Shown: positions 1 to 64,000 of the stretch, piece by piece
Layout of the letters: the number at the start of each line of letters is the position of its first letter
Numbering within the stretch: position 1 is the first letter of the stretch
Sequence record: NC_023610.1
DNA length: 64,000 nt
Reading direction: 5' to 3' (one strand)
Program-made: the position numbers and the translations under genes
The notes under the pieces: generated by a model
Seen by the model: the letters and a program-made list of their open reading frames with translations, nothing else
Told to the model about the DNA's origin: nothing
The model's database searches: none

Positions 1-2
1 AA

Positions 3-1415
3 GAAACCCTGGGCACCCGCCTGTATCGCTTCCAGTTCATGAAGCGTGCGGATGAACTCTCATCCCCGTCTGCGGTCACCACGACCTACGACGAAACCAG
101 CATCCTGTTCTCCTTCAAAGAGAACGTCGTTGACAAAGATGCGGGTAACACGATTTACGACCTGAACGAACGTATCCCGGGCCGTTGGACCGACGATGCC
201 ATCGACACCATGCAACGCCCACCGGTTGGCTCTGTGAATTACTATCAGGCGAACCTCGAAGCGTTCCTGGCGAAAGTACAGGCGAACGAATCGGCGTTCA
301 CTGACACGATGCCGATTGGCACCGTGGAAGAAACCCTGCACCAGATGAACTTCATCAGTGCACAAAGCATCGACGGTATCCCGTACCACTCTCTGGTTAT
401 CCAGGGTGTGCTGAACGGTGCTGTCGCGCTGACTGCCAACACCACGCATTACCTGCAAGGTGGCGGTACCGGTACCATGACGAACAAAACTTTCAACGAG
501 GCAGTGAATAAAATCCTGACCGACGTTGATGGTGTTTACCGCCTGTCTAACCTCGCGCGTTATCCGTTCAACGCCGTGTGGGACACCGGGTTCGACATGG
601 ACACCAAGCTGCTGTTCCCGAAACTGCTGACCGCTCGTCCGGACTGCTGGATTGGCCTCAGTACACAGGATATCAGCCTGCCTGCGAACGACGAAGCTAC
701 GGATGAGTCAATCGCCCTGTCGCTGATGACCCGTTTGCAGCAGTACCCGGATTCCGTGGAGTTCAACACTCAGTCCTTCCGTGGTCTGATTGCTGGTCAC
801 TCTGCGCTTTGGGTAGGCGCTCAGCGTAAGATTGCTTGCGTACAGGGCATTGACCTGTACCGTAAGTTCTGCGACTGGGGCAAAGACCCAACTGGCCGCC
901 TGGATGAAGACAGTGCACCGGATAACGGTGACAACCGTATCGTTCAGCGCACCAAGAACATCTCCAACCTCGACATGTCGTATCGCGTGAAGCGTCGTCA
1001 GTGGATGGCTGGTATTTGCTACGTGGAAGACTACGACACCCGTTCGCAGTTCTACTCTGGCATCCAGTCCTTCTACCCAGACCAGACCTCGGTACTGCGT
1101 TCTGCGTTGGTGGGTCTCTGCGTGGCCAACATCAACCGCTATGCGTGGGAAGTCTGGCGTTCCTATACGGGTAACCAGAACCTGACCGATGCACAGCTGG
1201 TAGAACGGTCCGAGAAGCAGATTGCTGCTCGCATCGCTGCGAACATTCCGAACGGCCGTATGATTGCCAAGCCGCACGCCGAAATCACTCGTCTCGACGA
1301 TGACAACGGTTACAGCTGGACTCTGCGCACTGACATCGGGGTGAGCGGTATGCGTACCGTTCTGAACGCCTCTGTTGTGGCCTACCGTCGTGAGGAGCTG
1401 GAAGACAATGGCTAA
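3..1415 (+). CDS. Contractile tail sheath protein, C-terminal part (5'-truncated; phiKZ gp29-like)
   Basis: Frame is open from nt 3. Sheath-like C-terminal motifs (WDTGF, YVEDYDTRSQFY, YSWT). Directly followed by a ~290-aa tube-sized gene, the sheath-tube order of phiKZ-like phages. Confidence 0.8.
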   Translation, partial: ETLGTRLYRFQFMKRADELSSPSAVTTTYDETSILFSFKENVVDKDAGNTIYDLNERIPGRWTDDAIDTMQRPPVGSVNYYQANLEAFLAKVQANESAFTDTMPIGTVEETLHQMNFISAQSIDGIPYHSLVIQGVLNGAVALTANTTHYLQGGGTGTMTNKTFNEAVNKILTDVDGVYRLSNLARYPFNAVWDTGFDMDTKLLFPKLLTARPDCWIGLSTQDISLPANDEATDESIALSLMTRLQQYPDSVEFNTQSFRGLIAGHSALWVGAQRKIACVQGIDLYRKFCDWGKDPTGRLDEDSAPDNGDNRIVQRTKNISNLDMSYRVKRRQWMAGICYVEDYDTRSQFYSGIQSFYPDQTSVLRSALVGLCVANINRYAWEVWRSYTGNQNLTDAQLVERSEKQIAARIAANIPNGRMIAKPHAEITRLDDDNGYSWTLRTDIGVSGMRTVLNASVVAYRREELEDNG

Positions 1416-2271
1416 GAAAGACCCGAATACCATCATGAACTCCGGCGAATCCTACGCTAAAGGGACCTACGGTCCCGTTACTAGCCTGGAAATCCCCGGA
1501 CAGGGTGGTTACACCAACAACCTGGAGTTCTACCATGCTGCGGCGGACTACACCCGTCGCCCGGTCATTCCTTTCCTCATGGAGGCCCCAGCGGGCTTCC
1601 AGGATTTGAACGACCCGGACAAGCGTGTGGCTGCTCTGAAGGCGCTCATCGAATTACACCCTCGCCGCATCACTGGTCTTGACCAGTCGCTCGAAGTGGA
1701 ATACGTGAGCACGCCGTTCGGTGCTGCGGGTGAAGAAATGGAAACGCTGGCGAAAGTCAAACGTGCCCGTTCTCAGCCACAGTTCGAATGGGTGGAGAAA
1801 ATCGGTACTCCGGTGAAATGGTTCTGGCAGGATTACATCATTAACCTGCTGGGTAACCCTGACACCAACGTCCCCGCTGTCGTTGCCCGTGGCCGTAACA
1901 CGCCATACGGTTTGTACCCGGACTACACGGCCTTCACCGTGCTGTTCGTGGAACCAGACCCAACGCAGAAGTACGTTGTGGAAGCGTGGCTCTGTACCAA
2001 CATGATGCCACGTGCCGGTGCGAAAATCGAAGGTTCTCGTGACATCACGGAAACCCCAGAGAACGTTACCCACTCCATCGGCTTCACCTGCCTGCAACAG
2101 GTTGGTGCTGGCGTGCGTAAGCTTGGTCAGCAGCTGCTGGACACGGCGAACCAGACAGGTATCGACCCGTCTCAACGTCGTGCATGGCTCCAGGCGATTG
2201 AAGCGGACGTTAAGTCTGCGGATACCGGTTACCTGAGCTCCATGACTGCCGCGAAGAACGCAATGGTGTAA
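1408..2271 (+). CDS. Tail tube protein (phiKZ gp30-like)
   Basis: ATG at 1408 after GAGGAG, overlapping the sheath stop; 287 aa; followed by a strong terminator. Confidence 0.75.
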   Translation: MAKKDPNTIMNSGESYAKGTYGPVTSLEIPGQGGYTNNLEFYHAAADYTRRPVIPFLMEAPAGFQDLNDPDKRVAALKALIELHPRRITGLDQSLEVEYVSTPFGAAGEEMETLAKVKRARSQPQFEWVEKIGTPVKWFWQDYIINLLGNPDTNVPAVVARGRNTPYGLYPDYTAFTVLFVEPDPTQKYVVEAWLCTNMMPRAGAKIEGSRDITETPENVTHSIGFTCLQQVGAGVRKLGQQLLDTANQTGIDPSQRRAWLQAIEADVKSADTGYLSSMTAAKNAMV

Positions 2272-2285
2272 TAACCGTGCATAGA

Positions 2286-2318
2286 CCCAGGAGCCTTTCG
2301 GGGCTCCTGGGCTATTTA
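2286..2318 (+). terminator. Intrinsic terminator after sheath/tube operon
   Basis: CCCAGGAGCC-TTTCGG-GGCTCCTGGG hairpin followed by CTATTTA. Confidence 0.75.
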
Positions 2319-2513
2319 TGCTGGCTTCAGTTCGAACTCGAATTTGTGTTTGCAATGACGACACTTCCATTTCAGTAACGGTTTGGACCAATCAATCAGT
2401 TGCACTTGTACAGACGCGCATTCGGGACAAGGGCGCATTTGTTTCGCTGCTGCTTCTCGTCGGTCGGCCATTTGTAATCCGTGAGTTAGCCACCCGTTAA
2501 AGTTTCCATCCAT
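2316..2513 (-). CDS. Small zinc-ribbon protein
   Basis: 65 aa with CPEC...CRHC; GGAGG RBS upstream. Confidence 0.65.
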   Translation of the reverse strand: MDGNFNGWLTHGLQMADRREAAAKQMRPCPECASVQVQLIDWSKPLLKWKCRHCKHKFEFELKPA

Positions 2514-2526
2514 ATTTCCTCCAGAG

Positions 2527-2552
2527 AATAAAAGCGGGGACCGAAGTCCCCG
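2527..2552 (-). terminator. cUUCGg-loop terminator after endolysin
   Basis: Minus strand CGGGGAC-TTCG-GTCCCCG then CTTTTATT. Confidence 0.75.
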
Positions 2553-2570
2553 TTGAATAACTGAGCTGTG

Positions 2571-3248
2571 TTAGATAAGTGCGCGGCGGTTAACGAGCTG
2601 TTGACCCTTGCGCAGTTTCTGAGCTACTTTTGCAGCAGCTTCACTTTTCAGGATAACGCCATCGCCATCGACGTCCAGTCCTTTGTTTTGCAGGTAGGCG
2701 GTAGACCCTTTTGCCCAGAGACGATAGTTTTCAGGTTTCCCGACGGCCACCGGCCACAGGATACGCATGTAGATATCGCTTAGCGTTTGGAGCTTGCCGG
2801 TGTAAGGCTTGAAGAAGCGGTACACGTATTCCAGCTGCCCTTCCGCAGACATTTTCAGGAGTTCGGGTAATGACGTTCCGGCATCTTTGGCGGCTGCCGC
2901 ACCAAACTGAATCAGTCCGTAGTACGGCGCACCCGCAGCGTTCTTGATGGTAGGACTGAACGTCTCACCGGTTTCGAACGCCATACAACCCATCATTTTA
3001 TCCGGGCCGTCATCAGGGAGTTGCAACTTGGTTGACATCACTCCCACGGCAGTAGTAAAGGCCGGGCTGACTTTACCTGACCAGGCAATGTCATAAATCC
3101 CTTTTGTTACCAGGTTACCCTTTCCTGCGTCTAGCGCGGCATCGAACGCTCCTTGTGACACATTGCCCCAGATTCCATCGACAATCCCTGAATACAACCC
3201 AAGGTTCTTCAGGTTTTGTTGCACAGCTTTGATGCTTGCTACACTCAT
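2571..3248 (-). CDS. Modular endolysin: N-terminal peptidoglycan-binding domain plus lysozyme/SLT-like catalytic domain
   Basis: Q..LK.LGLYSG.VDGIWG PG-binding motif; MAFETG...YYGLIQF catalytic motif; NKGLDVDGDG.I EF-hand-like motif. Confidence 0.85.
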   Translation of the reverse strand: MSVASIKAVQQNLKNLGLYSGIVDGIWGNVSQGAFDAALDAGKGNLVTKGIYDIAWSGKVSPAFTTAVGVMSTKLQLPDDGPDKMMGCMAFETGETFSPTIKNAAGAPYYGLIQFGAAAAKDAGTSLPELLKMSAEGQLEYVYRFFKPYTGKLQTLSDIYMRILWPVAVGKPENYRLWAKGSTAYLQNKGLDVDGDGVILKSEAAAKVAQKLRKGQQLVNRRALI

Positions 3249-3895
3249 TTTTTCGGTTTCCCAAAGTACTTCGCTACGTGGTTGTGAATCGCCCGGTCAA
3301 TGACGGTCACCATTCCAGAAGCGCAGGTGATACGATTGGGGTATCCCCCGTAGCGTGCGTCACGGTTCCAAGGTTGGTCCATCACGTACACACTATCAGC
3401 ACCTTCACTTGTCCCGTGTTCAAAATTATGGCACGGGCGGTCATCGAAAAGAATGTGGTCGTATTGCGGCTGGTTCTTTAACAACCAGGCCATTTTGTCG
3501 GAGTGAACCTTCGGGTCCAGGTAGACAATGTTCATGTGCTGGAGCTTATCCCGGCACAACGCCTGACGGGTCAGGGCCGGACCCTGTTCATGGTAACCGC
3601 GGTGCGTCACAAACTGGAAGCGCGCAACTCTCGCCCAGTGAGTACGCATACGGTTGAAGTACCCTTCGCATTTTTCAAATTCCTTGCGCAGCGGTGTGCT
3701 CGCCATGAAAGATGCTGATGTCAGTATCTCGGGTAGTAGACCGTCCGTGTTCTCCGGGGTGAGGTAACAGTCGCGTGGTGCGTTGTACCCGTACTCGGCC
3801 AGAAGGATGCGGCACATCTCTGGTTCCGTATCGTAAATGCAATCGTCGAGGTCAATGTTAACACAAAGTAATCGACGAAGGTTCACGTTGTTCAT
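3245..3895 (-). CDS. HAD-superfamily phosphatase (5'(3')-deoxyribonucleotidase-like)
   Basis: Motif I IDLDDCIYD, motif II VTHRG, motif IV LFDDRP; 4-nt overlap with endolysin start. Confidence 0.7.
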   Translation of the reverse strand: MNNVNLRRLLCVNIDLDDCIYDTEPEMCRILLAEYGYNAPRDCYLTPENTDGLLPEILTSASFMASTPLRKEFEKCEGYFNRMRTHWARVARFQFVTHRGYHEQGPALTRQALCRDKLQHMNIVYLDPKVHSDKMAWLLKNQPQYDHILFDDRPCHNFEHGTSEGADSVYVMDQPWNRDARYGGYPNRITCASGMVTVIDRAIHNHVAKYFGKPKK

Positions 3896-4030
3896 GTTCT
3901 CGCTTCCTTTAACATTAGGTATCGTGCGCTTCGTAGACGCATAAGAACCGAAGCTAATCCTTAAAAAATGACCGAAAGTTGCACATCTTTATATGTTTTA
4001 CTAGGGGACTGAAGTTTGGTGGAGAACGCT

Positions 4031-4564
4031 ATGAGTTATCTGAACAAACCGTCCGACACCCTAATGCTCGACCTTATTAACAACACACCCGGGAATATCC
4101 CGGTGCGCCGTGACCAAATCACCTTCGGGAAGCCGATTGCCAAAATCAGCTCCGACCCGAATGTGAATACCGGTCTCCGGGTCAGTGCTGTGGTAGGGAA
4201 AGGCTACACGGGTTATGTGGATGTAGAGTACTTCCGTCTCGATATCGCCAGCCTCTTTGAAGGAATCGACGTTATTCTTGACGTACCAGATGCGCAGACC
4301 AGTAGCGACTTACTGGCGCGGCTGAACGCTAAGTACGATTTAGGTATCGTTGCAACCGAAGTGATTGAAAACCCCGTCTCTCACGACGTGACGGATGCTA
4401 ATGGGGCAATGCATACACTGTTCTTTAAGGACTCCCTCGTTTACATCGGTCACTTAACCCTTTGGGTAGGACCGGAAGACGGTTCTAACATCATCCGTTG
4501 GGAAGATGGTAGCGCCATGCGATGGGAAGACGGGTCAGTGATGATGCTGGAAGAAACAGCGTAA
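4031..4564 (+). CDS. Virion structural protein, tail-fibre associated
   Basis: GGAG RBS then ATG 4031. Y.GYVDVEYFRLDI...LLARLNAKYDLG motif typical of jumbo-phage fibre-base proteins; tandem RWEDGS repeat at the C-terminus. Confidence 0.6.
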   Translation: MSYLNKPSDTLMLDLINNTPGNIPVRRDQITFGKPIAKISSDPNVNTGLRVSAVVGKGYTGYVDVEYFRLDIASLFEGIDVILDVPDAQTSSDLLARLNAKYDLGIVATEVIENPVSHDVTDANGAMHTLFFKDSLVYIGHLTLWVGPEDGSNIIRWEDGSAMRWEDGSVMMLEETA

Positions 4565-4590
4565 ACCTATAGGTGAATACGGAGTACACG

Positions 4591-7500
4591 ATGGCTAACG
4601 GTCAAACCCCTGTACAGGGTAGCATCATGTCGATGCCGGTACTCGCCGACTGGACGGGACAGGAGTACGTCCCGGTCGTTGATGAGACTGGCAACAACAA
4701 ACGTGTTCTTCTCGAAGACCTGAAAGGGCGTGACGCATACGAGGTAGCCAAGGAAGCGGGCTACACGGGCACTCTCCAAGAGTGGCTGGCGTCCCTGAAA
4801 GGTGAGAAGGGCGATAAAGGCGATAAGGGCGATAACGGAGCCGACGGTAAGTCGAACTACGACCTCGCCGTGGAACAGGGTTATCAGGGCGACCTGGCAT
4901 CCTGGCTGCTCACGCAAAAAGGCGCGGACGGTAACGACGGTAAAGACGGTGTTGATGGCATGTTGCCAGACTTCACTCCGGTGGCTGTTGAAACCGACCA
5001 CGTCACCGAAGCTGACTTCCTGACATTGATGACCGCTGCGGTCAACGGTGCGAAGCCAGCAGATGTCACCAGCAAGATGCTGATGATTGACCATGAAGGC
5101 GCGGTGGGTGAAAGCTCACTGGGCGGTTGGACCATTTACCCTACCGAATCCGGTCGTTACGTTTACGTCTTCGGTCGTAATGCGCTGGGTAACGGTCAGC
5201 AAGGTAACTATTCAGCCTACATGCCGGATGGCGGTAGTCCGCAATTCCTGTCCTGGTCCGCTTCTGAAAAGGGCGAACAGGGTATCCAGGGTATTGACGG
5301 TAAGCCGGGTATCTCCGTCGTACCGAAAGGTACCACCCCTTCTCAGGTAGCTTTGCCGGTTGCAAGTGAGTCTAACGCAGGTTGGATGTTCACGAACGAC
5401 GGTAGCGTAACTGCTTCTGATAAAGGTACGCTCTACGTCTCCGACGGTACTCAGTGGGTAATCCAGGGGAACATCCTGGGTCCGCAGGGCCTGAAGGGAG
5501 ACAAAGGCGATAAAGGCGACAAAGGTGATACCGGTACAGCCGGTAAGAACGCCGTCGGGATGCAGATTGTTGGCATCGTTGACAAAGAAGAAGACCTGCC
5601 TCCGGTCGCAGACTTCACCGCGGGTGATACCTACGTAGTAGGCACACACCTCTGGACGAAAGTCGGCACTGAGTGGGTCGACATCGGCGACTTCACTGGC
5701 CCTGATGGTCTGTCTGCGTACCAGGTTGCGAAAGCGAACGGGTTCGTGGGTACCGAAGCTGAATGGCTGTCAAGCCTGAAAGGTGCTGACGGTATCGGTC
5801 TGAAAATCATCGGTTCTCTGCCGTCAAAGGATAACCTCCCAGAAGTGGGCGAGAAGTCTGGTGATGCTTACATCATCAACTCCGTCATGTGGGTGTGGGA
5901 TACCGTTCAGTGGTCCCCGGTAGGTCAGGTTGGCCCGCAAGGTAAATCTGCTTACCAGTCTGCGCTCGACACCGGCTATGTCGGTACTGAAGCGGCCTGG
6001 ATTGCCTCCCTGAAAGGGAACAAAGGCGATAAAGGCGATAAAGGCGACCAGGGTGAAAAAGGTGAGAAGGGCGATAACGCTGCCGCAGTCATGCTGCGTG
6101 GCGAGAAGGCCGACGAAGCATCGCTGCCTTCTACCGGTAACACCGTCTCTGACGCGTGGCTGGTTGGCGGTAACATGTTCGTCTGGACCGGTACTGCCTG
6201 GTTCGATGCAGGTCCTATCCAGGGCCCTCAGGGCATCAAGGGCGATAAGGGTGATAAAGGCGACACCGGTGACACCGGTAAGTCTGCATTCGAAGTTGCC
6301 GTTGCTGGCGGTTTCTCCGGTACCCAAACCCAATGGTTGGCGTCTCTCGTAGGCAATGCTGTTAAGGCGAAAGGTACACTGGCTGACTTCGCTAACCTGG
6401 CGGGTGTGGTTTCTCCGGAAGCCGGTTGGGCCTACAACATCACTGGCGGCGCATCTGCTGGCCATCAGTTCATCTACGACGGGGCAACCTGGGTAGACAT
6501 GGGTGATGTTCGCGGAGCCAAAGGCGAGAAAGGTGACCAAGGTATTAAAGGTGATACCGGCGATGCCGGTGTAGACGGTGCAACCGCTTACGAAATCGCC
6601 CAAGGTGCTGGCTTTACTGGTACCGAAGCTGAATGGCTGAAGTCCCTGATTGGTCCGGGTCTGGTAGCGAAAGGTCACGTAACCGATTCTGCTGACCTGT
6701 TGAACGTCACTAACCCAGTTGCGGGTTGGGTCTACAATGTTCTCTCCGGCGACGATGCCGGTCACCAATTCATCTACAATGGTTCCGATTGGATTGACAT
6801 GGGCAACGTCCGTGGCGACCAGGGTATCCAGGGTGATAAAGGTGATAAAGGGGACAAGGGCGACACGGGTGCAACCGGTAATGCGGTTAACTACCGTGGT
6901 ACTGTAGCCACCTCTGACCTGCTGCCTTCCAGCGGTAACCAGGTTTCCGATGCGTACTTCGTGGGTGTAAACCTGTGGGTATGGAACGGTACCACCTGGA
7001 TTGACAACGGTAGCTTCCAAGGCCCACAAGGTCTGAAAGGCGATAAGGGTGACAAAGGGGATAAAGGTGATACTGGTACTACCGGTAAATCTGCGTACCA
7101 GTCCGCCGTTGATTCCGGGTTCTCTGGCACTGAATCTGCGTGGGTAACCTCGCTGAAAGGTACCACTGGTAAGTCCGCTTATCAGTCTGCGGTTGACGGC
7201 GGTTACGCTGGCACCGAAGCACAGTGGGTTGCTTCCCTGAAAGGGACCAACGGTACTAACGGTACGTCACTGGTTCCGAAAGGAACTGTTGCTGACCTGA
7301 CCGCACTGAACGCAGTGGCTAACCCGGTTGCTGGCTGGCTGTACAACATGACCTCTACGGGTCACGCGTACGTCTACAGCGGTAGCGCATGGGTCGACCA
7401 GGGCGATTGGCGTGGCCTCCAGGGCATCCAAGGTCTGACTGGTGACCAAGGTATTAAAGGTGATACCGGCGACGGCTATCGCTATAAAGGTACCGTGGCA

Positions 7501-8451
7501 ACGACTGGCGACCTGCCAACCACCGGCCAAGTGAAAGGTGACACCTACTTCGTAGGCACCAACATGAAGGTCTGGAACGGCACTGGCTGGGATGACGGCG
7601 GTAACTTCCAGGGTCCGCAAGGTATCCAGGGTGAAAAAGGTGACATTGGTGCGGGCATCAAGATTCTCGGTAAGAAAGACACCGAAGAAGACTTGCCAGC
7701 AACTGCCGATGCAGCCGGTGACGGTTACATGGTAGGCACCAACTTCTGGGTGTGGGACGGCACGGCATTCGTGAACGTCGGCGCAATCCAGGGGCCGAAA
7801 GGTGACCAAGGTCTCCGCGGTATCCAGGGCCTGAAAGGTGATAAAGGTGACAAGGGTGATAAGGGTGACACCGGTGACAAAGGCACCGCGTGGGTTGTCC
7901 TGGCACGTCCCCCAGCTGCGGCTGATGGTCGTATCGGTGACTACTACCTGAACTCCTCTACTCTCCAGTTCTTCGTGAAAACCTCTGACGTTCTGTGGGG
8001 CCCTCTGGGTTACCTCGGCGGCGGTAACGTGTACGACGGTCCTCAGGACGGTAAAGCGTACGCCCGTAAAGACGGTACATGGGTTCTCGTTGACGTTCTG
8101 GAAGCCCCAGACGACGGTAAGCAGTACGTACGTAAAGGTAAAGCGTGGGTTAGCTTCGACCATTACGACATGCCGCTGATTACGGTCACTGCGGGTGCGG
8201 TAGATGCGAGCAAAGGTAACGCCTATAAGCTCGATGCCACCGTGAACACCACGATTGCGTTCAGTAACCTCCCAGCCAACCGCGTGCAGACTCTGGTCCT
8301 CACGATGATGGGCAAAGGTGGTAACCTGACGTGGCCAGCAGCACTCAAGTGGTCGAATGCGAAAGCACCGACTCTGGGTACTACGCTGACCAACATCGTG
8401 GTTTACTGGGACGGCACGAACCTGACCGGCTCTGTTGGTCAGACCGTGTAA
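4591..8451 (+). CDS. Collagen-like long tail fibre (~1286 aa)
   Basis: Many (GDK)n/G-X-Y runs interrupted by GKSAY..A...G..GTEA.W..SLKG and KG.V...LP...GD.Y.V...WVW.G..W modules; two foldon-like repeats near the C-terminus; GGAG RBS before ATG 4591. Confidence 0.9.
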   Translation: MANGQTPVQGSIMSMPVLADWTGQEYVPVVDETGNNKRVLLEDLKGRDAYEVAKEAGYTGTLQEWLASLKGEKGDKGDKGDNGADGKSNYDLAVEQGYQGDLASWLLTQKGADGNDGKDGVDGMLPDFTPVAVETDHVTEADFLTLMTAAVNGAKPADVTSKMLMIDHEGAVGESSLGGWTIYPTESGRYVYVFGRNALGNGQQGNYSAYMPDGGSPQFLSWSASEKGEQGIQGIDGKPGISVVPKGTTPSQVALPVASESNAGWMFTNDGSVTASDKGTLYVSDGTQWVIQGNILGPQGLKGDKGDKGDKGDTGTAGKNAVGMQIVGIVDKEEDLPPVADFTAGDTYVVGTHLWTKVGTEWVDIGDFTGPDGLSAYQVAKANGFVGTEAEWLSSLKGADGIGLKIIGSLPSKDNLPEVGEKSGDAYIINSVMWVWDTVQWSPVGQVGPQGKSAYQSALDTGYVGTEAAWIASLKGNKGDKGDKGDQGEKGEKGDNAAAVMLRGEKADEASLPSTGNTVSDAWLVGGNMFVWTGTAWFDAGPIQGPQGIKGDKGDKGDTGDTGKSAFEVAVAGGFSGTQTQWLASLVGNAVKAKGTLADFANLAGVVSPEAGWAYNITGGASAGHQFIYDGATWVDMGDVRGAKGEKGDQGIKGDTGDAGVDGATAYEIAQGAGFTGTEAEWLKSLIGPGLVAKGHVTDSADLLNVTNPVAGWVYNVLSGDDAGHQFIYNGSDWIDMGNVRGDQGIQGDKGDKGDKGDTGATGNAVNYRGTVATSDLLPSSGNQVSDAYFVGVNLWVWNGTTWIDNGSFQGPQGLKGDKGDKGDKGDTGTTGKSAYQSAVDSGFSGTESAWVTSLKGTTGKSAYQSAVDGGYAGTEAQWVASLKGTNGTNGTSLVPKGTVADLTALNAVANPVAGWLYNMTSTGHAYVYSGSAWVDQGDWRGLQGIQGLTGDQGIKGDTGDGYRYKGTVATTGDLPTTGQVKGDTYFVGTNMKVWNGTGWDDGGNFQGPQGIQGEKGDIGAGIKILGKKDTEEDLPATADAAGDGYMVGTNFWVWDGTAFVNVGAIQGPKGDQGLRGIQGLKGDKGDKGDKGDTGDKGTAWVVLARPPAAADGRIGDYYLNSSTLQFFVKTSDVLWGPLGYLGGGNVYDGPQDGKAYARKDGTWVLVDVLEAPDDGKQYVRKGKAWVSFDHYDMPLITVTAGAVDASKGNAYKLDATVNTTIAFSNLPANRVQTLVLTMMGKGGNLTWPAALKWSNAKAPTLGTTLTNIVVYWDGTNLTGSVGQTV

Positions 8452-8458
8452 TTGATTA

Positions 8459-8486
8459 GGGCGGGGAAACCCGCCCTTCTCTTTTT
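8459..8486 (+). terminator. Terminator/attenuator between fibre and downstream chaperone-like gene
   Basis: GGGCGGG-GAAA-CCCGCCC then TTCTCTTTTT, running directly into the GGAG RBS of the next gene. Confidence 0.65.
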
Positions 8487-8496
8487 GGAGCCAAAG

Positions 8497-9177
8497 ATGA
8501 TTGTAAACAGTTCTACCCCGCTCATTCGTCCGTACGACCGTGACGGTAACCTGGTTATGCAATGGCCGGTGTACCTGATTGACGTACGTCGCGAGTGGCC
8601 GAACGTCAGTTTCTCAACGGAACAAAACGAAGAGAACCTGTACGACTTCGGTTACTGGCCACTGCTACCGGGTACGCGCCCAACGGGTGACGTAGTAACG
8701 GAAACCACCCCTATCCTGGTTGACGGGAAGTGGGTACAGCAGTACGAAGTCCGCGTTTATAACCCGGATGAAATCCAGCAGCAGTTCCAGGACGCAATGG
8801 CTGTTGCCTACGCGCGTCTGGATGGTCTTCTGGAAAACACCTACGGTCTGGGGTTCTCGTACACGAAATCTGAAGGCGTTGTCCATCAGTTCTCGTTGAC
8901 GTCGGATAACCAGCAGCTGATGACCGGTTTACATTTGCTTGCGAAACAGTCTGATGGTACCCGTGTGTTCAAACTCCGGACGCTGAGCAATATCACGGTG
9001 GATTACACCGCCGAAGAAGTCATTGCTCTGACAACGGCGTTGATGGAGTACGTGGTAAAAGTCCTGGAGAAACTCTGGGAACTGATGGATGACATTTCTG
9101 TCGCCACCCAGGTCAGTGAGATTCCGGAAATTCCGGATGTCATCACCACTGATTTCCTGGAACGTACCGCAGCGTAA
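8497..9177 (+). CDS. Putative tail fibre assembly/accessory protein (DUF4376-like C-terminus)
   Basis: Follows the fibre. N-terminal P.GDVVTETTPILVDGKWVQQYEVR and a helical C-terminus resemble fibre-assembly proteins. Confidence 0.5.
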   Translation: MIVNSSTPLIRPYDRDGNLVMQWPVYLIDVRREWPNVSFSTEQNEENLYDFGYWPLLPGTRPTGDVVTETTPILVDGKWVQQYEVRVYNPDEIQQQFQDAMAVAYARLDGLLENTYGLGFSYTKSEGVVHQFSLTSDNQQLMTGLHLLAKQSDGTRVFKLRTLSNITVDYTAEEVIALTTALMEYVVKVLEKLWELMDDISVATQVSEIPEIPDVITTDFLERTAA

Positions 9178-9183
9178 TAAACC

Positions 9184-9215
9184 AAAAGAGGACTGGTTTC
9201 CCAGTCCTCTTTTTT
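9184..9215. terminator. Bidirectional-type terminator
   Basis: AAAAGAGGACTGG-TTTC-CCAGTCCTCTTTTTT. Confidence 0.8.
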
Positions 9216-9285
9216 ATTCTCTTTTTCAGCACCATTATAGGGCAGTTTACTATGACCTCAGCCCGTAACTACCTAAGGGACAACC

Positions 9286-10218
9286 ATGTTAGAATCCATG
9301 AACATGTCCGGAGGAGCGCAAGCTAACTACTTCCCTAACTCTGGACCCGGAAATAAAACCCTGGCCGCCGGGGATGCCACCCACGGATACTTCGGTACAG
9401 TGACCACGACCGACATGTTCACAGCCTCCGAGGTTGATAGCTTCCTGGCAGGCTTGACCGGGACCGCGTACGGCCCTTCTGATTTGGTCTGGCACAAATT
9501 CGTGCTTGACGGCAAATTCCTTTTTGTGCCCAATCGGGCTTTCCGTTCCACAACGTGGAACAACATCTATAATGCATCGTTGATGTACGGCGTGGATGGA
9601 AACGGTGCCTACCCGCCTGCCGCCGGTGGCGTCAATCAGTTATACCAGGTGAGTAAGAAAGTCGGTGGCCGTACCTTCGGGTTTAAGGTGCGTACCGTGA
9701 AAGGAGGGTTAACTGACCCACTCTCCGCTTTGAGTACCGCCGATGCTTCCGAATACAACCGACTCCTGATGTCGTTGACGACCGGGAAATTCGGGACGAT
9801 GACGATAGCGCAGTTGGACCTCAACGTCTACGAAGAGACACAAACGACGTATTCGGCGAACACTAACAACAACTGGGTACGATTCAATACGGCTTCGGCG
9901 CAAACTAACAAAACGGCAGCGTACAACTGGCGACCGGTGTTGGAACTGACCAGTACGGGTGAAAGTCTGGTCGCCGCCATGAACGTGGCGATGCGAAACA
10001 CGGTGTTAGGCGAGCAAGCGAAAAGTGGATACCTGGGCGACCTTGACGTGATATCTGCTGCCACGCAGATTGTTCCGACACAACCACCGGTTAACAGTTA
10101 CCCGGATACCGGTGTTGGTAGTGGGTTCTACGCAACCTTAGTTTCGGCCAGTACCGTAGTTTCCCAGAGCAATAACTGGTCAGCTGCACGCGGTACCGCC
10201 ACCTACGTAACGGAGTAA
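9286..10218 (+). CDS. Fibre-associated virion protein, paralog family member A1
   Basis: MLESMNM start; GPG.K.L..GD...GYFG, WHKF.LDGK.LFVP and WRPVLEL family motifs, plus C-terminal extension. Confidence 0.7.
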   Translation: MLESMNMSGGAQANYFPNSGPGNKTLAAGDATHGYFGTVTTTDMFTASEVDSFLAGLTGTAYGPSDLVWHKFVLDGKFLFVPNRAFRSTTWNNIYNASLMYGVDGNGAYPPAAGGVNQLYQVSKKVGGRTFGFKVRTVKGGLTDPLSALSTADASEYNRLLMSLTTGKFGTMTIAQLDLNVYEETQTTYSANTNNNWVRFNTASAQTNKTAAYNWRPVLELTSTGESLVAAMNVAMRNTVLGEQAKSGYLGDLDVISAATQIVPTQPPVNSYPDTGVGSGFYATLVSASTVVSQSNNWSAARGTATYVTE

Positions 10219-10223
10219 TAACG

Positions 10224-11189
10224 ATGGGTAACAAACTCTCTTGGGTAAATAACAACGCCCTGGCAACGAACGTGGAGATTTACCGTTCACTGACCCCGCT
10301 GGATACCGCAAACTTGTCTAACCCACTCATCACCCTGACCAATGGGGAAACGGCATGGGAAGACACGGGTGTTGTCTACGGTGCCACGTACAACTACGTG
10401 ATTCAGATGGTCACGAAAGACGGCTCTCAGAAAGCACCCACGCGAAACATTGTAATGCAAACGGGACTCGGGCGTGGTCTGGGGCCGAACCTCCTGCAAC
10501 AAGGTGATGAACGTCTGGGGTACTTCGGCTCCATCGCCGCCACCGATTTTATCCCCGCTGCCACCCTTCAGGCTTCGCAAGCCGGGTCCGGGTTGTCGGT
10601 CAGTGGAACTGCGACATGGCACAAGTTCGTCCGTCGTGGGAAAATATTGTACGTACCCAATACGTACCTGAGTTCCGCGGTCACCATGACGCAACTTTAT
10701 CAGGCTGGTTGGGTGTTCGGTACAGACGATAACGGCCCAACCGACGGACAGTTGAGTACGGCACAAAACCAGCGCCGGGTAGTCAGCTATCGCGGTGACC
10801 GGTACTTCCTCCGTCTACCGCGCGGGTACGCTGACGCCGATAACGCCAACCAGTACGACCTAAGTAATACCACCGGTCTGAATCACGATAACGTGGCGAA
10901 CACCCCTGAGTGCGAGTTCAACGACCTCTTCTATCCAGTGGTCCAAAACACGCCGTTGAAACAGCGCCTGTTCAATGTGGATAGCATTACCGCTGCCAAC
11001 TTCGTGGTATCCAGTACTCGTGCAGTGCTCTGCCAGGAAGTGAGCGTTTCGAAAGGGGCGATGTTATCGCGCGGTAACTCGAACGGGTTGACGGGAAGGG
11101 ACATCATGACGTATATGCAAGCGATTCCCACTGCCCGTGCCGCATCCACCTTGCTTTGGTACCCTGTTTTAGAGCTGATAGAGGATTAA
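10224..11189 (+). CDS. Fibre-associated virion protein, paralog B1 (FN3/Ig-like N-terminus)
   Basis: LSW....EIYR...PLD N-terminal domain; family core; ends WYPVLELIED. Confidence 0.7.
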   Translation: MGNKLSWVNNNALATNVEIYRSLTPLDTANLSNPLITLTNGETAWEDTGVVYGATYNYVIQMVTKDGSQKAPTRNIVMQTGLGRGLGPNLLQQGDERLGYFGSIAATDFIPAATLQASQAGSGLSVSGTATWHKFVRRGKILYVPNTYLSSAVTMTQLYQAGWVFGTDDNGPTDGQLSTAQNQRRVVSYRGDRYFLRLPRGYADADNANQYDLSNTTGLNHDNVANTPECEFNDLFYPVVQNTPLKQRLFNVDSITAANFVVSSTRAVLCQEVSVSKGAMLSRGNSNGLTGRDIMTYMQAIPTARAASTLLWYPVLELIED

Positions 11190-11192
11190 TGA

Positions 11193-12071
11193 ATGGCCAT
11201 CAAACTCGATTGGAAAGACCTCTCGCTTAAAGGTTATACCGGGGTAAACATTTACCGTAATGCCGGTAAGTTCGACATGAGTCAGGCGTTACCTGCTCCA
11301 CTGGTGGCGAACCTGGCGGCGAACACCGTTACGTATACCGACACCACCGCTGCGAAGAACACATCGTACAGCTACCTCATTGCCGGGGTAAAGGACGGTA
11401 AGGTTACTGGTGGTGTACCGTTCACAGCGGGGAACTACAACGACACCGGACCAGGCCCTACCACCTTAGCCCGAGGTGATTGGTTCTGTGGGTACTTCGG
11501 TGAGGTGACCAGTGCTGACCTTTTTACCACCGGCGACATCAAAACCCAAATCACGGCTACCGCCGGGATGACTCTGAATACCATCAGAACCTGGTACAAG
11601 TTCATCTATAACGGGAAAATAATCTTCACCCCGGGAATTTCTATCGGTACGGTATCCTGGTTTGCCGTCTATGCCGCTGGACTAATCTACGGTACCGACG
11701 ACAACGGAAACGTACCTCCAGCCGCTAACCCTAACCCCACACCTAAAAATCAGATGGCAAGGATGACAAAAGGTGGGTGGAGTTTTATCTTCAGAGCGCC
11801 AAAAGGGGTTGCTGCCGCAATTAACTCCCAGGTCGCCCTCTGGGCGAATACCGAAGTAATGGAGATATTTGACCGAATGTATCTCAACAACCCTGGTACT
11901 TACGGTAAGGGGAGGTTCCTCGACCTACCGGTTGTCGCAGGAATTTATACCAACAACTGGTTTGCGAATAACGTGGTCGCAATAATGGCACCGCCATCAG
12001 GACTAACCAGCAACGTACCAACCACGGCATTCAACAACTGGGTACCGGTGCTGGAGCTTGAATTCCTCTGA
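11193..12071 (+). CDS. Fibre-associated virion protein, paralog C1 (FN3/Ig-like N-terminus)
   Basis: DTGPGPTTLARGDWFCGYFG; ends WVPVLELEFL. Confidence 0.7.
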   Translation: MAIKLDWKDLSLKGYTGVNIYRNAGKFDMSQALPAPLVANLAANTVTYTDTTAAKNTSYSYLIAGVKDGKVTGGVPFTAGNYNDTGPGPTTLARGDWFCGYFGEVTSADLFTTGDIKTQITATAGMTLNTIRTWYKFIYNGKIIFTPGISIGTVSWFAVYAAGLIYGTDDNGNVPPAANPNPTPKNQMARMTKGGWSFIFRAPKGVAAAINSQVALWANTEVMEIFDRMYLNNPGTYGKGRFLDLPVVAGIYTNNWFANNVVAIMAPPSGLTSNVPTTAFNNWVPVLELEFL

Positions 12072-12081
12072 GGGTAGCACC

Positions 12082-13335
12082 ATGCTCGAAATGATGATGG
12101 GTGGGTCCGGAAGAGTCTACCCTTGGTCCGGGCCCGGGAACAAGAAGTTGAAGTTCGGTACCCGCGACCTCGGGTACTTTGGGGAAGTTACACAAGCGGA
12201 ATTGTTTGGTAACGATGAAGTCTGGGGGATGGTTAAGCCTGTAACCGGAACCAAGAACAATGCTGCCCTGAATGTTTGGTTGAAGTTCATTCTGGATGGG
12301 AGAGTGTTGTACACGCCGAAGTACCCGATTACCATGGGGACTAAGTGGGAGGACCTGTACGCCGCCGGAGCCGTATACGGGGTTAAAGGGAATGGGGATG
12401 CACCGGTACCGGCGGGCGGTGCGGTTGACCAGTTCAGGATGGTGACAAAGATTGAAAAGATTGTCGGAGTCAATAAAATCTGGCCGTTGAAGCTTCAATT
12501 GATGTCCGGGGCCAATAGCCTCATCAACTCCACCAATGACTGGGCGAGTGACCGCTCGGAATGGGACCGTCTCTGGACACCGTTCTTTGCGCAGAAGTGG
12601 GAAACCTACGGCTGGCAGGAAATGAACCAGGGGTACACCAACCGTCTTGCTACCATCAAGGAACGAAATGGCGACGGGACGAACTACGGTACCCGTGGCG
12701 GGAACAGCACTATCGCACTGAAGAACTACATCGCGATGAACACCACGTCATCGTCGATAAGTTGGCGACCAGTGTTGGAACTCATTAATGACCCGAACAT
12801 GGCGCTCAGTCCATACCTTCCTTACTTCGCAGTAAGTGGTGGACAGAAGAACTTCTTCCCGGTCTTTGATGATGACGGCGTAGCGCCACTCAAAGGCGTC
12901 GGTAACGTCAGAGGATACAATTCCCATCAGTTAGGTGTCATGCTCGGTTTCGACACAAAGACCGAACAAGTCTGGTTGGAACCGTCTACTGGGAAACAAG
13001 TCCTGACCGCTGACTTCACCGACACCAGTGAACTCGTCCCTCTGCGCAACATGACGCTCCGTAACAGTGCTATGGCACCGCAAGCGGTGAATGTGCAGAC
13101 AGGTCGCGAGGAAGTGTTCGTTAACGTCCCTCAAGCCACCGTGACGCTCACCGCAGCCGTAGAGACTGTAGATGCCGGGTTAATCTCTCCGCAGCGTGTG
13201 GTGGCGATAAGGACCGCACAGCAGCCTATCCTGGATTATACGGTAAAAGGATACGAAGGTTCCGTTGACTTCTCCAACAGCGCGAAACAAAACGCACCAT
13301 CACCAACCTTTACCATCGAAGCCGATGGGACGTAA
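12082..13335 (+). CDS. Fibre-associated virion protein, paralog A2
   Basis: MLEMMMG start after AGGG RBS; family core, WRPVLEL, then long C-terminal extension. Confidence 0.7.
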   Translation: MLEMMMGGSGRVYPWSGPGNKKLKFGTRDLGYFGEVTQAELFGNDEVWGMVKPVTGTKNNAALNVWLKFILDGRVLYTPKYPITMGTKWEDLYAAGAVYGVKGNGDAPVPAGGAVDQFRMVTKIEKIVGVNKIWPLKLQLMSGANSLINSTNDWASDRSEWDRLWTPFFAQKWETYGWQEMNQGYTNRLATIKERNGDGTNYGTRGGNSTIALKNYIAMNTTSSSISWRPVLELINDPNMALSPYLPYFAVSGGQKNFFPVFDDDGVAPLKGVGNVRGYNSHQLGVMLGFDTKTEQVWLEPSTGKQVLTADFTDTSELVPLRNMTLRNSAMAPQAVNVQTGREEVFVNVPQATVTLTAAVETVDAGLISPQRVVAIRTAQQPILDYTVKGYEGSVDFSNSAKQNAPSPTFTIEADGT

Positions 13336-13350
13336 TAGAACGAGGCCACT

Positions 13351-14313
13351 ATGTTCATTGACTTGAGCTGGACAGACCTGAACAGCGTAGCAACCAAGCT
13401 GGAGATTTTTCGTGGAGATGCACCACTTGACCGCCTAAACCTCCCGAGTACTCCAATTGCCACGCTTACTAACGGTGAGACGTCGTACCGCGACGAGTCT
13501 AACATTCTTCTGGGGAAAGACTACTACTACGTGTTCGTGAACACCACGGCCACTGACCGTATTGTGTCCCAGAACTACAAAATCAACGCCGTTACCCGTC
13601 GTGGCCCCGGTCCACAGAAACTGAAACAGGGTGACAACAGTCTCGGGTACTTTGGGACCATTCAGTCCGGTGAGTTCGTTAACGGTTCCGAGTTCGTTGA
13701 TTTAACCGGCGTGAAGAACTTTGCGTCAGGGGTAGCGGTCTTGAACCCGTTCCCGATTTGGCACAAGTTCGTTCGTAACAACAAGGTGCTGATTATTCCA
13801 GAGGGACCCATTGCCAGCACGGCAAGTTGGTTACAGTTGTACCAGGCAGGGATGGTTTACGGTACGGATGACAACGGTCCGATGCCACCTGCCGCCCCAG
13901 TAAAACAGTCTGCGAAAATCACCATCGGTAAGGATGTTTTTCGTGTCCGCTTGCTTAAAGGGATGACGGACCAGGCCTATACGGATTACCCCGCCACCGT
14001 ACTGACCCCTAACGAGTGGAACGACCTGGTTTATCCACTGGGTCATGCGGTGCCCGCTGACCAGCGCCTGGAAAACATTTATCTCAACGGGAAGTCGACC
14101 TCTGCTATCTGTGGTGCGGGTAATACGAGCGGGTTCAGCCTGGTCCAGGAACTCGCCACGATTTCGTCAGCCAGCGCCCGCGGACAAGCCGTCAGCAATG
14201 ACGACACCGCCGCCGACACCAGCGCGTACATCGCCTCCCGCACTACCGTAACAACCAGCTCAGCGAGTGCTTCGTATTACTGGTACCCCGTGTTAGAATT
14301 GGTTGAGGGTTAA
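13351..14313 (+). CDS. Fibre-associated virion protein, paralog B2
   Basis: Closest by eye to 10224-11189 (TLTNGET, WHKFVR, WYPVLEL). Confidence 0.7.
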   Translation: MFIDLSWTDLNSVATKLEIFRGDAPLDRLNLPSTPIATLTNGETSYRDESNILLGKDYYYVFVNTTATDRIVSQNYKINAVTRRGPGPQKLKQGDNSLGYFGTIQSGEFVNGSEFVDLTGVKNFASGVAVLNPFPIWHKFVRNNKVLIIPEGPIASTASWLQLYQAGMVYGTDDNGPMPPAAPVKQSAKITIGKDVFRVRLLKGMTDQAYTDYPATVLTPNEWNDLVYPLGHAVPADQRLENIYLNGKSTSAICGAGNTSGFSLVQELATISSASARGQAVSNDDTAADTSAYIASRTTVTTSSASASYYWYPVLELVEG

Positions 14314-14317
14314 TGTC

Positions 14318-15232
14318 ATGTCTATTCGTATCGCATTTACTAATCCTAATAATGCTGACACCATTAAGGTTTACCGCGCAACCAGTAAAATTGAGTTGTC
14401 AGCCCTTCCTGACCCAATCGCCACCTTAGCGGGAACAGCCACATCGTTCTCTGATGTTACTGCTGCGCGTAACACCGTGTACTATTACGTTATCGGTAGC
14501 TACAAGGGTGACGACGTCATCTTCACGCAGAATCAACAATACGGTTACTTCCCGGACACCGGTCCTGGACCGTCTAAACTGTTGCGTGGGAACTGGAACG
14601 AAGGGTACTTCGGAACCTGTACGCAAGCTGAATTGTTTGCCGCGCAAGAACTGTGTACCGCGTTAGGTTACGTCCCCAACGGTGCGGTCAACACCACGGC
14701 GTCCAATGTCTGGCACAAGTTTATCCTGGATGGGAAAATCCTGTTTATCCCGGATTTATGCATGGCAGCAGATGGTTGGTTAAACATCTACCGCGCTGGC
14801 TTGGTGTACGGGGTAGACGGTTACGGGGACCGCCCGGCGTCGTTTACTGGTGGTAACTACAACCAAAAGAAAACAGTGACTAAGAACAACCGTACCTACC
14901 TGGTCCGCCTCATGAAGGCCACTGCTGCGCCAACGTCGGAGCTGGTGACCGACCTGACGAATGGCGACGCACGCTGGGGTGAGGGTGAGTGGAACCGCAC
15001 GATGGGACGGTTGGGTTGTGGTACGTACAACTTTAGTACGCGCTCACGCCTGGGTAACAAACCGGCATACATCACCAATAACACCCTCTTCACCGGTGCC
15101 TTGACGCAGCACATGACGGCTAACGGAACCATCGTTCAAATGTTCGCCACGCTTGCATCAGATGTACCAAGTACCGTGTCCTGGGCCAATACCTACTACA
15201 ACTGGCGTCCCGTACTGGAACTCCAACTGTAG
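14318..15232 (+). CDS. Fibre-associated virion protein, paralog C2
   Basis: Closest by eye to 11193-12071 (DTGPGPSKLLRGNWNEGYFG); ends WRPVLELQL. Confidence 0.7.
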   Translation: MSIRIAFTNPNNADTIKVYRATSKIELSALPDPIATLAGTATSFSDVTAARNTVYYYVIGSYKGDDVIFTQNQQYGYFPDTGPGPSKLLRGNWNEGYFGTCTQAELFAAQELCTALGYVPNGAVNTTASNVWHKFILDGKILFIPDLCMAADGWLNIYRAGLVYGVDGYGDRPASFTGGNYNQKKTVTKNNRTYLVRLMKATAAPTSELVTDLTNGDARWGEGEWNRTMGRLGCGTYNFSTRSRLGNKPAYITNNTLFTGALTQHMTANGTIVQMFATLASDVPSTVSWANTYYNWRPVLELQL

Positions 15233-15244
15233 AGACAGCAAAAA

Positions 15245-15268
15245 AAAGGAGGGCGAAAGCCCTCCTTT
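15245..15268 (+). terminator. Terminator ending the fibre paralog array
   Basis: AAAGGAGGGC-GAAA-GCCCTCCTTT. Confidence 0.8.
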
Positions 15269-15283
15269 ATGTCCGTTTGAAAC

Positions 15284-15311
15284 AAAAAAAAGAAGGAGCC
15301 GAAGCTCCTTC
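15284..15311 (-). terminator. Convergent terminator ending the minus-strand early operon
   Basis: Minus GAAGGAGC-TTCG-GCTCCTTC-TTTTTTTT. Confidence 0.8.
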
Positions 15312-15341
15312 AAAAGGTATGATAATGCGGCAATGCAGTTG

Positions 15342-15521
15342 TTACATAGAAGTACGTTGAAGGATGGTCTGTACCGGGGCCCGAATAGCCGAGATACCCT
15401 CAACGAGATTTCTGTACGTAACCTCCAGCTCTTCCAATGTTGCCGTTGTAACTGGAACAGTGCCTTGTGTTGTTGACTTCACGACCATCACTGCTTGACG
15501 GTAATTAGTCAACCCGCTCAT
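15342..15521 (-). CDS. Small hypothetical protein (start uncertain)
   Basis: ATG at 15521 overlaps the end of the upstream ORF; ends before the terminator. Confidence 0.35.
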   Translation of the reverse strand: MSGLTNYRQAVMVVKSTTQGTVPVTTATLEELEVTYRNLVEGISAIRAPVQTILQRTSM

Positions 15522-16008
15522 TGTGGGTTCGCTCACGGACACGACCGAACAAGCGTCGAAGAAGTACACGCCAGTAGCCGTTTCCACGCGGATGACTTTC
15601 TCCCTCGAAACGCGGGTCGTGATTTTCTTCAGCCAGTGTTGCAGGGATTGCTTGCACCGGTTCAACCGGGATACTAAGGTTTGCATAGGCTGCCTCGTCG
15701 TGCTCAATTTGACGCTTCTTCTCAGCAGACATGGTCGAACGTACCAGCTCTGTCGCCATTTCGCTTTTATAGTACATGCAAATGGAATTGTTCGCCTTGC
15801 TTCGTGGACCGAAGTTCAGCACCCACAAGTTCCCTTTACGTTGCTTATTGACAGAGATGCAGGACACGTCGCGCAAATCAATCGACGCCGTACCTCCCAA
15901 ATCGTCATTGACACTATAGTTGAAATCCACCACCTTTTCCAGGTAGCGTGATTCCATACTGATGCCACACATCTTTAACAGTGATGGTGCCCCAGAGATT
16001 TCATCCAT
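15505..16008 (-). CDS. Hypothetical protein
   Basis: ATG at 16008 overlaps the DHH gene stop; GAGG upstream. Confidence 0.55.
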   Translation of the reverse strand: MDEISGAPSLLKMCGISMESRYLEKVVDFNYSVNDDLGGTASIDLRDVSCISVNKQRKGNLWVLNFGPRSKANNSICMYYKSEMATELVRSTMSAEKKRQIEHDEAAYANLSIPVEPVQAIPATLAEENHDPRFEGESHPRGNGYWRVLLRRLFGRVRERTHNERVD

Positions 16009-16966
16009 TCTCAGCCTCACTCGCAGCATGAAGTTCTTTGTTAGCATCGAAGAGCATGGCAGCAAGTGTTTCCGGCGTAATGGCGAAAATCAGCTCCACA
16101 CCTGCCGCGTTCGCATGACCACCCCCGCCCAGCTTCTCAGCCAGAAAGCGGACGTTATAGTCTTTTGAACGCAGTGAAACCATCGACCCCATTTTACGAT
16201 GGAAATAACAAGCAACCACGTCATATGAATCTTTGATGCGGTCGCAAAGTTCCGAGGTAATAGGGCGGTGACAGTTCACGACAGCCATCTTACCTGAATC
16301 GCCAAACGGCCATTCGGTCAGACAGTTATCGAGGTGGAATTGAATCTCGACATCTCGTTTTTCCTTCAACGCTTCTGAGGCTTCCTTCACGCCGAGGTAT
16401 GCCGTGGCACCCATGGTCGAGGAGAAGACACCGTCGTTAACCACGCCAACATCGTCGATTAAACGGTTGAACTCAGAGAACGGTTTGTTGAGGAAAAGGA
16501 TGAAGAACTCGTAGAAGTCCCGCGAGTCTGGAAGTTTGAACTGCCAGAGGTCACGGTCTTGTACACAAGCGAGTACATAGGGGAGCGGTGTGTCCGGGTA
16601 CAGATGCGCCCAGGTCAACCCTGCACCAGAACGTGTTCCGTCTAATGTCAGCTCAACATTAGCAGCACGGAGCACGGCTTGAAACTCTGGGCAGTCCGCT
16701 TTTGCATACGCGTCAACCATTGACGCATGATGGTCGAGGATAACAACGCGAGCAGGCTCTAACTTCGCGAGGTTACTGATTTCCTCAGGCGGCGGTGCAA
16801 AATCAACGAAGTACAGCGTATCGCCCTGACCAACTCCTTCTAACGGAAGCGGGGAGTTATAGTGGACTGGCCGGTATGTTGCGCTCGGTAACGCACGCCA
16901 CAAAGTTGCAGCGGCGGCAAATCCGTCGATGCACAGTGCGTGATAAAATACAAAAAAGTTATTCAC
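16001..16966 (-). CDS. DHH/DHHA1 family phosphoesterase (NrnA-like)
   Basis: YH..C.DG motif, YFVDF, ILDHH, DRDLW, SLRS and GGGGHANAAG DHHA1 motif. Confidence 0.9.
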   Translation of the reverse strand: MNNFFVFYHALCIDGFAAAATLWRALPSATYRPVHYNSPLPLEGVGQGDTLYFVDFAPPPEEISNLAKLEPARVVILDHHASMVDAYAKADCPEFQAVLRAANVELTLDGTRSGAGLTWAHLYPDTPLPYVLACVQDRDLWQFKLPDSRDFYEFFILFLNKPFSEFNRLIDDVGVVNDGVFSSTMGATAYLGVKEASEALKEKRDVEIQFHLDNCLTEWPFGDSGKMAVVNCHRPITSELCDRIKDSYDVVACYFHRKMGSMVSLRSKDYNVRFLAEKLGGGGHANAAGVELIFAITPETLAAMLFDANKELHAASEAENG

Positions 16967-16999
16967 GGTGGACCCCCTGAGATGGGTACGGGATTATAC

Positions 17000-17278
17000 T
17001 TAAACGGATAGGAATTGCTTTGAAGAATCGCGCAGGGCCAGAACGTTAAAGTGACCGCTGCTAATTGTGTTAATGATGAAGAACGCATCCTCAGGCTCCT
17101 CTATTATTTTATCGCAGTAACGTCTCGGAGTACGGCGAGTGAATCGTGCTTTCATGGAGCGCGCGCACTTCTTTATTTTCCGAGCATTACCATTATTAAA
17201 ATGATAACAGAGGGTGATGGTTGAGAGGAAATCAATTATCTCTCCCACTTCCTGATAGTCAAAGTTATTCACAGACAT
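17000..17278 (-). CDS. Hypothetical basic protein
   Basis: 92-aa ORF in operon context, locally AT-richer. Confidence 0.55.
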   Translation of the reverse strand: MSVNNFDYQEVGEIIDFLSTITLCYHFNNGNARKIKKCARSMKARFTRRTPRRYCDKIIEEPEDAFFIINTISSGHFNVLALRDSSKQFLSV

Positions 17279-17343
17279 GAGTACCGCACTTAAAAAATGA
17301 TTGGGTTAGGGAATTGAGTTCCCGATGGGACGGATAAAGGCGG

Positions 17344-17589
17344 TTACCACCGCCGTTTCTTACCCGGAAGATTCCAGCTGGTACCGTTCGAACGGTTAGG
17401 GTTTCCGCGCAGTAGCGCCACCCGTAGATTGAACATGGGGTCCTTTTTAGCCTGTTCCTCCAGTTTTTGCTGGCGCACATAACGCTGCACTAACTGGTTC
17501 GCCACCTGCTTTACCTTGTCGCTCACCGGGTCTGGACCCTTCTCAGTGGTGAGGGTGGTAAGTGGTAAATGCTCTTCTTTATTTTCCAT
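17344..17589 (-). CDS. Small protein with basic C-terminal tag (D)
   Basis: MENKEEH... ending NRSNGTSWNLPGKKRRW; AAGAAGGGG RBS. Confidence 0.6.
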   Translation of the reverse strand: MENKEEHLPLTTLTTEKGPDPVSDKVKQVANQLVQRYVRQQKLEEQAKKDPMFNLRVALLRGNPNRSNGTSWNLPGKKRRW

Positions 17590-17863
17590 GTTTACGGTGC
17601 CCCTTCTTGCGGTCTGGTACCGGGTAGGCGAATGTCCCATCCGGGTTCGTTTGGTAATGACGCCGGGAGTTCTGTGGCATCTTGTCTTTTTTACCTAACC
17701 ATACAAAGCTCATCTTTTCCTCCTTCGATTGCTTTTCTTCAATAGCCGAGATAAGTTCAATAACCTCCGACATCGACATATATTCGATGGCGTCGAGTAT
17801 CAGTTTCTTATCGGCGGCCGAACTTTTGTTTTGCTCGTGGGAAGACCATCGTCCCTTTGGCAT
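17579..17863 (-). CDS. Small protein with ribosomal bL12 (L7/L12) N-terminal-domain-like helix and basic C-terminal tag (C)
   Basis: AAGGAG RBS 10 nt before ATG 17863. DKKLILDAIEYMSMSEVIELISAIEEK aligns without gaps to E. coli bL12 [27 protein letters not shown]. Confidence 0.7.
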   Translation of the reverse strand: MPKGRWSSHEQNKSSAADKKLILDAIEYMSMSEVIELISAIEEKQSKEEKMSFVWLGKKDKMPQNSRRHYQTNPDGTFAYPVPDRKKGHRKHGK

Positions 17864-18683
17864 TGGTAACCAACTCCTTGCGTTGTTTGCCGTTCACCGT
17901 GATGTCACCATTGACCCGTTGACGCGCTGAACCGAAGGTGTTAAGTAGACTACGGCAACCAGGACTGGAACCGAAGGGGTCAGGGATATCCAACGTTACC
18001 GCCTTCACCCCACCGTCAAGTTTATCAAGCGAGCGCTTTAGACGCGCACTTGGTTCGTTGGGTCTAATCTCGTTCAGGTACTGACATTGAACGTCCCGGT
18101 CAATGGGGTCCAGTGGCAAGTCGACGTCACGCAACCAGTTAGGTAAAGAGTCAATCTCAATGTTCAGTGCATCGGGGTGACCCTGACGACTTTTCACAAC
18201 GCCGTACGAGACAACCTGCCCGTCAATCATACGCGGCGAGATACTGATTTCGACGTCGGCTTCTTTACGACCCAAGCCTAACTCGTCAAATTCTTTATTC
18301 CAGTCTGTCGGGGTCGGTGCCCGCATCGTAAGAACCTTGAAGCCCGCCGGTTCATTGGCCATCCGTGCTTTAATGCGGTCAAAGAGTTCCTGACCATGGC
18401 GATGTTTAGCGGAGATGTCAGGGTAGTCTGGCATCCGTTCGGCCATCTCAGCCATCATGCGAATCTTCTCTTCACTAAGATGCGGCGCAATCATTTTCAA
18501 GAATTGGGCGAAGTTAGGAATTTGACCGTTGGGGAACAATGCTGCGTTGGCGGAGACCTTACTGCCATCGAGAGCCCGCTCTAGCGCCGCTTCCATTGCG
18601 TCGGGCGAGTAGCTTACCCCATTGCGATTAGGAACGTTGAGTGAACCAATATTCAACGATACGCCTTTATCTTTCTTTTCCAT
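17808..18683 (-). CDS. Hypothetical protein with basic C-terminal tag (B)
   Basis: 291 aa, TAATG coupling to upstream gene; ends ELVTNAKGTMVFPRAKQKFGRR. Confidence 0.7.
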   Translation of the reverse strand: MEKKDKGVSLNIGSLNVPNRNGVSYSPDAMEAALERALDGSKVSANAALFPNGQIPNFAQFLKMIAPHLSEEKIRMMAEMAERMPDYPDISAKHRHGQELFDRIKARMANEPAGFKVLTMRAPTPTDWNKEFDELGLGRKEADVEISISPRMIDGQVVSYGVVKSRQGHPDALNIEIDSLPNWLRDVDLPLDPIDRDVQCQYLNEIRPNEPSARLKRSLDKLDGGVKAVTLDIPDPFGSSPGCRSLLNTFGSARQRVNGDITVNGKQRKELVTNAKGTMVFPRAKQKFGRR

Positions 18684-19039
18684 TATCTTCTTCCTCTGCG
18701 TTGTTTGGGTGCAGGCCAGGCCATAGTCCCGGCGTTGTTCATCATCAGTTCGCGACGGCCATCACTACGTAAACGCTTACCTTCTACCGGCGAACCTAGT
18801 TCAGCAATACAGTCTAAGTTCTCGACCTTACTGCGTAAACCCCGGGCATATTCCTCAGTATTGGGGAAGAGCCCTTGACTGTGACGCATTTCCCTGAGCA
18901 ACGCCCCACCAATACTCCCCATCCCAGCCCCAAGAACGACCACCTTCCGTTCCTTAGGGTCAATAACGAATGGGCCTTTCTCCCCGTTTTTAATCGCATC
19001 TTTTAACGGGTCGAGCCAATTCTCTTCTTCGTCCATCAT
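18683..19039 (-). CDS. Hypothetical protein with basic C-terminal tag (A)
   Basis: GGAGG RBS; ends ELMMNNAGTMAWPAPKQRRGRR. Confidence 0.7.
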   Translation of the reverse strand: MMDEEENWLDPLKDAIKNGEKGPFVIDPKERKVVVLGAGMGSIGGALLREMRHSQGLFPNTEEYARGLRSKVENLDCIAELGSPVEGKRLRSDGRRELMMNNAGTMAWPAPKQRRGRR

Positions 19040-19113
19040 TCCTCCAATGAAAATAAAAAAGACAGCCGAGGCAGAGTAGCCCGAAGGCCACCCTACCTAC
19101 GACCATTCTTCAC

Positions 19114-19548
19114 TTAGCGCGCGGCCCAGGTACGCTCAACACGACCACGGTTGCGCATGACACGGTCTTCTTGCTCCAGGTCCACGACGCGACGGCGACG
19201 AGAGACATCGGCAAAGACTTCCGTTGCCACTTCAGGGTCCAGTCGATATTGGTCGACTAAACCGGTAACGGCTTCCAGCTCTGGGTTAGTGTTATCCGCT
19301 AACGCGTTCGTCCGGTGGTCGTCAATTCTTGAGGTGATTTCTTCAAGGTCGTGACGGTCCAGAAAACGTTGAGCCTGGCGATGGATTTGAATATCCCTTA
19401 CGTTGCCGGGGACAGATGGTTCGTTGAAAGTTTCGATAACCGCTTTGACGTCATCAACTGGTACACCTTCGTAGGCCGAAATCATGTCATCGGTGAACCC
19501 ACGTTCATGTGCAGTTAGGACGCGCTCAGTAATGCTGTTCATTGACAT
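19114..19548 (-). CDS. Hypothetical protein with HTH-like N-terminus
   Basis: AAGGAG RBS; preceded by a long AT-rich intergenic region. Confidence 0.7.
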   Translation of the reverse strand: MSMNSITERVLTAHERGFTDDMISAYEGVPVDDVKAVIETFNEPSVPGNVRDIQIHRQAQRFLDRHDLEEITSRIDDHRTNALADNTNPELEAVTGLVDQYRLDPEVATEVFADVSRRRRVVDLEQEDRVMRNRGRVERTWAAR

Positions 19549-19824
19549 TGTCGAGACTCCTTAATACAGTGATTGAGTTCATATCCGTATTGGGTGCAGG
19601 TGAATAGAGTTTTAGCTTCCACTTAACTACATAAGTCCAATCGACTCCGTAAAAAATGACTTTAAGGAGTGCAGTGTACGTTTCCCACGGATATGGTGAT
19701 AAATAACAACGGTGGTGACAGTGTCAAACATCCCGTGTTAATCATGGTGGTCTTTCCTTTTGTTCGTAACGAATTGAATTAGTAACGTCGCCCGTGTGTC
19801 CGGGCGTCCGTTTAAAACGTTTTA

Positions 19825-20247
19825 CTACGACAGGGCTATACCGCCAATTGTCACGTCAGTAAACAACTGACGCTTATCGTCCGGGTAGTGTGCCTCCAAG
19901 ACGGGGCCGAGATACCCGAACAGTGCACAAAGGGTCTTTGCGTGGAACGCTATCTGGTAGCGCTCGTGCAGTTTGTAGCCCAGAATGCTACACCCTTCTT
20001 GCAACTTATACTGCCCGCGATAACACTGACACCAGGTTACCGCAGTGGTAATCCAGTTAGTATTATCAATAGACAGAATGGGATTACCGAGGAGCGGTTT
20101 CAAGACTCGCGCGGCAATGACGAGGTCAGGGGAGATAACCCCACCGACCCGTTCAGTAACCAGAGCCAACGGCTCTGGAAGTAATACTGACAACGGCATC
20201 AGGAAGTCGTCAAGTTGGTCATCACTCGACTGAGGTTTAAGAATCAT
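19825..20247 (-). CDS. Hypothetical protein
   Basis: 140 aa; ATGA overlap with upstream small ORF. Confidence 0.6.
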   Translation of the reverse strand: MILKPQSSDDQLDDFLMPLSVLLPEPLALVTERVGGVISPDLVIAARVLKPLLGNPILSIDNTNWITTAVTWCQCYRGQYKLQEGCSILGYKLHERYQIAFHAKTLCALFGYLGPVLEAHYPDDKRQLFTDVTIGGIALS

Positions 20248-20414
20248 GCAGCCCTCGGCTTTTCGTCTGAGAGGGTAATGTGGTACACCGAAGGTTGTTC
20301 GGGTAGTCTAACCATTACCGGCCCCTGGTCGGTCGGGAAACATGCCCAGGGTTTGTTTAAAATCGTCCCCGTCAAGAACGGCTTCTTCAGAAGCTTCGGG
20401 TCTGCGTTACTCAT
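20244..20414 (-). CDS. Small hypothetical protein (56 aa, not in supplied track)
   Basis: GAAGGA RBS, ATG at 20414 (MSNADPKLLKKPF...), TGA overlaps the next ATG; fills the gap exactly. Confidence 0.6.
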   Translation of the reverse strand: MSNADPKLLKKPFLTGTILNKPWACFPTDQGPVMVRLPEQPSVYHITLSDEKPRAA

Positions 20415-20415
20415 C

Positions 20416-20991
20416 TTATTTTCCTTCGGTCAGTTGACTTATCATGATTTCCCTGATAACCCGACGAACCACCTTGAGGAATTCTAAAAACACCTCTTGG
20501 TCGAGCAGTGGGTTTTCAACGATTGTTTGGTATCCCCCGTCAGTGAACGTGCCAACGAGAGTGCCGAGTGTTCCGTAATCACCGGGAACAAAGACGGCAA
20601 AACCATCTCCACCATCTGGCGTAACGTAATAGACGGCGATGTACACCGCGCCCGCCGTAAACACACGAACAATTGTCGCGTTTAATGATGTCAGGTAGTC
20701 TGGACGTATATCTACCTTCCCCTGAAACTCACTTAGGTTCTTCTTCAGAATGTCGCGAGCAGTGAACGGGGAGATGAGCGCATGGCGAAGGTCATCTCGC
20801 CACGGGCTTACCCAGTTCAGGATTCCGGACAACAACGTGTGCGAGTTGCGACCACGATGACCGCAATGCCTGCAACGTATCCGGAACTCACCTTGTTTGT
20901 ACGAACCCAGGATTTGCAAGTTGGTCGAATTGCAGTCCGGGCACGGCGTTAAGGTGAATTGACTAGGCGCTACTTTACGTCGAATTAACAT
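20416..20991 (-). CDS. Protein with Lar-like (restriction alleviation) zinc-ribbon N-terminus
   Basis: LTPCPDCN...IRCRHCGHRG...GILNW resembles the Lar pattern LKPCPFCG...C..CG..G...A...WN; downstream of a TATATTAC promoter. Confidence 0.55.
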   Translation of the reverse strand: MLIRRKVAPSQFTLTPCPDCNSTNLQILGSYKQGEFRIRCRHCGHRGRNSHTLLSGILNWVSPWRDDLRHALISPFTARDILKKNLSEFQGKVDIRPDYLTSLNATIVRVFTAGAVYIAVYYVTPDGGDGFAVFVPGDYGTLGTLVGTFTDGGYQTIVENPLLDQEVFLEFLKVVRRVIREIMISQLTEGK

Positions 20992-21027
20992 GTTGTACCT
21001 GCTCCTATTAACTTAGCAGTCACTACG

Positions 21028-21044
21028 GTAATATAGTTCTTAAA
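21028..21044 (-). promoter_or_regulatory. phiKZ-type early promoter motif
   Basis: Minus strand TTTAAGAACTATATTAC upstream of 20991. Confidence 0.6.
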
Positions 21045-21092
21045 ATTGTTACGGGAGCCTCCGTGCCCCCGAACCACCGTAGTGTTACATGC

Positions 21093-21263
21093 TTAGATTT
21101 TGCAGGCACCACCCTCGCATTCATCGTCGCCAGGTTTGTACTCAACTTCCGGCGGACGGTCAGCTACTGCATCTGCATGGGCAGCCGCTTGCTCCAGGAC
21201 CTCGTCCGGGAGGTTAAACTCACCGTCAAACAAATCGTCATCTTTTTTGGCAGGTGTAGACAT
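21093..21263 (-). CDS. 56-aa acidic mini-protein ending in an NrdA-like redox tail (DECEGGACKI); not in supplied track
   Basis: Hand translation: MSTPAKKDDDLFDGEFNLPDEVLEQAAAHADAVADRPPEVEYKPGDDECEGGACKI*. Fills an otherwise empty intergenic gap. Confidence 0.75.
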   Translation of the reverse strand: MSTPAKKDDDLFDGEFNLPDEVLEQAAAHADAVADRPPEVEYKPGDDECEGGACKI

Positions 21264-21329
21264 AAGCCTTTTCTCTTCTGTGGTTATTCATCTAATAACA
21301 GGTCGGCGTAAAAAAGGAATGAAATTTAA

Positions 21330-21842
21330 TCAACGTGCCTCACCTTTCGGTGAGCGGATAATCTCAAACCCTGATTTATCAACGAACTGCGTGTATAGCG
21401 GGGATGCCGTTCCCATCACCAGATTTCGCTGGCTGCGCAGGTGACTGTCCCCGACAATGAGCGCGACGCGGCCTTTCGGGGCGTACTCGTTCAATGTTCT
21501 TACCATCTGGTGCTCACGGATGTTGAAACTGTATCGACAATCCAGGTAGCGACCGTCTGGCCACTTCTTATCCCGCTCGTAGGTCTTGTCATCCCAGTTG
21601 TCAATCCCAATAACCGGTATCCCCAACTCGATGCCCAACTTAAACGAACGGTCACTGATACTGTACATCTGCCCTTTGATGGCTTGCTGTAAGGCTAACT
21701 TGCTCAGGTAGCGATACGGACCCGCCTCTTCGGTCAGAAGGTACTTAAACGGAGCTTCACGGTGAGCTTCCCGTATCAACCGTTCAATACGGTCGCGGTC
21801 ATCTCGAGTGTGCATTTCCCCGTACAGAATGTGGTTTGACAT
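21330..21842 (-). CDS. TraB/GumN/Tiki (EreA/ChaN)-superfamily-like protein
   Basis: LYGEMH, REHQM and LIVGDSHL motifs; GGAG RBS before ATG 21842. Confidence 0.5.
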   Translation of the reverse strand: MSNHILYGEMHTRDDRDRIERLIREAHREAPFKYLLTEEAGPYRYLSKLALQQAIKGQMYSISDRSFKLGIELGIPVIGIDNWDDKTYERDKKWPDGRYLDCRYSFNIREHQMVRTLNEYAPKGRVALIVGDSHLRSQRNLVMGTASPLYTQFVDKSGFEIIRSPKGEAR

Positions 21843-21974
21843 GGCAAACTCCAGCGTAGTGAATGAGTACATATGGAACAGCTTAACCGTACCTTTTAAC
21901 GAAGCGTTAGTTAGTCGAGTTTGTGGTGATTTCGCCACCTAGTTGTGAGTAACCGCAACTAAAGGAAGCTAGAG

Positions 21975-22349
21975 ATGCCCCAGTACTCATTACCAAATCC
22001 ATCTATCACCTTCCTTTACGATAAGGAAATGGTGCGCCTCAACGACACCTACGCCACACCGGAAATGATTGTACCAGCCGACTTCGAGTCAGATGGTAAC
22101 AGCGCTCCTTGGTTTGCACGGGTCGTCTTCCCACGCTTTGGCCGTGACCTGCCTGCGTGTATTGTGCATGACTATTGCTACGGTGGCGCAATGCCGCGCA
22201 AGCAAGCGGACAAACTGCTCAAAAAGAACATGAAGCGCTTAGGCTTCAAATGGTGGAAGTACCAGGTGATGTACTGGTCGGTTCGCATCGGCGGCCACTC
22301 CCACTATCAGCGTCGCCAAGTCGAGACCGGAAGAATGGCGGCCGTTTGA
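21975..22349 (+). CDS. DUF1353-like protein
   Basis: F.SDG.S.PWF, IVHDYCY, R..AD..L...M...G, MY..VRIGG motifs. Confidence 0.75.
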   Translation: MPQYSLPNPSITFLYDKEMVRLNDTYATPEMIVPADFESDGNSAPWFARVVFPRFGRDLPACIVHDYCYGGAMPRKQADKLLKKNMKRLGFKWWKYQVMYWSVRIGGHSHYQRRQVETGRMAAV

Positions 22350-22351
22350 CC

Positions 22352-22384
22352 AAAAAAAAGAGGGGGCGTCAGCTCCCTCTTTTA
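22352..22384. terminator. Bidirectional terminator between convergent genes
   Basis: AAAAAAAAGAGGGGGC-GTCA-GCTCCCTCTTTT. Confidence 0.7.
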
Positions 22385-22390
22385 TGTTCC

Positions 22391-22621
22391 CTATTCGAGA
22401 ACCCGGTCAAGGGCGTACTCGAAGGCATCGCTGATGGTACGGTTCATCCCGTCAATGCGGGACATGTTGGTTATGAACGCTTCGGTAGTTTGCTTACCGT
22501 CTACCGTATCGAGGACATTGCGTTCGAATGCTTTCGATACCCCGATAGAGGCATCCTGGAGTTCCCGCACGGTTAACTTCGCGTAGTTCACCCCATCGTA
22601 ATACAACTCGGTCCCACTCAT
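22391..22621 (-). CDS. Small hypothetical protein
   Basis: 76 aa, ATGA-coupled to the upstream ORF. Confidence 0.55.
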   Translation of the reverse strand: MSGTELYYDGVNYAKLTVRELQDASIGVSKAFERNVLDTVDGKQTTEAFITNMSRIDGMNRTISDAFEYALDRVLE

Positions 22622-22827
22622 GATTGCGCCCTCCGAAAAGCATCCTTTGCTCGGCTACTACGACCGACCGGGTCACAGTCCTCTTCCCCGACCATCTCTT
22701 CAACCCCCGCGTCCCGGTTTTCTTGCTCAGCATAACGCTGTGCCTTCTGGGTCTTCATTCGCTCGAAGTCTTCGCGGATTTTAACTTCATCTAAATTGTC
22801 AACAATGCTTTTTGCGAATCCTAACAT
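22618..22827 (-). CDS. Small hypothetical protein
   Basis: 69 aa, GGAG RBS, downstream of a promoter motif. Confidence 0.6.
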   Translation of the reverse strand: MLGFAKSIVDNLDEVKIREDFERMKTQKAQRYAEQENRDAGVEEMVGEEDCDPVGRSSRAKDAFRRAQS

Positions 22828-22886
22828 GATTCAATCTCCGTAGTTTAATCAATAAGTTAAGGGGTTTAGTACCCTATGTCACCAAG

Positions 22887-22903
22887 AGAATATATACCTG
22901 AAA
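22887..22903 (-). promoter_or_regulatory. Early promoter motif variant
   Basis: Minus strand TTTCAGGTATATATTCT. Confidence 0.5.
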
Positions 22904-22912
22904 CCCAGTTAG

Positions 22913-22943
22913 ACAGCATACACGGGAGGGCGAACCCTCCCGT
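22913..22943 (-). repeat. 31-bp hairpin repeat, copy 1 (identical to 46747-46777)
   Basis: ACAGCATACACGGGAGGGCGAACCCTCCCGT at both loci. Confidence 0.85.
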
Positions 22944-22948
22944 GACTT

Positions 22949-23260
22949 TTATGCTTTCTTGCTACGGTCCAGATAGGCTTTGATGCCCCAACACTTGTTG
23001 CGTGCCTTCATGAACGCGCCACGGATACCGTCAGCATCGGTGTACATCGAGTCATTACGCGGGCGGGCATCGTCAGTTTCGGAATGACCGTTGTCCAACG
23101 TTAAGGTGCAGCTGATTAACGTGGTGCCTGGCCAACGGAAGAACGCAGCCTGCTTAATCAACGTGTCCACATCGAAGTGAATCAGGTCAGGGTAAGCAGC
23201 AAAGACGTGTTCTACGTTTACTGGGGTACCGTCGAGAGGGATGTTCATCTTCTTTTCCAT
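22949..23260 (-). CDS. Phage N4 Gp49/Sf6 gp66-like protein
   Basis: PGTTLISCTLTLDNG.S....R......D..G...A...A.NK.W.I.AYL matches the family pattern T.C.L.L.NG..V.G.S.......FD..IG...A...A..K.W.LEGYL. Confidence 0.55.
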   Translation of the reverse strand: MEKKMNIPLDGTPVNVEHVFAAYPDLIHFDVDTLIKQAAFFRWPGTTLISCTLTLDNGHSETDDARPRNDSMYTDADGIRGAFMKARNKCWGIKAYLDRSKKA

Positions 23261-23778
23261 TACAGGTTGCTCACGGAGATGGTGGGTGACTTAACATAGA
23301 AGAGACGGAGTTGATATTGGTCTACCCCTACTCGCATGTTCGGGTCATGTGGCGTATATCGCAGGTTCACTGCGGCGTTACCCCGCTGACTTCCGTTCAC
23401 GCGAATCATCCCATGAACCCCAGGTACTTCGACTTCGACTTCCTGTTTCTTCAGGAAATTGTCATCTAAGAGAACCGCCATATCGTGGGGCGGAACCCAG
23501 TGCTGACCGTTGTTAAACAACACCCCAACCAACTTTGCATGGGTGACCACATACCCATCGTCTACGTAATGCGATAACCGGTAGATGCGGTCAGGCGCTA
23601 GATTCACGCAGTGGTTACCTTCAACCGCGACCTGCTTTAACGGTTCAATTTCGGCACTGTAATTTTCGCTAGCAAGGCGGGCAATTCTTTGAGCCTTTTC
23701 GTAATCGGACTCCAGTCCAGACGAGATAATAGATTGTACAGATTGGAGGAACTGAGTTGCGCGTGCACTTGCTGACAT
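23260..23778 (-). CDS. Hypothetical protein
   Basis: 172 aa, TAATG-coupled to the next gene. Confidence 0.65.
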   Translation of the reverse strand: MSASARATQFLQSVQSIISSGLESDYEKAQRIARLASENYSAEIEPLKQVAVEGNHCVNLAPDRIYRLSHYVDDGYVVTHAKLVGVLFNNGQHWVPPHDMAVLLDDNFLKKQEVEVEVPGVHGMIRVNGSQRGNAAVNLRYTPHDPNMRVGVDQYQLRLFYVKSPTISVSNL

Positions 23779-23948
23779 ACGTTATCCTTTTCGATAGGAA
23801 TCTTTAACCGGGTTGACCAGGGACGAATGGAGTTGCAGTTGCTGCACTCGTAAGAGATTTGGTCTACCATCCCCCAGTGGACTTTTTTGATATTCGCCGA
23901 GCGGCAACCACAACACCGGTAGCGAATCTTTCCACCTTTACTGAGCAT
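23637..23948 (-). CDS. Possible small zinc-ribbon protein (CGC...CSNC)
   Basis: GGAG RBS, start overlaps upstream stop; but its 3' part overlaps the next gene by ~140 nt. Confidence 0.35.
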   Translation of the reverse strand: MLSKGGKIRYRCCGCRSANIKKVHWGMVDQISYECSNCNSIRPWSTRLKIPIEKDNVCQQVHAQLSSSNLYNLLSRLDWSPITKRLKELPALLAKITVPKLNR

Positions 23949-24663
23949 TGGATACTCCGCGCAACTCAAATGAAATTAACGCCCCAACGTAATCACCGGA
24001 GAAGGAGGTGTCCTCCAGGTTTAGGGCAATGTTCCCCGTTTCCTGATTCAATTCCCCACGGATGGAGTATTTCAGTTCACGGTCGTAGTAGTGAAGGAGC
24101 AGGTTACGATGGTTCCCTTCCGCTGGCCGCAGGAAGCCATTGTACGGGCTATCGCTCGTGGACAAGTAACGTTGCCCCAGTTTCGGGTGTAGCGTCTCAT
24201 CGTGACGTAAGACGCCCTCCAACCGCGGACTTTCTATCAAGTAGTCGCCCGACTCACCACCTAATAGAATCCCCAGTACGTTGAATGCGTCACCGAAGGT
24301 CACGAAGACTGTTTTACGCTCGAGGTTGGTCAAAGATGGGGATACCTGATGAGGGTTAACTTTCTCTGCGCCAGGGGTGATGGTCTCAGCACTCAACAGA
24401 ACCTGTTTGCCCGCAGTAACGGTGGCAGCCCAACCCTGTCCGCGCGCTTCATCGACAATGTCCTGTAACATCTCTTCGGTAATGTCAGTTTTACGCAACG
24501 TTTGGATACTTTCAGCCTGCGTTTTGTTCAGCGCGCTACTAACGCTTTCTCTTGCAATGATGATACGTAAGACGTCATTGCTGCTAATCAGGTACATCGG
24601 GTCGTTCTTGCTACGCTCACCTAAGTCCGGGAACGGAGCGCCAAAGTTTAAAGCCTTAGTCAT
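23938..24663 (-). CDS. Hypothetical protein
   Basis: ~241 aa; GAGG RBS before ATG 24663. Confidence 0.65.
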   Translation of the reverse strand: MTKALNFGAPFPDLGERSKNDPMYLISSNDVLRIIIARESVSSALNKTQAESIQTLRKTDITEEMLQDIVDEARGQGWAATVTAGKQVLLSAETITPGAEKVNPHQVSPSLTNLERKTVFVTFGDAFNVLGILLGGESGDYLIESPRLEGVLRHDETLHPKLGQRYLSTSDSPYNGFLRPAEGNHRNLLLHYYDRELKYSIRGELNQETGNIALNLEDTSFSGDYVGALISFELRGVSNAQ

Positions 24664-24753
24664 TTCACAAAACCTCATTTAGATTATTAAAACCGAAAAC
24701 GGAAATAATCGGCAGATGGGAGTTACTACATAGCCCTTCCGGGGTCGTAAGAA

Positions 24754-25245
24754 TTAACCCGCAGTAGTCGGGGCGTCCATTACGTTACAACCTAACTGCC
24801 TCTGAATGTTCCAGAGAGAGTTCATGTAAACACCCAGCCAAATTGGCCAGTCGTCGTGTTCGTAGATAGAGCAGAAGTCTACCTTAAAGGTGCGCATGTT
24901 TACCCAGTGCCCGTGCGCCGCTAGGGACAGCTCACTTGCTTCTTCCGTCTCGATATCGGAACTGCCGATTTCCAGGATGGTCCACTGATGGGTATCGGTA
25001 AACGGGTTTTCTGGGTTAGCGTTCCACGGCGAGATGACCACAAAGAACGACGGGATAAGTGCACTGGTAACCTTGAAGTAACGGGCCGGGTTCCATGCTT
25101 TCAGTCCTTCAAGGTCGAATTGCTCACCCTCTTTCAGATGAGGCATCACGTTCCGTTCCCAGATATACTCGTCTACGTCTATCAGTGGGGCGAAGAAATC
25201 TTCCCGTGAGTATTCCTGAATCGTTAAGTCCAACTGCTTTTCCAT
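24754..25245 (-). CDS. Hypothetical acidic protein
   Basis: 163 aa; AAGGAG RBS. Confidence 0.7.
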   Translation of the reverse strand: MEKQLDLTIQEYSREDFFAPLIDVDEYIWERNVMPHLKEGEQFDLEGLKAWNPARYFKVTSALIPSFFVVISPWNANPENPFTDTHQWTILEIGSSDIETEEASELSLAAHGHWVNMRTFKVDFCSIYEHDDWPIWLGVYMNSLWNIQRQLGCNVMDAPTTAG

Positions 25246-25262
25246 TATAACTCCTTGAAAAT

Positions 25263-25296
25263 AAAAGAATAAAGGAAGGGACCGAAGTCCCTTCCT
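25263..25296 (-). terminator. cUUCGg terminator after phoH
   Basis: Minus AGGAAGGGAC-TTCG-GTCCCTTCCT-TTATTCTTTT. Confidence 0.8.
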
Positions 25297-25299
25297 GGT

Positions 25300-26085
25300 T
25301 TAGTCGTGCTCGTAGGCGTTCAACACTTCCTGACAGAGCTCAGAGCGCACGCAGTCATCCTTCGTGAACTCTACAACCCCAATGCGGGACGTGGTACTGA
25401 AACGCTGTAGCGCGTCGGAAAGTCCACTTTGGACCCCTCTCGGTAAATCACACTGAGCCACGTCTCCGTTAACAATCACGGTCACGTTCTCACCCAGACG
25501 TGTCAGGAACATTTTCATCTGTGCCTTGGTTACGTTCTGGGCTTCGTCCAGGATAACTACCGCGTTCTCAAACGTGCGGCCACGCATATACGCGAAGGGA
25601 GCAATTTCCACCTTCTTCACATCCGGGCGCAAGCAGTACTGAAGGAACGTACCACCAAGGCGTTTCTCCAGGATGTCTTGAACCGGGCGGAAATACGGGG
25701 CGAATTTCTCGCTGATGTCCCCAGGCAAGAAGCCCAGGTTCTCACCGGACTCTAAGACAGGACGCGTCACGATGATGCGCTCCACCTCTTTATCCAGCAA
25801 TGCTTTGGCCGCGTGCGCAGTTGACAGGAATGTTTTACCACAACCGGCTTCACCCGTTGCAAAGATTAATTGCTTCGTGTTCAGCTGCTCGAGGTAAAGT
25901 ACCTGGTTTTCATTGCGCGCTTCGATGGGTGTATTATCCCGTTTCACTTTGGGTGTCAGGTCGTCTGACACTTCAGTACCGGGAAATTGAACTACGGTAT
26001 CATCACCGTAGCCTGAGTTAGCTCGTGCTCCCTTTCCGCGTTTGGACTTACGAGAACCGCGTTCAGCCTGTCTAGCTCTACTCAT
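25300..26085 (-). CDS. phoH: PhoH-family ATPase
   Basis: GEAGCGKT Walker A, RPVLES..LGFLPG, PFAYMRGRTF, ILDEAQN, GD..QCD, VRS motifs. Confidence 0.95.
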   Translation of the reverse strand: MSRARQAERGSRKSKRGKGARANSGYGDDTVVQFPGTEVSDDLTPKVKRDNTPIEARNENQVLYLEQLNTKQLIFATGEAGCGKTFLSTAHAAKALLDKEVERIIVTRPVLESGENLGFLPGDISEKFAPYFRPVQDILEKRLGGTFLQYCLRPDVKKVEIAPFAYMRGRTFENAVVILDEAQNVTKAQMKMFLTRLGENVTVIVNGDVAQCDLPRGVQSGLSDALQRFSTTSRIGVVEFTKDDCVRSELCQEVLNAYEHD

Positions 26086-26119
26086 GGGTTACACCTTTTC
26101 ATGAGAACCGGGGAAGAGG

Positions 26120-26413
26120 TTATGGGACCTTAACGCTGTGTGGTTGCGCCAGGTCCTTATTACAATCCCCGAGGGTTTGCAGTGGAATGAGACCGCCCTG
26201 TGATGAGGAAAGGTATTGGCATCCAGTTACCATATCCATCACCAACGTGAAACGGTCATCAGAAGTTTCCTTGACGATAAAGCGTCGTTCTGAAAGGGGT
26301 GGTCGGACAAGGTCGTGTATCGACCCGTAGATGAATTCCGTACACAACCCAAGTAGGAATGCCAGGAACACGGCGACAGGATACCGCCGGATAAAATTAT
26401 ACATCAATGCCAT
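26120..26413 (-). CDS. Membrane-anchored small protein (DUF6440-like)
   Basis: N-terminal hydrophobic segment; D..TGCQYLS...GGL motif. Confidence 0.55.
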   Translation of the reverse strand: MALMYNFIRRYPVAVFLAFLLGLCTEFIYGSIHDLVRPPLSERRFIVKETSDDRFTLVMDMVTGCQYLSSSQGGLIPLQTLGDCNKDLAQPHSVKVP

Positions 26414-26640
26414 CCTCAGCTAAGTGGAAGTTCTTTAAGAACAACGATTCTTCTAATACCCAGATTTCACCAGCCGGACGGTCGTGTGTCGGCGTGGTGT
26501 TGGTAAAGATAACCATGGGTAGCGAACAGTCCTGCGCATGTTTCCCTACTGCGAGCACTTTAAATGGCAATCCTGAAGGTGACCTTACTTCAAGTCCTGG
26601 AACGACCTCACGGAGAAGAGTCTCCCCGTATCGTACCAGA
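26397..26640 (-). CDS. DUF1653-like small protein (start uncertain)
   Basis: FKVLAVGKHAQDCS.PMVIF...WV....FL..F pattern. Confidence 0.45.
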
Positions 26641-26791
26641 CGTAAACGGTCAACAACGTCAAAGCGATTGACAGAGCAAATATGATGGCCAAGTTCATGA
26701 GACTGCTTGGCATCGGGTTCTTGCGGTATTTTCGAAAATCCCACAGGAGGCCTCCAAATGTAAACCAAGCAATCAACGTTAAGTAGCCCAC
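26585..26791 (-). CDS. Small two-TM membrane protein
   Basis: AAGGAGG RBS then GTG 26791; two hydrophobic segments. Confidence 0.5.
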   Translation of the reverse strand: MGYLTLIAWFTFGGLLWDFRKYRKNPMPSSLMNLAIIFALSIALTLLTVYVWYDTGRLFSVRSFQDLK

Positions 26792-26832
26792 CTCTAACCT
26801 CCTTCGGTACTTATTGCTCACACTAAGTGTAG

Positions 26833-27108
26833 TTAGAAGAGGACGATTACAGTAAGGATGACGCCCCAGTGCCAGCACCACCAACAGGCATCGGCTCTCG
26901 CCAATGACCGCTTAGGTGAATCTAACATGCAAATAAAACCAAACCCAATCAAGCCCGCTGACAACCCCGCCAGAATGTACATGCACTCTGACGTAGGGTG
27001 AAGCCAGTCGAGCACCTGTTGCGAGAGTACCCAAGTACAAACCAGACCAAACAGGGTCTGGCGGATTGGACGAAACTCGCGCCAGAATTCATCTGTGCTG
27101 TACGACAT
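26833..27108 (-). CDS. Small multi-TM membrane protein
   Basis: AAAGGAG RBS, ATG 27108; three hydrophobic segments. Confidence 0.6.
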   Translation of the reverse strand: MSYSTDEFWREFRPIRQTLFGLVCTWVLSQQVLDWLHPTSECMYILAGLSAGLIGFGFICMLDSPKRSLARADACWWCWHWGVILTVIVLF

Positions 27109-27121
27109 CGCCCAATCTCCT

Positions 27122-27997
27122 TTAGTACAGGTCTTCTGAGTACAAAGACGCTTCACGGGAACCGGTCTTCTCACGCCCTTCGAGCTGACCCGCATTTTTT
27201 GCAATCACGTAAGCTTGCTCACGGTTATGATAGTCACCGAACTGGTCAATGAACCCCTGGTCTTCCCCAATGGCGTGGTCGTTCTCCAACAATTCCCCGA
27301 GACGCAGCGCTGCAAACAGCGCGTGTGCATCAGGGGTACCGTGACGGGCACAAGGAACGGTCAACTTACCACCGTTCTTCATCGTCGCCCGGAACGCAGC
27401 AGCAACGATGGTACGCTGCACCACCACCCCATTCTCTTCCCACACCTTCCAGCATTCCGGCGGCAGTTCCCAATACGCCCGACCTTTATCACTGTAGATT
27501 TTGGTAGCCTGTTCACACTCACCGTGGAAATGGAAACGGAAGGTCACCACTTCAGTAGGTTGGAACAGGAGGAAATCTTTAAACACCTGGGCACTACCGA
27601 TTAACCACGGCGTCAGAATGAACGACCCTGATTTCATGCTGCGCAGAACATCAGCCATTGGCCCTGTGATGTGCAGGCGACCGTGAACACGAATGCGTCC
27701 TTCTGGCGTGCGTTCGATTTCGTGCAGGCGGACGGTAGCCCCGATGAACTGTCCTTCGAAACGATTAGGTTCCTTGATGTCCGGGGTAGTGAACGGCGGC
27801 ATCTCCACGTAGAACGGCCCACGACGGTTAGCGTGTTTACGCAGTGCCAGTAAGAGATTGTTTTCACAATACTTCTTACCGTCCTTGTCAATGTCGTTCG
27901 GTGCCCAGTCCAGTAAGAGCACCTTGAAACCACCCACGGTGGATTCTAACGGCAGTGTATTCACCGCCCCCAAGATAAAGTCTTTATTGTCTTTCAT
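27122..27997 (-). CDS. Two-domain hypothetical protein; C-terminal conserved phage domain (QGFIDQ.G...R.EA...A...GQ...LYSEDLY)
   Basis: 291 aa downstream of a TATATTAC promoter and AAGGA RBS. Confidence 0.65.
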   Translation of the reverse strand: MKDNKDFILGAVNTLPLESTVGGFKVLLLDWAPNDIDKDGKKYCENNLLLALRKHANRRGPFYVEMPPFTTPDIKEPNRFEGQFIGATVRLHEIERTPEGRIRVHGRLHITGPMADVLRSMKSGSFILTPWLIGSAQVFKDFLLFQPTEVVTFRFHFHGECEQATKIYSDKGRAYWELPPECWKVWEENGVVVQRTIVAAAFRATMKNGGKLTVPCARHGTPDAHALFAALRLGELLENDHAIGEDQGFIDQFGDYHNREQAYVIAKNAGQLEGREKTGSREASLYSEDLY

Positions 27998-28042
27998 TGT
28001 AAATCCTTGTTAAAGGTGGGTGAAGGTTATTGCTTCACCCGG

Positions 28043-28058
28043 GTAATATAGACTTTAG
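28043..28058 (-). promoter_or_regulatory. Early promoter motif
   Basis: Minus CTAAAGTCTATATTAC, followed by a leader hairpin (plus strand GGGTGAAG-GTTATTG-CTTCACCC, 28018-28040). Confidence 0.6.
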
Positions 28059-28513
28059 TCGGAGTTGATGGTGCCTGGTGCCCAGTACTGAAGGTGATAC
28101 TCCAGTGACGCGATAGGAACCATGAAGTGGTCACGGAGCGCCACCAGTCGAGGATGAGTCACGTCTGTCCCCATCACACGGTCACGCATGACCGCCCAGC
28201 GTTCCATGCATTCCAGGAACGTCGATTCACCTTTAATCACGTCGACGACTTCAGGGACACGGATTTCATCAACCCGCACACCACGGTCATCGTAAAGTGA
28301 AACGCCTACACCGACAGGATGCACCGGTGACATGAAGTTCCACATGTACTTCTCTTCGACGTTCTTCATCGGTTCGACGCACATCGAGTAGAAGTTCCCC
28401 CAACCAGCCGGGGAGACGCCCTTGTTACGGATACCCTCTAGTACGGTAGCCAGTTGGTAAATTGCGTAGCCAGCTTCGTACGCATCGAGAGAATGTTCAC
28501 GTTGGTTCATCAT
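28055..28513 (-). CDS. Hypothetical protein
   Basis: 152 aa, GGAGG RBS, ATGA overlap. Confidence 0.6.
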   Translation of the reverse strand: MMNQREHSLDAYEAGYAIYQLATVLEGIRNKGVSPAGWGNFYSMCVEPMKNVEEKYMWNFMSPVHPVGVGVSLYDDRGVRVDEIRVPEVVDVIKGESTFLECMERWAVMRDRVMGTDVTHPRLVALRDHFMVPIASLEYHLQYWAPGTINSD

Positions 28514-28821
28514 GCCTCCAGTAAAGTGAATCGTTCGATGAAGTATTCAATCGGCTTCGACCAAATCTCCAACGGCTTGCCTTCCGGGTGGTAAACGACC
28601 TGTACGTCCCAGCCCGGTTTCGTGGCACGTAAGTTGGTCAGGAGATGAAGGACGTAAGTTCCGCCGGTGTCCTTACGATAACGGCGTCCGACTTTGAGTC
28701 CACGCATCCTTTCTTCAATCGGGTCCACACGTTTCTCCTTCTTCTGACCTGGGTTCTTTTGCTCTTCCATGATTTCACGGATTAATGCATCCTGTTCCTC
28801 GCGGCTAAGTTCTCTACCCAT
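28510..28821 (-). CDS. DUF1653-like protein
   Basis: G.RYR...G..Y.L..L.N......VVY......IWS.P...F..RF pattern. Confidence 0.55.
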   Translation of the reverse strand: MGRELSREEQDALIREIMEEQKNPGQKKEKRVDPIEERMRGLKVGRRYRKDTGGTYVLHLLTNLRATKPGWDVQVVYHPEGKPLEIWSKPIEYFIERFTLLEA

Positions 28822-28840
28822 TTTGGTTACTCGACGTTAG

Positions 28841-29278
28841 TTATTTCCCACTACCCAAAGTCTGGATATTTCGGGTCGATTCCATGATGGGGAGGTTACC
28901 TTCAGTCGGAACGTAGATGACCTGGTTCTTAGTCTGCTGTAGGCCGTCAACCCACAAGTAACGTAGATAGGCCTCGTTGTTCTTCAGACTGTTACCGATA
29001 ATCTTGTTGGCTTCAGCCACCCCACCGGCTCGGATGATTTCTGCCTGCGCTAAGGCCGCCGCAGAATCTTTCTTCGCCTCAGCCTCCTGTACGGAAATCT
29101 GACGGTCCTGTGTTGCTTTCATCAGTGCAGCTTTACCTGCCATCCCTTGTTCCCAGACATTGTAGTAAGGGCAACCAGCCATGGAAAGGACGATGAAAGC
29201 CACAACGCCAATGGCAGTACGCTTAGCGTTCTTCTTCACAAACGCCACAATAAAGTTTTCTTCGCCGTAACGAGACAT
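28841..29278 (-). CDS. Membrane protein resembling the SPFH/Band-7 C-terminal coiled region
   Basis: TM segment then EAEAK..AA...AEIIRA.GVAEAN.II..SL....YL.YLW...L......VIYVPTE.NLPI. Confidence 0.65.
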   Translation of the reverse strand: MSRYGEENFIVAFVKKNAKRTAIGVVAFIVLSMAGCPYYNVWEQGMAGKAALMKATQDRQISVQEAEAKKDSAAALAQAEIIRAGGVAEANKIIGNSLKNNEAYLRYLWVDGLQQTKNQVIYVPTEGNLPIMESTRNIQTLGSGK

Positions 29279-29296
29279 GTTTCTTTTCCTTGTTAG

Positions 29297-30403
29297 TTAT
29301 TTGGATACTGGGTAAGGGATGTGGGCGTGCGATTCGTAACCTTCCAGAATGAAATCGTCAAACTGGAAGAATGCCGGGTCGGTGACTTCACGACCTTTGG
29401 TGTCGATACGCAGCTTCGGTAACTTCATTGGTGTACGGCTCAGCTGGGTTTTGGTCATCCCCATCTGGTTAGCGTAGATGTGCGCATCACCCAGCGAGTG
29501 CACGAAGTCACCTGGAATCATGTTCAGGATGTGCGAGAACATGTGAATCAGTAACGCATAACCCGCGATGTTAAACGGTACACCTAACGGGATATCTGCA
29601 CTGCGTTGATACATCTGGCAACTGAGGCGGTACTTCGGTACTTTCGCTTCGTCCAGCTCTTTGATGAACTGCGCTTCGTGACGCAGAACGTGCTGTGACA
29701 GGTAATGACGGTCAACGTACGTTAAACGTTCCCAGGTGGTCAGCTCGTCAGCGTAGAACTGGAAGAAGGCATGACACGGTGCCAACGCCATACGGCCTTC
29801 CATGACGTTTTCCTCGACGCTGTGGTCTTCCCAGGGTAATGACTCCGGGTTCCAGGTAGAGACGCACATACGGCGGCTCATGGGGTCTTTCTTGAGCGTG
29901 GCGAGGATAGTCTTAATCTGGTCAATGGAACCGAAGGCTGTTGGCCATGCGCGCATTTGCTTACCGTACATCGGGCCGATTTCACCTTCCTGGATATACA
30001 TGTAATCGTTTACATCCAGACCCGCCTTAGTGAACCAAACCAGAATATCTGTCCACGCCATGTCATCAAATCCCGGTGGACAAGTGATGGGTGCGTTCTG
30101 TTGCGCTGCCACCCAGTTGACGTTCTCACCGACTTCAACCATTTCTTTGGTGGCTGCCCACTCGTTCCAGATGGTAACCCCTTCTTTGGCCAACTCTCGG
30201 TTGTCCGTGGAACCCTGCATGAACCAGAGCATCTCGTGAATGATGCTGCGCAAGTGAACTTTCTTGGTGGTGACTAGCGGAAACCCGTCCGCGAGGTTAA
30301 AGCGCATTTGGTGACCAAAGATACCATACGTTCCGCCGTTACGGCCTTCACGATAACGTCCTTCCTTTACTGTCTTCGCCATCAAATCTAAATACTGTTG
30401 CAT
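29297..30403 (-). CDS. thyA: Thymidylate synthase with two insertions
   Basis: MQQYLDL..., FPLVTTKK, ELLW-like EMLWF, IWNEWA, GPMYG.Q.R.W, ALAPCH catalytic Cys, YQRSAD..LGVPFN, D.HIY.N. Confidence 0.95.
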   Translation of the reverse strand: MQQYLDLMAKTVKEGRYREGRNGGTYGIFGHQMRFNLADGFPLVTTKKVHLRSIIHEMLWFMQGSTDNRELAKEGVTIWNEWAATKEMVEVGENVNWVAAQQNAPITCPPGFDDMAWTDILVWFTKAGLDVNDYMYIQEGEIGPMYGKQMRAWPTAFGSIDQIKTILATLKKDPMSRRMCVSTWNPESLPWEDHSVEENVMEGRMALAPCHAFFQFYADELTTWERLTYVDRHYLSQHVLRHEAQFIKELDEAKVPKYRLSCQMYQRSADIPLGVPFNIAGYALLIHMFSHILNMIPGDFVHSLGDAHIYANQMGMTKTQLSRTPMKLPKLRIDTKGREVTDPAFFQFDDFILEGYESHAHIPYPVSK

Positions 30404-30610
30404 GTGCAAGTGTCCCGTCTGTGTGTAAAAGAATTTTCTCATAAGGCAACCCAATGTCGTCAAAAAAGAACGCGTTTCACTAATTCCTTACCCACTGATT
30501 AGAATGATAAACACTGTATGCAGGTGGTGTTTTTGCGACTCTAGCGACCACTGGACCTGAAACCCACCTGGGTTTATTGTCCTAAAAACCGTCGATTAGG
30601 AGTTTCGCCC

Positions 30611-32515
30611 ATGAGTACCTTACAAGCCACTGCGCAGCAAACCCCACTTCAACAGCTCCAGGAATTAGTAGACTCCGGGAACAAATTGATAATGCTGCAA
30701 AATGGTTCACCAGTTGAATTCCCCCTGAGCCTTTTGACCCAGGTAATGGGGGATGCGGTGACACTGGAGAAGTTGTCAGCGGTCGACAGCACTGCCATGT
30801 TTGGGAGTGTGCAGTCCTTTGCTGATTTACGTAAACTCAAACCGACAGCAAACAATGTCCGGGTTAACCTGCGTGGTTGGAACAACGGTTCCGACCTCGG
30901 AGGCGGTCAGTTCATTGGGCGTATCGGTGTGGCGAAAGCGAGCATGAAGAAAGACGATGGCGGTGTGATTGCCACGTCTGGTACCGACTGGTATTGGGAG
31001 CGTGCTATCGGGGACATCAACACGCTGGACGTGACGCACTTCGGTGCGGTAGCTGACGGCGTGACAGACAGCCTCCCGGCGGTACTGGCGATGTTTAAGT
31101 GGTCACAGGCGAGTGGCGGGTTCCAGGCGATTCAATTCCCGGCAGGGAAGTTCTTCCTGTCGCAGTTTGAATACCTGGCTGAGATTGCCCGCTTCCGTCT
31201 GAACGGCACAGCAACCAATCACTTCGGTTACTTCAATGCAACTACCCTGACGTCGGACTCGAACGAGAACGTCCTGTTCAGTCTGAACGCACGTTGGGTC
31301 GAGATTTCCGGATTTGTCTTTGAAGGTCGCACGGACATTGACGGGAACAAGAAGGGGTTCTACAAAAACATCATTGCCGGGGGACAGTACACCCGTATCA
31401 GCATGATGCGTTGGTCCAAGGTGGGCGGGACTTGCGTGGATATGCTGGATACCCTTGACTCGAAGATTGACCAGTGGTACGCCAGTGGTTGTACTGGCGA
31501 TGTCATCAAAGGGTATTGGTCGGGGCGTGCCGCGGGCGTATGGGACCACATGACGGCGGTGGAGCTGAGTAACTTTAACGTCCAGAACTGTCGGGGCGGA
31601 AAGGTACTGAACTTGCCGCGTTGCACGCAATCCTTCATCTGGAACGGCTGGATTGAGCACAGTGACAACCCAGGCGACCTGTCGAACGGCCAGTGGATTA
31701 TCAACGGACTGAACATCGAAGACTGTAAAATGTCTCCGTTGAAACTGACTTTTGCACGCATCATCAATTTCCAGCTGGGTCTGCAATCCGGTTCGAGCGT
31801 CTCTTACGACGTACAGGACGGGGACGTAGAATGGCTGAGTCAGTGGGAGCGTGGGCATGTCGACATTGACAACCACGGTATCTACATTGACGGGACGATT
31901 GACGCTGCGATTGTAGGGTCGCGCAACAAACTCAGTAACTCTTCTGACAAAGCGAAATGGTTCTGTCTGGGACGGTTCTTCACGCCTTCTGAAGGGGACC
32001 AAATCGACATCAACATGGTGGGGACGGGGAACTTCCTGTCCATCTCTACCACCATGGCAGATATCGACGACACCCGACAGGGCGGAGGTAACACCCTGAT
32101 TCGCTACCAGGCGAAGAAAGGGGCGGCAGGGTTGTCGTTAATGCCGATGGGCTCAAGTCCAATCAAAGCAGTAGCGTACACCTCAACCAGCGCAGGGAAC
32201 ATCACGCTTTACGTGCAGCTGAAGCCGTACACCCGTAACGTGATTCCTATCATCACGGCGACCGGGTTAACGCACTTCGAAGCCGGGGTGAGTGTATACT
32301 GGCGTCCAGACCGTAAAGCCCTGACCGATGAGGAGATGGCGGCAATTGTCGACGTTAAACCTGTGGTCGAGCAGTGGTCGATTGGTCAGCTCGCGGGTAT
32401 CGGTGCCACGCAGGAGGGATACCTGTTAGTGAAGTCTAAAGTGGAGAACGGACACCTCGCCGTCAAGGTTAACGGTAAAGTGCAGTACCTCCAGTTGAAA
32501 GCTTCACCGCAGTAA
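30611..32515 (+). CDS. Tailspike-like beta-helix protein, putative EPS depolymerase (AmsF/WceF-like)
   Basis: GGGQF...DDGG tailspike head motif, VTHFGAVADGVTD pectin-lyase entry, I.FPAG.F, then beta-helix repeats; resemblance to AmsF/WceF is from memory. Confidence 0.65.
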   Translation: MSTLQATAQQTPLQQLQELVDSGNKLIMLQNGSPVEFPLSLLTQVMGDAVTLEKLSAVDSTAMFGSVQSFADLRKLKPTANNVRVNLRGWNNGSDLGGGQFIGRIGVAKASMKKDDGGVIATSGTDWYWERAIGDINTLDVTHFGAVADGVTDSLPAVLAMFKWSQASGGFQAIQFPAGKFFLSQFEYLAEIARFRLNGTATNHFGYFNATTLTSDSNENVLFSLNARWVEISGFVFEGRTDIDGNKKGFYKNIIAGGQYTRISMMRWSKVGGTCVDMLDTLDSKIDQWYASGCTGDVIKGYWSGRAAGVWDHMTAVELSNFNVQNCRGGKVLNLPRCTQSFIWNGWIEHSDNPGDLSNGQWIINGLNIEDCKMSPLKLTFARIINFQLGLQSGSSVSYDVQDGDVEWLSQWERGHVDIDNHGIYIDGTIDAAIVGSRNKLSNSSDKAKWFCLGRFFTPSEGDQIDINMVGTGNFLSISTTMADIDDTRQGGGNTLIRYQAKKGAAGLSLMPMGSSPIKAVAYTSTSAGNITLYVQLKPYTRNVIPIITATGLTHFEAGVSVYWRPDRKALTDEEMAAIVDVKPVVEQWSIGQLAGIGATQEGYLLVKSKVENGHLAVKVNGKVQYLQLKASPQ

Positions 32516-32524
32516 GAGCAAAAA

Positions 32525-32556
32525 ATAAAGGAGGGGCAAACGCCCCTCCTTTTATT
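32525..32556. terminator. Bidirectional terminator
   Basis: ATAAAGGAGGGGC-AAAC-GCCCCTCCTTTTAT. Confidence 0.8.
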
Positions 32557-33223
32557 CTTCATTCACCGTGTAAATCGCCATTGCTTTCAGAACGTCTGCG
32601 GCACTTAAGGCTTTGTCAAAGAACATGAGGTTAGACATTAAGCCCCGTCTGTCCTTGTTCTGCGATACGGCCCAGTTGTATTTACCAAAGCCGGTAAAGA
32701 CCCTAGTATTAAGCGTAGCCACCTTAACCCCGTTCTTGTACGACGTAAGAACATTGTTCTTCATGGTTAAAGCAAAGTGGTTCCAGGTGTTCTGTGTCAA
32801 GGTTAACTTCGACCGATACCATTCGCTCTGCCCGGTACCTGAAGGGTAGTTGATAAGAAAATACCCTTGATACGTACTGGTATTGTACTGAATCAACATG
32901 GTGTTCTGTGAAGACGAACTGACTTCGGTCGAACCCACGTTATGCCAGTCAATGGCGTTTTCTGGATACATCCACCATGACATCGTCCATTCCGCTCCAG
33001 AGAATACGTTGTCACTAAACTTAATACTAATATCCTGCGATAGGTCTAATCCGCCGCGCGATTCACGGCTCCCTATCGTCCCAACACTTGCAGGTAACAT
33101 GCCAACGAAATCCTCGTACCCATCTTTAACGTAGGTATCTAGTGAGGACTCCAGCGGTATTCGTAGAATCGGTGGTTCCAGTGACATCCCCGTTCCGTTA
33201 GACATTGTCATTGATTCAAGCAT
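32552..33223 (-). CDS. Concanavalin A/LamG-like lectin-domain virion protein
   Basis: AAAGGAGG RBS, MLESMTM start; WTMSWW, W.HFALT, Y.NG, MSNL.FFD.ALS LamG motifs. Confidence 0.7.
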   Translation of the reverse strand: MLESMTMSNGTGMSLEPPILRIPLESSLDTYVKDGYEDFVGMLPASVGTIGSRESRGGLDLSQDISIKFSDNVFSGAEWTMSWWMYPENAIDWHNVGSTEVSSSSQNTMLIQYNTSTYQGYFLINYPSGTGQSEWYRSKLTLTQNTWNHFALTMKNNVLTSYKNGVKVATLNTRVFTGFGKYNWAVSQNKDRRGLMSNLMFFDKALSAADVLKAMAIYTVNEE

Positions 33224-33290
33224 CAATCCTCCTTTACCATTTGAGTGCTGTGAATTCATACTATTGACTTAAGTCAAACTGAAAAGAGAC

Positions 33291-33322
33291 AAAAAAAAAG
33301 AAGGGGCATTACGCCCCTTCTT
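33291..33322 (-). terminator. Intrinsic terminator
   Basis: Minus AAGAAGGGGC-GTAAT-GCCCCTTCTTTTTTTTT. Confidence 0.8.
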
Positions 33323-33865
33323 CTATTCTTTCTTTTCCTCTTCTTTCCCCGGACGTGGGCACGCCTTGTTAGAAAGCGGAATGGGATTCGGATACTTTTC
33401 GTTTAGCATCTTACAGAGGTGGGTCGTTGAGAGGGTCACGTATGTCCCGGCAATCATTATCTGGGTTTGTTCCACACGCCGCACAACCTCGTCAGTAGTT
33501 CCGCCCATAACGAGCGATGCCTGCACTGCTTCCTCCACCGCGTAACGGTATGCTCGAACGTGGGTACCCCCTTTCCCGTACAACGCACGCCGCCGGAAAA
33601 ACCCTTTCTCCGTAACGAAGAAATCATACAGTTTCCCGTCATGGGTCAGTATAGCACCCAACGGTCCGTCCGCTAACGTTACCCACGGCCACTCCCCCGT
33701 TTCAAGGTAGTCGTGCAACGCAAACCCATCCACCGTCAAGGGGATAACAAAACCCCATGGAGTGAAGAAACTTTCCAGCGGTGGGTTCAGGTTCAACTCG
33801 TTAGGTTGCTGTACCTTGACCGCAAAAGTAATGTCTTCATCGCGAACCAAGTAGAAGTTACGCAT
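33323..33865 (-). CDS. Hypothetical protein, possible degenerate Ntn-hydrolase paralog
   Basis: Coupled to upstream gene; YGKGG...AV..AV segment resembles its neighbour; basic tail. Confidence 0.55.
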   Translation of the reverse strand: MRNFYLVRDEDITFAVKVQQPNELNLNPPLESFFTPWGFVIPLTVDGFALHDYLETGEWPWVTLADGPLGAILTHDGKLYDFFVTEKGFFRRRALYGKGGTHVRAYRYAVEEAVQASLVMGGTTDEVVRRVEQTQIMIAGTYVTLSTTHLCKMLNEKYPNPIPLSNKACPRPGKEEEKKE

Positions 33866-34400
33866 CCTTCTTCTTCCTTTTTGGTTTAGGGATTAACTTC
33901 AAATCCCGTTGTTTAAACGATACCACGGTACCGCCACAGTCCGGGTTGACAGCGATGGCCAGTTTAACAGCCGCTACAGCGTCCAGACCGTTGTATGCGC
34001 CCATCTTCGCAATACGTAACCCATTGCCATGCCCGTAGGTTTTATGCGATGTATCGGCCTTATAGAGCGTTGTGTCGTCAAAGGCGTACAGGTAACGTTT
34101 GGTCAAAACCAACATGCTGCGGTCGGCCTGAGGACCAAAGGTCTTGTGCATGTATTCCGGTAACTCGATACTTACGTCGTCGGTCACATCCAGCGCCCGG
34201 ACTAACGGCTCAATCGAGAGTTGCCAGGACACCCGTGTACTGAAGTCGGTGTTTTCACCGCACATCCCAAGGACCATATCCCCTGCTTCATTATCCCAGA
34301 GCTTTAACATCGCCCCCAGGTCTTCACTGTTATACCCTCGGTCGATGATAGCCCGGCTGTCAGCGGCAATGATACCGCGATGGTAAAGTACTATCGACAT
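33858..34400 (-). CDS. Ntn-hydrolase / proteasome-beta (HslV)-like protein
   Basis: N-terminal (M)SIVLY..G.IAADSR, HGNG...A, AV..A...N..CGG.V pattern. Confidence 0.65.
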   Translation of the reverse strand: MSIVLYHRGIIAADSRAIIDRGYNSEDLGAMLKLWDNEAGDMVLGMCGENTDFSTRVSWQLSIEPLVRALDVTDDVSIELPEYMHKTFGPQADRSMLVLTKRYLYAFDDTTLYKADTSHKTYGHGNGLRIAKMGAYNGLDAVAAVKLAIAVNPDCGGTVVSFKQRDLKLIPKPKRKKKDA

Positions 34401-34459
34401 GCGATAACCCCTTGAATGCAAAATAAAAAATGGGGACGCTTGTCCCCATTTTAGGATTA

Positions 34460-34768
34460 CTAGCAGCGCTGCTGTTTAGCCTGAGTAGAGCCACTACCTT
34501 GGGTTTTCTTTGCCGGAGCGGTTTCCACCGCCGGTTGTTTCGGTACGTCGTACGCAATAGCTTCAAACTCACCGTTGAAGTACACGTTGTAACCCGGTTT
34601 CACTTTGAACGGAACCTGGTCAGTGTTAACGGTAAAGGTCACACCGGAATCCAGCTGGAAGTCGATGGTGTCGTTGTGCACGTCCAGAGCCTGCGCGTAC
34701 TTACCGTTGTCATCGGTGAACAGGAATGCTGCCAGTGGAGCCAGTTGTGCCAGAGTTGTTTTAGACAT
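34460..34768 (-). CDS. Hypothetical protein
   Basis: GAGG RBS, ATG 34768; terminator at 34424-34452. Confidence 0.65.
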   Translation of the reverse strand: MSKTTLAQLAPLAAFLFTDDNGKYAQALDVHNDTIDFQLDSGVTFTVNTDQVPFKVKPGYNVYFNGEFEAIAYDVPKQPAVETAPAKKTQGSGSTQAKQQRC

Positions 34769-34784
34769 CAGTATTTCCTCTTGA

Positions 34785-34994
34785 TTAAGTTTGTAGCCAG
34801 CCATGGTCGTACGCTATGGTTAACGCCCAATAGATTACGCACATGATGGTGATTGCACTTGAAAGAAAAACGAATACCGCTAACTTATTGATTTTGAAGC
34901 GCCCTATTACGTAGATAACCAGACACGCAAAACCAAAGACGGTAACCGCGAACATGAAGGCGAAGTGGGCGAGTCCCCAATCTGAACTTGACAT
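34785..34994 (-). CDS. Small two-TM membrane protein
   Basis: GGAGG RBS, MSSSDWGL...; two hydrophobic helices. Confidence 0.6.
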   Translation of the reverse strand: MSSSDWGLAHFAFMFAVTVFGFACLVIYVIGRFKINKLAVFVFLSSAITIMCVIYWALTIAYDHGWLQT

Positions 34995-34995
34995 C

Positions 34996-35199
34996 CTACC
35001 TCCAGTTGTAGATGAACAAGGCGTAGCCGAACGGGACGTACGAAAGGAACAATGACATGAATGCCACGTACGCCCCAACCAACCACCACCGCCGTCTGGG
35101 CTTCGCATTCTTAATTACCAACCAACAGGCCAGTGAAAAAGAACACATGGCCGTCAGGGTGATAAGAAAGAAGAGACCGGTTAATCCAGGGAGACTCAT
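34996..35199 (-). CDS. Small two-TM membrane protein
   Basis: ATGA overlap with sspB; two hydrophobic helices flanking KNAKPRRR. Confidence 0.6.
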   Translation of the reverse strand: MSLPGLTGLFFLITLTAMCSFSLACWLVIKNAKPRRRWWLVGAYVAFMSLFLSYVPFGYALFIYNWR

Positions 35200-35618
35200 T
35201 CCTTTCCGCCCTGGATAAGTCCAAACTTCGGTCGGGTCGGTGCCACCGGAGGTGTTTCAGCCGGAGCCTCGTCGGAGTAATCCTTGAAGTCCGGGAACTC
35301 CGCTGCGCCAAACCAGAGGGGTGGCATCTTACACTCGCGCGGGCGTCCGCCGAAGAGCATGATGTCTTCCCACTTAATCATGGTGCCTTGTTTCTTACGG
35401 TCGAAGGAACCAGAGAAGTCCAGTCCCCAGTCACGCACGGTCAAGGCGCAAGAGTTAGGACCGATGTTCAACACAACAACGCCTTCGTGACCCCGGTCAC
35501 GAATGGCCGGGTTGTCGAGGTTCTCGGTACGAACCCAGATGTGGGGCGTCTGACCGTTATCCTGGAAGAACGAGTACAGGGTGTTGAACATGTAGACAGA
35601 TAGATTGGTCGATTGCAT
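35196..35618 (-). CDS. sspB: SspB-like ClpXP adaptor
   Basis: LYSFFQDNGQTPHIWV, VVLNIGP, F.GSF, I.W..I..; acidic linker and C-terminal RPKFGLIQGG resembling the ClpX-binding tail. Confidence 0.8.
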   Translation of the reverse strand: MQSTNLSVYMFNTLYSFFQDNGQTPHIWVRTENLDNPAIRDRGHEGVVVLNIGPNSCALTVRDWGLDFSGSFDRKKQGTMIKWEDIMLFGGRPRECKMPPLWFGAAEFPDFKDYSDEAPAETPPVAPTRPKFGLIQGGKE

Positions 35619-36136
35619 CAGTGTGTGCGTCCTGTTAAAATAGGTTGGTGAAGGGTCTCGTCGTACCCTTCTTCGTTAGGGAGTACCAACTCCTCGTCAG
35701 ACCAGATAACCTGGTAATACTGAACCATGCGCTGTAGTCCGTAGTACCGTTCGTTTCCGTGCACCACGTCTGGATGTTCGCCAATGATAGGGACGATATT
35801 AACCCGTCCGTACATGGCAAAGCCGTCGTCTACGTTAACGCAGGTTGGGAGCATGTCGATAATCCCGGTGGTTACGCCATAGGTTTCCCAGTAGGAAACG
35901 GTTGCGTTGAGAATCATCGCCAGGTCTTCCATGGGGACAATTCCAGTAACCACTAGTTCAGGCCACCCGCGCTCGTTGAGTCCGATTGTGCTGAGGTAGC
36001 CACACGGGACATCTTCGAATCCAGGTATCTCACAACTCTTACCAATATAAGCCGGTGCGAAACCGTTCTCCTCAATCATTTCGGCAATGTGTGAATGGGA
36101 AGCAGCATCAAAGGGGAGGTACTCAGCGTTTACCAT
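35618..36136 (-). CDS. DUF4262-like protein
   Basis: I.E.G......YLSTIGL...G.PELVV.G, QVIWSD....P.E.GYD; GAGGTG RBS. Confidence 0.65.
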   Translation of the reverse strand: MVNAEYLPFDAASHSHIAEMIEENGFAPAYIGKSCEIPGFEDVPCGYLSTIGLNERGWPELVVTGIVPMEDLAMILNATVSYWETYGVTTGIIDMLPTCVNVDDGFAMYGRVNIVPIIGEHPDVVHGNERYYGLQRMVQYYQVIWSDEELVLPNEEGYDETLHQPILTGRTH

Positions 36137-36203
36137 CGGACACCTCATTAACAGGTTATCTATACTAAGTTCACCCCCACGTCACTTTTTACAGTGGTAG
36201 GTG

Positions 36204-36238
36204 GCATAAAAAAAGGAGGGACCGAAGTCCCTCCTTTT
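36204..36238. terminator. Bidirectional cUUCGg terminator
   Basis: AAAAGGAGGGAC-CGAA-GTCCCTCCTTTT. Confidence 0.85.
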
Positions 36239-36398
36239 ATGCTGCTTCTGCTGCCGGGGCTACACCGAGGCCCAAGAGAAACTCCTGGACAATTGGTTTT
36301 GCCTCCGTCACCACTCGTGTGTACGCAGCGGCTTCGATATCGACAGGGAATTGCTTCTCCTTCCGTTCTCTTACCGCTTTGTGCATGTTTGTATTCAT
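36237..36398 (-). CDS. Small hypothetical protein
   Basis: MNTNMHKAVRERKEKQFP..., 53 aa, ends at the terminator. Confidence 0.45.
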   Translation of the reverse strand: MNTNMHKAVRERKEKQFPVDIEAAAYTRVVTEAKPIVQEFLLGLGVAPAAEAA

Positions 36399-36450
36399 TC
36401 CGTTCCCCAGAGGTGTAGTCGACCTACATAGGAAAGGCGGAATGTTTACA

Positions 36451-37245
36451 TTACCCCTCGATGGAAGCCGGGGTAAATGCAAGGAAGAACTCTCGCAGGA
36501 ATCCTTCGTTCTTGAGTACAAACACTTCAGTTTTATCCCACTGACCGTTCGCATACGACGCAGCGATGTTGATTGAGGCAGCTACTTTTCCCAGAGGGAG
36601 TTTTGCCGGGTCAATCGAGCCAACGACCGCATTGTGGTTCGCCGCTACACCACCAAAGAAAGTGTAGTGGGCTGCAACCAACTTCGTATCCGCATTATAG
36701 GTCAGGCGACGAACGGCCTGGTGTTGTTTGTCGTCCAACTCGAAACGGAAGGTGCCACGCCACTCCGGGAAACCTGGTTTCCGTGAGGGGAGTTTGGACT
36801 TGTTCAAGATGGCGACCTGCTCGCACAATGCCCACACGAACTGCGTCTCAGTCAAAGTACCGTAGTACTCTAACCCACCTTCCAACAGCTCAGGGGTTTT
36901 CACCACCCGGCGGTAGAAGTTGCGGCTAAGACGAGCCAACGCAGCATTCTTGAGCGTGACACGTTCCAGGTGCTTAATGCGGTCTTCCGACAGACCCTCT
37001 GCTGGAGCAAAGGAGGTGCGGGTCGCAATAATGCGCTTGGGCGTATCGAAACGGGTTGTGATAACCCCGTCAGACTTTCTCACCCCGAAGCAATGGTAAA
37101 CGACATGAAGTCCATCCGGTACACCCACGACCACAGCCATCATTTTACGCCCAGGGACGTCAATGGACTCAAGGACGCGGGCACCTTCGGTTTTAGCCAC
37201 GACGTTTACCAGCGGGAGGTTCATAAAGTCTTCGTTGTTGTTCAT
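36451..37245 (-). CDS. Hypothetical protein
   Basis: 264 aa; AAGGA RBS. Confidence 0.7.
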   Translation of the reverse strand: MNNNEDFMNLPLVNVVAKTEGARVLESIDVPGRKMMAVVVGVPDGLHVVYHCFGVRKSDGVITTRFDTPKRIIATRTSFAPAEGLSEDRIKHLERVTLKNAALARLSRNFYRRVVKTPELLEGGLEYYGTLTETQFVWALCEQVAILNKSKLPSRKPGFPEWRGTFRFELDDKQHQAVRRLTYNADTKLVAAHYTFFGGVAANHNAVVGSIDPAKLPLGKVAASINIAASYANGQWDKTEVFVLKNEGFLREFFLAFTPASIEG

Positions 37246-37315
37246 ACTTTGGTTTCCTTAAAAGGATTAGTTTGAGGGTACGCTTTAACCGGCGCACATC
37301 GGCTTACTACATACG

Positions 37316-38965
37316 TTATTGGCTAACGTAAGTTTTGAGGATGAACGTGCAAGCAGGGTGAGTGATGCGGACGAATTTGGTGTCGGTATAGAACAGGTTC
37401 ATGTTCGCACGACGATTGAACAACTGACCCGCTTCATGGTTCCAGTCTTGCGTGCGCTCAACCACAATCTTCAGCAGGGAAGAATCCCCACCAGAACCGT
37501 CGATGAATTCCAGTGCCCACTTGATGACCGACTCCAGTTGGTCTTCGCGCAGTTCTTCCGCAACGAAATTCATACCGTTGTGTAAGTCAATGGCCACCTG
37601 AAGGTTGGCCATGATGGTATCCATGTTGGCCGCCATCTCTTCTTTGGTGAAGACGCCTTCCTTCTTGAAGACACGCGGGCGGGCTTCGTTCATGCGCTCA
37701 CCAAATGTAGGAGTTTGCGCTAATGGTAAAGGGGCGATGTCGGTATCGGCTTTAATTTGGGCCAGTGAGGTGACCAGTGGTTTCTCACTGTGGACGTGAA
37801 CGGATTTACCATCGGTAACCATGGTACCGCGCATTACTTCCTGACCTGCGCCACTAGAACCAAAACCACCTGCGCCGCGTTCAGTTTCCGTACTGAACTC
37901 ATCCACCTGTTTGAACAGACCCATCACCACCGGTTGAATCAGGTATTGCGCAATACGGTCGCCACGAGAGATTTTAAACGCAGGTCCCTGAGTGTTACGG
38001 TTCCACAGTGAAACCATCAGCTGCCCGTTGTAGTCTGCATCAATGACGCCCGTCAGGTTACCCAGTACGATACCGTGTTTGTGACCCAGACCGGAGCGAG
38101 GGTGAATCAATCCCACGTAGTTTGGATTCTTCAGGAAGAATGCCAGACCGGTTGGAATCAGTTTTGTTTCGCCAGGTTCGAGGAGAACCTCTTCGGTAAC
38201 CGCTGCCATCAGGTCGATACCGGCGGCGTCTTCAGAACCACGTGGAGCGAACTCTTTGCCCCAATACAGTTCTTGGTCCAATACCTTAACTTCCACCGAG
38301 ATACAGTTGCGTTCCACGTTACGAGCCGACTGGGAGTTAACTACGTCACCCAACAACTGTTCGTTTAACCACGCCCGCACGTATGCGGCTGACAGCACCA
38401 ATGGGAGTGGCTGTTTCTGACTGTCGAAGACATTGACGGTGACTTTGAGTACAGTCGCGCTCTCCAGACCATCGGGACCAGTTTGGAAATCAACTTCTGC
38501 GCGTCGACCACCGGCTTCAAAGAACGTCACCATGTGATTGTAGAAGCGCTCCATCTCGTCCTGCGTCAGCGCATACGGAACATCCGCGACCGGATACGTT
38601 TCGTGGGCTCTGGAGAAATCGCTGAGGAATGCCCCCGCAAGTTTGCGCGTCTGTTCGTTTTCATCTTCACCGTTCTTTTCCTGCGCCGCCAACCAGTGAT
38701 GAATAACCACCGGACTGAAATTAGCACCGATTGGGTCAGTGCGGTCTTCGGTGAGCAGAACGGTAACCACTTTGATGAGATTGTTACCCTCATCCTCGAA
38801 CGTCACACCGGGTGTGATTGAAGTACCGGAGAAATGCTCTTGCACGAAGGTAGTGAATTTTTTCTTCTCTTCCGCCGTGAAATACATCGGGCGAGTGTCG
38901 GGGTTTGTTACCGGGCAGCACGCCATGATTTCTGCGGTCAGGGTATCTGGAGTTTTCTGAGACAT
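37316..38965 (-). CDS. dut: Multidomain protein with central trimeric dUTPase domain
   Basis: GSEDAAGIDL, IHPRSGLG, GVIDADYNG, GDRIAQ, TERGAGGFGSSG (all five dUTPase motifs, ~37845-38305); ~215-aa N-terminal and ~175-aa C-terminal extensions. Confidence 0.9.
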   Translation of the reverse strand: MSQKTPDTLTAEIMACCPVTNPDTRPMYFTAEEKKKFTTFVQEHFSGTSITPGVTFEDEGNNLIKVVTVLLTEDRTDPIGANFSPVVIHHWLAAQEKNGEDENEQTRKLAGAFLSDFSRAHETYPVADVPYALTQDEMERFYNHMVTFFEAGGRRAEVDFQTGPDGLESATVLKVTVNVFDSQKQPLPLVLSAAYVRAWLNEQLLGDVVNSQSARNVERNCISVEVKVLDQELYWGKEFAPRGSEDAAGIDLMAAVTEEVLLEPGETKLIPTGLAFFLKNPNYVGLIHPRSGLGHKHGIVLGNLTGVIDADYNGQLMVSLWNRNTQGPAFKISRGDRIAQYLIQPVVMGLFKQVDEFSTETERGAGGFGSSGAGQEVMRGTMVTDGKSVHVHSEKPLVTSLAQIKADTDIAPLPLAQTPTFGERMNEARPRVFKKEGVFTKEEMAANMDTIMANLQVAIDLHNGMNFVAEELREDQLESVIKWALEFIDGSGGDSSLLKIVVERTQDWNHEAGQLFNRRANMNLFYTDTKFVRITHPACTFILKTYVSQ

Positions 38966-39267
38966 TACACTTTTCCTAATTCTGGATTGGCTTTATAACG
39001 GTCGATGGTCGCCTGGCACGTGTCATGCGGAACATCGGTATAGTAGCAGAGCTGCTCGGCAGTAATACCGGAGTCTACGAGGCGACGCATCCCTTCACGT
39101 TTTAACGTGAGCTGGAGTTGGTCACCGAGGTGTTCTAACGCAGCCTCCTGGAAAACGATAGCGCCCGTCAGGCGCATCGACGAATCCAAGGTGCTAAAGA
39201 TTTGGTCACGTATTTCAGTAGAGGTTTTCACGGAACAGCTCCTGGAGAGAATCACTGTTCTCATCAA
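38965..39267 (-). CDS. Hypothetical protein with HTH-like C-terminus (start uncertain)
   Basis: TAATG coupling to dut. Confidence 0.5.
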   Translation of the reverse strand: MMRTVILSRSCSVKTSTEIRDQIFSTLDSSMRLTGAIVFQEAALEHLGDQLQLTLKREGMRRLVDSGITAEQLCYYTDVPHDTCQATIDRYKANPELGKV

Positions 39268-39667
39268 GTAAATGATAACCCGGCAAAGACACAGGGTCGA
39301 TGATGGTCAGGGCACGAGGGCGCGGTAAGTTCCAGGAAGGGTCAGCGGCGTGTTTCTCGTCCCATTCCTTTTGCGCAGCTAACGTGGACTCTTTCGTTTC
39401 CTCGTTAATGCGTGACCAATGTTCATTAAGTTCAACCCGCGACACTATCCGCTTATGGAGTGTGTTCTGGTCGTACTCACTGGCCGTTTCCTGAAACCAG
39501 GGCTGGTCGCGGAAATCCACGTCAGACGCAATAAAGGAGACTTCCTCTCCGTCGGCTTCACCCGTCATGACATCAGGTGGGCACGATTCAATCACGTCGA
39601 TTAAACTGTCCACGGCTTTGTGCATTCCCGCACGGATAGCGGAAGCATCTATCTTGTTCTCAGACAT
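39215..39667 (-). CDS. Hypothetical acidic protein
   Basis: AAGGAG RBS; 150 aa. Confidence 0.65.
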   Translation of the reverse strand: MSENKIDASAIRAGMHKAVDSLIDVIESCPPDVMTGEADGEEVSFIASDVDFRDQPWFQETASEYDQNTLHKRIVSRVELNEHWSRINEETKESTLAAQKEWDEKHAADPSWNLPRPRALTIIDPVSLPGYHLLDENSDSLQELFRENLY

Positions 39668-39676
39668 AAAGACTCC

Positions 39677-40012
39677 TTACGGGAGAGCAAGAGAATCCTG
39701 CTCCTCAATAGTAGGGTCCTCGAAGTAAAATTCGAGCTTTTCCAGGAACGCTTCGATGTGGTCATCAAACGTTTTCCCGCCCAGTAACATTTCTTTATCT
39801 GGATTGTGCCAGGTAATGTCAATGACTTCTAAGTGCACCTCCCCGTGCTGTAGTGCGCCAGTGTGCATTGAAAGTGAGTTGTACCCATTCTCAATGGTTT
39901 GATTCAGGTCGAAAATAAACGGGGAAAGGAGCGAGGGGTCTAACCCCTCGCCCTTCTCGTCTATAACCACCCGATATGCTTCTCCGAAGAGACTCAATAC
40001 CGTGCGTGCCAT
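39677..40012 (-). CDS. Hypothetical protein
   Basis: GGAG RBS; 111 aa. Confidence 0.65.
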   Translation of the reverse strand: MARTVLSLFGEAYRVVIDEKGEGLDPSLLSPFIFDLNQTIENGYNSLSMHTGALQHGEVHLEVIDITWHNPDKEMLLGGKTFDDHIEAFLEKLEFYFEDPTIEEQDSLALP

Positions 40013-40014
40013 AG

Positions 40015-40479
40015 TTACTCCACTGCGTGCCAGAGGCCGCGTTTACCGACGTATTGGGGAGCTAGCAATGCTGCCACCGTGAAAGGGATATTGAAGCGTC
40101 GACACGCATCACGCAGGTGTTCGCAGCGCATGGCAATCTTTTCTTTTTCGTTACCCATCCCGTACGCATCCCCGAACTTCAGTTGCAGCTTCGGTTCCAT
40201 GGTGTTCAGCAGAATCTTGAACTCGGCCAACGGACTGCGCGTACCGCTGGCATCCACAATTACGATGTCCGGTTGGTCAGGACGGTTCGCCATCGACGCA
40301 ATCGCTTCACTGACGTGTGCGCAATCCGGGTTGCTGTCACCGGGAATGGTTTCCACGTACTCCGCTGCCAACCCGTGTTTTTCCAGGGTCTGCTGCAACA
40401 GACGACCCACTGCACTTTTACCCGCGTGCGCTGTACCGGTGATGGTGACAACGACATGACGATTATATTCTTTACCCAT
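40015..40479 (-). CDS. Hypothetical protein with P-loop-like N-terminus
   Basis: VVTITGTAHAGKSAV resembles a Walker A of small kinases. Confidence 0.55.
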   Translation of the reverse strand: MGKEYNRHVVVTITGTAHAGKSAVGRLLQQTLEKHGLAAEYVETIPGDSNPDCAHVSEAIASMANRPDQPDIVIVDASGTRSPLAEFKILLNTMEPKLQLKFGDAYGMGNEKEKIAMRCEHLRDACRRFNIPFTVAALLAPQYVGKRGLWHAVE

Positions 40480-40492
40480 TGTAGCGACCTTC

Positions 40493-40942
40493 TTATTTTG
40501 ATTTGATTAAACGGTTCAGGTGGAGTTCTACTTCCGTAGAGAACTCATGGATGTTGTTGCCGTCTTTACGACGGTCAGTGGCAGCCAGGTACATCTTAGT
40601 GGCTGCGTCACGCGGTTCCAGTGGGTACGACAAGGTACAAAAGCGACGAAGTTCCAGTTCAGCCATAACCACACGCAGGCGACCGTCTTCCAGGTCACTG
40701 AGGGACGGGATGAACGTGTTCCACTCTTCGTTCTTGGCAATCAATGCACGACGCCCCAGTTCCCAACGTTGCGCCAGCTTATTTTCTAAGATGTGCGTAC
40801 GCCAGGTCTGACGGAAATGGTTGTAATACAAATACCACGCGGTCTGCTCACCCGAATGTCCCCAGTACCATCCTTGCAGGACGGCGGATACGTTCTGGCG
40901 AAGAATCTGCTCGGACAATGTGATATTAGCTGGTAACGACAT
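40493..40942 (-). CDS. Hypothetical protein
   Basis: AAGGGG RBS; 149 aa. Confidence 0.65.
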   Translation of the reverse strand: MSLPANITLSEQILRQNVSAVLQGWYWGHSGEQTAWYLYYNHFRQTWRTHILENKLAQRWELGRRALIAKNEEWNTFIPSLSDLEDGRLRVVMAELELRRFCTLSYPLEPRDAATKMYLAATDRRKDGNNIHEFSTEVELHLNRLIKSK

Positions 40943-40951
40943 GACAACCCC

Positions 40952-41191
40952 TTATTTAGAAAAGTCCGTACGACCGGAGTCGACGAACTGTGCAGTAGTC
41001 TCGGCTTCAGAAAGCGTCGACGATGTTAACGTTTGAATGCGGTGCGGAATATGTTCCTGGTACGGTGGTTCATCCGACAACAAGTCGAACGGGAAGTGTA
41101 CCAGGAAAGCCCAGACCACGAAAATAGACAGCACGCCAGCGCAAGCGCTGGCAGCTAAGAACACGAACAACTCTTTCAGGAACTTCTTCAT
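40952..41191 (-). CDS. Small membrane-anchored protein
   Basis: MKKFLKELFVFLAASACAGVLSIFVVWAFLV hydrophobic N-terminus; ATGA overlap. Confidence 0.6.
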   Translation of the reverse strand: MKKFLKELFVFLAASACAGVLSIFVVWAFLVHFPFDLLSDEPPYQEHIPHRIQTLTSSTLSEAETTAQFVDSGRTDFSK

Positions 41192-41373
41192 TCTTCTACG
41201 CCATCTCCAGGGATTGCGAAGGCCAGAGTTGGTGCCGTGTTACCACGACCAATTGGAGAAAGGGCAACAATTTGTTTCCCTTCCGCATCGAGAAAACCCG
41301 TGTCATCCACGACGTAAGCAACGGGGTCTTTCTTTCCTGCACACGCGCAGGTTTCACATTTACCACAGGACAT
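41188..41373 (-). CDS. Small protein with Cys-rich N-terminus
   Basis: MSCGKCETCAC; GGAGG RBS; directly downstream of a TATATTAC promoter. Confidence 0.6.
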   Translation of the reverse strand: MSCGKCETCACAGKKDPVAYVVDDTGFLDAEGKQIVALSPIGRGNTAPTLAFAIPGDGVEE

Positions 41374-41405
41374 TGTACTACCCTCCAACGGAACAATTGG
41401 TTTTG

Positions 41406-41603
41406 CTAACTAGCAGATTCATCTAAGTAATATATTTCTGAGCCCCGATTAGAAAGCTCAGCAATATCCCCGTGACGACGACAGGTGTTCAGGTGTTCCT
41501 GGTCGTGGAACCCTGAGTTGAAACCTTCTTTACGACAAGTGCGGAGGTTCCGCACCTTTCGACCGTGCCGTTGTGCCTTCTGTAAACTCGCCCGGCTTGC
41601 CAT
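41406..41603 (-). CDS. Small basic hypothetical protein
   Basis: 65 aa following the upstream stop. Confidence 0.45.
   Translation of the reverse strand: MASRASLQKAQRHGRKVRNLRTCRKEGFNSGFHDQEHLNTCRRHGDIAELSNRGSEIYYLDESAS
41427..41442 (-). promoter_or_regulatory. Early promoter motif
   Basis: Minus CTCAGAAATATATTAC. Confidence 0.6.
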
Positions 41604-41606
41604 ACC

Positions 41607-41987
41607 CTAGACCTTCGCCCAGGTATTCTGGAACCCGCGTTCACTGGCGTCTTCTTCTCTAGCTTTCCAGACGCTCACATTGAATTCATCGAGTTTATCC
41701 AGGATGGCCTGGGAGATGAGTTTACCATCAGTGTGTTCTTCTAATGCAGTCCACCACACATCACCTTTATGGTCACACATGCGCAAGGACAGCTTACGGA
41801 TGTCGGGATACCAGGCGATGTCGTTGAACAGGTATTTGGTCCCGCGAACTTCGAGTTCCACGGCAAAGTTCTTAACCAGTAACGTCGCGGCTGCTAATGC
41901 AACGTTCTCCGGGTCACTTTGATTAAGAATGGCAGTACGGCTTTTACCGCGTTGTGCAGTCATCTCGAGGTAATGTATCTTTTTCAT
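41607..41987 (-). CDS. Hypothetical protein
   Basis: GGAAG RBS before ATG 41987; the track's longer start runs through a terminator. Confidence 0.6.
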   Translation of the reverse strand: MKKIHYLEMTAQRGKSRTAILNQSDPENVALAAATLLVKNFAVELEVRGTKYLFNDIAWYPDIRKLSLRMCDHKGDVWWTALEEHTDGKLISQAILDKLDEFNVSVWKAREEDASERGFQNTWAKV

Positions 41988-42063
41988 AACGTGGCTTCCG
42001 TTGTTAATCCAGATTAAACATTGCGATGACGTCAGTGTCGTCGCCTCATAGAAACCGATGAAA

Positions 42064-42090
42064 CAAAAAAAGAAGGGGACCGAAGTCCCC
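42064..42090 (-). terminator. cUUCGg terminator
   Basis: Minus GGGGAC-TTCG-GTCCCC-TTCTTTTTTT. Confidence 0.8.
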
Positions 42091-42268
42091 AAGAGGTTCG
42101 TCATGATACCGGGTAATTCCTCGTAGGAAATCCCGTTTATTATCCTGTCTATTTTTCGAATGTCTTCGGAACGCCAGAGCCAACTTTACACGTGTTGTGG
42201 ATGGATTGGTTAGTGTTTCACATTACTACTTCGGTGCGTGAATTATAACCACCCACCGAGGTTGCTCG

Positions 42269-42667
42269 TTAGCAGGTGATTTCCCCGCCGTAATAAAACG
42301 CGATACCTTCGCTTCGACAAATCTTTTCCAGAATGTCGACCAGTAAGTGACGATGGCAAAATTCACCGTCACGACAGTAACACGCTAACGCTACCCGTCC
42401 TTTACGGATTAAACGTAACCAAGGTTCCGGGTCACGGCGAAAGCGTTGACGACATAAGCGGTAGAAACGTTCAACGTACTCCGCCTCTGTCAGATGACCA
42501 CACTTATACGCCCACAGAAGCTCTGTAGACGGCGCGAAGACTTTGTCCCCACTCTTGACTGTCGTGTCCAGAAACTCGACGTCCGTGCGGTGCAGTAAGC
42601 GGTGTTTTGCGATTTGAATCGTAAAGCATTCAAACGCTTTCTCTCTATACGACCAGACCATACGCAC
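42269..42667 (-). CDS. DUF488-like protein
   Basis: D.TVKSG..VFAPS.ELL..YK.G...Y...F, VALACYC....FCHR.LL motifs. Confidence 0.7.
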   Translation of the reverse strand: MRMVWSYREKAFECFTIQIAKHRLLHRTDVEFLDTTVKSGDKVFAPSTELLWAYKCGHLTEAEYVERFYRLCRQRFRRDPEPWLRLIRKGRVALACYCRDGEFCHRHLLVDILEKICRSEGIAFYYGGEITC

Positions 42668-42752
42668 CTTCTATTAATTCAGTCCCTCTAATACATACAG
42701 TTACGGTGCAGAATAAAAAATAACTAGGGGAACCCGAAGGCTCCCCCAGGTA

Positions 42753-43295
42753 TCAATAAACTTTCAACAGATGACGTGCAACTGCAACGTTAGTCCGCAC
42801 ATGCTGCAAACGGATACCGTACTCTTCCAACTCGGCTTTCACCTCATCGTAAGGGAACGACTGCACTACCGGTTGCCCAGAGAATTTCGGGAAGACGATA
42901 TAGTGCACGAGTTTGTGGACTTTATCGTACACCGCTGCACCACCGGCTGTCGGGTTACGGGTCAGTGCTGTGAACGTGTCCCGGTGAGAGAACTTGCGTT
43001 CAACGCTACCTGCGCTGGTCGGTTTCGCCCGAGCGAAGTCACCCGATTCAAGACGCGCCAGAGAACTCCGCTGAATCTGAAGTTCCTCGAGGTCATCGGA
43101 CACCGGCTGGAAGGTGATGATGGAGTGCGCATGTTCACGCCACTGAGTGATAGTCGCGCCGTACTTAGCACGCAAGAAATCACTGAGACGTTTCACTTTC
43201 AACCAACCCTCGATGTGACTCGACGGTAGTCCGTTGCGCAAATCGACCAGAATCATACGGGCTTGGTTCTGGCGTTGTAAATCGTTCTTTGCCAT
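42753..43295 (-). CDS. Hypothetical protein, HTH-like N-terminus
   Basis: AAGGA RBS; ILVDLRNG N-terminus similar to the neighbour. Confidence 0.65.
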   Translation of the reverse strand: MAKNDLQRQNQARMILVDLRNGLPSSHIEGWLKVKRLSDFLRAKYGATITQWREHAHSIITFQPVSDDLEELQIQRSSLARLESGDFARAKPTSAGSVERKFSHRDTFTALTRNPTAGGAAVYDKVHKLVHYIVFPKFSGQPVVQSFPYDEVKAELEEYGIRLQHVRTNVAVARHLLKVY

Positions 43296-43307
43296 GTCTT
43301 CGGTTCC

Positions 43308-43865
43308 TTAGACTAAACCTAACAGCGAAGTTAACCCAGCGTGTTGTTCGCTTGGGATGTGAACAACCCGTTTTGTGATGACTTTGCGTAACCCTTCGGA
43401 AGCATCACCCAACGAGCCCATACACCCAGAACGAACCGCAGTCCAGGTGTCTAAGCGCACCACCAAGAGGCGATGCGTATTTTCAATCGGTCCGCAACGT
43501 TCAAGGTAAACTGCAACCTGAACATCCTGGCCGTGAGAATCACGAAGTTGACCTCCCTCGTACGTCAGGTCATCGAACAGCAATCTGAGCCACCCTTCAC
43601 GATGTCGCTTGAAGTAGTGGTACAGTAACTGGTCAGTAGACACCTGAAGCAGTTGGTGTAGGTCAATTGCTCTGCGCAGAACTAAGGAAATCTTCACCCC
43701 GGCACGTATGGTCTTTACGTTTACGCCGAAGTGTTTCTCGATTATGTTGCCCATCCCAGAGCGCGAGAATTTGAACCTTTCCGCCATAGCTTCCAGTGAC
43801 TCCCCTTTGCGCAACGCCACAACGATGTCACGCATTTCGGGTAGGCTCAATATACGACCACTCAT
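43308..43865 (-). CDS. HTH DNA-binding-like protein
   Basis: IVVALRKGESLEAMAERFKFSRSGMGNII helix-turn-helix pattern. Confidence 0.65.
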   Translation of the reverse strand: MSGRILSLPEMRDIVVALRKGESLEAMAERFKFSRSGMGNIIEKHFGVNVKTIRAGVKISLVLRRAIDLHQLLQVSTDQLLYHYFKRHREGWLRLLFDDLTYEGGQLRDSHGQDVQVAVYLERCGPIENTHRLLVVRLDTWTAVRSGCMGSLGDASEGLRKVITKRVVHIPSEQHAGLTSLLGLV

Positions 43866-43970
43866 CTCAGTTTCCAGATTTGTACAAAAAAAGAAAGCCA
43901 TCAATGACGTGATGACTTTCAGGAGGTTGCCCCCTAACCTTCAGGGACAATGACGTTTTCACAGAATAGG

Positions 43971-44564
43971 TTATACCTGACCGAGTTTAATCGGGCGGGT
44001 TTCGAGACGGTCGGTCTTTTGCGCCAGGCGACGCTTGATGTATTCTTCCAGCAGCGGGTCCATACGCGTACCCATCAGGTGCAGGGCACGGACGATGGCC
44101 AGCCAGCGGTTGGTATCTTTAATGGTCGCATCCAGGCCGTCCAGATGCAGTTCAACTTCGTAGTGACCTTTCACGCGGCGGACACGGTACTTCTGCGAAC
44201 GCAGCAGGTTTTCTGCCACTTGTTCGTTCAGCGCATAGCCACGCGGAGGTTGTAGACCGCCACCTGACATCAGGCTGTAGGTCAGCATAGCCAGTTTCTG
44301 ACGGTCGGCATAATCGTCGTGTAACTTGGCCATTTGTTTCGCATCGAGTCGAACACCGTTCGCATCGAACATGTTAGGGTATTGCAGGTCAACTTCCACG
44401 AAGGAGTCGAGTTTGACACCTTTCTGGATTTCCGCTTTGACGGCGTCATCGAGATTGATGCTTTCTTTGATTTGTTCGTCGACAAATGCTTCTTGCTCTG
44501 CGTTCAACGTCATGTTTAATTTTACCTTTATCGGTGTTTCCAGAGATTGGGGGTGATGGCTCAC
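43971..44564 (-). CDS. Hypothetical protein
   Basis: 197 aa in operon with 44580-45038. Confidence 0.65.
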   Translation of the reverse strand: MSHHPQSLETPIKVKLNMTLNAEQEAFVDEQIKESINLDDAVKAEIQKGVKLDSFVEVDLQYPNMFDANGVRLDAKQMAKLHDDYADRQKLAMLTYSLMSGGGLQPPRGYALNEQVAENLLRSQKYRVRRVKGHYEVELHLDGLDATIKDTNRWLAIVRALHLMGTRMDPLLEEYIKRRLAQKTDRLETRPIKLGQV

Positions 44565-44579
44565 CCCCGACTTGAGTTG

Positions 44580-45038
44580 TTAGTCGACCAGCTTACGGAA
44601 GCGTTCGGTCAGCGCAGTGCGCACGTCGTTATGCTCTTTGTGCTCAAAGCGACGCAGCACCATGCTCATGGCAGCAGACTTCGGCTTACCTTGCGCATCC
44701 ATACCCTGCGGACGGTTGAAGTTCACCGCCAGTTCATCGTGACCGATTTTCACTACGCCAGCAACGCGTTTGATGTCCGGGTTTTCCGCCAGGAAGTCAC
44801 CAGCCTTTTCACCAGCAACGTGGAACAGCGCGGTGCCGTATTCACTGGTGTACTGCTGCGTATCGAGGATGTTAGCTTCGCTCAGCTTGTCCGCCGGACG
44901 AGACGCCAGGAAGTTGGTTTCTGCTACTTCCAGTTTACCTTCACTGTTGATGCCAACATCTGGGCTAATTTTGTTAGCCAGTTCTACCAGGTCGTTAGAG
45001 AGAGCAACGTCAGCGGTTTTGTTTTCTACTTGAGACAT
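44580..45038 (-). CDS. Conserved jumbo-phage hypothetical protein, probably highly expressed
   Basis: AAGGA RBS; strongly biased codons (GCT/GAA/AAC/CTG); early promoter and structured leader upstream. Confidence 0.75.
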   Translation of the reverse strand: MSQVENKTADVALSNDLVELANKISPDVGINSEGKLEVAETNFLASRPADKLSEANILDTQQYTSEYGTALFHVAGEKAGDFLAENPDIKRVAGVVKIGHDELAVNFNRPQGMDAQGKPKSAAMSMVLRRFEHKEHNDVRTALTERFRKLVD

Positions 45039-45164
45039 GGAATGTTCCTTGAGTGTCTTGGGTTTTATTAGCGGGGATATCTTCGAAGGTATACCCCCAC
45101 AGAGTGGGTTGAATGCGTAGAATTTAAACTACGCATTCGGTTTCATGAACTACTGTTCACCTAA

Positions 45165-45181
45165 GTAATGTATACTTGAAT
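45165..45181 (-). promoter_or_regulatory. Early promoter motif variant
   Basis: Minus ATTCAAGTATACATTAC. Confidence 0.5.
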
Positions 45182-45186
45182 TTCTT

Positions 45187-45990
45187 TTAAACAGCAGGGC
45201 CGATGGTGACGCGGCCCAGGGCGGTAAACATCAACGCATCTTTGATGGTGTCTACATCGACCCCTCTCTCGCCGTTTTGACTTTGGGTATTCACCAGGTT
45301 CGAGTAGATGCGATAGAGTTCCATCGGGTCACCGAACTCTGCACCTTTGAACAACGTCTGGAGCAGCGCATTGTTAAAGGTTACCGGCCACGACCAGGAA
45401 GCCGTGTCTTTGTCCGGGTCATTCGCGTGACTGATGAAACTGTCCACGAACTCTTCTGCTGTGGTGTACTGGTCCACAAACGCCGGAAGCATGGCAAACA
45501 TATACTGGTACGCTGAATACGCAGAGGAGGCAATTACCGCATCGCGGGTTTCACGGCTACTCATGTAACGATTGTCGATACCACGCGCAACCAGGTTAGC
45601 GTACGTGTTACAGAATTCAATCGGCGTACCCCAGGCTTCTGCCATGTGCTCACGCTGATGCTGGAACAGCGGGTCAGTACGCGACACCGGGAACGCCATC
45701 AGGTTCGGTCCCAATACGCTCTCAGCCTGAGAACGCAGACGACGGTTCAGTTGCAGCAGACTGTAGACTTTACTGTCACCCGGATGGGTAGTGGTAACGA
45801 TACCATCATCCAGTAGCATCTCCGGAATCACGCCTTTGGCTACACCGAGACCTACCGAGACAATGGTGTACCCATAAATCTCAGCAATGAAGTTACGGAA
45901 GAACGCATGTGCCGCCACGGTCTGCATGTAAACACGCTGAGCGCGGTTGGCGTCTTTCAGGTTGGTGGTCAGTACGGAAGGAAGAGACAT
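45187..45990 (-). CDS. Hypothetical (likely virion) protein
   Basis: 267 aa, AAGGA RBS, in the head morphogenesis block. Confidence 0.65.
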   Translation of the reverse strand: MSLPSVLTTNLKDANRAQRVYMQTVAAHAFFRNFIAEIYGYTIVSVGLGVAKGVIPEMLLDDGIVTTTHPGDSKVYSLLQLNRRLRSQAESVLGPNLMAFPVSRTDPLFQHQREHMAEAWGTPIEFCNTYANLVARGIDNRYMSSRETRDAVIASSAYSAYQYMFAMLPAFVDQYTTAEEFVDSFISHANDPDKDTASWSWPVTFNNALLQTLFKGAEFGDPMELYRIYSNLVNTQSQNGERGVDVDTIKDALMFTALGRVTIGPAV

Positions 45991-45999
45991 TTACAGTCC

Positions 46000-46695
46000 T
46001 TATACGGTCGGGTTGATTTCATTCAGCAGCCAGCCGGTGGCCAGTGCATCAATAGTTTTGCCACTGTTCAGGTACGTCACCAAACGGTCGGCATCAACGA
46101 ACATGGTTTGACGGTCACCGACACTTTGGGTGTTGGCCGCCATGACGTGTTGGTCACGCGTTAAGGTTGGGCTCTGTGTCAGCAGGTTCACCATCGCTGT
46201 ACCAATCACCTCTTGCAGGTCAGACAACTGCTTATAGCGGTACTGGGATTCGTTGTCGGTCCCGGTCGCGTATTGCGCCATCAGATAACCCGCCAGGTAG
46301 TATCCCACCCAGTACGCCGGTGCGGCATGAATTGCCCCGGTCAGCTCATGGTCTAAACGCGTCATGAATACGCTGCTGTTCTCATCCCGCACGTTCGTAA
46401 ACAGGTTACGGTAGAGGAACGAGATAAAGCTCGCCGGGAGGTTCTGGAGACGGTTACCCAAGTCAATGTTCTGACTGGTCTTCATCCAGGTAGTGAGGGC
46501 GGTACGGATATCCGCTTCCCACATCTCAATCACCCAGTCAATCTGCGGCACGCTACGGCGCGTGGATGCGGTACGGAACTGGGCAGCTTGCGGCAATATT
46601 GCCCAAGGGGTCGACCATTTCACGGGCTGTACGATGCAAGCCAGGTTAGCGTCGTCGTAGCGGTCCTGAAGGTCAGCAACAGTAATGGCCATCAC
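46000..46695 (-). CDS. Hypothetical (likely virion) protein
   Basis: 231 aa, AAGGA RBS. Confidence 0.65.
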   Translation of the reverse strand: MMAITVADLQDRYDDANLACIVQPVKWSTPWAILPQAAQFRTASTRRSVPQIDWVIEMWEADIRTALTTWMKTSQNIDLGNRLQNLPASFISFLYRNLFTNVRDENSSVFMTRLDHELTGAIHAAPAYWVGYYLAGYLMAQYATGTDNESQYRYKQLSDLQEVIGTAMVNLLTQSPTLTRDQHVMAANTQSVGDRQTMFVDADRLVTYLNSGKTIDALATGWLLNEINPTV

Positions 46696-46746
46696 GAGAT
46701 TCCTTTTAAGTAGTTAACATACAGTGGTTGGATGACGTATTAAAAA

Positions 46747-46777
46747 ACAGCATACACGGGAGGGCGAACCCTCCCGT
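46747..46777 (-). repeat. 31-bp hairpin repeat, copy 2 (terminator of protease gene)
   Basis: Identical to 22913-22943. Confidence 0.85.
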
Positions 46778-46781
46778 TGTA

Positions 46782-47546
46782 TTATTTCAGCCAGCGGGTC
46801 ACTGCCGGTTGGGCATTCGACAACTGGTTCTTCTCCAGACGCTTCACGGCATCCAGAGTTTGTGCGATGCTGCTCTCTACTGCAACACCCTGGGACGTAC
46901 GACGTTCTGCCATGGCACGGATTACAGGCAGGTTGGCTGCCACGCGCTCGATGTCCTGGAAACTTTCGCACGACGGGGAATTGTACTTGGTCGCCACATC
47001 CAGGCCCGGTTCGTTCACCACGTCCCAGGTAATGATAGCATCCAGGTACTTGCGCTTTTTCCCAGCGACGTATTTGTCGGTCGCCATTGAACGAATACTG
47101 AAGGCAAGGTTCGCCGACGGGTTGTTCAACAGACGCTCGACCACGTGTGCGTGTGGACCATCCGGGCAAATCTCACCCATGATAGCGATACACTTACGGC
47201 CGTCGTTCAGAACATGGTTAGAGTCAATCCACACCTTACGGATATGGATGGCCACGTTCTTTTCCAGGATGGTGTGGATGCGCTCTACGTAGTCATTGTA
47301 GTCACGACATTCACGCTGAGGTGGATGCCCCAGCTCACCACGTAAGAACCCTTGCGAGATACGGCGCATGAACACCGACCCCTGACGCAGGAACTCGCGG
47401 GCACGCCCTTCGTCGTACACCGCCCCGTAGCTGTTTGGGTGCTCCAGTGCTCCGAGCACGACTTCTACGTAGCCGTTGTCCAACCGTTTGATTTTACCGG
47501 TGTTGTTCACACCTTTGAGCACTGTGCACTCGAATGCCGTTGACAT
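46782..47546 (-). CDS. Prohead (head maturation) serine protease, phiKZ gp175/SPN3US gp245-like
   Basis: LRGELGHP (catalytic His), LAFSIRS (catalytic Ser), TWDVVNEPG (Asp) motifs; synteny with vRNAP genes. Confidence 0.85.
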   Translation of the reverse strand: MSTAFECTVLKGVNNTGKIKRLDNGYVEVVLGALEHPNSYGAVYDEGRAREFLRQGSVFMRRISQGFLRGELGHPPQRECRDYNDYVERIHTILEKNVAIHIRKVWIDSNHVLNDGRKCIAIMGEICPDGPHAHVVERLLNNPSANLAFSIRSMATDKYVAGKKRKYLDAIITWDVVNEPGLDVATKYNSPSCESFQDIERVAANLPVIRAMAERRTSQGVAVESSIAQTLDAVKRLEKNQLSNAQPAVTRWLK

Positions 47547-47561
47547 TCCTCATTCCCCTCT

Positions 47562-48290
47562 TTACCAGCGCGATGTCCAATCCGGCGCGCCGTCGTAGTT
47601 CAACAACGCAGCTTTTCTTTTTTTCCAGGTTTCATACGCTTCACGCGTAATCGCTTCATATCTAATCTCTTGCTGCTGATAGCGGTTCGAGTAGTAAGAA
47701 TCGAAGAACGGAATCGAGAAGTGATGGAACCCTTTTAGTAGCCCGAGGGTGTTATCCCACGGAACTTCCTGGTCCCCGAAGATTTCCAGATAAATGTCAA
47801 CTTCCACGTTAATGGCGTGGTCATCTTTCTGAATCTTGATGGCCTGAATAAAGAACTTCCCGACTTGTTGCGCCGGGTATTGCTGCTCTTCTTCCAGGTA
47901 ATCCACCAACCACCGCTCACGGCACCACTTCGCCATCGGAGCCATGGACGGTTTAGGGAACACCGAACTCTGGTACGGGATAGCGTAGAGGGTGTAACCC
48001 CCCAGCCAGTCATCGTCCCCGGCACAGGTTGCTCGGTCTTTCAGGTAGTCGCGGGCCATAACGGCATAGCCGCGGATACAATCAAGAATGGTCACCCCAG
48101 TACAGACACGCGGAACAAGTTCGTCTTCCGACTCCATCGTTCGTTGAATCTTGCGCGGGGAGAACACCTCAATTGTCTTGTTGGGGGAAACGTGGTACGT
48201 GACCCCGGGCTTGGGGTCAAGTTCCAATCCTTGCAGCACGTGAGGAGGTTGACGCAGGAGGTAACGCAGCATTTCTACTTCATGGTCCAT
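47562..48290 (-). CDS. Hypothetical protein with YHVS...PR...ED...PRVC motif
   Basis: GAGG RBS; motif seen directly. Confidence 0.65.
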   Translation of the reverse strand: MDHEVEMLRYLLRQPPHVLQGLELDPKPGVTYHVSPNKTIEVFSPRKIQRTMESEDELVPRVCTGVTILDCIRGYAVMARDYLKDRATCAGDDDWLGGYTLYAIPYQSSVFPKPSMAPMAKWCRERWLVDYLEEEQQYPAQQVGKFFIQAIKIQKDDHAINVEVDIYLEIFGDQEVPWDNTLGLLKGFHHFSIPFFDSYYSNRYQQQEIRYEAITREAYETWKKRKAALLNYDGAPDWTSRW

Positions 48291-48302
48291 TGTGCGCCTC
48301 AC

Positions 48303-49028
48303 TTACGTTCGAAGGATAGATTCCATTTTACTGACTTTGTCGCTAGGGTTCACGATTGCCGAATCAAGGCCTTCCGCCATGTAACTACCGGTTACCTTCG
48401 CCGTGGTGTCCTGTGCCCCGAACTCTACGTTACGGAGCGGAACCCACGCTACCCGGTCAGAGACGTCTTCCGCTACCTTCTTCAGGATTTCACGGATAGG
48501 ACGACGACGGTCAGCCATCATGCGCGCAATCTGCGCAATAACCATTTCCCCTACCGCAGGCGTTAACACCAGACTGGACCCGGCGTACTTCAACATCAGG
48601 TTGAAGAACTCACCCAGGTCTTCGTAGGTGTAATACCACGGAATACGGCCACGCGCCACAATCTCTTCAACCAGGTAATAAAGGAGGATGTTATCCTTCA
48701 CCAGGTCAGTGGACTTCACGAGGATTTGTCCCGGTTGGAACCGGAACTCGTAGTACTCGCGTTCGTCAATGGTCGTGGTCACCGTCTCAGCAGGATTCAA
48801 ACGAATCATGGCCGGGATAGTGTAAACGCCGTACTCGCCGCTATCGAGGATTACCGAGAAGAACCCCATGGACAGGGTGTCCCGTCCCATTGTCAGCAAC
48901 TGCTTCGAACGGAAGGTTTCCGGGACGTGAATCCTACAGGGTTTGAGGACTGCAAGAGACCCGTCCGGGAGTTCTTTCAAGGCAGCGACAACGACGGCGG
49001 GATTACGTTTCAGTTTGGTAATGTCCAT
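48303..49028 (-). CDS. Conserved virion protein, candidate small vRNAP subunit (SPN3US gp244-like by position and size)
   Basis: 241 aa between the protease and vRNAP beta; IPWY..YEDL motif. Confidence 0.5.
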   Translation of the reverse strand: MDITKLKRNPAVVVAALKELPDGSLAVLKPCRIHVPETFRSKQLLTMGRDTLSMGFFSVILDSGEYGVYTIPAMIRLNPAETVTTTIDEREYYEFRFQPGQILVKSTDLVKDNILLYYLVEEIVARGRIPWYYTYEDLGEFFNLMLKYAGSSLVLTPAVGEMVIAQIARMMADRRRPIREILKKVAEDVSDRVAWVPLRNVEFGAQDTTAKVTGSYMAEGLDSAIVNPSDKVSKMESILRT

Positions 49029-49042
49029 CGTTGTCCCTTAGC

Positions 49043-50533
49043 TTATTGCGTGATGGTGAAGTTAGCCGCAGACCATTTGGCCATGTAGCGCAGGGCTGCA
49101 TACCAGGCCGCATGTGCCGGGTGCGCTTCGCCATCTTCCAGCTCTTCGTTGATGGTGTCGATAATACCGCGGGCGTCAACAAAGTTGAAGACGTGGGCGC
49201 AGACTTTATCTTTCACCAGGTCGTACACGTTCGGGGTGTCCTGAACGTCCCAACCTTTAAAGAAGGCAGGGAGGTCTTGCATCGCAGCACGCATTTCTGC
49301 GACCTTCGCCACGCGGTCTTCACCGGCAGGGAATTGGTCAGCAGGCAGCGCACGGATACGCGCATCCGCACAGTGGATAAGGCCTTCACCGATACGGGTG
49401 AGGATAGTCTTACGACTGAACGCTTCACGCTCGTCGGTCAACTTTTTCCACAGGCTGGCGAAGTGGTCTTTGTTCTGCAAGTACTCAGACAAGAACATCA
49501 CCGGTTTGTCAGTGGTCGCGCCACCAATCAATGCTTCCGGGGAACCGCCCTGGTCGAGGAACTTACGGTACACTTCAGCGAACACCACCACCTGGCCATC
49601 ACCGTCACGGAACTGGAAGGTACCAGCACGGGGACGACGGATAACCATTTTACCGGCGTTGATAGCATCGTCATACTGGCGCAGGGCCATATGCGCAACC
49701 AAGCCAACCTGGTTACGTAACGCACCCATGGCGTTCTCGTACTCAGCCAGACCCAGACCAGTGCCTTCCAGCGGGTCGGTGACCAGAGAGTCAACCAGGA
49801 AGTACAGGATAATACCGAGGTCGGCGTTTTCCTGGGTGAACGGCATCAGGGTAAAGGTGCCGCTTGGGGTTTTCTGGAGCAGACGGTAAATCTCGTCGTT
49901 CATGCTCGTTGGGGAACGGTCGTACTCACCACGGAACACCGCGTTGTACAACTTGGTTACCACACCCGTGCCATATTTACCGATGGATGCAGCCAGCGCA
50001 TCGTCGAGTTCTGGGATGCCGGTGTGCATTCCACCAATCAGACGGTTCTCTTCACGCTCCGGCGCATTACGCACCAGTTTGTTCAGTTCCTGTTTGACTT
50101 TGAACTTACTAACGATTTCACGCACCAGGGCAGACTTCACCAGCGGTGACGGTTCGTACTGCACCACTTCCAGGTCACGCGGTTCGCTGTCTTTCACTTT
50201 CTCCAGCACGTCACTCGAGATTTGTGAAATCACTGGCAGCACGGTGTTACGCACGTAGCTCATCTGGGTGACCAGACCTTCCAGCAATACTTCACTGGCA
50301 TCGGCTACTGCGGCTTCATGTTGACTGAACCCGTCATCGGAAGTCACATCGGCCGTGACCGCCACTTCTTCGACGTAGCTTTCCAGCGATACCTGTTGGC
50401 CCTGCTTACGCACCATCGGCAGTGAATAACGCACGGCGTCATCAAACAGCGTTGGGTTCGGGTTGGTGATTTTCAGGCTTTCGGTGTTGACTGCCAACAG
50501 GCGCGCCAACTCAAGGGATGGACGGCTTAACAT
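49043..50533 (-). CDS. Virion head protein (phiKZ gp177/SPN3US gp243-like by synteny)
   Basis: 496 aa; N-terminal VSLES putative protease site. Confidence 0.55.
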   Translation of the reverse strand: MLSRPSLELARLLAVNTESLKITNPNPTLFDDAVRYSLPMVRKQGQQVSLESYVEEVAVTADVTSDDGFSQHEAAVADASEVLLEGLVTQMSYVRNTVLPVISQISSDVLEKVKDSEPRDLEVVQYEPSPLVKSALVREIVSKFKVKQELNKLVRNAPEREENRLIGGMHTGIPELDDALAASIGKYGTGVVTKLYNAVFRGEYDRSPTSMNDEIYRLLQKTPSGTFTLMPFTQENADLGIILYFLVDSLVTDPLEGTGLGLAEYENAMGALRNQVGLVAHMALRQYDDAINAGKMVIRRPRAGTFQFRDGDGQVVVFAEVYRKFLDQGGSPEALIGGATTDKPVMFLSEYLQNKDHFASLWKKLTDEREAFSRKTILTRIGEGLIHCADARIRALPADQFPAGEDRVAKVAEMRAAMQDLPAFFKGWDVQDTPNVYDLVKDKVCAHVFNFVDARGIIDTINEELEDGEAHPAHAAWYAALRYMAKWSAANFTITQ

Positions 50534-50534
50534 T

Positions 50535-50744
50535 TTACGCCACCTCCTTCATGAGGGCTTGTGCATTAACGGCGTTGCCCAGAGCAGCAGCCACTTGTTC
50601 GCGAACCCATTGGGCTTTATTCATCCCTGGTGGAATCGCGTCTTCCGGAATCTGGAAGTCCTCGGAGTTGTTCTTCAGCAGCACGCGACTCTGAATTTCA
50701 ATCAGGTTCGCAAACAGTGCTGTCTTCTGTTCGTTATCGTTCAT
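50535..50744 (-). CDS. Small conserved protein
   Basis: AAGGA RBS, MNDNEQK..., 69 aa. Confidence 0.55.
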   Translation of the reverse strand: MNDNEQKTALFANLIEIQSRVLLKNNSEDFQIPEDAIPPGMNKAQWVREQVAAALGNAVNAQALMKEVA

Positions 50745-50770
50745 GGTACCGGTATCCTTAATAAGGAGCA

Positions 50771-50794
50771 ACGAGGGTAGGGCCCTACCCTCGT
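50771..50794. repeat. Perfect 24-bp palindrome downstream of vRNAP beta
   Basis: ACGAGGGTAGGG|CCCTACCCTCGT. Confidence 0.85.
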
Positions 50795-50802
50795 GGGTTG
50801 TT

Positions 50803-53800
50803 TTACGCGTTAAACTTCGCCGCCATCTCACGGCCAAGGGCTTCCAGTAAGAGGTTGCCTATACCCATAAGAATTGGTGAGTTTACAATACGGGCGTTGA
50901 TGGAGCGGTACGAGAACTGTACGTCCACATCAACCGGTCCCGCCCCCTTAATGACTTCGCCGTCCGTCTGGAAGGTTCCTTCGATGGTCCCGGTGATAAC
51001 CGACTTCAACTGGTTACCAACCACCAGTTTGTCACCATCTCCCATCAGCGTTTGACCCGTGATAAAGACACGAATCGCCACCATGTTCAGGTCAACCTGC
51101 TGACCATCAACACGAGCAGGGGTAGTGATACGACCCGTGGTCGCTGCACCTTTCCCTAACGCCTTCGCTAACCGCGCACGTTGACCGTCTGCTTTCGTCG
51201 CAATCTTCGAAAGTGACGCTGACATGTCTTCCTTGTCCCCGAAGTAAATCACCTCAATCTTGTCCACGGTACCTTTATACTTGGCACGCGGCGCTGACCG
51301 ACTCAAGCGCTTCAGGTTTTCCACCGTTTCATCGTTCAGCGAGGATTGACCCGCCAACGCTTCTTCGATGTAGCAGAGCACGTCATCAACGTCCAGGACA
51401 TCACCCACTTTTACTAACTGGTGTGCGTTCTGGTCGAAGTTGAGCAGGATGGTACGGATATGCGAGGTGTTGGCTAACAGTTTACCCGACAGGCGACGAG
51501 AGATTCGTGAGGAGTCTTCGTAGGTGTCGTTAGTTTCCCACAGGCCAACGTACGCTTGCGCACCGTTCTTCCAGCAGAGGTCCATTGGGTTACGCCAGTC
51601 ACGGGCAAAGAACCCAGTGTTGTACGCAATCCCCGCACCCTCTTTGAACTTCGTCCCCACTTCCAGGTCACAGACCAGGTCGTGCGGGAAGCACTTACCG
51701 GTGACAGTACCAAAGCGGCGACCAATCTCGATACGTTCTTCACCCAGTTTCGGGTCGTCATACGTGATAACCACGTACTCGTCCGTCTTCTCGGTAATCT
51801 TACCCGCCGACTTCGCCGTCTTCGCGAACAGGTCATCCACACGGTGTGCCATGACGCGCTCGTAGCCGGTACGAATCGGGGAGATTTCAGTCCCTACCGT
51901 GGCAACGGCGTGGTCCTGCTGAATCGAGATAAAGTTTACACGTTTCGGGTCATCGTAGGTGGCGAACGGAGACACCAGTGCCGACGTACTCAGCATCCTG
52001 GCAGTACCGGTTTCGGCCGCATCTAACCCAACGGTAGTTCCGCGCAGGCTGGTGAGGTTCGGGTTCGCAGACAGGGAGAAGTTAATCCCTACGTCACCGG
52101 AGTCCACTGTGGCTTCCGAACGAGTCCCGACATCGGTTGGGTGGAATGCACGTGTACGGCGAACCATGGAACGCTTAGAGCGCCCACCGACACCGGAGTA
52201 CGTTACACTCTCTTTCTCTTTCAGGTTGTGAATCGGGTTCGACTCCTCAACCAGAGAAACCGACGGGTCCTGTTGAATGCTCATCAACACGTCAAACGGG
52301 TTCACGTCGACTGCGGCTTTACCGCGGTTCGGGTGAGACGCATACTGACGAACCGACTTACAGATGCTGCGATACACGGCACCGTTCATGCGTTCGTAAC
52401 CTTTATACAAGGCATAGTCCGCAGACTGGTCATCCGGGTACTCATCGGTCACGAGATAATGGGCGGCTTTAATCAGCAGCGGGACGAAGTTGTCCGGTTC
52501 CTTCATCTGACGCAACACGTCAGCACTAATCGGGTCGATGAACAGTTTGTCCAGCAGGTCAATCTCACGAAGATGACGCGCATTCAAACCGTATTCGTTG
52601 AACAGTGGGAAGAACGAATCGCGAGAGTCGAAGTCGCTCATTGGCATGGAACGAAGTCCACGACGCCATGCGCTTAATGACCCCCACACCAGAGAACGGG
52701 TTGTACCGTTCTTCGGGAACACCCAGATTTCGTCTTCGAAGGCAATCTCGAATTCTTTATCCGTGGTGTCACGTTTGGTTCCCTTCACCCGACGGCGGTC
52801 AGGGCCGCCAATCATTTCGGTCAGACCCTTAATCCCAACCAAATACGTCAGCACCGCTGCCAATGGAACTTCTTCGCCTAACACGGTCACCGTAGCAATC
52901 TCGGTCGGTTCCTTCGCAGGGTACATCCCCACGAATTCCGCGAACGACCCAATGGTCTTCATCTCTGGACCGAGACCGTTGTACAGATAACCGTTGTGGT
53001 CCATGTACAACAGACCGTTCCCTTTCAATGCTTTCGCCACAGGCACGTAATCGTTACTCTTTGGCGTGGCACCAAAGTTGTTCATGATGTTCGGGTAGTC
53101 GAAGAAGAACTGATACCCCTTCGTCTGGAACTCCACGAACTCCATGGCCACTGCCGAGTACGTACGCGGCACCGGTTGTTGCGGCGCATAGCTCTTACCG
53201 TACACCACTTTCTCAATCGTTGCCGACTCAGAGAGGATGTTGGCACGCATCCCGTCAGTTAACCACGTCCCGTAGTTATCCACCTTCTTCCCACTGCGCA
53301 TGACCATCAGTTTGTTCGGGTAGTAGGTCGACAAGGACACCTGGTTATCCGCAATCTTACGGATAGGTTTGTCAGTACGCAGCTTACGCATGTAGTACTT
53401 AACGCCACCCACCATGTATTTCCCGCTTTCCTGAATCACAGGGAGCTGGAACTTCACAGGGGTTGAGATACCAGAGACCGGGTTGAACTTCAGGACGTAG
53501 CTATTCAGGTCGTTCAGGGCGTCGGTGTTACGTTCGACATCATACTGCGTAATCGCGAAGCCTGCCTTCTGGAAGTGCATCACCATACGCGCGGTGTCTT
53601 TGTGGAACACCTCTTTGATGTAGACCGGGTCGTAATCCATCAGGGTGGACTCGAGCATCGACTTATCCGGGACGTGTTCGTTGTCCGGAATCTTCCTTGG
53701 TTTGAAGTCCCACAGCTTACCGTGCGGAATGTCCATGAACTCGGCCAGCGTCTTGCTGGTCCCGTCATCGAACGGCGCAGGAAGCTCCTTGTAACGCTCA

Positions 53801-55317
53801 GCCATCTTCAGGAAGCGACGACGTTCTGCCACGGACAACACGCCCTGAGAGAGCAGCTCTTGCGTCTGGGCATCAATCCCGGCAACCAGTGGGTCGGTGT
53901 TGTTCACCATTACTGGTACCTGAACGTCTTCCTCTACTTCTACCGGAATACTCACCGAGTGTGGTTGTTTCACCGGCTCGTTGGTTTTACCCAATACCGA
54001 TTTCACCGTCAGCTTTTTCCCTGCGCCCGCAGCACCCAACGTTTGCCCTGGGTTCACCGTGGGCGCAATACCGGTCGTGGGGTCACTGGAGACTTCGGCT
54101 TGCACCGTGTTCTCTCCGCTGTCACCCGTCACGGCTAACGCCACCGGTTCGTCCTCGGTGTTATCAGGAATGCTCTCCAGTACACGCGCAGGGTCAGCAA
54201 CGGAACGCAGGGCGGTCATGGAAGAGAGGTAAACCGAGAAGTTCTTGGACAGTGCGCTGAAGCCCAGCCCTTGTTTCCCTTGCTCTTTGTCTTCACGGAA
54301 CCCGTTCATGCGCCCCAGGTTCAACACGGAGAACTTACCGGATTCGGTGAACACCAGGTTCACTTTATCCAGATGCTCTTCCGGGATTAACCCCATCAGG
54401 GAATCAGCGCGGTTATCCGAAAGCCATTTCCACATGTCCGCAATCAACAGCTGGGTGTCATTCTCAAATAACCCTAGCGTCATGCGTGACATCTCTTCTA
54501 CCGAGACCCCCGATTCCATTGCAATCGAGTCACCCACGTTGAAGTGGAGTTCCATGTCGGTATCGAGAGGCGTTTCGTCAAAGCTTTCCAGGCCTGTGTC
54601 ATCGTCCGCGTAAAGCTCAGGGTGCGCCGCACGGAAGAACTCACCGTACGTGTCGAACTCTTGCTCTTCACGGTTCTGACGGTGGTCCTGGAGCGTATCC
54701 TGAAGGCTGTGTGACAGTGGAGCAAAGATTTGCGCCAGTGACATGGATTCGATGGCCCGATTCAGGTGCATACGCAGCGGAATCTTCTCCGGCAGACGAA
54801 CAATGATAAAGTGGTTACGGTCTGATTCCCCGACCACCTTCGCAATGTTCCCGTACACCGAACGCATCATGTTCTTAAAACGGTACAGGCGCGTTAACGG
54901 CAGCGGTGCGTACTTATACTGCAACGGAGCCAGACCGTAGTTGAACATAATCGGAACCTTCCGGTCCTGAAGCACACGTTCCCAGTTATCCACCCGGCGG
55001 AATTCCGGGTGCTTGCGCAGGTAGGTGCGAATCAGGTTGGTCAGGTTCACCGAACCAATGCGACGGACGTTCCCTTCCAGACTGTTCAACTCACCCAGCG
55101 TATCCACCGAGAGCAGATACGGTTTCTTGTTCGACAGGCGAACAGGGAAGAAGTTGATGTCCGGACCAAAGTCAGCCATCGACTGGGGGATATAATGGTA
55201 GACTGCGTTTTTAGGCGCAGCCCAGTTCTCAAGGTCGAACAGGCGGGGCATCCCAAGGTTGCCCACCGCCTTCACCCCGAACCGACGATAAAAGTCGGTG
55301 ATTTCGAGTTCGGTCAT
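50803..55317 (-). CDS. Virion RNA polymerase beta-like subunit (phiKZ gp178-like)
   Basis: 1504 aa; SGVGGRS, H..D.G..SEATVDSGDVG, DD.KR, T.EDS..IS, GDGDKLV.GNQLKS beta motifs. Confidence 0.9.
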   Translation of the reverse strand: MTELEITDFYRRFGVKAVGNLGMPRLFDLENWAAPKNAVYHYIPQSMADFGPDINFFPVRLSNKKPYLLSVDTLGELNSLEGNVRRIGSVNLTNLIRTYLRKHPEFRRVDNWERVLQDRKVPIMFNYGLAPLQYKYAPLPLTRLYRFKNMMRSVYGNIAKVVGESDRNHFIIVRLPEKIPLRMHLNRAIESMSLAQIFAPLSHSLQDTLQDHRQNREEQEFDTYGEFFRAAHPELYADDDTGLESFDETPLDTDMELHFNVGDSIAMESGVSVEEMSRMTLGLFENDTQLLIADMWKWLSDNRADSLMGLIPEEHLDKVNLVFTESGKFSVLNLGRMNGFREDKEQGKQGLGFSALSKNFSVYLSSMTALRSVADPARVLESIPDNTEDEPVALAVTGDSGENTVQAEVSSDPTTGIAPTVNPGQTLGAAGAGKKLTVKSVLGKTNEPVKQPHSVSIPVEVEEDVQVPVMVNNTDPLVAGIDAQTQELLSQGVLSVAERRRFLKMAERYKELPAPFDDGTSKTLAEFMDIPHGKLWDFKPRKIPDNEHVPDKSMLESTLMDYDPVYIKEVFHKDTARMVMHFQKAGFAITQYDVERNTDALNDLNSYVLKFNPVSGISTPVKFQLPVIQESGKYMVGGVKYYMRKLRTDKPIRKIADNQVSLSTYYPNKLMVMRSGKKVDNYGTWLTDGMRANILSESATIEKVVYGKSYAPQQPVPRTYSAVAMEFVEFQTKGYQFFFDYPNIMNNFGATPKSNDYVPVAKALKGNGLLYMDHNGYLYNGLGPEMKTIGSFAEFVGMYPAKEPTEIATVTVLGEEVPLAAVLTYLVGIKGLTEMIGGPDRRRVKGTKRDTTDKEFEIAFEDEIWVFPKNGTTRSLVWGSLSAWRRGLRSMPMSDFDSRDSFFPLFNEYGLNARHLREIDLLDKLFIDPISADVLRQMKEPDNFVPLLIKAAHYLVTDEYPDDQSADYALYKGYERMNGAVYRSICKSVRQYASHPNRGKAAVDVNPFDVLMSIQQDPSVSLVEESNPIHNLKEKESVTYSGVGGRSKRSMVRRTRAFHPTDVGTRSEATVDSGDVGINFSLSANPNLTSLRGTTVGLDAAETGTARMLSTSALVSPFATYDDPKRVNFISIQQDHAVATVGTEISPIRTGYERVMAHRVDDLFAKTAKSAGKITEKTDEYVVITYDDPKLGEERIEIGRRFGTVTGKCFPHDLVCDLEVGTKFKEGAGIAYNTGFFARDWRNPMDLCWKNGAQAYVGLWETNDTYEDSSRISRRLSGKLLANTSHIRTILLNFDQNAHQLVKVGDVLDVDDVLCYIEEALAGQSSLNDETVENLKRLSRSAPRAKYKGTVDKIEVIYFGDKEDMSASLSKIATKADGQRARLAKALGKGAATTGRITTPARVDGQQVDLNMVAIRVFITGQTLMGDGDKLVVGNQLKSVITGTIEGTFQTDGEVIKGAGPVDVDVQFSYRSINARIVNSPILMGIGNLLLEALGREMAAKFNA

Positions 55318-55324
55318 TGTCCGA

Positions 55325-56953
55325 TTATCCTGTAATGTTGCTCAGCAAGAGTTCCACGTTGTCTACCACCGCTGTACGCTTGAGGCGACCATCGACGTGC
55401 ACGAACCACTCTTTCTGACGACGCAGTTTGGCAAACTCTTGGTTCGCTTCACGGCTGTAAGTGGCAGTCCAGGTCATACGGTCACCATCGTGGTCTGCCG
55501 TTAACCCTTTCAGGTTGGCCAGATGCGGTGACAGGGTTTCAATGAACGTGGCATCAATAGACTGGTCCGGGAACGCCGTTGCTACGAAGTCATCGCCCAT
55601 TCGTTTCCAGTCATCGCCCAATTCAGGAATCATGGTCGAAGTGGTCGTGGTGAGCAAACGCATGTAGGCAACCAGCGTCGAGCCGTCCCCTGCTACTGGG
55701 TAACGTGTTGAAATTCCGGAGAACTCATGCCAGTGACGGTACCCACTAAGATAGATGAGGGTCGTCAAATTTAACGGATAGACTTTCGCTTTGTCGAAGC
55801 CGTCAGGGAGTTCGTTGATGTCGGAGAACACCTTGAACCCTTGTGGACCTACGTAGACCAGCCCGAGGTAATAGCCGTCGATACGAATGGGACGTTGGCG
55901 GTATTCCTTCTTCGCCAGTTTATTGACCAGCGACTCCAGGCCTTCGCGAGTTGAGTATTTCTCGAAGTCTTCCACCGAGACCGAGACCCGTTCCGCGTTC
56001 AGGGTCTTGGCGTTAGTCAGGAACACGTCCGACCCCGCCTCACCGCCGAACTTCTTCCCGAGCCAACCCGTACGCAGGTAGTAGATGGTTTGCGGCAGGA
56101 CAGACTTCACTCCCTGGAACAACCCCATCTGAATGTCATCAATCCCCGGGGCGTCTTTTGCCCCTAACCGACTGGTGGTAACAATCATCGGGGAGATAAC
56201 GTTCGCCGTCCCGTTACGAACCTTACGTGATGCCCACTTCCCGAGCGCCATCCCGCCTTTCCCGTCGATAAAGTTGATAACCATATCGTAGAGTTGACTA
56301 AAGGCGTTCTGTAAGGCCATACGCGGCACGTTCAGTACCGGGTCGTTCTTACTGGTTTCGGTAATGCTGATACTGTTGGAGGTGGCAATCATGCTGCGAT
56401 AGAAGCTGTTGATTTCATCCTCACTGGTCCGCCCGGTACCCGGGTCAACCTGGATGTCACGTAAACCGGCAGGCATCACCAGGACGTGTTTCGTCGTGGC
56501 GTTCTCACGGTTCTTGTCAATCAGCTGGATACGCATGTTACGTATAGACGAGTCACCCGGGGTAAAGACCAGTTCCGGGAAGTACTTCATGAAGAAAGCA
56601 AACCCGGTGTCACCCTCGATAGGGTCAGACGGCACAAAGTCTTTCGCTTCTGCGTTCCACACCGCGTAACGTTTACCGGAAATGACGTCCAGGTACAAAC
56701 GCTTCAGGGTGCCCAGGCGTTTAAGAATCAGTGGGTGGAAGATTGAGGTGTGCAGCTCGATGTAACTGAAACGTTTATCGCGTTCCTTGCTGCCGAGGGG
56801 ACCAAACGTTTCCACGCTGAACAACCCGTCCTTATTAAGGTTGTTTGTCCCGGTCTCAAAGATTTCCCCGGTCGTCGTCGGTCGCATCGACCTTAGCAGC
56901 TCTGGGGTAACGCGGAGCAGCCAGACGTTGAAGGGTACGGTATTAAGACGCAT
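55325..56953 (-). CDS. Virion RNA polymerase beta'-like subunit (phiKZ gp180-like)
   Basis: GLFS.E.FG, YIEL...IFHP, V.P.G.RD, RYPV and catalytic ADHDGD motif. Confidence 0.9.
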   Translation of the reverse strand: MRLNTVPFNVWLLRVTPELLRSMRPTTTGEIFETGTNNLNKDGLFSVETFGPLGSKERDKRFSYIELHTSIFHPLILKRLGTLKRLYLDVISGKRYAVWNAEAKDFVPSDPIEGDTGFAFFMKYFPELVFTPGDSSIRNMRIQLIDKNRENATTKHVLVMPAGLRDIQVDPGTGRTSEDEINSFYRSMIATSNSISITETSKNDPVLNVPRMALQNAFSQLYDMVINFIDGKGGMALGKWASRKVRNGTANVISPMIVTTSRLGAKDAPGIDDIQMGLFQGVKSVLPQTIYYLRTGWLGKKFGGEAGSDVFLTNAKTLNAERVSVSVEDFEKYSTREGLESLVNKLAKKEYRQRPIRIDGYYLGLVYVGPQGFKVFSDINELPDGFDKAKVYPLNLTTLIYLSGYRHWHEFSGISTRYPVAGDGSTLVAYMRLLTTTTSTMIPELGDDWKRMGDDFVATAFPDQSIDATFIETLSPHLANLKGLTADHDGDRMTWTATYSREANQEFAKLRRQKEWFVHVDGRLKRTAVVDNVELLLSNITG

Positions 56954-56994
56954 CTTATGGAGTCCCCATGTGAGTTCAGTTGAGGGAAAGTTTT

Positions 56995-59900
56995 ATGGCT
57001 GGTAAAAAACAAAAGGTCGATATCGACGACTACGGTATGGATTTCGACTTTGATGATGATTGGGATGACGGTGAAACAACGTTCAACCCATCCGGAAGTA
57101 GTAGTAACGGTAGCCGTAACCCCGTACTGAATTCCGGTAAAACTGTATTGAAGTCAATGGGGGAAACCGCACTGACTCCGGCATTTGTGCGCGACACCCT
57201 TAAGGTGGCACTGCCGAAAGAGTTCTCGACCACGCTCGATAACTTAGACCGCTACTCTGGCGATTTCCGCAAGATGCAGCAGGACATCAGTACGGAACTG
57301 CGCCCAACGCTTAACTCGTTTAAGCAGATGACCCGCACAGTTAACCGTCTGATTCCTAACCCGTTCCAGGACAAGATTGAGAAGCTGCTGGCTAACAAGG
57401 ACACCGGGCCCGATTTAGGGAAAGTGGACCTGGAGCAAGCGGCTGTCGATTCACAGCTGGGTGAAGTCTTTGCTCAGCAGCAGCAACAGGACCGTAATCA
57501 GGAGCGGGCGGAGAAAGTCATCGACCGCATGTCGCAAGAAGACTTCCGGTCAAAAATCTTCGATGCGGTCAGTGCAATCCGTAACGCCACGGTGCAGAGT
57601 AACAGCTACCAGATGTCGGTCCAGCGTGCTTACCAACGTAAGTCACTGGAAATCAGAATCCGTCAACTGGTCGCCACTCGCGGTATCCTTGACGTTACCC
57701 GCAAGAGCGCCGAGGAAAGTTCCCAGCTCTTACGTGATATCGTGAAGAACACCGGTCTCCCAGAGTTTGCCAAAGAAGAAGCGTCGGAACACTTCCACCG
57801 CTTAGCGCGTCAGCGTCTCTTTGGTGCCGCTCAGGAGAACATCGGCGAGTTCATGCGTAACTACATGAGCAAGGTCGGTAAAGGCTACGCTGACATGGCC
57901 AAGGAGAAGATGCAGCAGTTCCGCGGCTTCTTCGACAGCGGTCGTCAGATGGCTGACGATATTGAGATGCAGGCGCAGCAAATGCGTGACATGGGGATGG
58001 ACCCCAAAGAGATGGCCCTGGAACTGTTCGGGCAGTCTCTCATGCAACGCGTGGGAACCAGAGCAGGGGCCTGGGTTGGTAAACGCTTACCTTACCGTCA
58101 GGGTGCCTCTAACCTCTTTGGTTACGCGAACGAGTTTGCCACGAACTTGCCTGCGAACATGCGGAATCTCGCCCGTAAGCAACAGTACGGTGGTTTCCTG
58201 CACAGCGCGCTCAAACCGTTCGACCAGTCGTATAACGACGGGGGTGTGGTCCGTACCGGTGGTCTATCCGGTTTGACCGGTAACAATGACATGGAGATGC
58301 GTAAAGTCCGTGCCCTGGAAGAAATCATTCCTGGGTACCTCTCCCGCATCCTACATAGCATTGACATCATGCGAACGGGCAATGAGAACTTGCCGCGCAC
58401 GGTGTACAGCGGTCAGAAGGGCGCTTTCGTCCAATTCGATGAAGCGGTGAAACTGGTGCGAAAATCTGCACTGAATGACACCGACATCGAAGACCAGCAA
58501 GGGTACGTCAAACAGCTCGTTGACCAGATTGACCCGACCGGGAAGTTGCGGGGTAAAGACCGCGATGTACTGGAACGTCACCTGATGAAAGAGATGCACG
58601 GCGTTAACCGTTGGGACCCGGAAGCAATTGCTAATAAAGGTGTCGATGGTGTAACGGGCCGTGGGAACCGTTTGTTGTCTATCCTGATGAAGGACCGCTA
58701 CGGTCTCCAGCACGATGCAGCAACTGGGAAGTACTCCGCCCACCTATGGAAATCCCGTAACGACCTGCGTGACCAAGACTCCCAAATCTTCAAGCGGGGC
58801 CAGGACCGGGTTAAAGCGTTACGTCCTTCTATTACCGGGATTACTAACTCGGGTGACATGGAAGCGGCGATTGCTGAAGGTCTGGTTATCTGGGACGGTT
58901 CCAACTGGGTCATGAACACCAAGTATTACGACGAGCGTTCTGCTGACCTGTTAGCGAACAAACGCCAACGTGTACGTATCGACCCCCATAACCCCGCAGC
59001 GGGGGCGAATGGGTTCTCCTCCGGTCTGGGTGGTGGCCCTACTCCACCGCCGCCTGCTGCCGGTGGGTTCGGTGGGATGTTCGACCGCTTTAAGGGACAC
59101 GAGGAAAAAGAAGGGAACATCAGTAACCGAAATGGCCGCGGTATCATTAAAGCGATTCGTGACCAGACCGATGAACTGATGACCTTCCTCGAACCGAAAG
59201 GGCACACCGACCACGAGATGTACCAGCACATGATTGATGCCATTGATGAAGTGGCGGAAATCCTCGAGCAGGGTGTCACCTTGAACGGAACAGGGGGTGC
59301 CTCAACAGGGGGTGCCGGTGAACGGAAGAAGTCCCTGATTCGTCGGGCGCTCTCTCGTGCACGTAAAGGCGGAACCTGGGCTGGGAAGAAAATCTGGGAC
59401 ATCAGCGGGTACCCGATGCGGGCACTGAACTGGGCCAGGAAGAAGATACCGGGTCGGAAGATGTTCAACTGGGGCAGTGAGAAACTGAAGAACTTCGGTT
59501 CCAAGGTAGATGCACTGCGCAGCGATGTTTACGTCATGGGCGTCAATGGGTTCCGTCGGGCGCTGGATATGGCCGGGTTCGCAGAAGGTCGTTACCGTGA
59601 CATGAAGACCGGGAAACCGATTTTCAACATCAAGGACATCACCGGGGCGGTGTACGACACCATCTTAGGGAAACAGGTCCTGAGTGAAGAAGAGTTCCAG
59701 GGTGGACTGCTGAACTCGCTGGGCAAGAAAATCAAAGACGGTGTCATTGGTCGAGTGAAGAACGCGGGCAGTCGCGTCATGGGTTGGGTAACGAACCCGG
59801 TGACCAGCATGTGGGCGAACATCAAGAAGGGGATGCAGGGGGCGAAAGAGTTCCTGATGGCTCCTCCGGATATCTACGTGTTGGGTGAAACCACCCCTCG

Positions 59901-62900
59901 TTGTAAAGGTGATTTGTTCTACCGTGGCTTCTACTATTCCGGCGTCACCGGGAAACCGTTGAAGACCCTCGGGGACATTGATGGCGATATCATCACTTTC
60001 GACAACATCTCGGGCGAACGTAAGGTGGTCATCTCCAAAGATGAAATCGAACGGGGCCTGTACGACTCACGTGGCAACAAACTGACTTCGCTCTTGACCA
60101 AGTTCAAGAATGCAGCCGGTTGGGCGCGTGATAAAGTCAAAGGGTTGTGGAACGCACCGAAGCGTCTGCTGGATTGGGCGAAGAACGGTATCAAGGGTAT
60201 CGGTACCGGACTGGGTAAACTGTTGGGTGGGACAAAACCGGAGATTGGTCAGACCTACTGGCTGAAGCGCATCTTCCACCTCCTCTACAACAAGTTCTCA
60301 GGGAAGCCGTTAGGTGAAGGCCTGAGTGAGGCGTTGAAGGAAACCGGGAACAAGGTGGGTGAAGCGGCGTCCCGACTGAAAGACGAAGCCGTGGCCAAAG
60401 GACGGAAATGGTGGAATTTCGGTCGGAGCAAGTACGACGAGGCCAAAGGGTCGGTTGCTGCGCAGAAAGCCGCAGAGTACCGTGACCAGTTGAAGGAGCG
60501 TTCAGGTTCCTGGCTCAACCGTCAAATCGAAGCAGGAAAGAATAAGTACCACGCTTACCAGGCAGGGAAACCCCTGGGCGATAAGAAAGAAGGTATCTTC
60601 GGGTTACTGAAGAATGGCTTCGGACTCATCGGTGGCGTGCTGATGGGAATCAAGCAGGGCTTCGGGACCTTTGCCGGGAAACTCTTTGGGTGGTTACCAA
60701 AACTCCTGATGGCAAAACGGGGCGCTGACCTGGCAGGTGACATTGCGGATGTGGCCTCTGGTGCAGGCGGTCGTGGTCGTGGTGGTTTGTTACGTCGTGG
60801 TGCACGTGCGTTAGGTAAAGGGGCATGGTGGGCTGCGAAAGGCTTGACGGTTGGTGGTGGCGGGATGTTACTGCGTGGTGGGATGGCACTCGCTTCCATG
60901 GCGGGTGGTCTGCTGTCTGCGCCGGTTGTCCTGGGCCTGGCTGTTGCGGGTGGTGCTGCTTACCTTATCTACAAAGGGTGGAAAGCCTACTCTGAACGTC
61001 TCGACCTGATGCAGCGTATGCGTCTGGCGCAGTACGGTGCAGACCTGGGGAACAAAGAGCAGTGCGGTAAAATCCTCGCCTTCGAGGAAACGGTACTCTC
61101 CAAGTATACCCGGACTGACGGTAACGGTGGTGTAACATTGCAACCGATGCCGTTCGGCGAATTGATGCAGGCCTTCGGGGTTAACCCGTCTGCACGCTTC
61201 ACCGTTCACAACTGGGCCAACTGGTTTGACCGTCGCTTTAAACCGGTCTTCATCAAGAACGTGTCAGAACTGTACAAAGTGAGCCCGAAAGGAAACCTCG
61301 CGAAGTCTGGGAGTTACGACAACGGCTTGAAACCACAACTGGCGAAGGCCACGAAGATTGAGGCACCGGCGAGTCAATCGCCGTACTACGTGCAGCAGTC
61401 ACCGTTCCCGAACCAGACCAGTCGTACGGGTACCGCCATGGTTGATGCAACTATCGCGGCAGTGGTCGAAGAATACGGTAAGGACGAGAAGACCTACCGT
61501 GGTCGTCAGGAAGTGCAGGAACAGCAGAAAGGGAAAGTGGCAGTCGATGCCAACGGGAACTATCTGGCTGCAACGACCGTTGACCCGGATGCGAAAGTCA
61601 TCAAAGGACAGAAGCTCACTTACCAGGCCGGACCAAACAACCGTATCCTGGACCAAATGGGTGGGTTGGGTGACCGTTCGACCATGGCACGCATTACTGG
61701 TGACCAAGCGACGGACGATGCGTTGTTGAAGAACAACCGCATTGATGACCTGACCTCTATCCGACTCAAGGTGTACGGCTTAACCAGCCTCGACCGTATT
61801 TACGTCGATACCCTGATGCAGTTCGAACGGGACATGTATCAGAACGTCACTGTCGCCAATAACGGCGTGGCGTCTTTCAACGGTAATGCGGACGACGTGT
61901 ACAACAAGTACTGTGCGAAGTTCAGTTTGGGCTTTGGTGATACCGATGCCCGTATTACGTGGACGACGTGGTTCCAGAACCGCTTCCTCCCGGCGTTCCT
62001 GAACTTTGTGGCGCAGACCAAGAAGATTAACCCGAACCAGGACGTCTTCACCGCGTGGCAGTCGTACAAAGCGGCTGACCTGCTGAAGATTGCCAACTTC
62101 GTTTCCGATGCCCGTGCAACGGTTAACGGCCAACGCATCAGCGTGTGGGCAGTTAAGGTGTCTCCATTCCCTGGAGAAACCGCAGGAACGGACGGAACGG
62201 TTATCCAGAAGAACCTGGAAGTCTTCAAGCAAGCGCAAGAGAAAGAACAGTACCAAGAGTCGGAAGCCGCAGCGCGAGCTATTCGTGAGAAGTACACGGG
62301 CGTAAAAGTCAATGCACTCTCCGATAAAGGTCGTGTTGAGCTAACCAGTCGGGTTAACAACCTGATGGCGGACATGGCGAAAGCCACAGGGAACACATCA
62401 GGGTACCAAGGGATTCCGACTGGGGGTGCGTACGGTACCTCGTTTGAGTCCGCAGGGACCGGCGGGATGTACGGGTCCGGTAATGTGCCGAAGGTGAAAC
62501 TCTCGGGTTCAGCCAAACAGCACGCGGACACGGCAATGAAGTTTGCACAGGCGAACGGGATTGCCGGAGAAGAGTTGGCGTTGTTCATGGGAACGCTCGC
62601 ACACGAGTCCGGTAACTTCTCTGCAACACTGGAGAAAGGGTCGGGCGCGAAGTACGAGAACAACAAGAACCTCGGGAACACTCAACCTGGCGACGGGGAG
62701 CGGTTTAAAGGTCGTGGTTGGATTCAGTTGACCGGGCGTAACAACTACGCTCACTACGGGAAACTGACCGGTCTCGACTTGTTGAATCACCCTGAGCTGG
62801 CAGAGATTCCAGAGAACGCCAACAAACTGGCAGTGGCCTACTGGCAAGACCGAGTCATTCCGATGATTCGACAGAAGCGTGCGAAGTTCGATGTTCTGAG

Positions 62901-63648
62901 CGTAGCACGTGCGGTGAACGGTTGGTTTGAAGACCGGATGCCGAACGGAATGGATGACCGTATTCTGAAGACTAACCAGTGGCGACAGATTCTGAATGGC
63001 GGTGGTGACATCCCACTGTCTGACCGTGGGGCTTCCGAGAACCCGGGTGGGCAGGTACAGGCAGGTGGCGGACAGGAAACGACCCCACCGTTGTCACAAG
63101 CTGCTAAAGCAGCAAACCCATACGACTCAATTGCCAATTCAGTCACTTCTCCGAAAGGAGGAGCCGCTGGCGGACAGGAAACTGTACCGTCTATCGCGAA
63201 TGCTGCAACCGACCCAATTCCTACGGGAAGCGGACGCGGTCTACAGAACCTGAAAGGAATGAGTGCCTCTAACCCAACGATGCAACCGCAAGCCAACCCA
63301 TCGGCTGAGGTCGTTGACCACAAACGTCTGCAAGTGGCGCGTAGTGTGATTGAAAATAATCAGGTACGTCAAACGCAGCAGGCGGTAACCGAACAGGCGA
63401 AAGCCACAGGGTCGGCTGTGGAATGGTTAGAGAAATCGTATGGCGTGCAGAACGACTCCCTGACCCAACTGAAACAGTTGGTGAAAATCATCTCCGAAGG
63501 CGGCCTCTTTGGCGGCGCGAACGAGAAGAAAGGGGAGTCGAAGAATCCGTCCACCGCAGAACGCACCATGAACGATATCCCGATTAAGTCGGGGTTAGGT
63601 CAGAATGGTAGCGGTGCCCTGCCGTTCAGTACAAAACGCGGCGGTTAA
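56995..63648 (+). CDS. Large tail protein / tape-measure-like virion lysin (phiKZ gp181-like) with C-terminal GH19 lysozyme domain
   Basis: ~2217 aa helical protein with hydrophobic Gly-rich segments; AHESG...GDG.RFKGRGWIQLTGRNNY GH19 motif at ~62580-62990; divergent from vRNAP beta' as in phiKZ. Confidence 0.85.
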   Translation: MAGKKQKVDIDDYGMDFDFDDDWDDGETTFNPSGSSSNGSRNPVLNSGKTVLKSMGETALTPAFVRDTLKVALPKEFSTTLDNLDRYSGDFRKMQQDISTELRPTLNSFKQMTRTVNRLIPNPFQDKIEKLLANKDTGPDLGKVDLEQAAVDSQLGEVFAQQQQQDRNQERAEKVIDRMSQEDFRSKIFDAVSAIRNATVQSNSYQMSVQRAYQRKSLEIRIRQLVATRGILDVTRKSAEESSQLLRDIVKNTGLPEFAKEEASEHFHRLARQRLFGAAQENIGEFMRNYMSKVGKGYADMAKEKMQQFRGFFDSGRQMADDIEMQAQQMRDMGMDPKEMALELFGQSLMQRVGTRAGAWVGKRLPYRQGASNLFGYANEFATNLPANMRNLARKQQYGGFLHSALKPFDQSYNDGGVVRTGGLSGLTGNNDMEMRKVRALEEIIPGYLSRILHSIDIMRTGNENLPRTVYSGQKGAFVQFDEAVKLVRKSALNDTDIEDQQGYVKQLVDQIDPTGKLRGKDRDVLERHLMKEMHGVNRWDPEAIANKGVDGVTGRGNRLLSILMKDRYGLQHDAATGKYSAHLWKSRNDLRDQDSQIFKRGQDRVKALRPSITGITNSGDMEAAIAEGLVIWDGSNWVMNTKYYDERSADLLANKRQRVRIDPHNPAAGANGFSSGLGGGPTPPPPAAGGFGGMFDRFKGHEEKEGNISNRNGRGIIKAIRDQTDELMTFLEPKGHTDHEMYQHMIDAIDEVAEILEQGVTLNGTGGASTGGAGERKKSLIRRALSRARKGGTWAGKKIWDISGYPMRALNWARKKIPGRKMFNWGSEKLKNFGSKVDALRSDVYVMGVNGFRRALDMAGFAEGRYRDMKTGKPIFNIKDITGAVYDTILGKQVLSEEEFQGGLLNSLGKKIKDGVIGRVKNAGSRVMGWVTNPVTSMWANIKKGMQGAKEFLMAPPDIYVLGETTPRCKGDLFYRGFYYSGVTGKPLKTLGDIDGDIITFDNISGERKVVISKDEIERGLYDSRGNKLTSLLTKFKNAAGWARDKVKGLWNAPKRLLDWAKNGIKGIGTGLGKLLGGTKPEIGQTYWLKRIFHLLYNKFSGKPLGEGLSEALKETGNKVGEAASRLKDEAVAKGRKWWNFGRSKYDEAKGSVAAQKAAEYRDQLKERSGSWLNRQIEAGKNKYHAYQAGKPLGDKKEGIFGLLKNGFGLIGGVLMGIKQGFGTFAGKLFGWLPKLLMAKRGADLAGDIADVASGAGGRGRGGLLRRGARALGKGAWWAAKGLTVGGGGMLLRGGMALASMAGGLLSAPVVLGLAVAGGAAYLIYKGWKAYSERLDLMQRMRLAQYGADLGNKEQCGKILAFEETVLSKYTRTDGNGGVTLQPMPFGELMQAFGVNPSARFTVHNWANWFDRRFKPVFIKNVSELYKVSPKGNLAKSGSYDNGLKPQLAKATKIEAPASQSPYYVQQSPFPNQTSRTGTAMVDATIAAVVEEYGKDEKTYRGRQEVQEQQKGKVAVDANGNYLAATTVDPDAKVIKGQKLTYQAGPNNRILDQMGGLGDRSTMARITGDQATDDALLKNNRIDDLTSIRLKVYGLTSLDRIYVDTLMQFERDMYQNVTVANNGVASFNGNADDVYNKYCAKFSLGFGDTDARITWTTWFQNRFLPAFLNFVAQTKKINPNQDVFTAWQSYKAADLLKIANFVSDARATVNGQRISVWAVKVSPFPGETAGTDGTVIQKNLEVFKQAQEKEQYQESEAAARAIREKYTGVKVNALSDKGRVELTSRVNNLMADMAKATGNTSGYQGIPTGGAYGTSFESAGTGGMYGSGNVPKVKLSGSAKQHADTAMKFAQANGIAGEELALFMGTLAHESGNFSATLEKGSGAKYENNKNLGNTQPGDGERFKGRGWIQLTGRNNYAHYGKLTGLDLLNHPELAEIPENANKLAVAYWQDRVIPMIRQKRAKFDVLSVARAVNGWFEDRMPNGMDDRILKTNQWRQILNGGGDIPLSDRGASENPGGQVQAGGGQETTPPLSQAAKAANPYDSIANSVTSPKGGAAGGQETVPSIANAATDPIPTGSGRGLQNLKGMSASNPTMQPQANPSAEVVDHKRLQVARSVIENNQVRQTQQAVTEQAKATGSAVEWLEKSYGVQNDSLTQLKQLVKIISEGGLFGGANEKKGESKNPSTAERTMNDIPIKSGLGQNGSGALPFSTKRGG

Positions 63649-63653
63649 CTATA

Positions 63654-63681
63654 GGGGGAGGAAACTCCCCCTTCCTTTTTT
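63654..63681 (+). terminator. Intrinsic terminator
   Basis: GGGGGAG-GAAA-CTCCCCC-TTCCTTTTTT. Confidence 0.8.
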
Positions 63682-63700
63682 AGCAACGGAGTAACAAGCA

Positions 63701-64000
63701 ATGATAACTGACAGCAGTTGGGTACGTCAGGGTAACCTACTCCCACGCAATGCCTTCAATCCGGAAGACACGTACTACCGAAACTACACCTCGGCGTATT
63801 ACAAGTTCACCGATACCACGCTGGGCGGGAACTTCGCCATGAACCCGCCTCCGCAGTTCTGTGATAACGCCGACCCGGTGGCACCTCGGTTCATGGACCT
63901 GTTGTCCCGTGAGAAGGACATGCCGTACGCTCCCGGGATGGGCCGTTGGTACAGTGAGAAGATTGATGACCCGGCTAACCTGTTGCACATTCGCTTTGGT
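63701..64000 (+). CDS. Virion structural/baseplate protein, 3'-truncated (phiKZ gp182-like)
   Basis: GGAG RBS, ATG 63701; KFTDTTLGGNFAMNPPPQF...AD and GMGRWYSE.IDD motifs; open to the window end. Confidence 0.7.
   Translation, partial: MITDSSWVRQGNLLPRNAFNPEDTYYRNYTSAYYKFTDTTLGGNFAMNPPPQFCDNADPVAPRFMDLLSREKDMPYAPGMGRWYSEKIDDPANLLHIRFG

Follow-up and report, generated by a model that had tools for sequence, protein, structure and literature searches.

Several neighbouring and otherwise unrelated proteins of Erwinia phage PhiEaH1 end in similar basic sequences, which raises the question of whether these ends represent one common element and, if so, what it does. The stretch of DNA analysed here, called the window, is 64,000 nucleotides long and corresponds, with 100% identity, to bases 62001-126000 of record NC_023610. 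PhiEaH1 belongs to the genus Iapetusvirus and has a 218-kb genome. Its record annotation includes a nuclear shell protein (chimallin), a PhuZ tubulin, and split multisubunit RNA polymerases, which together mark it as a chimallin-encoding jumbo phage. The four genes concerned (gp093, gp092, gp091, and gp090, or A to D) are each annotated as a hypothetical protein. A preliminary description had proposed that all four products share a tail of about 22 residues, acting as a portable label that sends different cargo domains to one target. The open reading frames, their sizes, and the C-terminal strings of the four genes are exactly as quoted there, and the genes do overlap or adjoin in the way described. 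The TAA stop of gp093 and the ATG of gp092 have one base in common, the end of gp092 extends 56 nt into gp091, and that of gp091 extends 11 nt into gp090 (Table 1). Within the window, no Rfam families or tRNAs were found, and a scan for sigma-70-type promoters gave a count not above shuffled expectation.

Table 1. Positions of the genes, module copies, and neighbouring elements in the window.
Feature	Position	Strand	Length	Description
gp094	19114..19548	(-)	144 aa	Mean column identity 90%, the highest conservation in the cluster
Hairpin and U-run between gp094 and gp093	19051..19115	(-)		Terminator- or attenuator-like, conserved
gp093 (A)	18683..19039	(-)	118 aa	Variable body and C-terminal module; orthologues P0011-P0014
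Module copy A	18686..18799	(-)	38 residues	Last residues of gp093
gp092 (B)	17808..18683	(-)	291 aa	Body without recognisable domain and C-terminal module
Module copy B	17811..17924	(-)	38 residues	Last residues of gp092
gp091 (C), long form	17579..17863	(-)	94 aa	AAGGAG 10 nt upstream of ATG
bL12 (L7/L12) N-terminal-domain-like segment of gp091	17729..17815	(-)		Residues 17-45
Module copy C	17582..17701	(-)	40 residues	Last residues of gp091
gp090 (D)	17344..17589	(-)	81 aa	Conserved neighbour, outside the module family
DUF7740 ORF	17000..17278	(-)	92 aa	Conserved downstream neighbour, absent from the RefSeq annotation
gp089, DHH/DHHA1 phosphoesterase	16001..16966	(-)		Conserved; lies downstream, within this minus-strand run of genes

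The common tail is real for three of the four proteins. Whole-protein BLASTP comparisons align only the tails, with E values of 5e-6 for gp093 and gp092, 5e-6 for gp093 and gp091, and 0.006 for gp092 and gp091. When a tail HMM is run on every stop-to-stop segment in all six frames of PhiEaH1, taken locus by locus, these three proteins score 68-79 bits and the next best segment scores 8 bits. A strict search for the motif N-x-x-G-T-x-x-x-P near the C-terminus, followed by a basic end, also returns only gp093, gp092, and gp091 among 4986 stop-to-stop segments. One further near-terminal match to the motif lies in a non-annotated frame and lacks the basic end. The homologous stretch is longer than first described: the module comprises 35-40 residues, and its first residue is a conserved Gly that lies about 30 residues from the C-terminus. 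In the alignment with the orthologues, five columns are invariant in all three paralogue types, namely Asn, Gly, Thr, Pro, and a second Gly that precedes the basic pair at the end; three further columns are nearly invariant. Copy C has a net charge of +7 to +8. A single profile recognises the A, B, and C copies of PhiEaH1 and of the related contigs L008, L009, and L011 at 67-79 bits, with noise at or below 8 bits.

The tail of gp090, by comparison, is not a member of this family. An hhalign comparison with the module gives a probability of 0.1%, and the HMM misses the protein. Its N-G-T...P string contains a one-residue insertion relative to the orthologues, all of which lack the string, and gp090 has a conserved basic C-terminal motif of its own that ends in Trp. 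Judged from these alignments, the match of gp090 to the module motif is due to chance.

The genes have a narrow distribution. Searches by tblastn with gp093, gp092, gp091, and gp094 against 50,697 phage records found only PhiEaH1 and vB_Ea277G, the two cultured phages with these genes, and none outside Iapetusvirus. In metagenomes, gp092 has eight homologues besides the vB_Ea277G copy (35-64% identity), gp093 has four (a phmmer search with gp093 returned five representatives), and gp091 has a few. IMG/VR contains one PhiEaH1-like contig, while JGI metagenome contigs contain no carriers, their 22 pattern matches all being due to chance and mostly in non-coding frames. The family amounts to about ten contigs worldwide and two cultured phages.

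Gene order was read in the syntenic contigs L008, L009, L010, L013, L014, and L015, and in the short contig L012. It is constant and consists of gp094, the hairpin, A, B, C, D, the DUF7740 ORF, and the DHH phosphoesterase gene. Across about eight related metagenomic contigs, the order of the three module genes does not change. The A-B-C-D order is kept in all six of the longer metagenomic phage contigs, and the DUF7740 ORF is present at six of seven loci, none being called in L008. The hairpin between gp094 and gp093 has z scores of -3.3 to -7.2, and paired changes preserve its stem in four relatives. A more distant relative, the 101-kb contig L011, comes from another type of jumbo phage; it carries a UvsX-like recombinase and members of large PHROG families of the phiKZ type. 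L011 encodes one clear A-type module carrier, together with a 250-aa protein whose end bears a degenerate, non-significant look-alike of the module. That only the A-type copy is clear in this contig counts against the docking model proposed below.

Among the orthologues, the module is far better conserved than the proteins that carry it. Mean pairwise identity of tail and body is 0.89 versus 0.49 for B, 0.71 versus 0.32 for A, and 0.97 versus 0.51 for C, and the final 33 residues of gp092 are nearly invariant across nine orthologues. Codon comparisons between phages show 7-19 synonymous versus 0-3 non-synonymous differences in the C module, and 12-14 versus 2-5 in the B module. Within PhiEaH1, DNA identity between the three tails is only about 50%, which excludes recent duplication or conversion. 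Together with the codon pattern, this low identity indicates old copies under selection for the peptide rather than for an RNA or DNA signal. The overlap of gp092 and gp091 is not the cause of the conservation either, since the B tail is still conserved in L013 and L015, where the two genes do not overlap. By their sequences, the three modules are old paralogues and form a domain family of their own.

These results also bear on the alternative that the basic C-termini are alike by chance or composition and share neither origin nor function. Phage proteins often have short basic tails, and the match of gp090 did prove to be due to chance. For gp093, gp092, and gp091, this account has a negligible probability: it is refuted by the BLAST and HMM scores given above and by the near-invariance of orthologous modules whose codons have accumulated many synonymous changes.

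The bodies attached to the module drift, shrink, or vanish. In L015 (1694-1828) and L013 (5783-5917), gp091 consists of the module alone, as a protein of 44 aa, which in L015 is preceded by an AGGAGG ribosome-binding site. Between these two contigs, the 44-aa gene differs at 12 codons, all of them with synonymous changes, a pattern showing that the module-only gp091 is under purifying selection. The gp092 of L008 lacks the first ~50 residues. As the module remains nearly unchanged throughout, it appears to be a functional unit in its own right. The module-only gp091 and the N-terminally shortened gp092 further indicate that the bodies are dispensable and the module is not. From this pattern of conservation, the working part seems to be the tail, with the bodies in an accessory role. 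The original picture of unrelated bodies joined to one portable C-terminal element under strong selection is therefore upheld for three proteins, whereas the idea that these bodies are cargo conflicts with their absence from gp091 of L013 and L015 and their shortening in gp092 of L008.

The same evidence weighs on the proposal that the tail is an address, sending the bodies to the nuclear shell or its import machinery, to the early infection vesicle, or to the procapsid interior. Short C-terminal elements common to unrelated proteins are well known, such as the capsid-targeting tail of HK97-type prohead proteases and the cargo-loading peptides of encapsulin systems. Such tags are dispensable for the activity of the cargo and make no sense without it. 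The PhiEaH1 element is likewise modular and sits on unrelated bodies, and the phage encodes both chimallin and PhuZ. In contrast to the capsid and encapsulin tags, however, the module is better conserved than the bodies, persists under selection without any cargo in L013 and L015, and is encoded by genes that do not lie beside shell or capsid genes. The minus-strand run, which ends at terminator-like hairpins (15245-15311), instead holds genes for gp089, PhoH, and ThyA; head genes are located elsewhere, and none of the module genes is annotated as a virion protein. The six-frame HMM and regex scans of the 218-kb genome find no further module carriers. A genome-wide tag, or a general label for many cargos, is thus ruled out, and the replication and transcription proteins of PhiEaH1 lack the tail. 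In other phages, the chimallivirus nuclear import machinery (PicA/Imp pathway) recognizes surface patches of folded cargo rather than a terminal peptide (PMC12908238). A general nuclear-import signal is unlikely, and an address of any of these kinds is improbable.

Database searches offer few clues to the activity of the module. No family in Pfam, PDB, PHROG, NCBIfam, or PADLOC matches it, and its profile retrieves no ribosomal or RNA-binding protein from the PDB or Pfam. The only look-alike in the PDB is an unrelated cupredoxin piece (E ~0.5), a hairpin that fits the strand-turn-strand shape of the module. Searches of the bodies against Pfam, PHROGs, NCBIfam, PADLOC, and PDB profiles give nothing but the bL12 N-terminal domain (bL12_N) in gp091 and weak PHROG matches. 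The body of gp093 has a small Gly-rich stretch of the form h-h-h-h-G-A-G. An N-terminal motif of gp092 weakly resembles the PhiEaH1 head maturation protease (hhalign 3%, PHROG E 0.064), a lead too slight to build on. AlphaFold2 predictions from shallow alignments yielded poor models of gp092 and gp093 (mean pLDDT 41 and 48, respectively). In both, a hairpin forms over the Asn-x-x-Gly-Thr turn, and in the gp093 model the module is the most confident part (pLDDT 55-69).

Like basic extensions of ribosomal proteins and arginine-rich RNA-binding hairpin peptides, the module is short, very basic, and extremely conserved. It also resembles them in its predicted hairpin and its flanking Arg/Lys arms, although the PDB and Pfam searches show no sequence similarity. 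For a basic peptide, however, DNA, anionic lipid, or an acidic patch on a protein would be just as plausible a target as the ribosome.

A more specific pointer comes from gp091, in which the preliminary description had recognized the N-terminal domain of the ribosomal stalk protein bL12. This likeness is real. The ten best matches of a gp091 family profile in the PDB are all bL12 N-terminal domains, with E values from 3.1e-5 to 0.28 (3.1e-5 to 6e-4 for those on which the link to the ribosome is based), and align gp091 residues 17-45 with residues 2-30 of the bL12 chain. Counted from this profile alignment, 14 of 29 residues are equal to those of the E. coli bL12 chain. Pfam PF16320 (Ribosomal_L12_N) remains below its gathering score of 25, with 16.8 bits for PhiEaH1 and 21 bits for L009, and does not match L008 gp091. 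By tblastn, Salmonella rplL is 54% identical to gp091 residues 19-44, at an E value of ~10 that is non-significant alone. Enterobacterial rplL is nevertheless the sole non-self tblastn match over the segment, and comes from mis-filed bacterial records among the phage records. The likeness requires the long form of gp091, starting at 17863; the protein is annotated with 66 aa in RefSeq PhiEaH1 and with 94 aa in vB_Ea277G.

The bL12-like segment is preceded by a 16-residue N-terminal extension without counterpart in bL12. Neither the hinge of bL12 nor its C-terminal factor-binding domain (Pfam Ribosomal_L12) is found in gp091; the basic module follows after ~10 residues. The segment evolves fast, PhiEaH1 and L008 disagreeing at 21 of 26 residues, and it is lost in L013 and L015. 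On these comparisons, the bL12-like part is the sole pointer to the ribosome and is weakly constrained.

Domains of bL12 have been found in other phage proteins. The examples described by Mizuno et al. (2019) match Pfam Ribosomal_L12, were found in genomes under 80 kb only, and according to these authors retain the contact residues for uL11, EF-G, and EF-Tu (PMC6375957). As in PhiEaH1, the bL12 piece, probably derived from the host, is fused to unrelated sequence, and homologues without the bL12 piece exist (PMC6375957). Unlike these proteins, gp091 appears to have only the N-terminal dimerisation and uL10-binding domain of bL12, carries the basic module in place of the C-terminal domain, and is encoded by a 218-kb chimallin-encoding phage. 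A second precedent is provided by phiKZ gp014 and Churi gp335, which bind the host large subunit via conserved Arg, Lys, and Trp residues (PMC11849849). These too are proteins of nucleus-forming jumbo phages, made early in infection. No sequence relationship to the PhiEaH1 proteins was found, as the tblastn searches gave the latter no homologues in cultured phages outside Iapetusvirus, and the comparison is one of analogy only.

The ribosomal connection has also been considered as a matter of origin. The gp092 module and the bL12-like start of gp091 might be the degraded remnant of an rplJ-rplL junction acquired from a host, in which the C-terminal part of uL10 is followed by the N-terminal domain of bL12; this possibility is compatible with the other readings. 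A search of 596 Gb of bacterial genomes with a degenerate DNA pattern of the A/B core matched only the uL10 of two gammaproteobacterial MAGs. There, the matching stretch lies just before the bL12-binding helix and rplL is the next gene, mirroring the phage order of module followed by bL12-like segment. An hhalign comparison of the module with this uL10 gives 49% probability (E 1.7e-4) over 21 columns, but the test is circular as its target had been chosen by the pattern. Moreover, about two chance matches are expected, there is almost no agreement outside the nine residues forced by the pattern, and E. coli-type uL10 differs in this stretch. No uL10 chain in the PDB matched the module profile at E values up to 10, and the uL10 stretch lies in a helical region whereas the module is a predicted hairpin. 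Given the circular test, the expected chance matches, and the dissimilar E. coli-type protein, the uL10 match is treated as coincidence, and descent from an rplJ-rplL junction is rather implausible.

The invariance of the module on drifting bodies, combined with its strong positive charge, fits a peptide buried at the contact surface with an unchanging partner. It leads us to infer a basic unit that docks on some polyanionic structure of the host which is itself conserved. Given the bL12-like anchor and the ribosome-binding precedent in chimalliviruses, the likeliest such structure is the large ribosomal subunit in the region of the L7/L12 stalk. Proteins of chimalliviruses bind host ribosomes and stalk proteins (PMC11849849, PMC13282480), and phage bL12 domains enter ribosomes (PMC6375957). 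This reading, a docking unit for the host large subunit near the stalk, is tentative, and we assign it a probability of roughly 30%.

In the docking model, the module would fold as a short beta-hairpin with an Asn-x-x-Gly-Thr turn, an aromatic-Pro pair after the second strand, and flanking Arg/Lys arms. The hairpin would dock residue by residue onto a highly conserved polyanionic partner, the likeliest being the large subunit of the host ribosome, or its rRNA, close to the L7/L12 stalk. With their translation coupled, the three proteins would work together. In gp091, the bL12-like part may serve as an optional second anchor that puts the module on the stalk (uL10), and the module would then stand in for the C-terminal domain with which bL12 recruits factors. 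As for the bodies at the N-terminus, they would act as accessory anchors or modulators instead of cargo.

The main rival to a docking unit is an assembly element, in which gp093, gp092, and gp091 form a hetero-oligomer through mutual binding of their modules, perhaps with a nucleic acid at the centre. The tail would then be the glue of a three-subunit complex and not a label for an outside target. Such an arrangement agrees with the occurrence of the module in always three adjacent, translationally coupled genes of fixed order, and nowhere else in the PhiEaH1 genome. Each paralogue type is also invariant among orthologues and distinct from the other two, and the module-only gp091 is retained, as expected of a needed subunit. 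Conversely, modules as strongly basic as copy C are disfavoured for self-association without a polyanion, and L011 has a single clear copy. Assembly among the modules is a rather unlikely explanation, though the strongest of the alternatives.

Even without a target, the pattern of conservation marks which 40 residues are to be studied. The natural 44-residue peptide of two relatives is a compact object for structural work, and a peptide that stays invariant on bodies that evolve fast and can be dispensed with is characteristic of a virus hijacking a conserved hub. Docking of the module on the ribosome, if true, would represent a new phage route to altered translation, one that replaces the working end of a stalk protein, in contrast to the addition of a whole ribosomal protein. 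A further and more doubtful possibility is that the GTPase-associated centre of the host ribosome is remodelled, in a small group of related nucleus-forming jumbo phages, by a set of three proteins built on one new basic hairpin. Here gp091 would enter the L7/L12 stalk by means of a captured bL12 N-terminal domain and display the module at the usual site of the factor-recruiting domain. If this three-protein reading is true, these phages would possess phage-customised ribosomes.

The gene calls around the module, the basic C-terminal stretch of 35-40 residues common to gp093, gp092 and gp091, differ between the RefSeq annotation of PhiEaH1 and those of its relatives. In gp091, the RefSeq start halves the segment resembling the bL12 N-terminal domain. 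The bL12 match belongs to the longer form, which is preceded by a ribosome-binding site and is the one annotated in the cultured phage vB_Ea277G and in metagenome gene calls. Six syntenic loci out of seven retain a DUF7740 open reading frame, which is annotated in vB_Ea277G but absent from the RefSeq annotation of PhiEaH1. Further along the window, RefSeq gp141 is probably a spurious call.

Conservation in the cluster is uneven, with gp094 reaching 81-94% identity where gp092 reaches 35-64%. No match to gp094 was found in Pfam, PDB or NCBIfam. Its C-terminus is likewise a basic stretch. The C-terminal motif of gp090, an invariant stretch Lys-Asp-Pro-Met ... Arg-Gly-x-Pro-Asn-Arg followed by a lysine run and a terminal Trp, is unrelated to the module.

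Outside the module, the sole conserved feature of gp093 is a hydrophobic strand leading into glycines. This stretch resembles the start of a dinucleotide-binding fold, though gp093 itself is far too short for such a fold. The N-terminus of gp092 weakly matches the phage's own head maturation protease, gp139 (hhalign E 0.013, probability 3%), and a PHROG head maturation protease (E 0.064). A link to these proteases was set aside, as the matches are too weak. The region is absent from the orthologue on the syntenic contig L008.

Among bacterial genomes, the module-core pattern was matched only within uL10, immediately before its bL12-binding helix and adjoining rplL; these matches are probably coincidental. 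On L011, a distant jumbo-phage contig, a 250-aa protein has a basic, glycine-rich C-terminus with Trp-Pro that loosely resembles the module; the module profile did not pick it up.

Coordinates of features in the window and in related or matched loci
Feature	Location	Strand	Remark
DUF7740 ORF, 92 aa	window 17000-17278	-	DUF7740 match, E 1.6e-9
gp090	window 17344-17589	-	own conserved C-terminal motif
gp091	window 17579-17863	-	94-aa form; RefSeq PhiEaH1 form 66 aa, start 17779
gp092 residues 8-37	window 18560-18650	-	N-terminal motif G-x-L-x-x-P-N-x-x-G-x-x-Y
gp093 residues ~31-47	window 18900-18950	-	hydrophobic strand, then G-A-G and further glycines
Hairpin, then U-run	window 19051-19115	-	strong; between gp094 and gp093
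Hairpin counterparts	L008 9504-9590; L009 9539-9629; L013 4436-4516; L014 4085-4164		syntenic metagenomic contigs
gp094, 144 aa	window 19114-19548	-	by far the cluster's most conserved protein
gp139	window 46782-47546	-	head maturation protease; starts with gp092-type motif G-x-L-x-x-P-N-x-x-G-x-x-Y
gp141 (RefSeq)	window 47817-48566	+	wholly within minus-strand gp140 and gp142
uL10 matches to module-core pattern	L040 1268-1798; L041 4137-4685	-	gammaproteobacterial MAGs
250-aa protein	L011 11110-11862	+	two genes after A-type (gp093-type) carrier

Four relatives retain the hairpin separating gp094 from gp093, and base changes in its stem are paired (z -3.3 to -7.2). Its possible roles are those of a terminator, attenuator or processing site setting the dose of the module genes.

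Follow-up and report, generated by a model that had tools for sequence, protein, structure and literature searches.

The locus considered here raises the question of whether a phage can carry, as a small protein of its own, only that half of ribosomal protein bL12 which anchors it on the ribosome, and if so, what such a protein might do in the infected cell. In bacteria bL12 forms dimers through its two-helix hairpin, which also attaches it to the C-terminal helix of uL10. The N-terminal domain (NTD) of bL12 comprises the dimer interface and the uL10-binding region, and the C-terminal domain (CTD) binds IF2, EF-Tu, EF-G and RF3 (PMC12548414; PMC10931766). A sequence-only reading of the DNA had proposed that a short phage protein carries the first of these domains and lacks the second.

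The window, i.e. the whole stretch of 64,000 nucleotides that was analysed, is DNA of Erwinia phage PhiEaH1 (NC_023610, genus Iapetusvirus, 218 kb; 100% identity), and a window coordinate equals the NC_023610 coordinate minus 62,000. Phage vB_Ea277G is 99.3% identical to the window. The annotation of PhiEaH1 includes a nuclear shell protein, the tubulin PhuZ and split multisubunit RNA polymerase genes, and the phage has been named among the closest relatives of the nucleus-forming Serratia phage PCH45 (10.1101/782524). Because of this annotation and this kinship we conclude that PhiEaH1 is a chimallivirus, that is, a nucleus-forming jumbo phage.

The gene in question, gp091, belongs to a long run of leftward genes, which are small and hypothetical or serve nucleotide metabolism (thyA, dut, phoH and a DHH phosphoesterase), and tail genes on the opposite strand adjoin this run. 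Its long frame (17579..17863, minus strand) encodes 94 aa followed by a stop. In RefSeq gp091 starts only at 17779 and has 66 aa, the vB_Ea277G record has the full 94 aa, and the orthologues P0001, P0003 and P0004 are called at 93-94 aa. Upstream of gp091 on the same strand lie gp093 (18683..19039, 118 aa) and gp092 (17808..18683, 291 aa), and the next gene of the operon is gp090 (17344..17589, minus strand, 81 aa), which shares its first 11 nt, from the ATG on, with the end of gp091. A scan for promoters and terminators gave nothing above the shuffled expectation; nucleus-forming phages of the PhiEaH1 type use their own RNA polymerases.

Some other reading frames of the window should be mentioned in passing. 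The 92-aa ORF at 17000-17278 (minus strand) matches DUF7740 (Pfam E=1.6e-9); it is absent from the PhiEaH1 RefSeq annotation, annotated in vB_Ea277G and called in metagenomic relatives. Similarly, the 56-aa ORF at 20244-20414 (minus strand) is unannotated in PhiEaH1 and annotated in vB_Ea277G, genes of 53-56 aa are called at the equivalent position in the related contigs L004, L006 and L094, and this ORF is probably a real small gene. The gene gp100 (21975-22349, plus strand) is annotated as a tail assembly chaperone; its orthologues in related contigs carry Pfam DUF1353 (PF07087), and the annotation may be unfounded.

Relationship of the gp091 hairpin to bL12

The bL12-like part of gp091, as delimited by the profile matches and the AF2 model, is a helical hairpin of residues 17-45 (17729..17815, minus strand). 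It contains the stretch from 17812 to 17732, or residues 18-44, which the sequence-only reading had picked out on account of 14 identities to E. coli bL12 over 27 positions. This figure was confirmed with a comparator derived from the PDB, where phmmer against the PDB sequences aligned gp091 residues 19-45 with E. coli bL12 residues 4-30 and gave 14 of 27 identical. A single BLASTP comparison with Salmonella bL12 gave 13/23 identities and 20/23 positives (E=7e-7). The Salmonella comparator was taken from a contig in the phage collection found by tblastn, and the tblastn E-value of that bL12 match was about 9 in the search of 50,697 phage records.

The Pfam profile Ribosomal_L12_N (PF16320), a search for which had been suggested as a check by the same reading, was found in gp091 (E=0.0054), but at 16.8 bits, under the curated gathering score of 25 bits. 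As about 1,400 ORFs per window have to be corrected for, this single-sequence match is insufficient alone. The gp091 family consists of two isolates (PhiEaH1 and vB_Ea277G), one IMG/VR contig and a handful of metagenomic contigs. Conservation in related phages, which had been left to be checked, was found in the form of orthologues in three diverged lineages with 89, 69 and 59% identity, and Ribosomal_L12_N matches three of the four family members with a best E of 2.8e-4.

Further, 80 bL12 loci were gathered from bacterial genomes and 32 of these were aligned, and an HMM of the bL12 NTD was built from the first 36 residues of the 32 proteins, which are mainly gammaproteobacterial. Among the 1447 six-frame ORFs of the window this model matched the gp091 ORF only (E=1.3e-8, 31 bits; next best 1.9), and no other match was found in the rest of the genome. 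The orthologues in the three diverged relatives were also matched, at 3.3e-8, 1.6e-6 and 0.013. When a profile of the four-member family was run against 177,635 PDB sequences, the best eight matches were all bL12 (top E=3.1e-5), and residues 17-45 were aligned onto bL12 residues 2-30. Alignment of the family against the bL12 alignment by hhalign gave 95.9% probability and E=5.6e-9, with columns 17-45 placed onto 3-31 only. Nine positions are hydrophobic without exception in the 32 bL12s, and all four phage lineages have a hydrophobic residue at each of them; the most diverged member of the family has 8-10 of 29 positions in common with bL12s. One position at the end of helix 2, which is aromatic in 97% of bL12s, is unconserved in the phage proteins.

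From the four-sequence alignment AF2 predicts helices at residues 19-27 and 31-57 of gp091, with pLDDT about 90 for residues 21-40 and below 50 for residues 1-12, and leaves the tail disordered. The predicted helix-loop-helix is the topology expected of a bL12 NTD. Foldseek, run with this model against the PDB, returned nothing at E<=10, for which the small size of the query is the probable reason; the confident part is only the hairpin of about 30 residues.

It could be objected that an amphipathic helical segment may resemble bL12 by chance. The match is indeed short (27-29 residues), the Pfam score of the single sequence is below threshold and the tblastn E-value is poor, yet the segment is the only one among the six-frame ORFs to reach its score, the diverged orthologues match independently, and both the hhalign probability and the eight top PDB matches point the same way. 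Chance resemblance is hardly credible after this, and we regard it as effectively refuted. Judged by these profile comparisons, residues 17-45 or thereabouts are a genuine, diverged homologue of the bL12 NTD, as the sequence-only reading had it.

That reading had also claimed that the factor-recruiting CTD is missing, and here too the searches agree. No match to Ribosomal_L12 (PF00542) was found at E<=10 in gp091 or its family, and the hhalign alignment is confined to the hairpin. The NCBIfam model of the full-length bL12 equivalog, TIGR00855, gave a best E of 0.036 and matched two of the four family members. The linker that follows the hairpin is charged and rich in Lys and Glu, not an Ala/Gly/Pro-rich hinge, and is predicted to extend helix 2 as far as residue 57. 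As the curated thresholds are failed and both hinge and CTD are absent, gp091 is a protein containing a bL12-NTD-derived domain and not a bL12. Compared to bacterial bL12 (PF16320; PDB 1rqt, 1rqu and 1zav), it has the two-helix hairpin with the nine core hydrophobic positions, but it lacks the Ala/Gly-rich hinge, the CTD and the helix 2 aromatic, carries an N-terminal extension of 16 residues, is encoded outside an rplJL operon and scores below the thresholds of both Pfam and NCBIfam.

The hairpin probably derives from a gammaproteobacterial rplL through an old capture. It scores 31 bits with the mainly gammaproteobacterial model versus 16.8 with the general model of Pfam, and 9-14 of its 29 third codon positions are identical to those of enterobacterial rplL, which is near random. 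A recent capture from the host was rejected on account of these near-random third positions, along with the fact that no gammaproteobacterial lineage is clearly closest.

Reading frame, start sites and an allele without the hairpin

The stop codon of gp092 is at 17810-17808, and the bL12-like segment therefore lies outside other genes except for its first codon or two, in agreement with the earlier description of it as almost wholly intergenic. The other two frames of the segment hold stops. The long frame of gp091 is open in four lineages, and the sole indel is one of 3 nt, in frame. For codons 19-50 we found omega values of 0.30-0.58 in the gp091 frame only, with about 12/7/19 differences at the three codon positions. 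Of the nine core positions eight have changed, always to a hydrophobic residue (joint P ~0.009 under unconstrained change), and outside the core the hairpin has 24 changes over 20 positions. On this evidence of frame-specific omega and of core changes restricted to hydrophobic residues, the bL12-like segment is part of a translated frame, and the claim made earlier to that effect appears sound.

Selection differs along the protein. The hairpin evolves much faster than the tail, with omega 0.3-0.6 versus 0.03-0.11. Codons 1-18 (17811..17863, minus strand), the N-terminal extension that overlaps the C-terminus of gp092, show no detectable constraint of their own; omega is above 1 in the gp091 frame versus 0.00-0.08 in the gp092 frame. 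The hairpin is preceded by 16 unconstrained residues.

Two possible start sites are seen. The ATG of the long frame (17863-17861, M1) is preceded at 10 nt by the Shine-Dalgarno (SD) sequence AAGGAG (17874..17879, minus strand), located inside the gp092 coding sequence, and both this SD and the M1 ATG, which fall on synonymous sites of gp092, have been retained by all four lineages that bear the NTD. A second SD, AAGGAGG (17719..17725, minus strand), lies 5 nt upstream of an internal ATG (17713-17711, M51). Across the lineages the M51 start codon is ATG, ATG, ATG and GTG, and it is the sole start in a lineage without the NTD. Since the start at 17863 is inside a translated gene and has a long spacer of 10 nt, while the internal SD is of textbook type, the long isoform may be the minor product. 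Programmed frameshifting from gp092 into gp091 was considered; no slippery heptamer was seen by informal inspection.

The lineage without the NTD (L094, 13 contigs) was reached through a search with the tail of gp093. Its gene after gp092 is a 44-aa ORF consisting of the tail only, and the SD of this ORF directly follows the gp092 stop. In the DNA alignment a segment of exactly 84 nt (28 codons; 17722..17805, minus strand) is absent from L094, and an AAGGA microhomology on its flanks leaves the bounds ambiguous by about 5 nt. The upstream ATG (T) and the upstream SD (G) have both been changed in L094, at synonymous sites. In seven flanking genes L094 groups with PhiEaH1 and L006, and as the segment is found in L005 and L004, which are more distant, the most parsimonious explanation is that the NTD was lost from L094 by deletion. 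The hairpin is dispensable in this lineage, and the existence of a tail-only allele implies that the tail is an autonomous conserved unit to which the hairpin is an accessory module. It also implies that the internal start at 17713 is probably used, hence PhiEaH1 may make both the 94-aa and the 44-aa product. The sequence-only reading had counted a 44-aa product from 17713, if it were the only one, against its proposal; such a product now seems probable, but with a tail-only lineage at hand the two isoforms are plausible side by side.

An explanation which has to be weighed at this point is that the 44-aa tail peptide is the only product, and that the bL12-like frame is what remains of an old capture, untranslated or without function. 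It would fit with the AAGGAGG that precedes the ATG at 17713 by 5 nt, with the start codon found at this site in every lineage (three ATG and one GTG), with the tail-only gene of L094, with codons 1-18 being free of constraint in the gp091 frame and with the RefSeq record, in which the long form is not annotated. Such a remnant would nevertheless not be expected to show omega of 0.30-0.58 in one frame only with an excess of third-position changes, nor a frame kept open in four lineages where the other frames have stops and the only indel is in frame, nor core changes that stay hydrophobic. Also the M1 ATG and its SD co-vary with the presence of the segment. We therefore find a mere remnant quite improbable.

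The conserved basic tail

The basic tail unit of 44 aa (residues 51-94; 17582..17713, minus strand) is the most conserved part of the protein. Pairs of lineages differ at 10-20 third positions over its codons 51-94, which have the low omega given above, and across the family residues 55-94 hardly vary. The sequence-only reading had taken the tail for an unrelated replacement of the CTD. This part of the proposal has to be revised, as the C-terminal 38 or so residues of gp093, gp092 and gp091 have in common a basic module of about 30-38 residues at the extreme C-terminus, encoded in adjacent genes. The paralogous copies of the gp091 tail are the last 38 residues of gp092 (17811-17924) and the last 38 residues of gp093 (18686-18799). 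It is made up of a predicted beta-turn Asn-x-x-Gly-Thr, an aromatic-Pro and a basic end, with GTMAWP, GTMVFP and GTFAYP as the versions found in the window, and seven columns are invariant in 12 aligned tails. A leave-one-out HMM made from the tails of gp092 and gp093 had the gp091 tail as its best other match among the 1447 ORFs (E=0.0014), and the gp092 and gp093 tails match each other at about 1e-5.

No further copy of the tail was detected in the whole 218-kb genome. The tail profile gave nothing significant against the PDB and Pfam (best E about 0.5, beta-hairpins of copper nitrite reductase), the gp092 profile gave nothing against the PDB, and PHROGs gave no informative family. A HMMER profile search of 1.84 billion representative proteins returned the family only and no other tail-bearing families; it should be noted that bL12 is absent from this result because bL12s cannot reach significance at that database size. 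Searching 5.8 billion proteins with the gp093 tail returned gp093 orthologues only, and tblastn of gp091, gp092 and gp093 against the 50,697 phage records found PhiEaH1 and vB_Ea277G only. A degenerate DNA pattern for the tail was found in one IMG/VR contig that was already known and in none of the metagenome contigs, but this type of search is insensitive and missed a known relative.

The presence of a common tail on neighbouring proteins points to a shared partner. Reading the three tails as RiPP-like precursors was rejected, since the lengths of their N-terminal parts differ widely and genes for modifying enzymes do not adjoin them.

Two of the neighbours have features of their own. The N-terminal part of gp093 (18686-19039) contains a Gly-rich motif of the type Val-Val-Leu-Gly-Ala-Gly, for which the PDB gives weak, non-significant similarity (E>=0.16) to Rossmann-type GxGxxG sequences, namely the dinucleotide-binding beta-alpha-beta of thioredoxin reductases and related enzymes. 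This part of gp093 might be another fragment-like module fused to the tail; AF2 of gp093 from a five-sequence alignment gave an unusable model with a mean pLDDT of 47. The protein gp090 (17344-17589) has a conserved basic C-terminus that contains Trp; 24 columns of gp090 are invariant in five lineages, and most of these belong to its C-terminal half. On visual inspection this C-terminus has a loose similarity to the tail module, but the tail HMM does not pick it up.

Possible roles at the ribosomal stalk

From the above, gp091 is a real and conserved two-module protein of a small group of PhiEaH1-like phages. What follows on binding to the ribosome or uL10, on the two isoforms and on any consequence for translation is what we infer from it. 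The reading we put forward, with slightly less than even confidence, is that the hairpin targets the stalk, where it co-assembles with host bL12 or takes bL12 sites on uL10 and displays the tail. The long isoform would start at 17863, and its hairpin would join host bL12 or occupy the uL10 sites of bL12. The tail would thereby be placed at the stalk, in the position where the GTPase-recruiting CTD normally sits, and the 44-aa isoform from 17713 would probably supply the tail alone. The tail would then be the core functional unit, and the bL12 hairpin an accessory module for targeting or dimerising. What speaks mainly against stalk targeting is that the hairpin is under relaxed constraint and has been lost in L094, that the extension in front of it is unconstrained and that the long isoform has the weaker start context.

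As an alternative, the hairpin derived from bL12 may serve only as a compact homodimeriser that makes the tail bivalent, without contact to uL10 or bL12 and without any role on the ribosome. In isolation the NTD of bL12 forms a stable dimer (PDB 1rqt, two chains of a 37-residue NTD fragment), the hydrophobic core pattern is the only feature of the hairpin that is strictly kept while the surface drifts, the L094 lineage manages without the hairpin, and in gp092 and gp093 the tail is carried by unrelated N-terminal domains. However, despite third positions that have been randomised, the hairpin still scores best against gammaproteobacterial bL12s, which exceeds what a generic dimeriser would need. 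Moreover, the dimer interface and the uL10 interface of bL12 are established to use the same hydrophobic faces (PMC12548414), so that keeping one tends to keep the other. On balance we consider dimerisation alone rather unlikely.

The homology that suggests stalk targeting would equally suit a hairpin that acts off the ribosome by binding free bL12 or uL10, and so disturbs stalk assembly or the autoregulation of rplJL by L10(L12)4. This complex does exist off the ribosome, where it regulates the rplJ-rplL mRNA (PMC10931766), and the present data do not separate sequestration from docking on the stalk. But bL12 is present at about 20-40 uM in growing E. coli (PMC12548414), and since it is this abundant, titration would need high expression, to which the weaker start context of the long isoform is ill suited. 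We take such sequestration to be distinctly unlikely.

A more elaborate version of stalk targeting can also be imagined, in which long gp091 replaces or pairs with bL12 on uL10, the tail couples the ribosomes to a phage partner and the short isoform tunes this coupling. The surface of the phage nucleus or its sites of mRNA export would be candidate partners of the tail, and phage messages would then be translated locally. We offer this as speculation with a slim chance of being right; if it were true, gp091 would be the first viral factor to hijack the ribosomal stalk via the anchoring half of bL12.

Ribosomal proteins encoded by viruses tend to be those that exchange easily on ribosomes (PMC6375957). 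By the standard of homology and purifying selection in a bona fide phage genome, gp091 counts as a viral homologue of a ribosomal protein. The partial captures of bL12 described for phages carry the Ribosomal_L12 domain (CTD) only, often within large rIIB-like proteins, and conserve the residues that contact uL11, EF-G and EF-Tu (PMC6375957). In our tblastn searches the phage proteins with a bL12 domain likewise aligned with bL12 residues 54-120 only, so the statement in the sequence-only reading that known phage homologues are CTD-based is borne out. The bL12-domain proteins of N4-like and other podophages (Mizuno et al. 2019, PMC6375957) resemble gp091 in being parts of rplL under purifying selection, and their host range overlaps, the examples including rIIB-like proteins of Erwinia, Pectobacterium and Salmonella phages; they carry the C-terminal, factor-binding domain, whereas gp091 carries the opposite half. 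With an NTD-only query against the 50,697 phage records, matches without a CTD were confined to PhiEaH1 and vB_Ea277G, and we found no mention of an NTD-only viral bL12 in the literature searched. The earlier suggestion that such a version may be new is in line with both results.

Full-length bL12s of huge phages (the 735-kb LR756501 and a 467-kb IMG/VR UViG, L093) share with gp091 the bL12 NTD, the viral genome and the absence of a ribosomal operon. They possess NTD, hinge and CTD and could in principle replace host bL12, whereas gp091 cannot recruit GTPases in this manner. In L093 the full-length bL12 (1414-1872) is found among hypothetical phage-like genes and does not adjoin rplJ or rpoB. 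Matches to full-length bL12 in the phage collection are mostly non-viral; the collection includes bacterial contigs and short 'phage' records of host DNA with rplL (e.g. AFYI01000006.1 and OR851263.1).

Chimalliviruses also offer precedents in the form of ribosome-binding proteins, namely PhiKZ gp014 on the 50S subunit (PMC10914614) and Churi gp335, found at the phage nucleus as well (PMC11849849). Like gp091 they belong to nucleus-forming jumbo phages, and they are early proteins for which an action on the host 50S has been proposed or shown; the clustering of Churi gp335 at the phage nucleus suggests localised translation. In contrast, they have no sequence relationship to gp091 and clamp the 5S rRNA at the central protuberance with no mimicry of the stalk, and their binding has been shown by experiment, whereas gp091 is known from sequence and prediction.

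The difference between gp091 and the known partial captures of bL12 lies in the half that was taken, the factor-binding C-terminal half in those cases and the anchoring half in gp091. A protein with the anchoring half only cannot recruit the translational GTPases. Should it occupy the stalk, host ribosomes would either lose GTPase-recruiting arms or gain a new peptide at the GTPase-associated centre, and this would be a mode of translational takeover so far undescribed. The setting is one in which the question matters, as chimalliviruses separate transcription and translation spatially and their ribosome-binding factors are just being discovered. The allele with hairpin and tail, the allele with the tail only and the likely internal start provide ready natural material for comparison. 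As a candidate for a phage factor that inserts into the ribosomal stalk, gp091 is open to testing.
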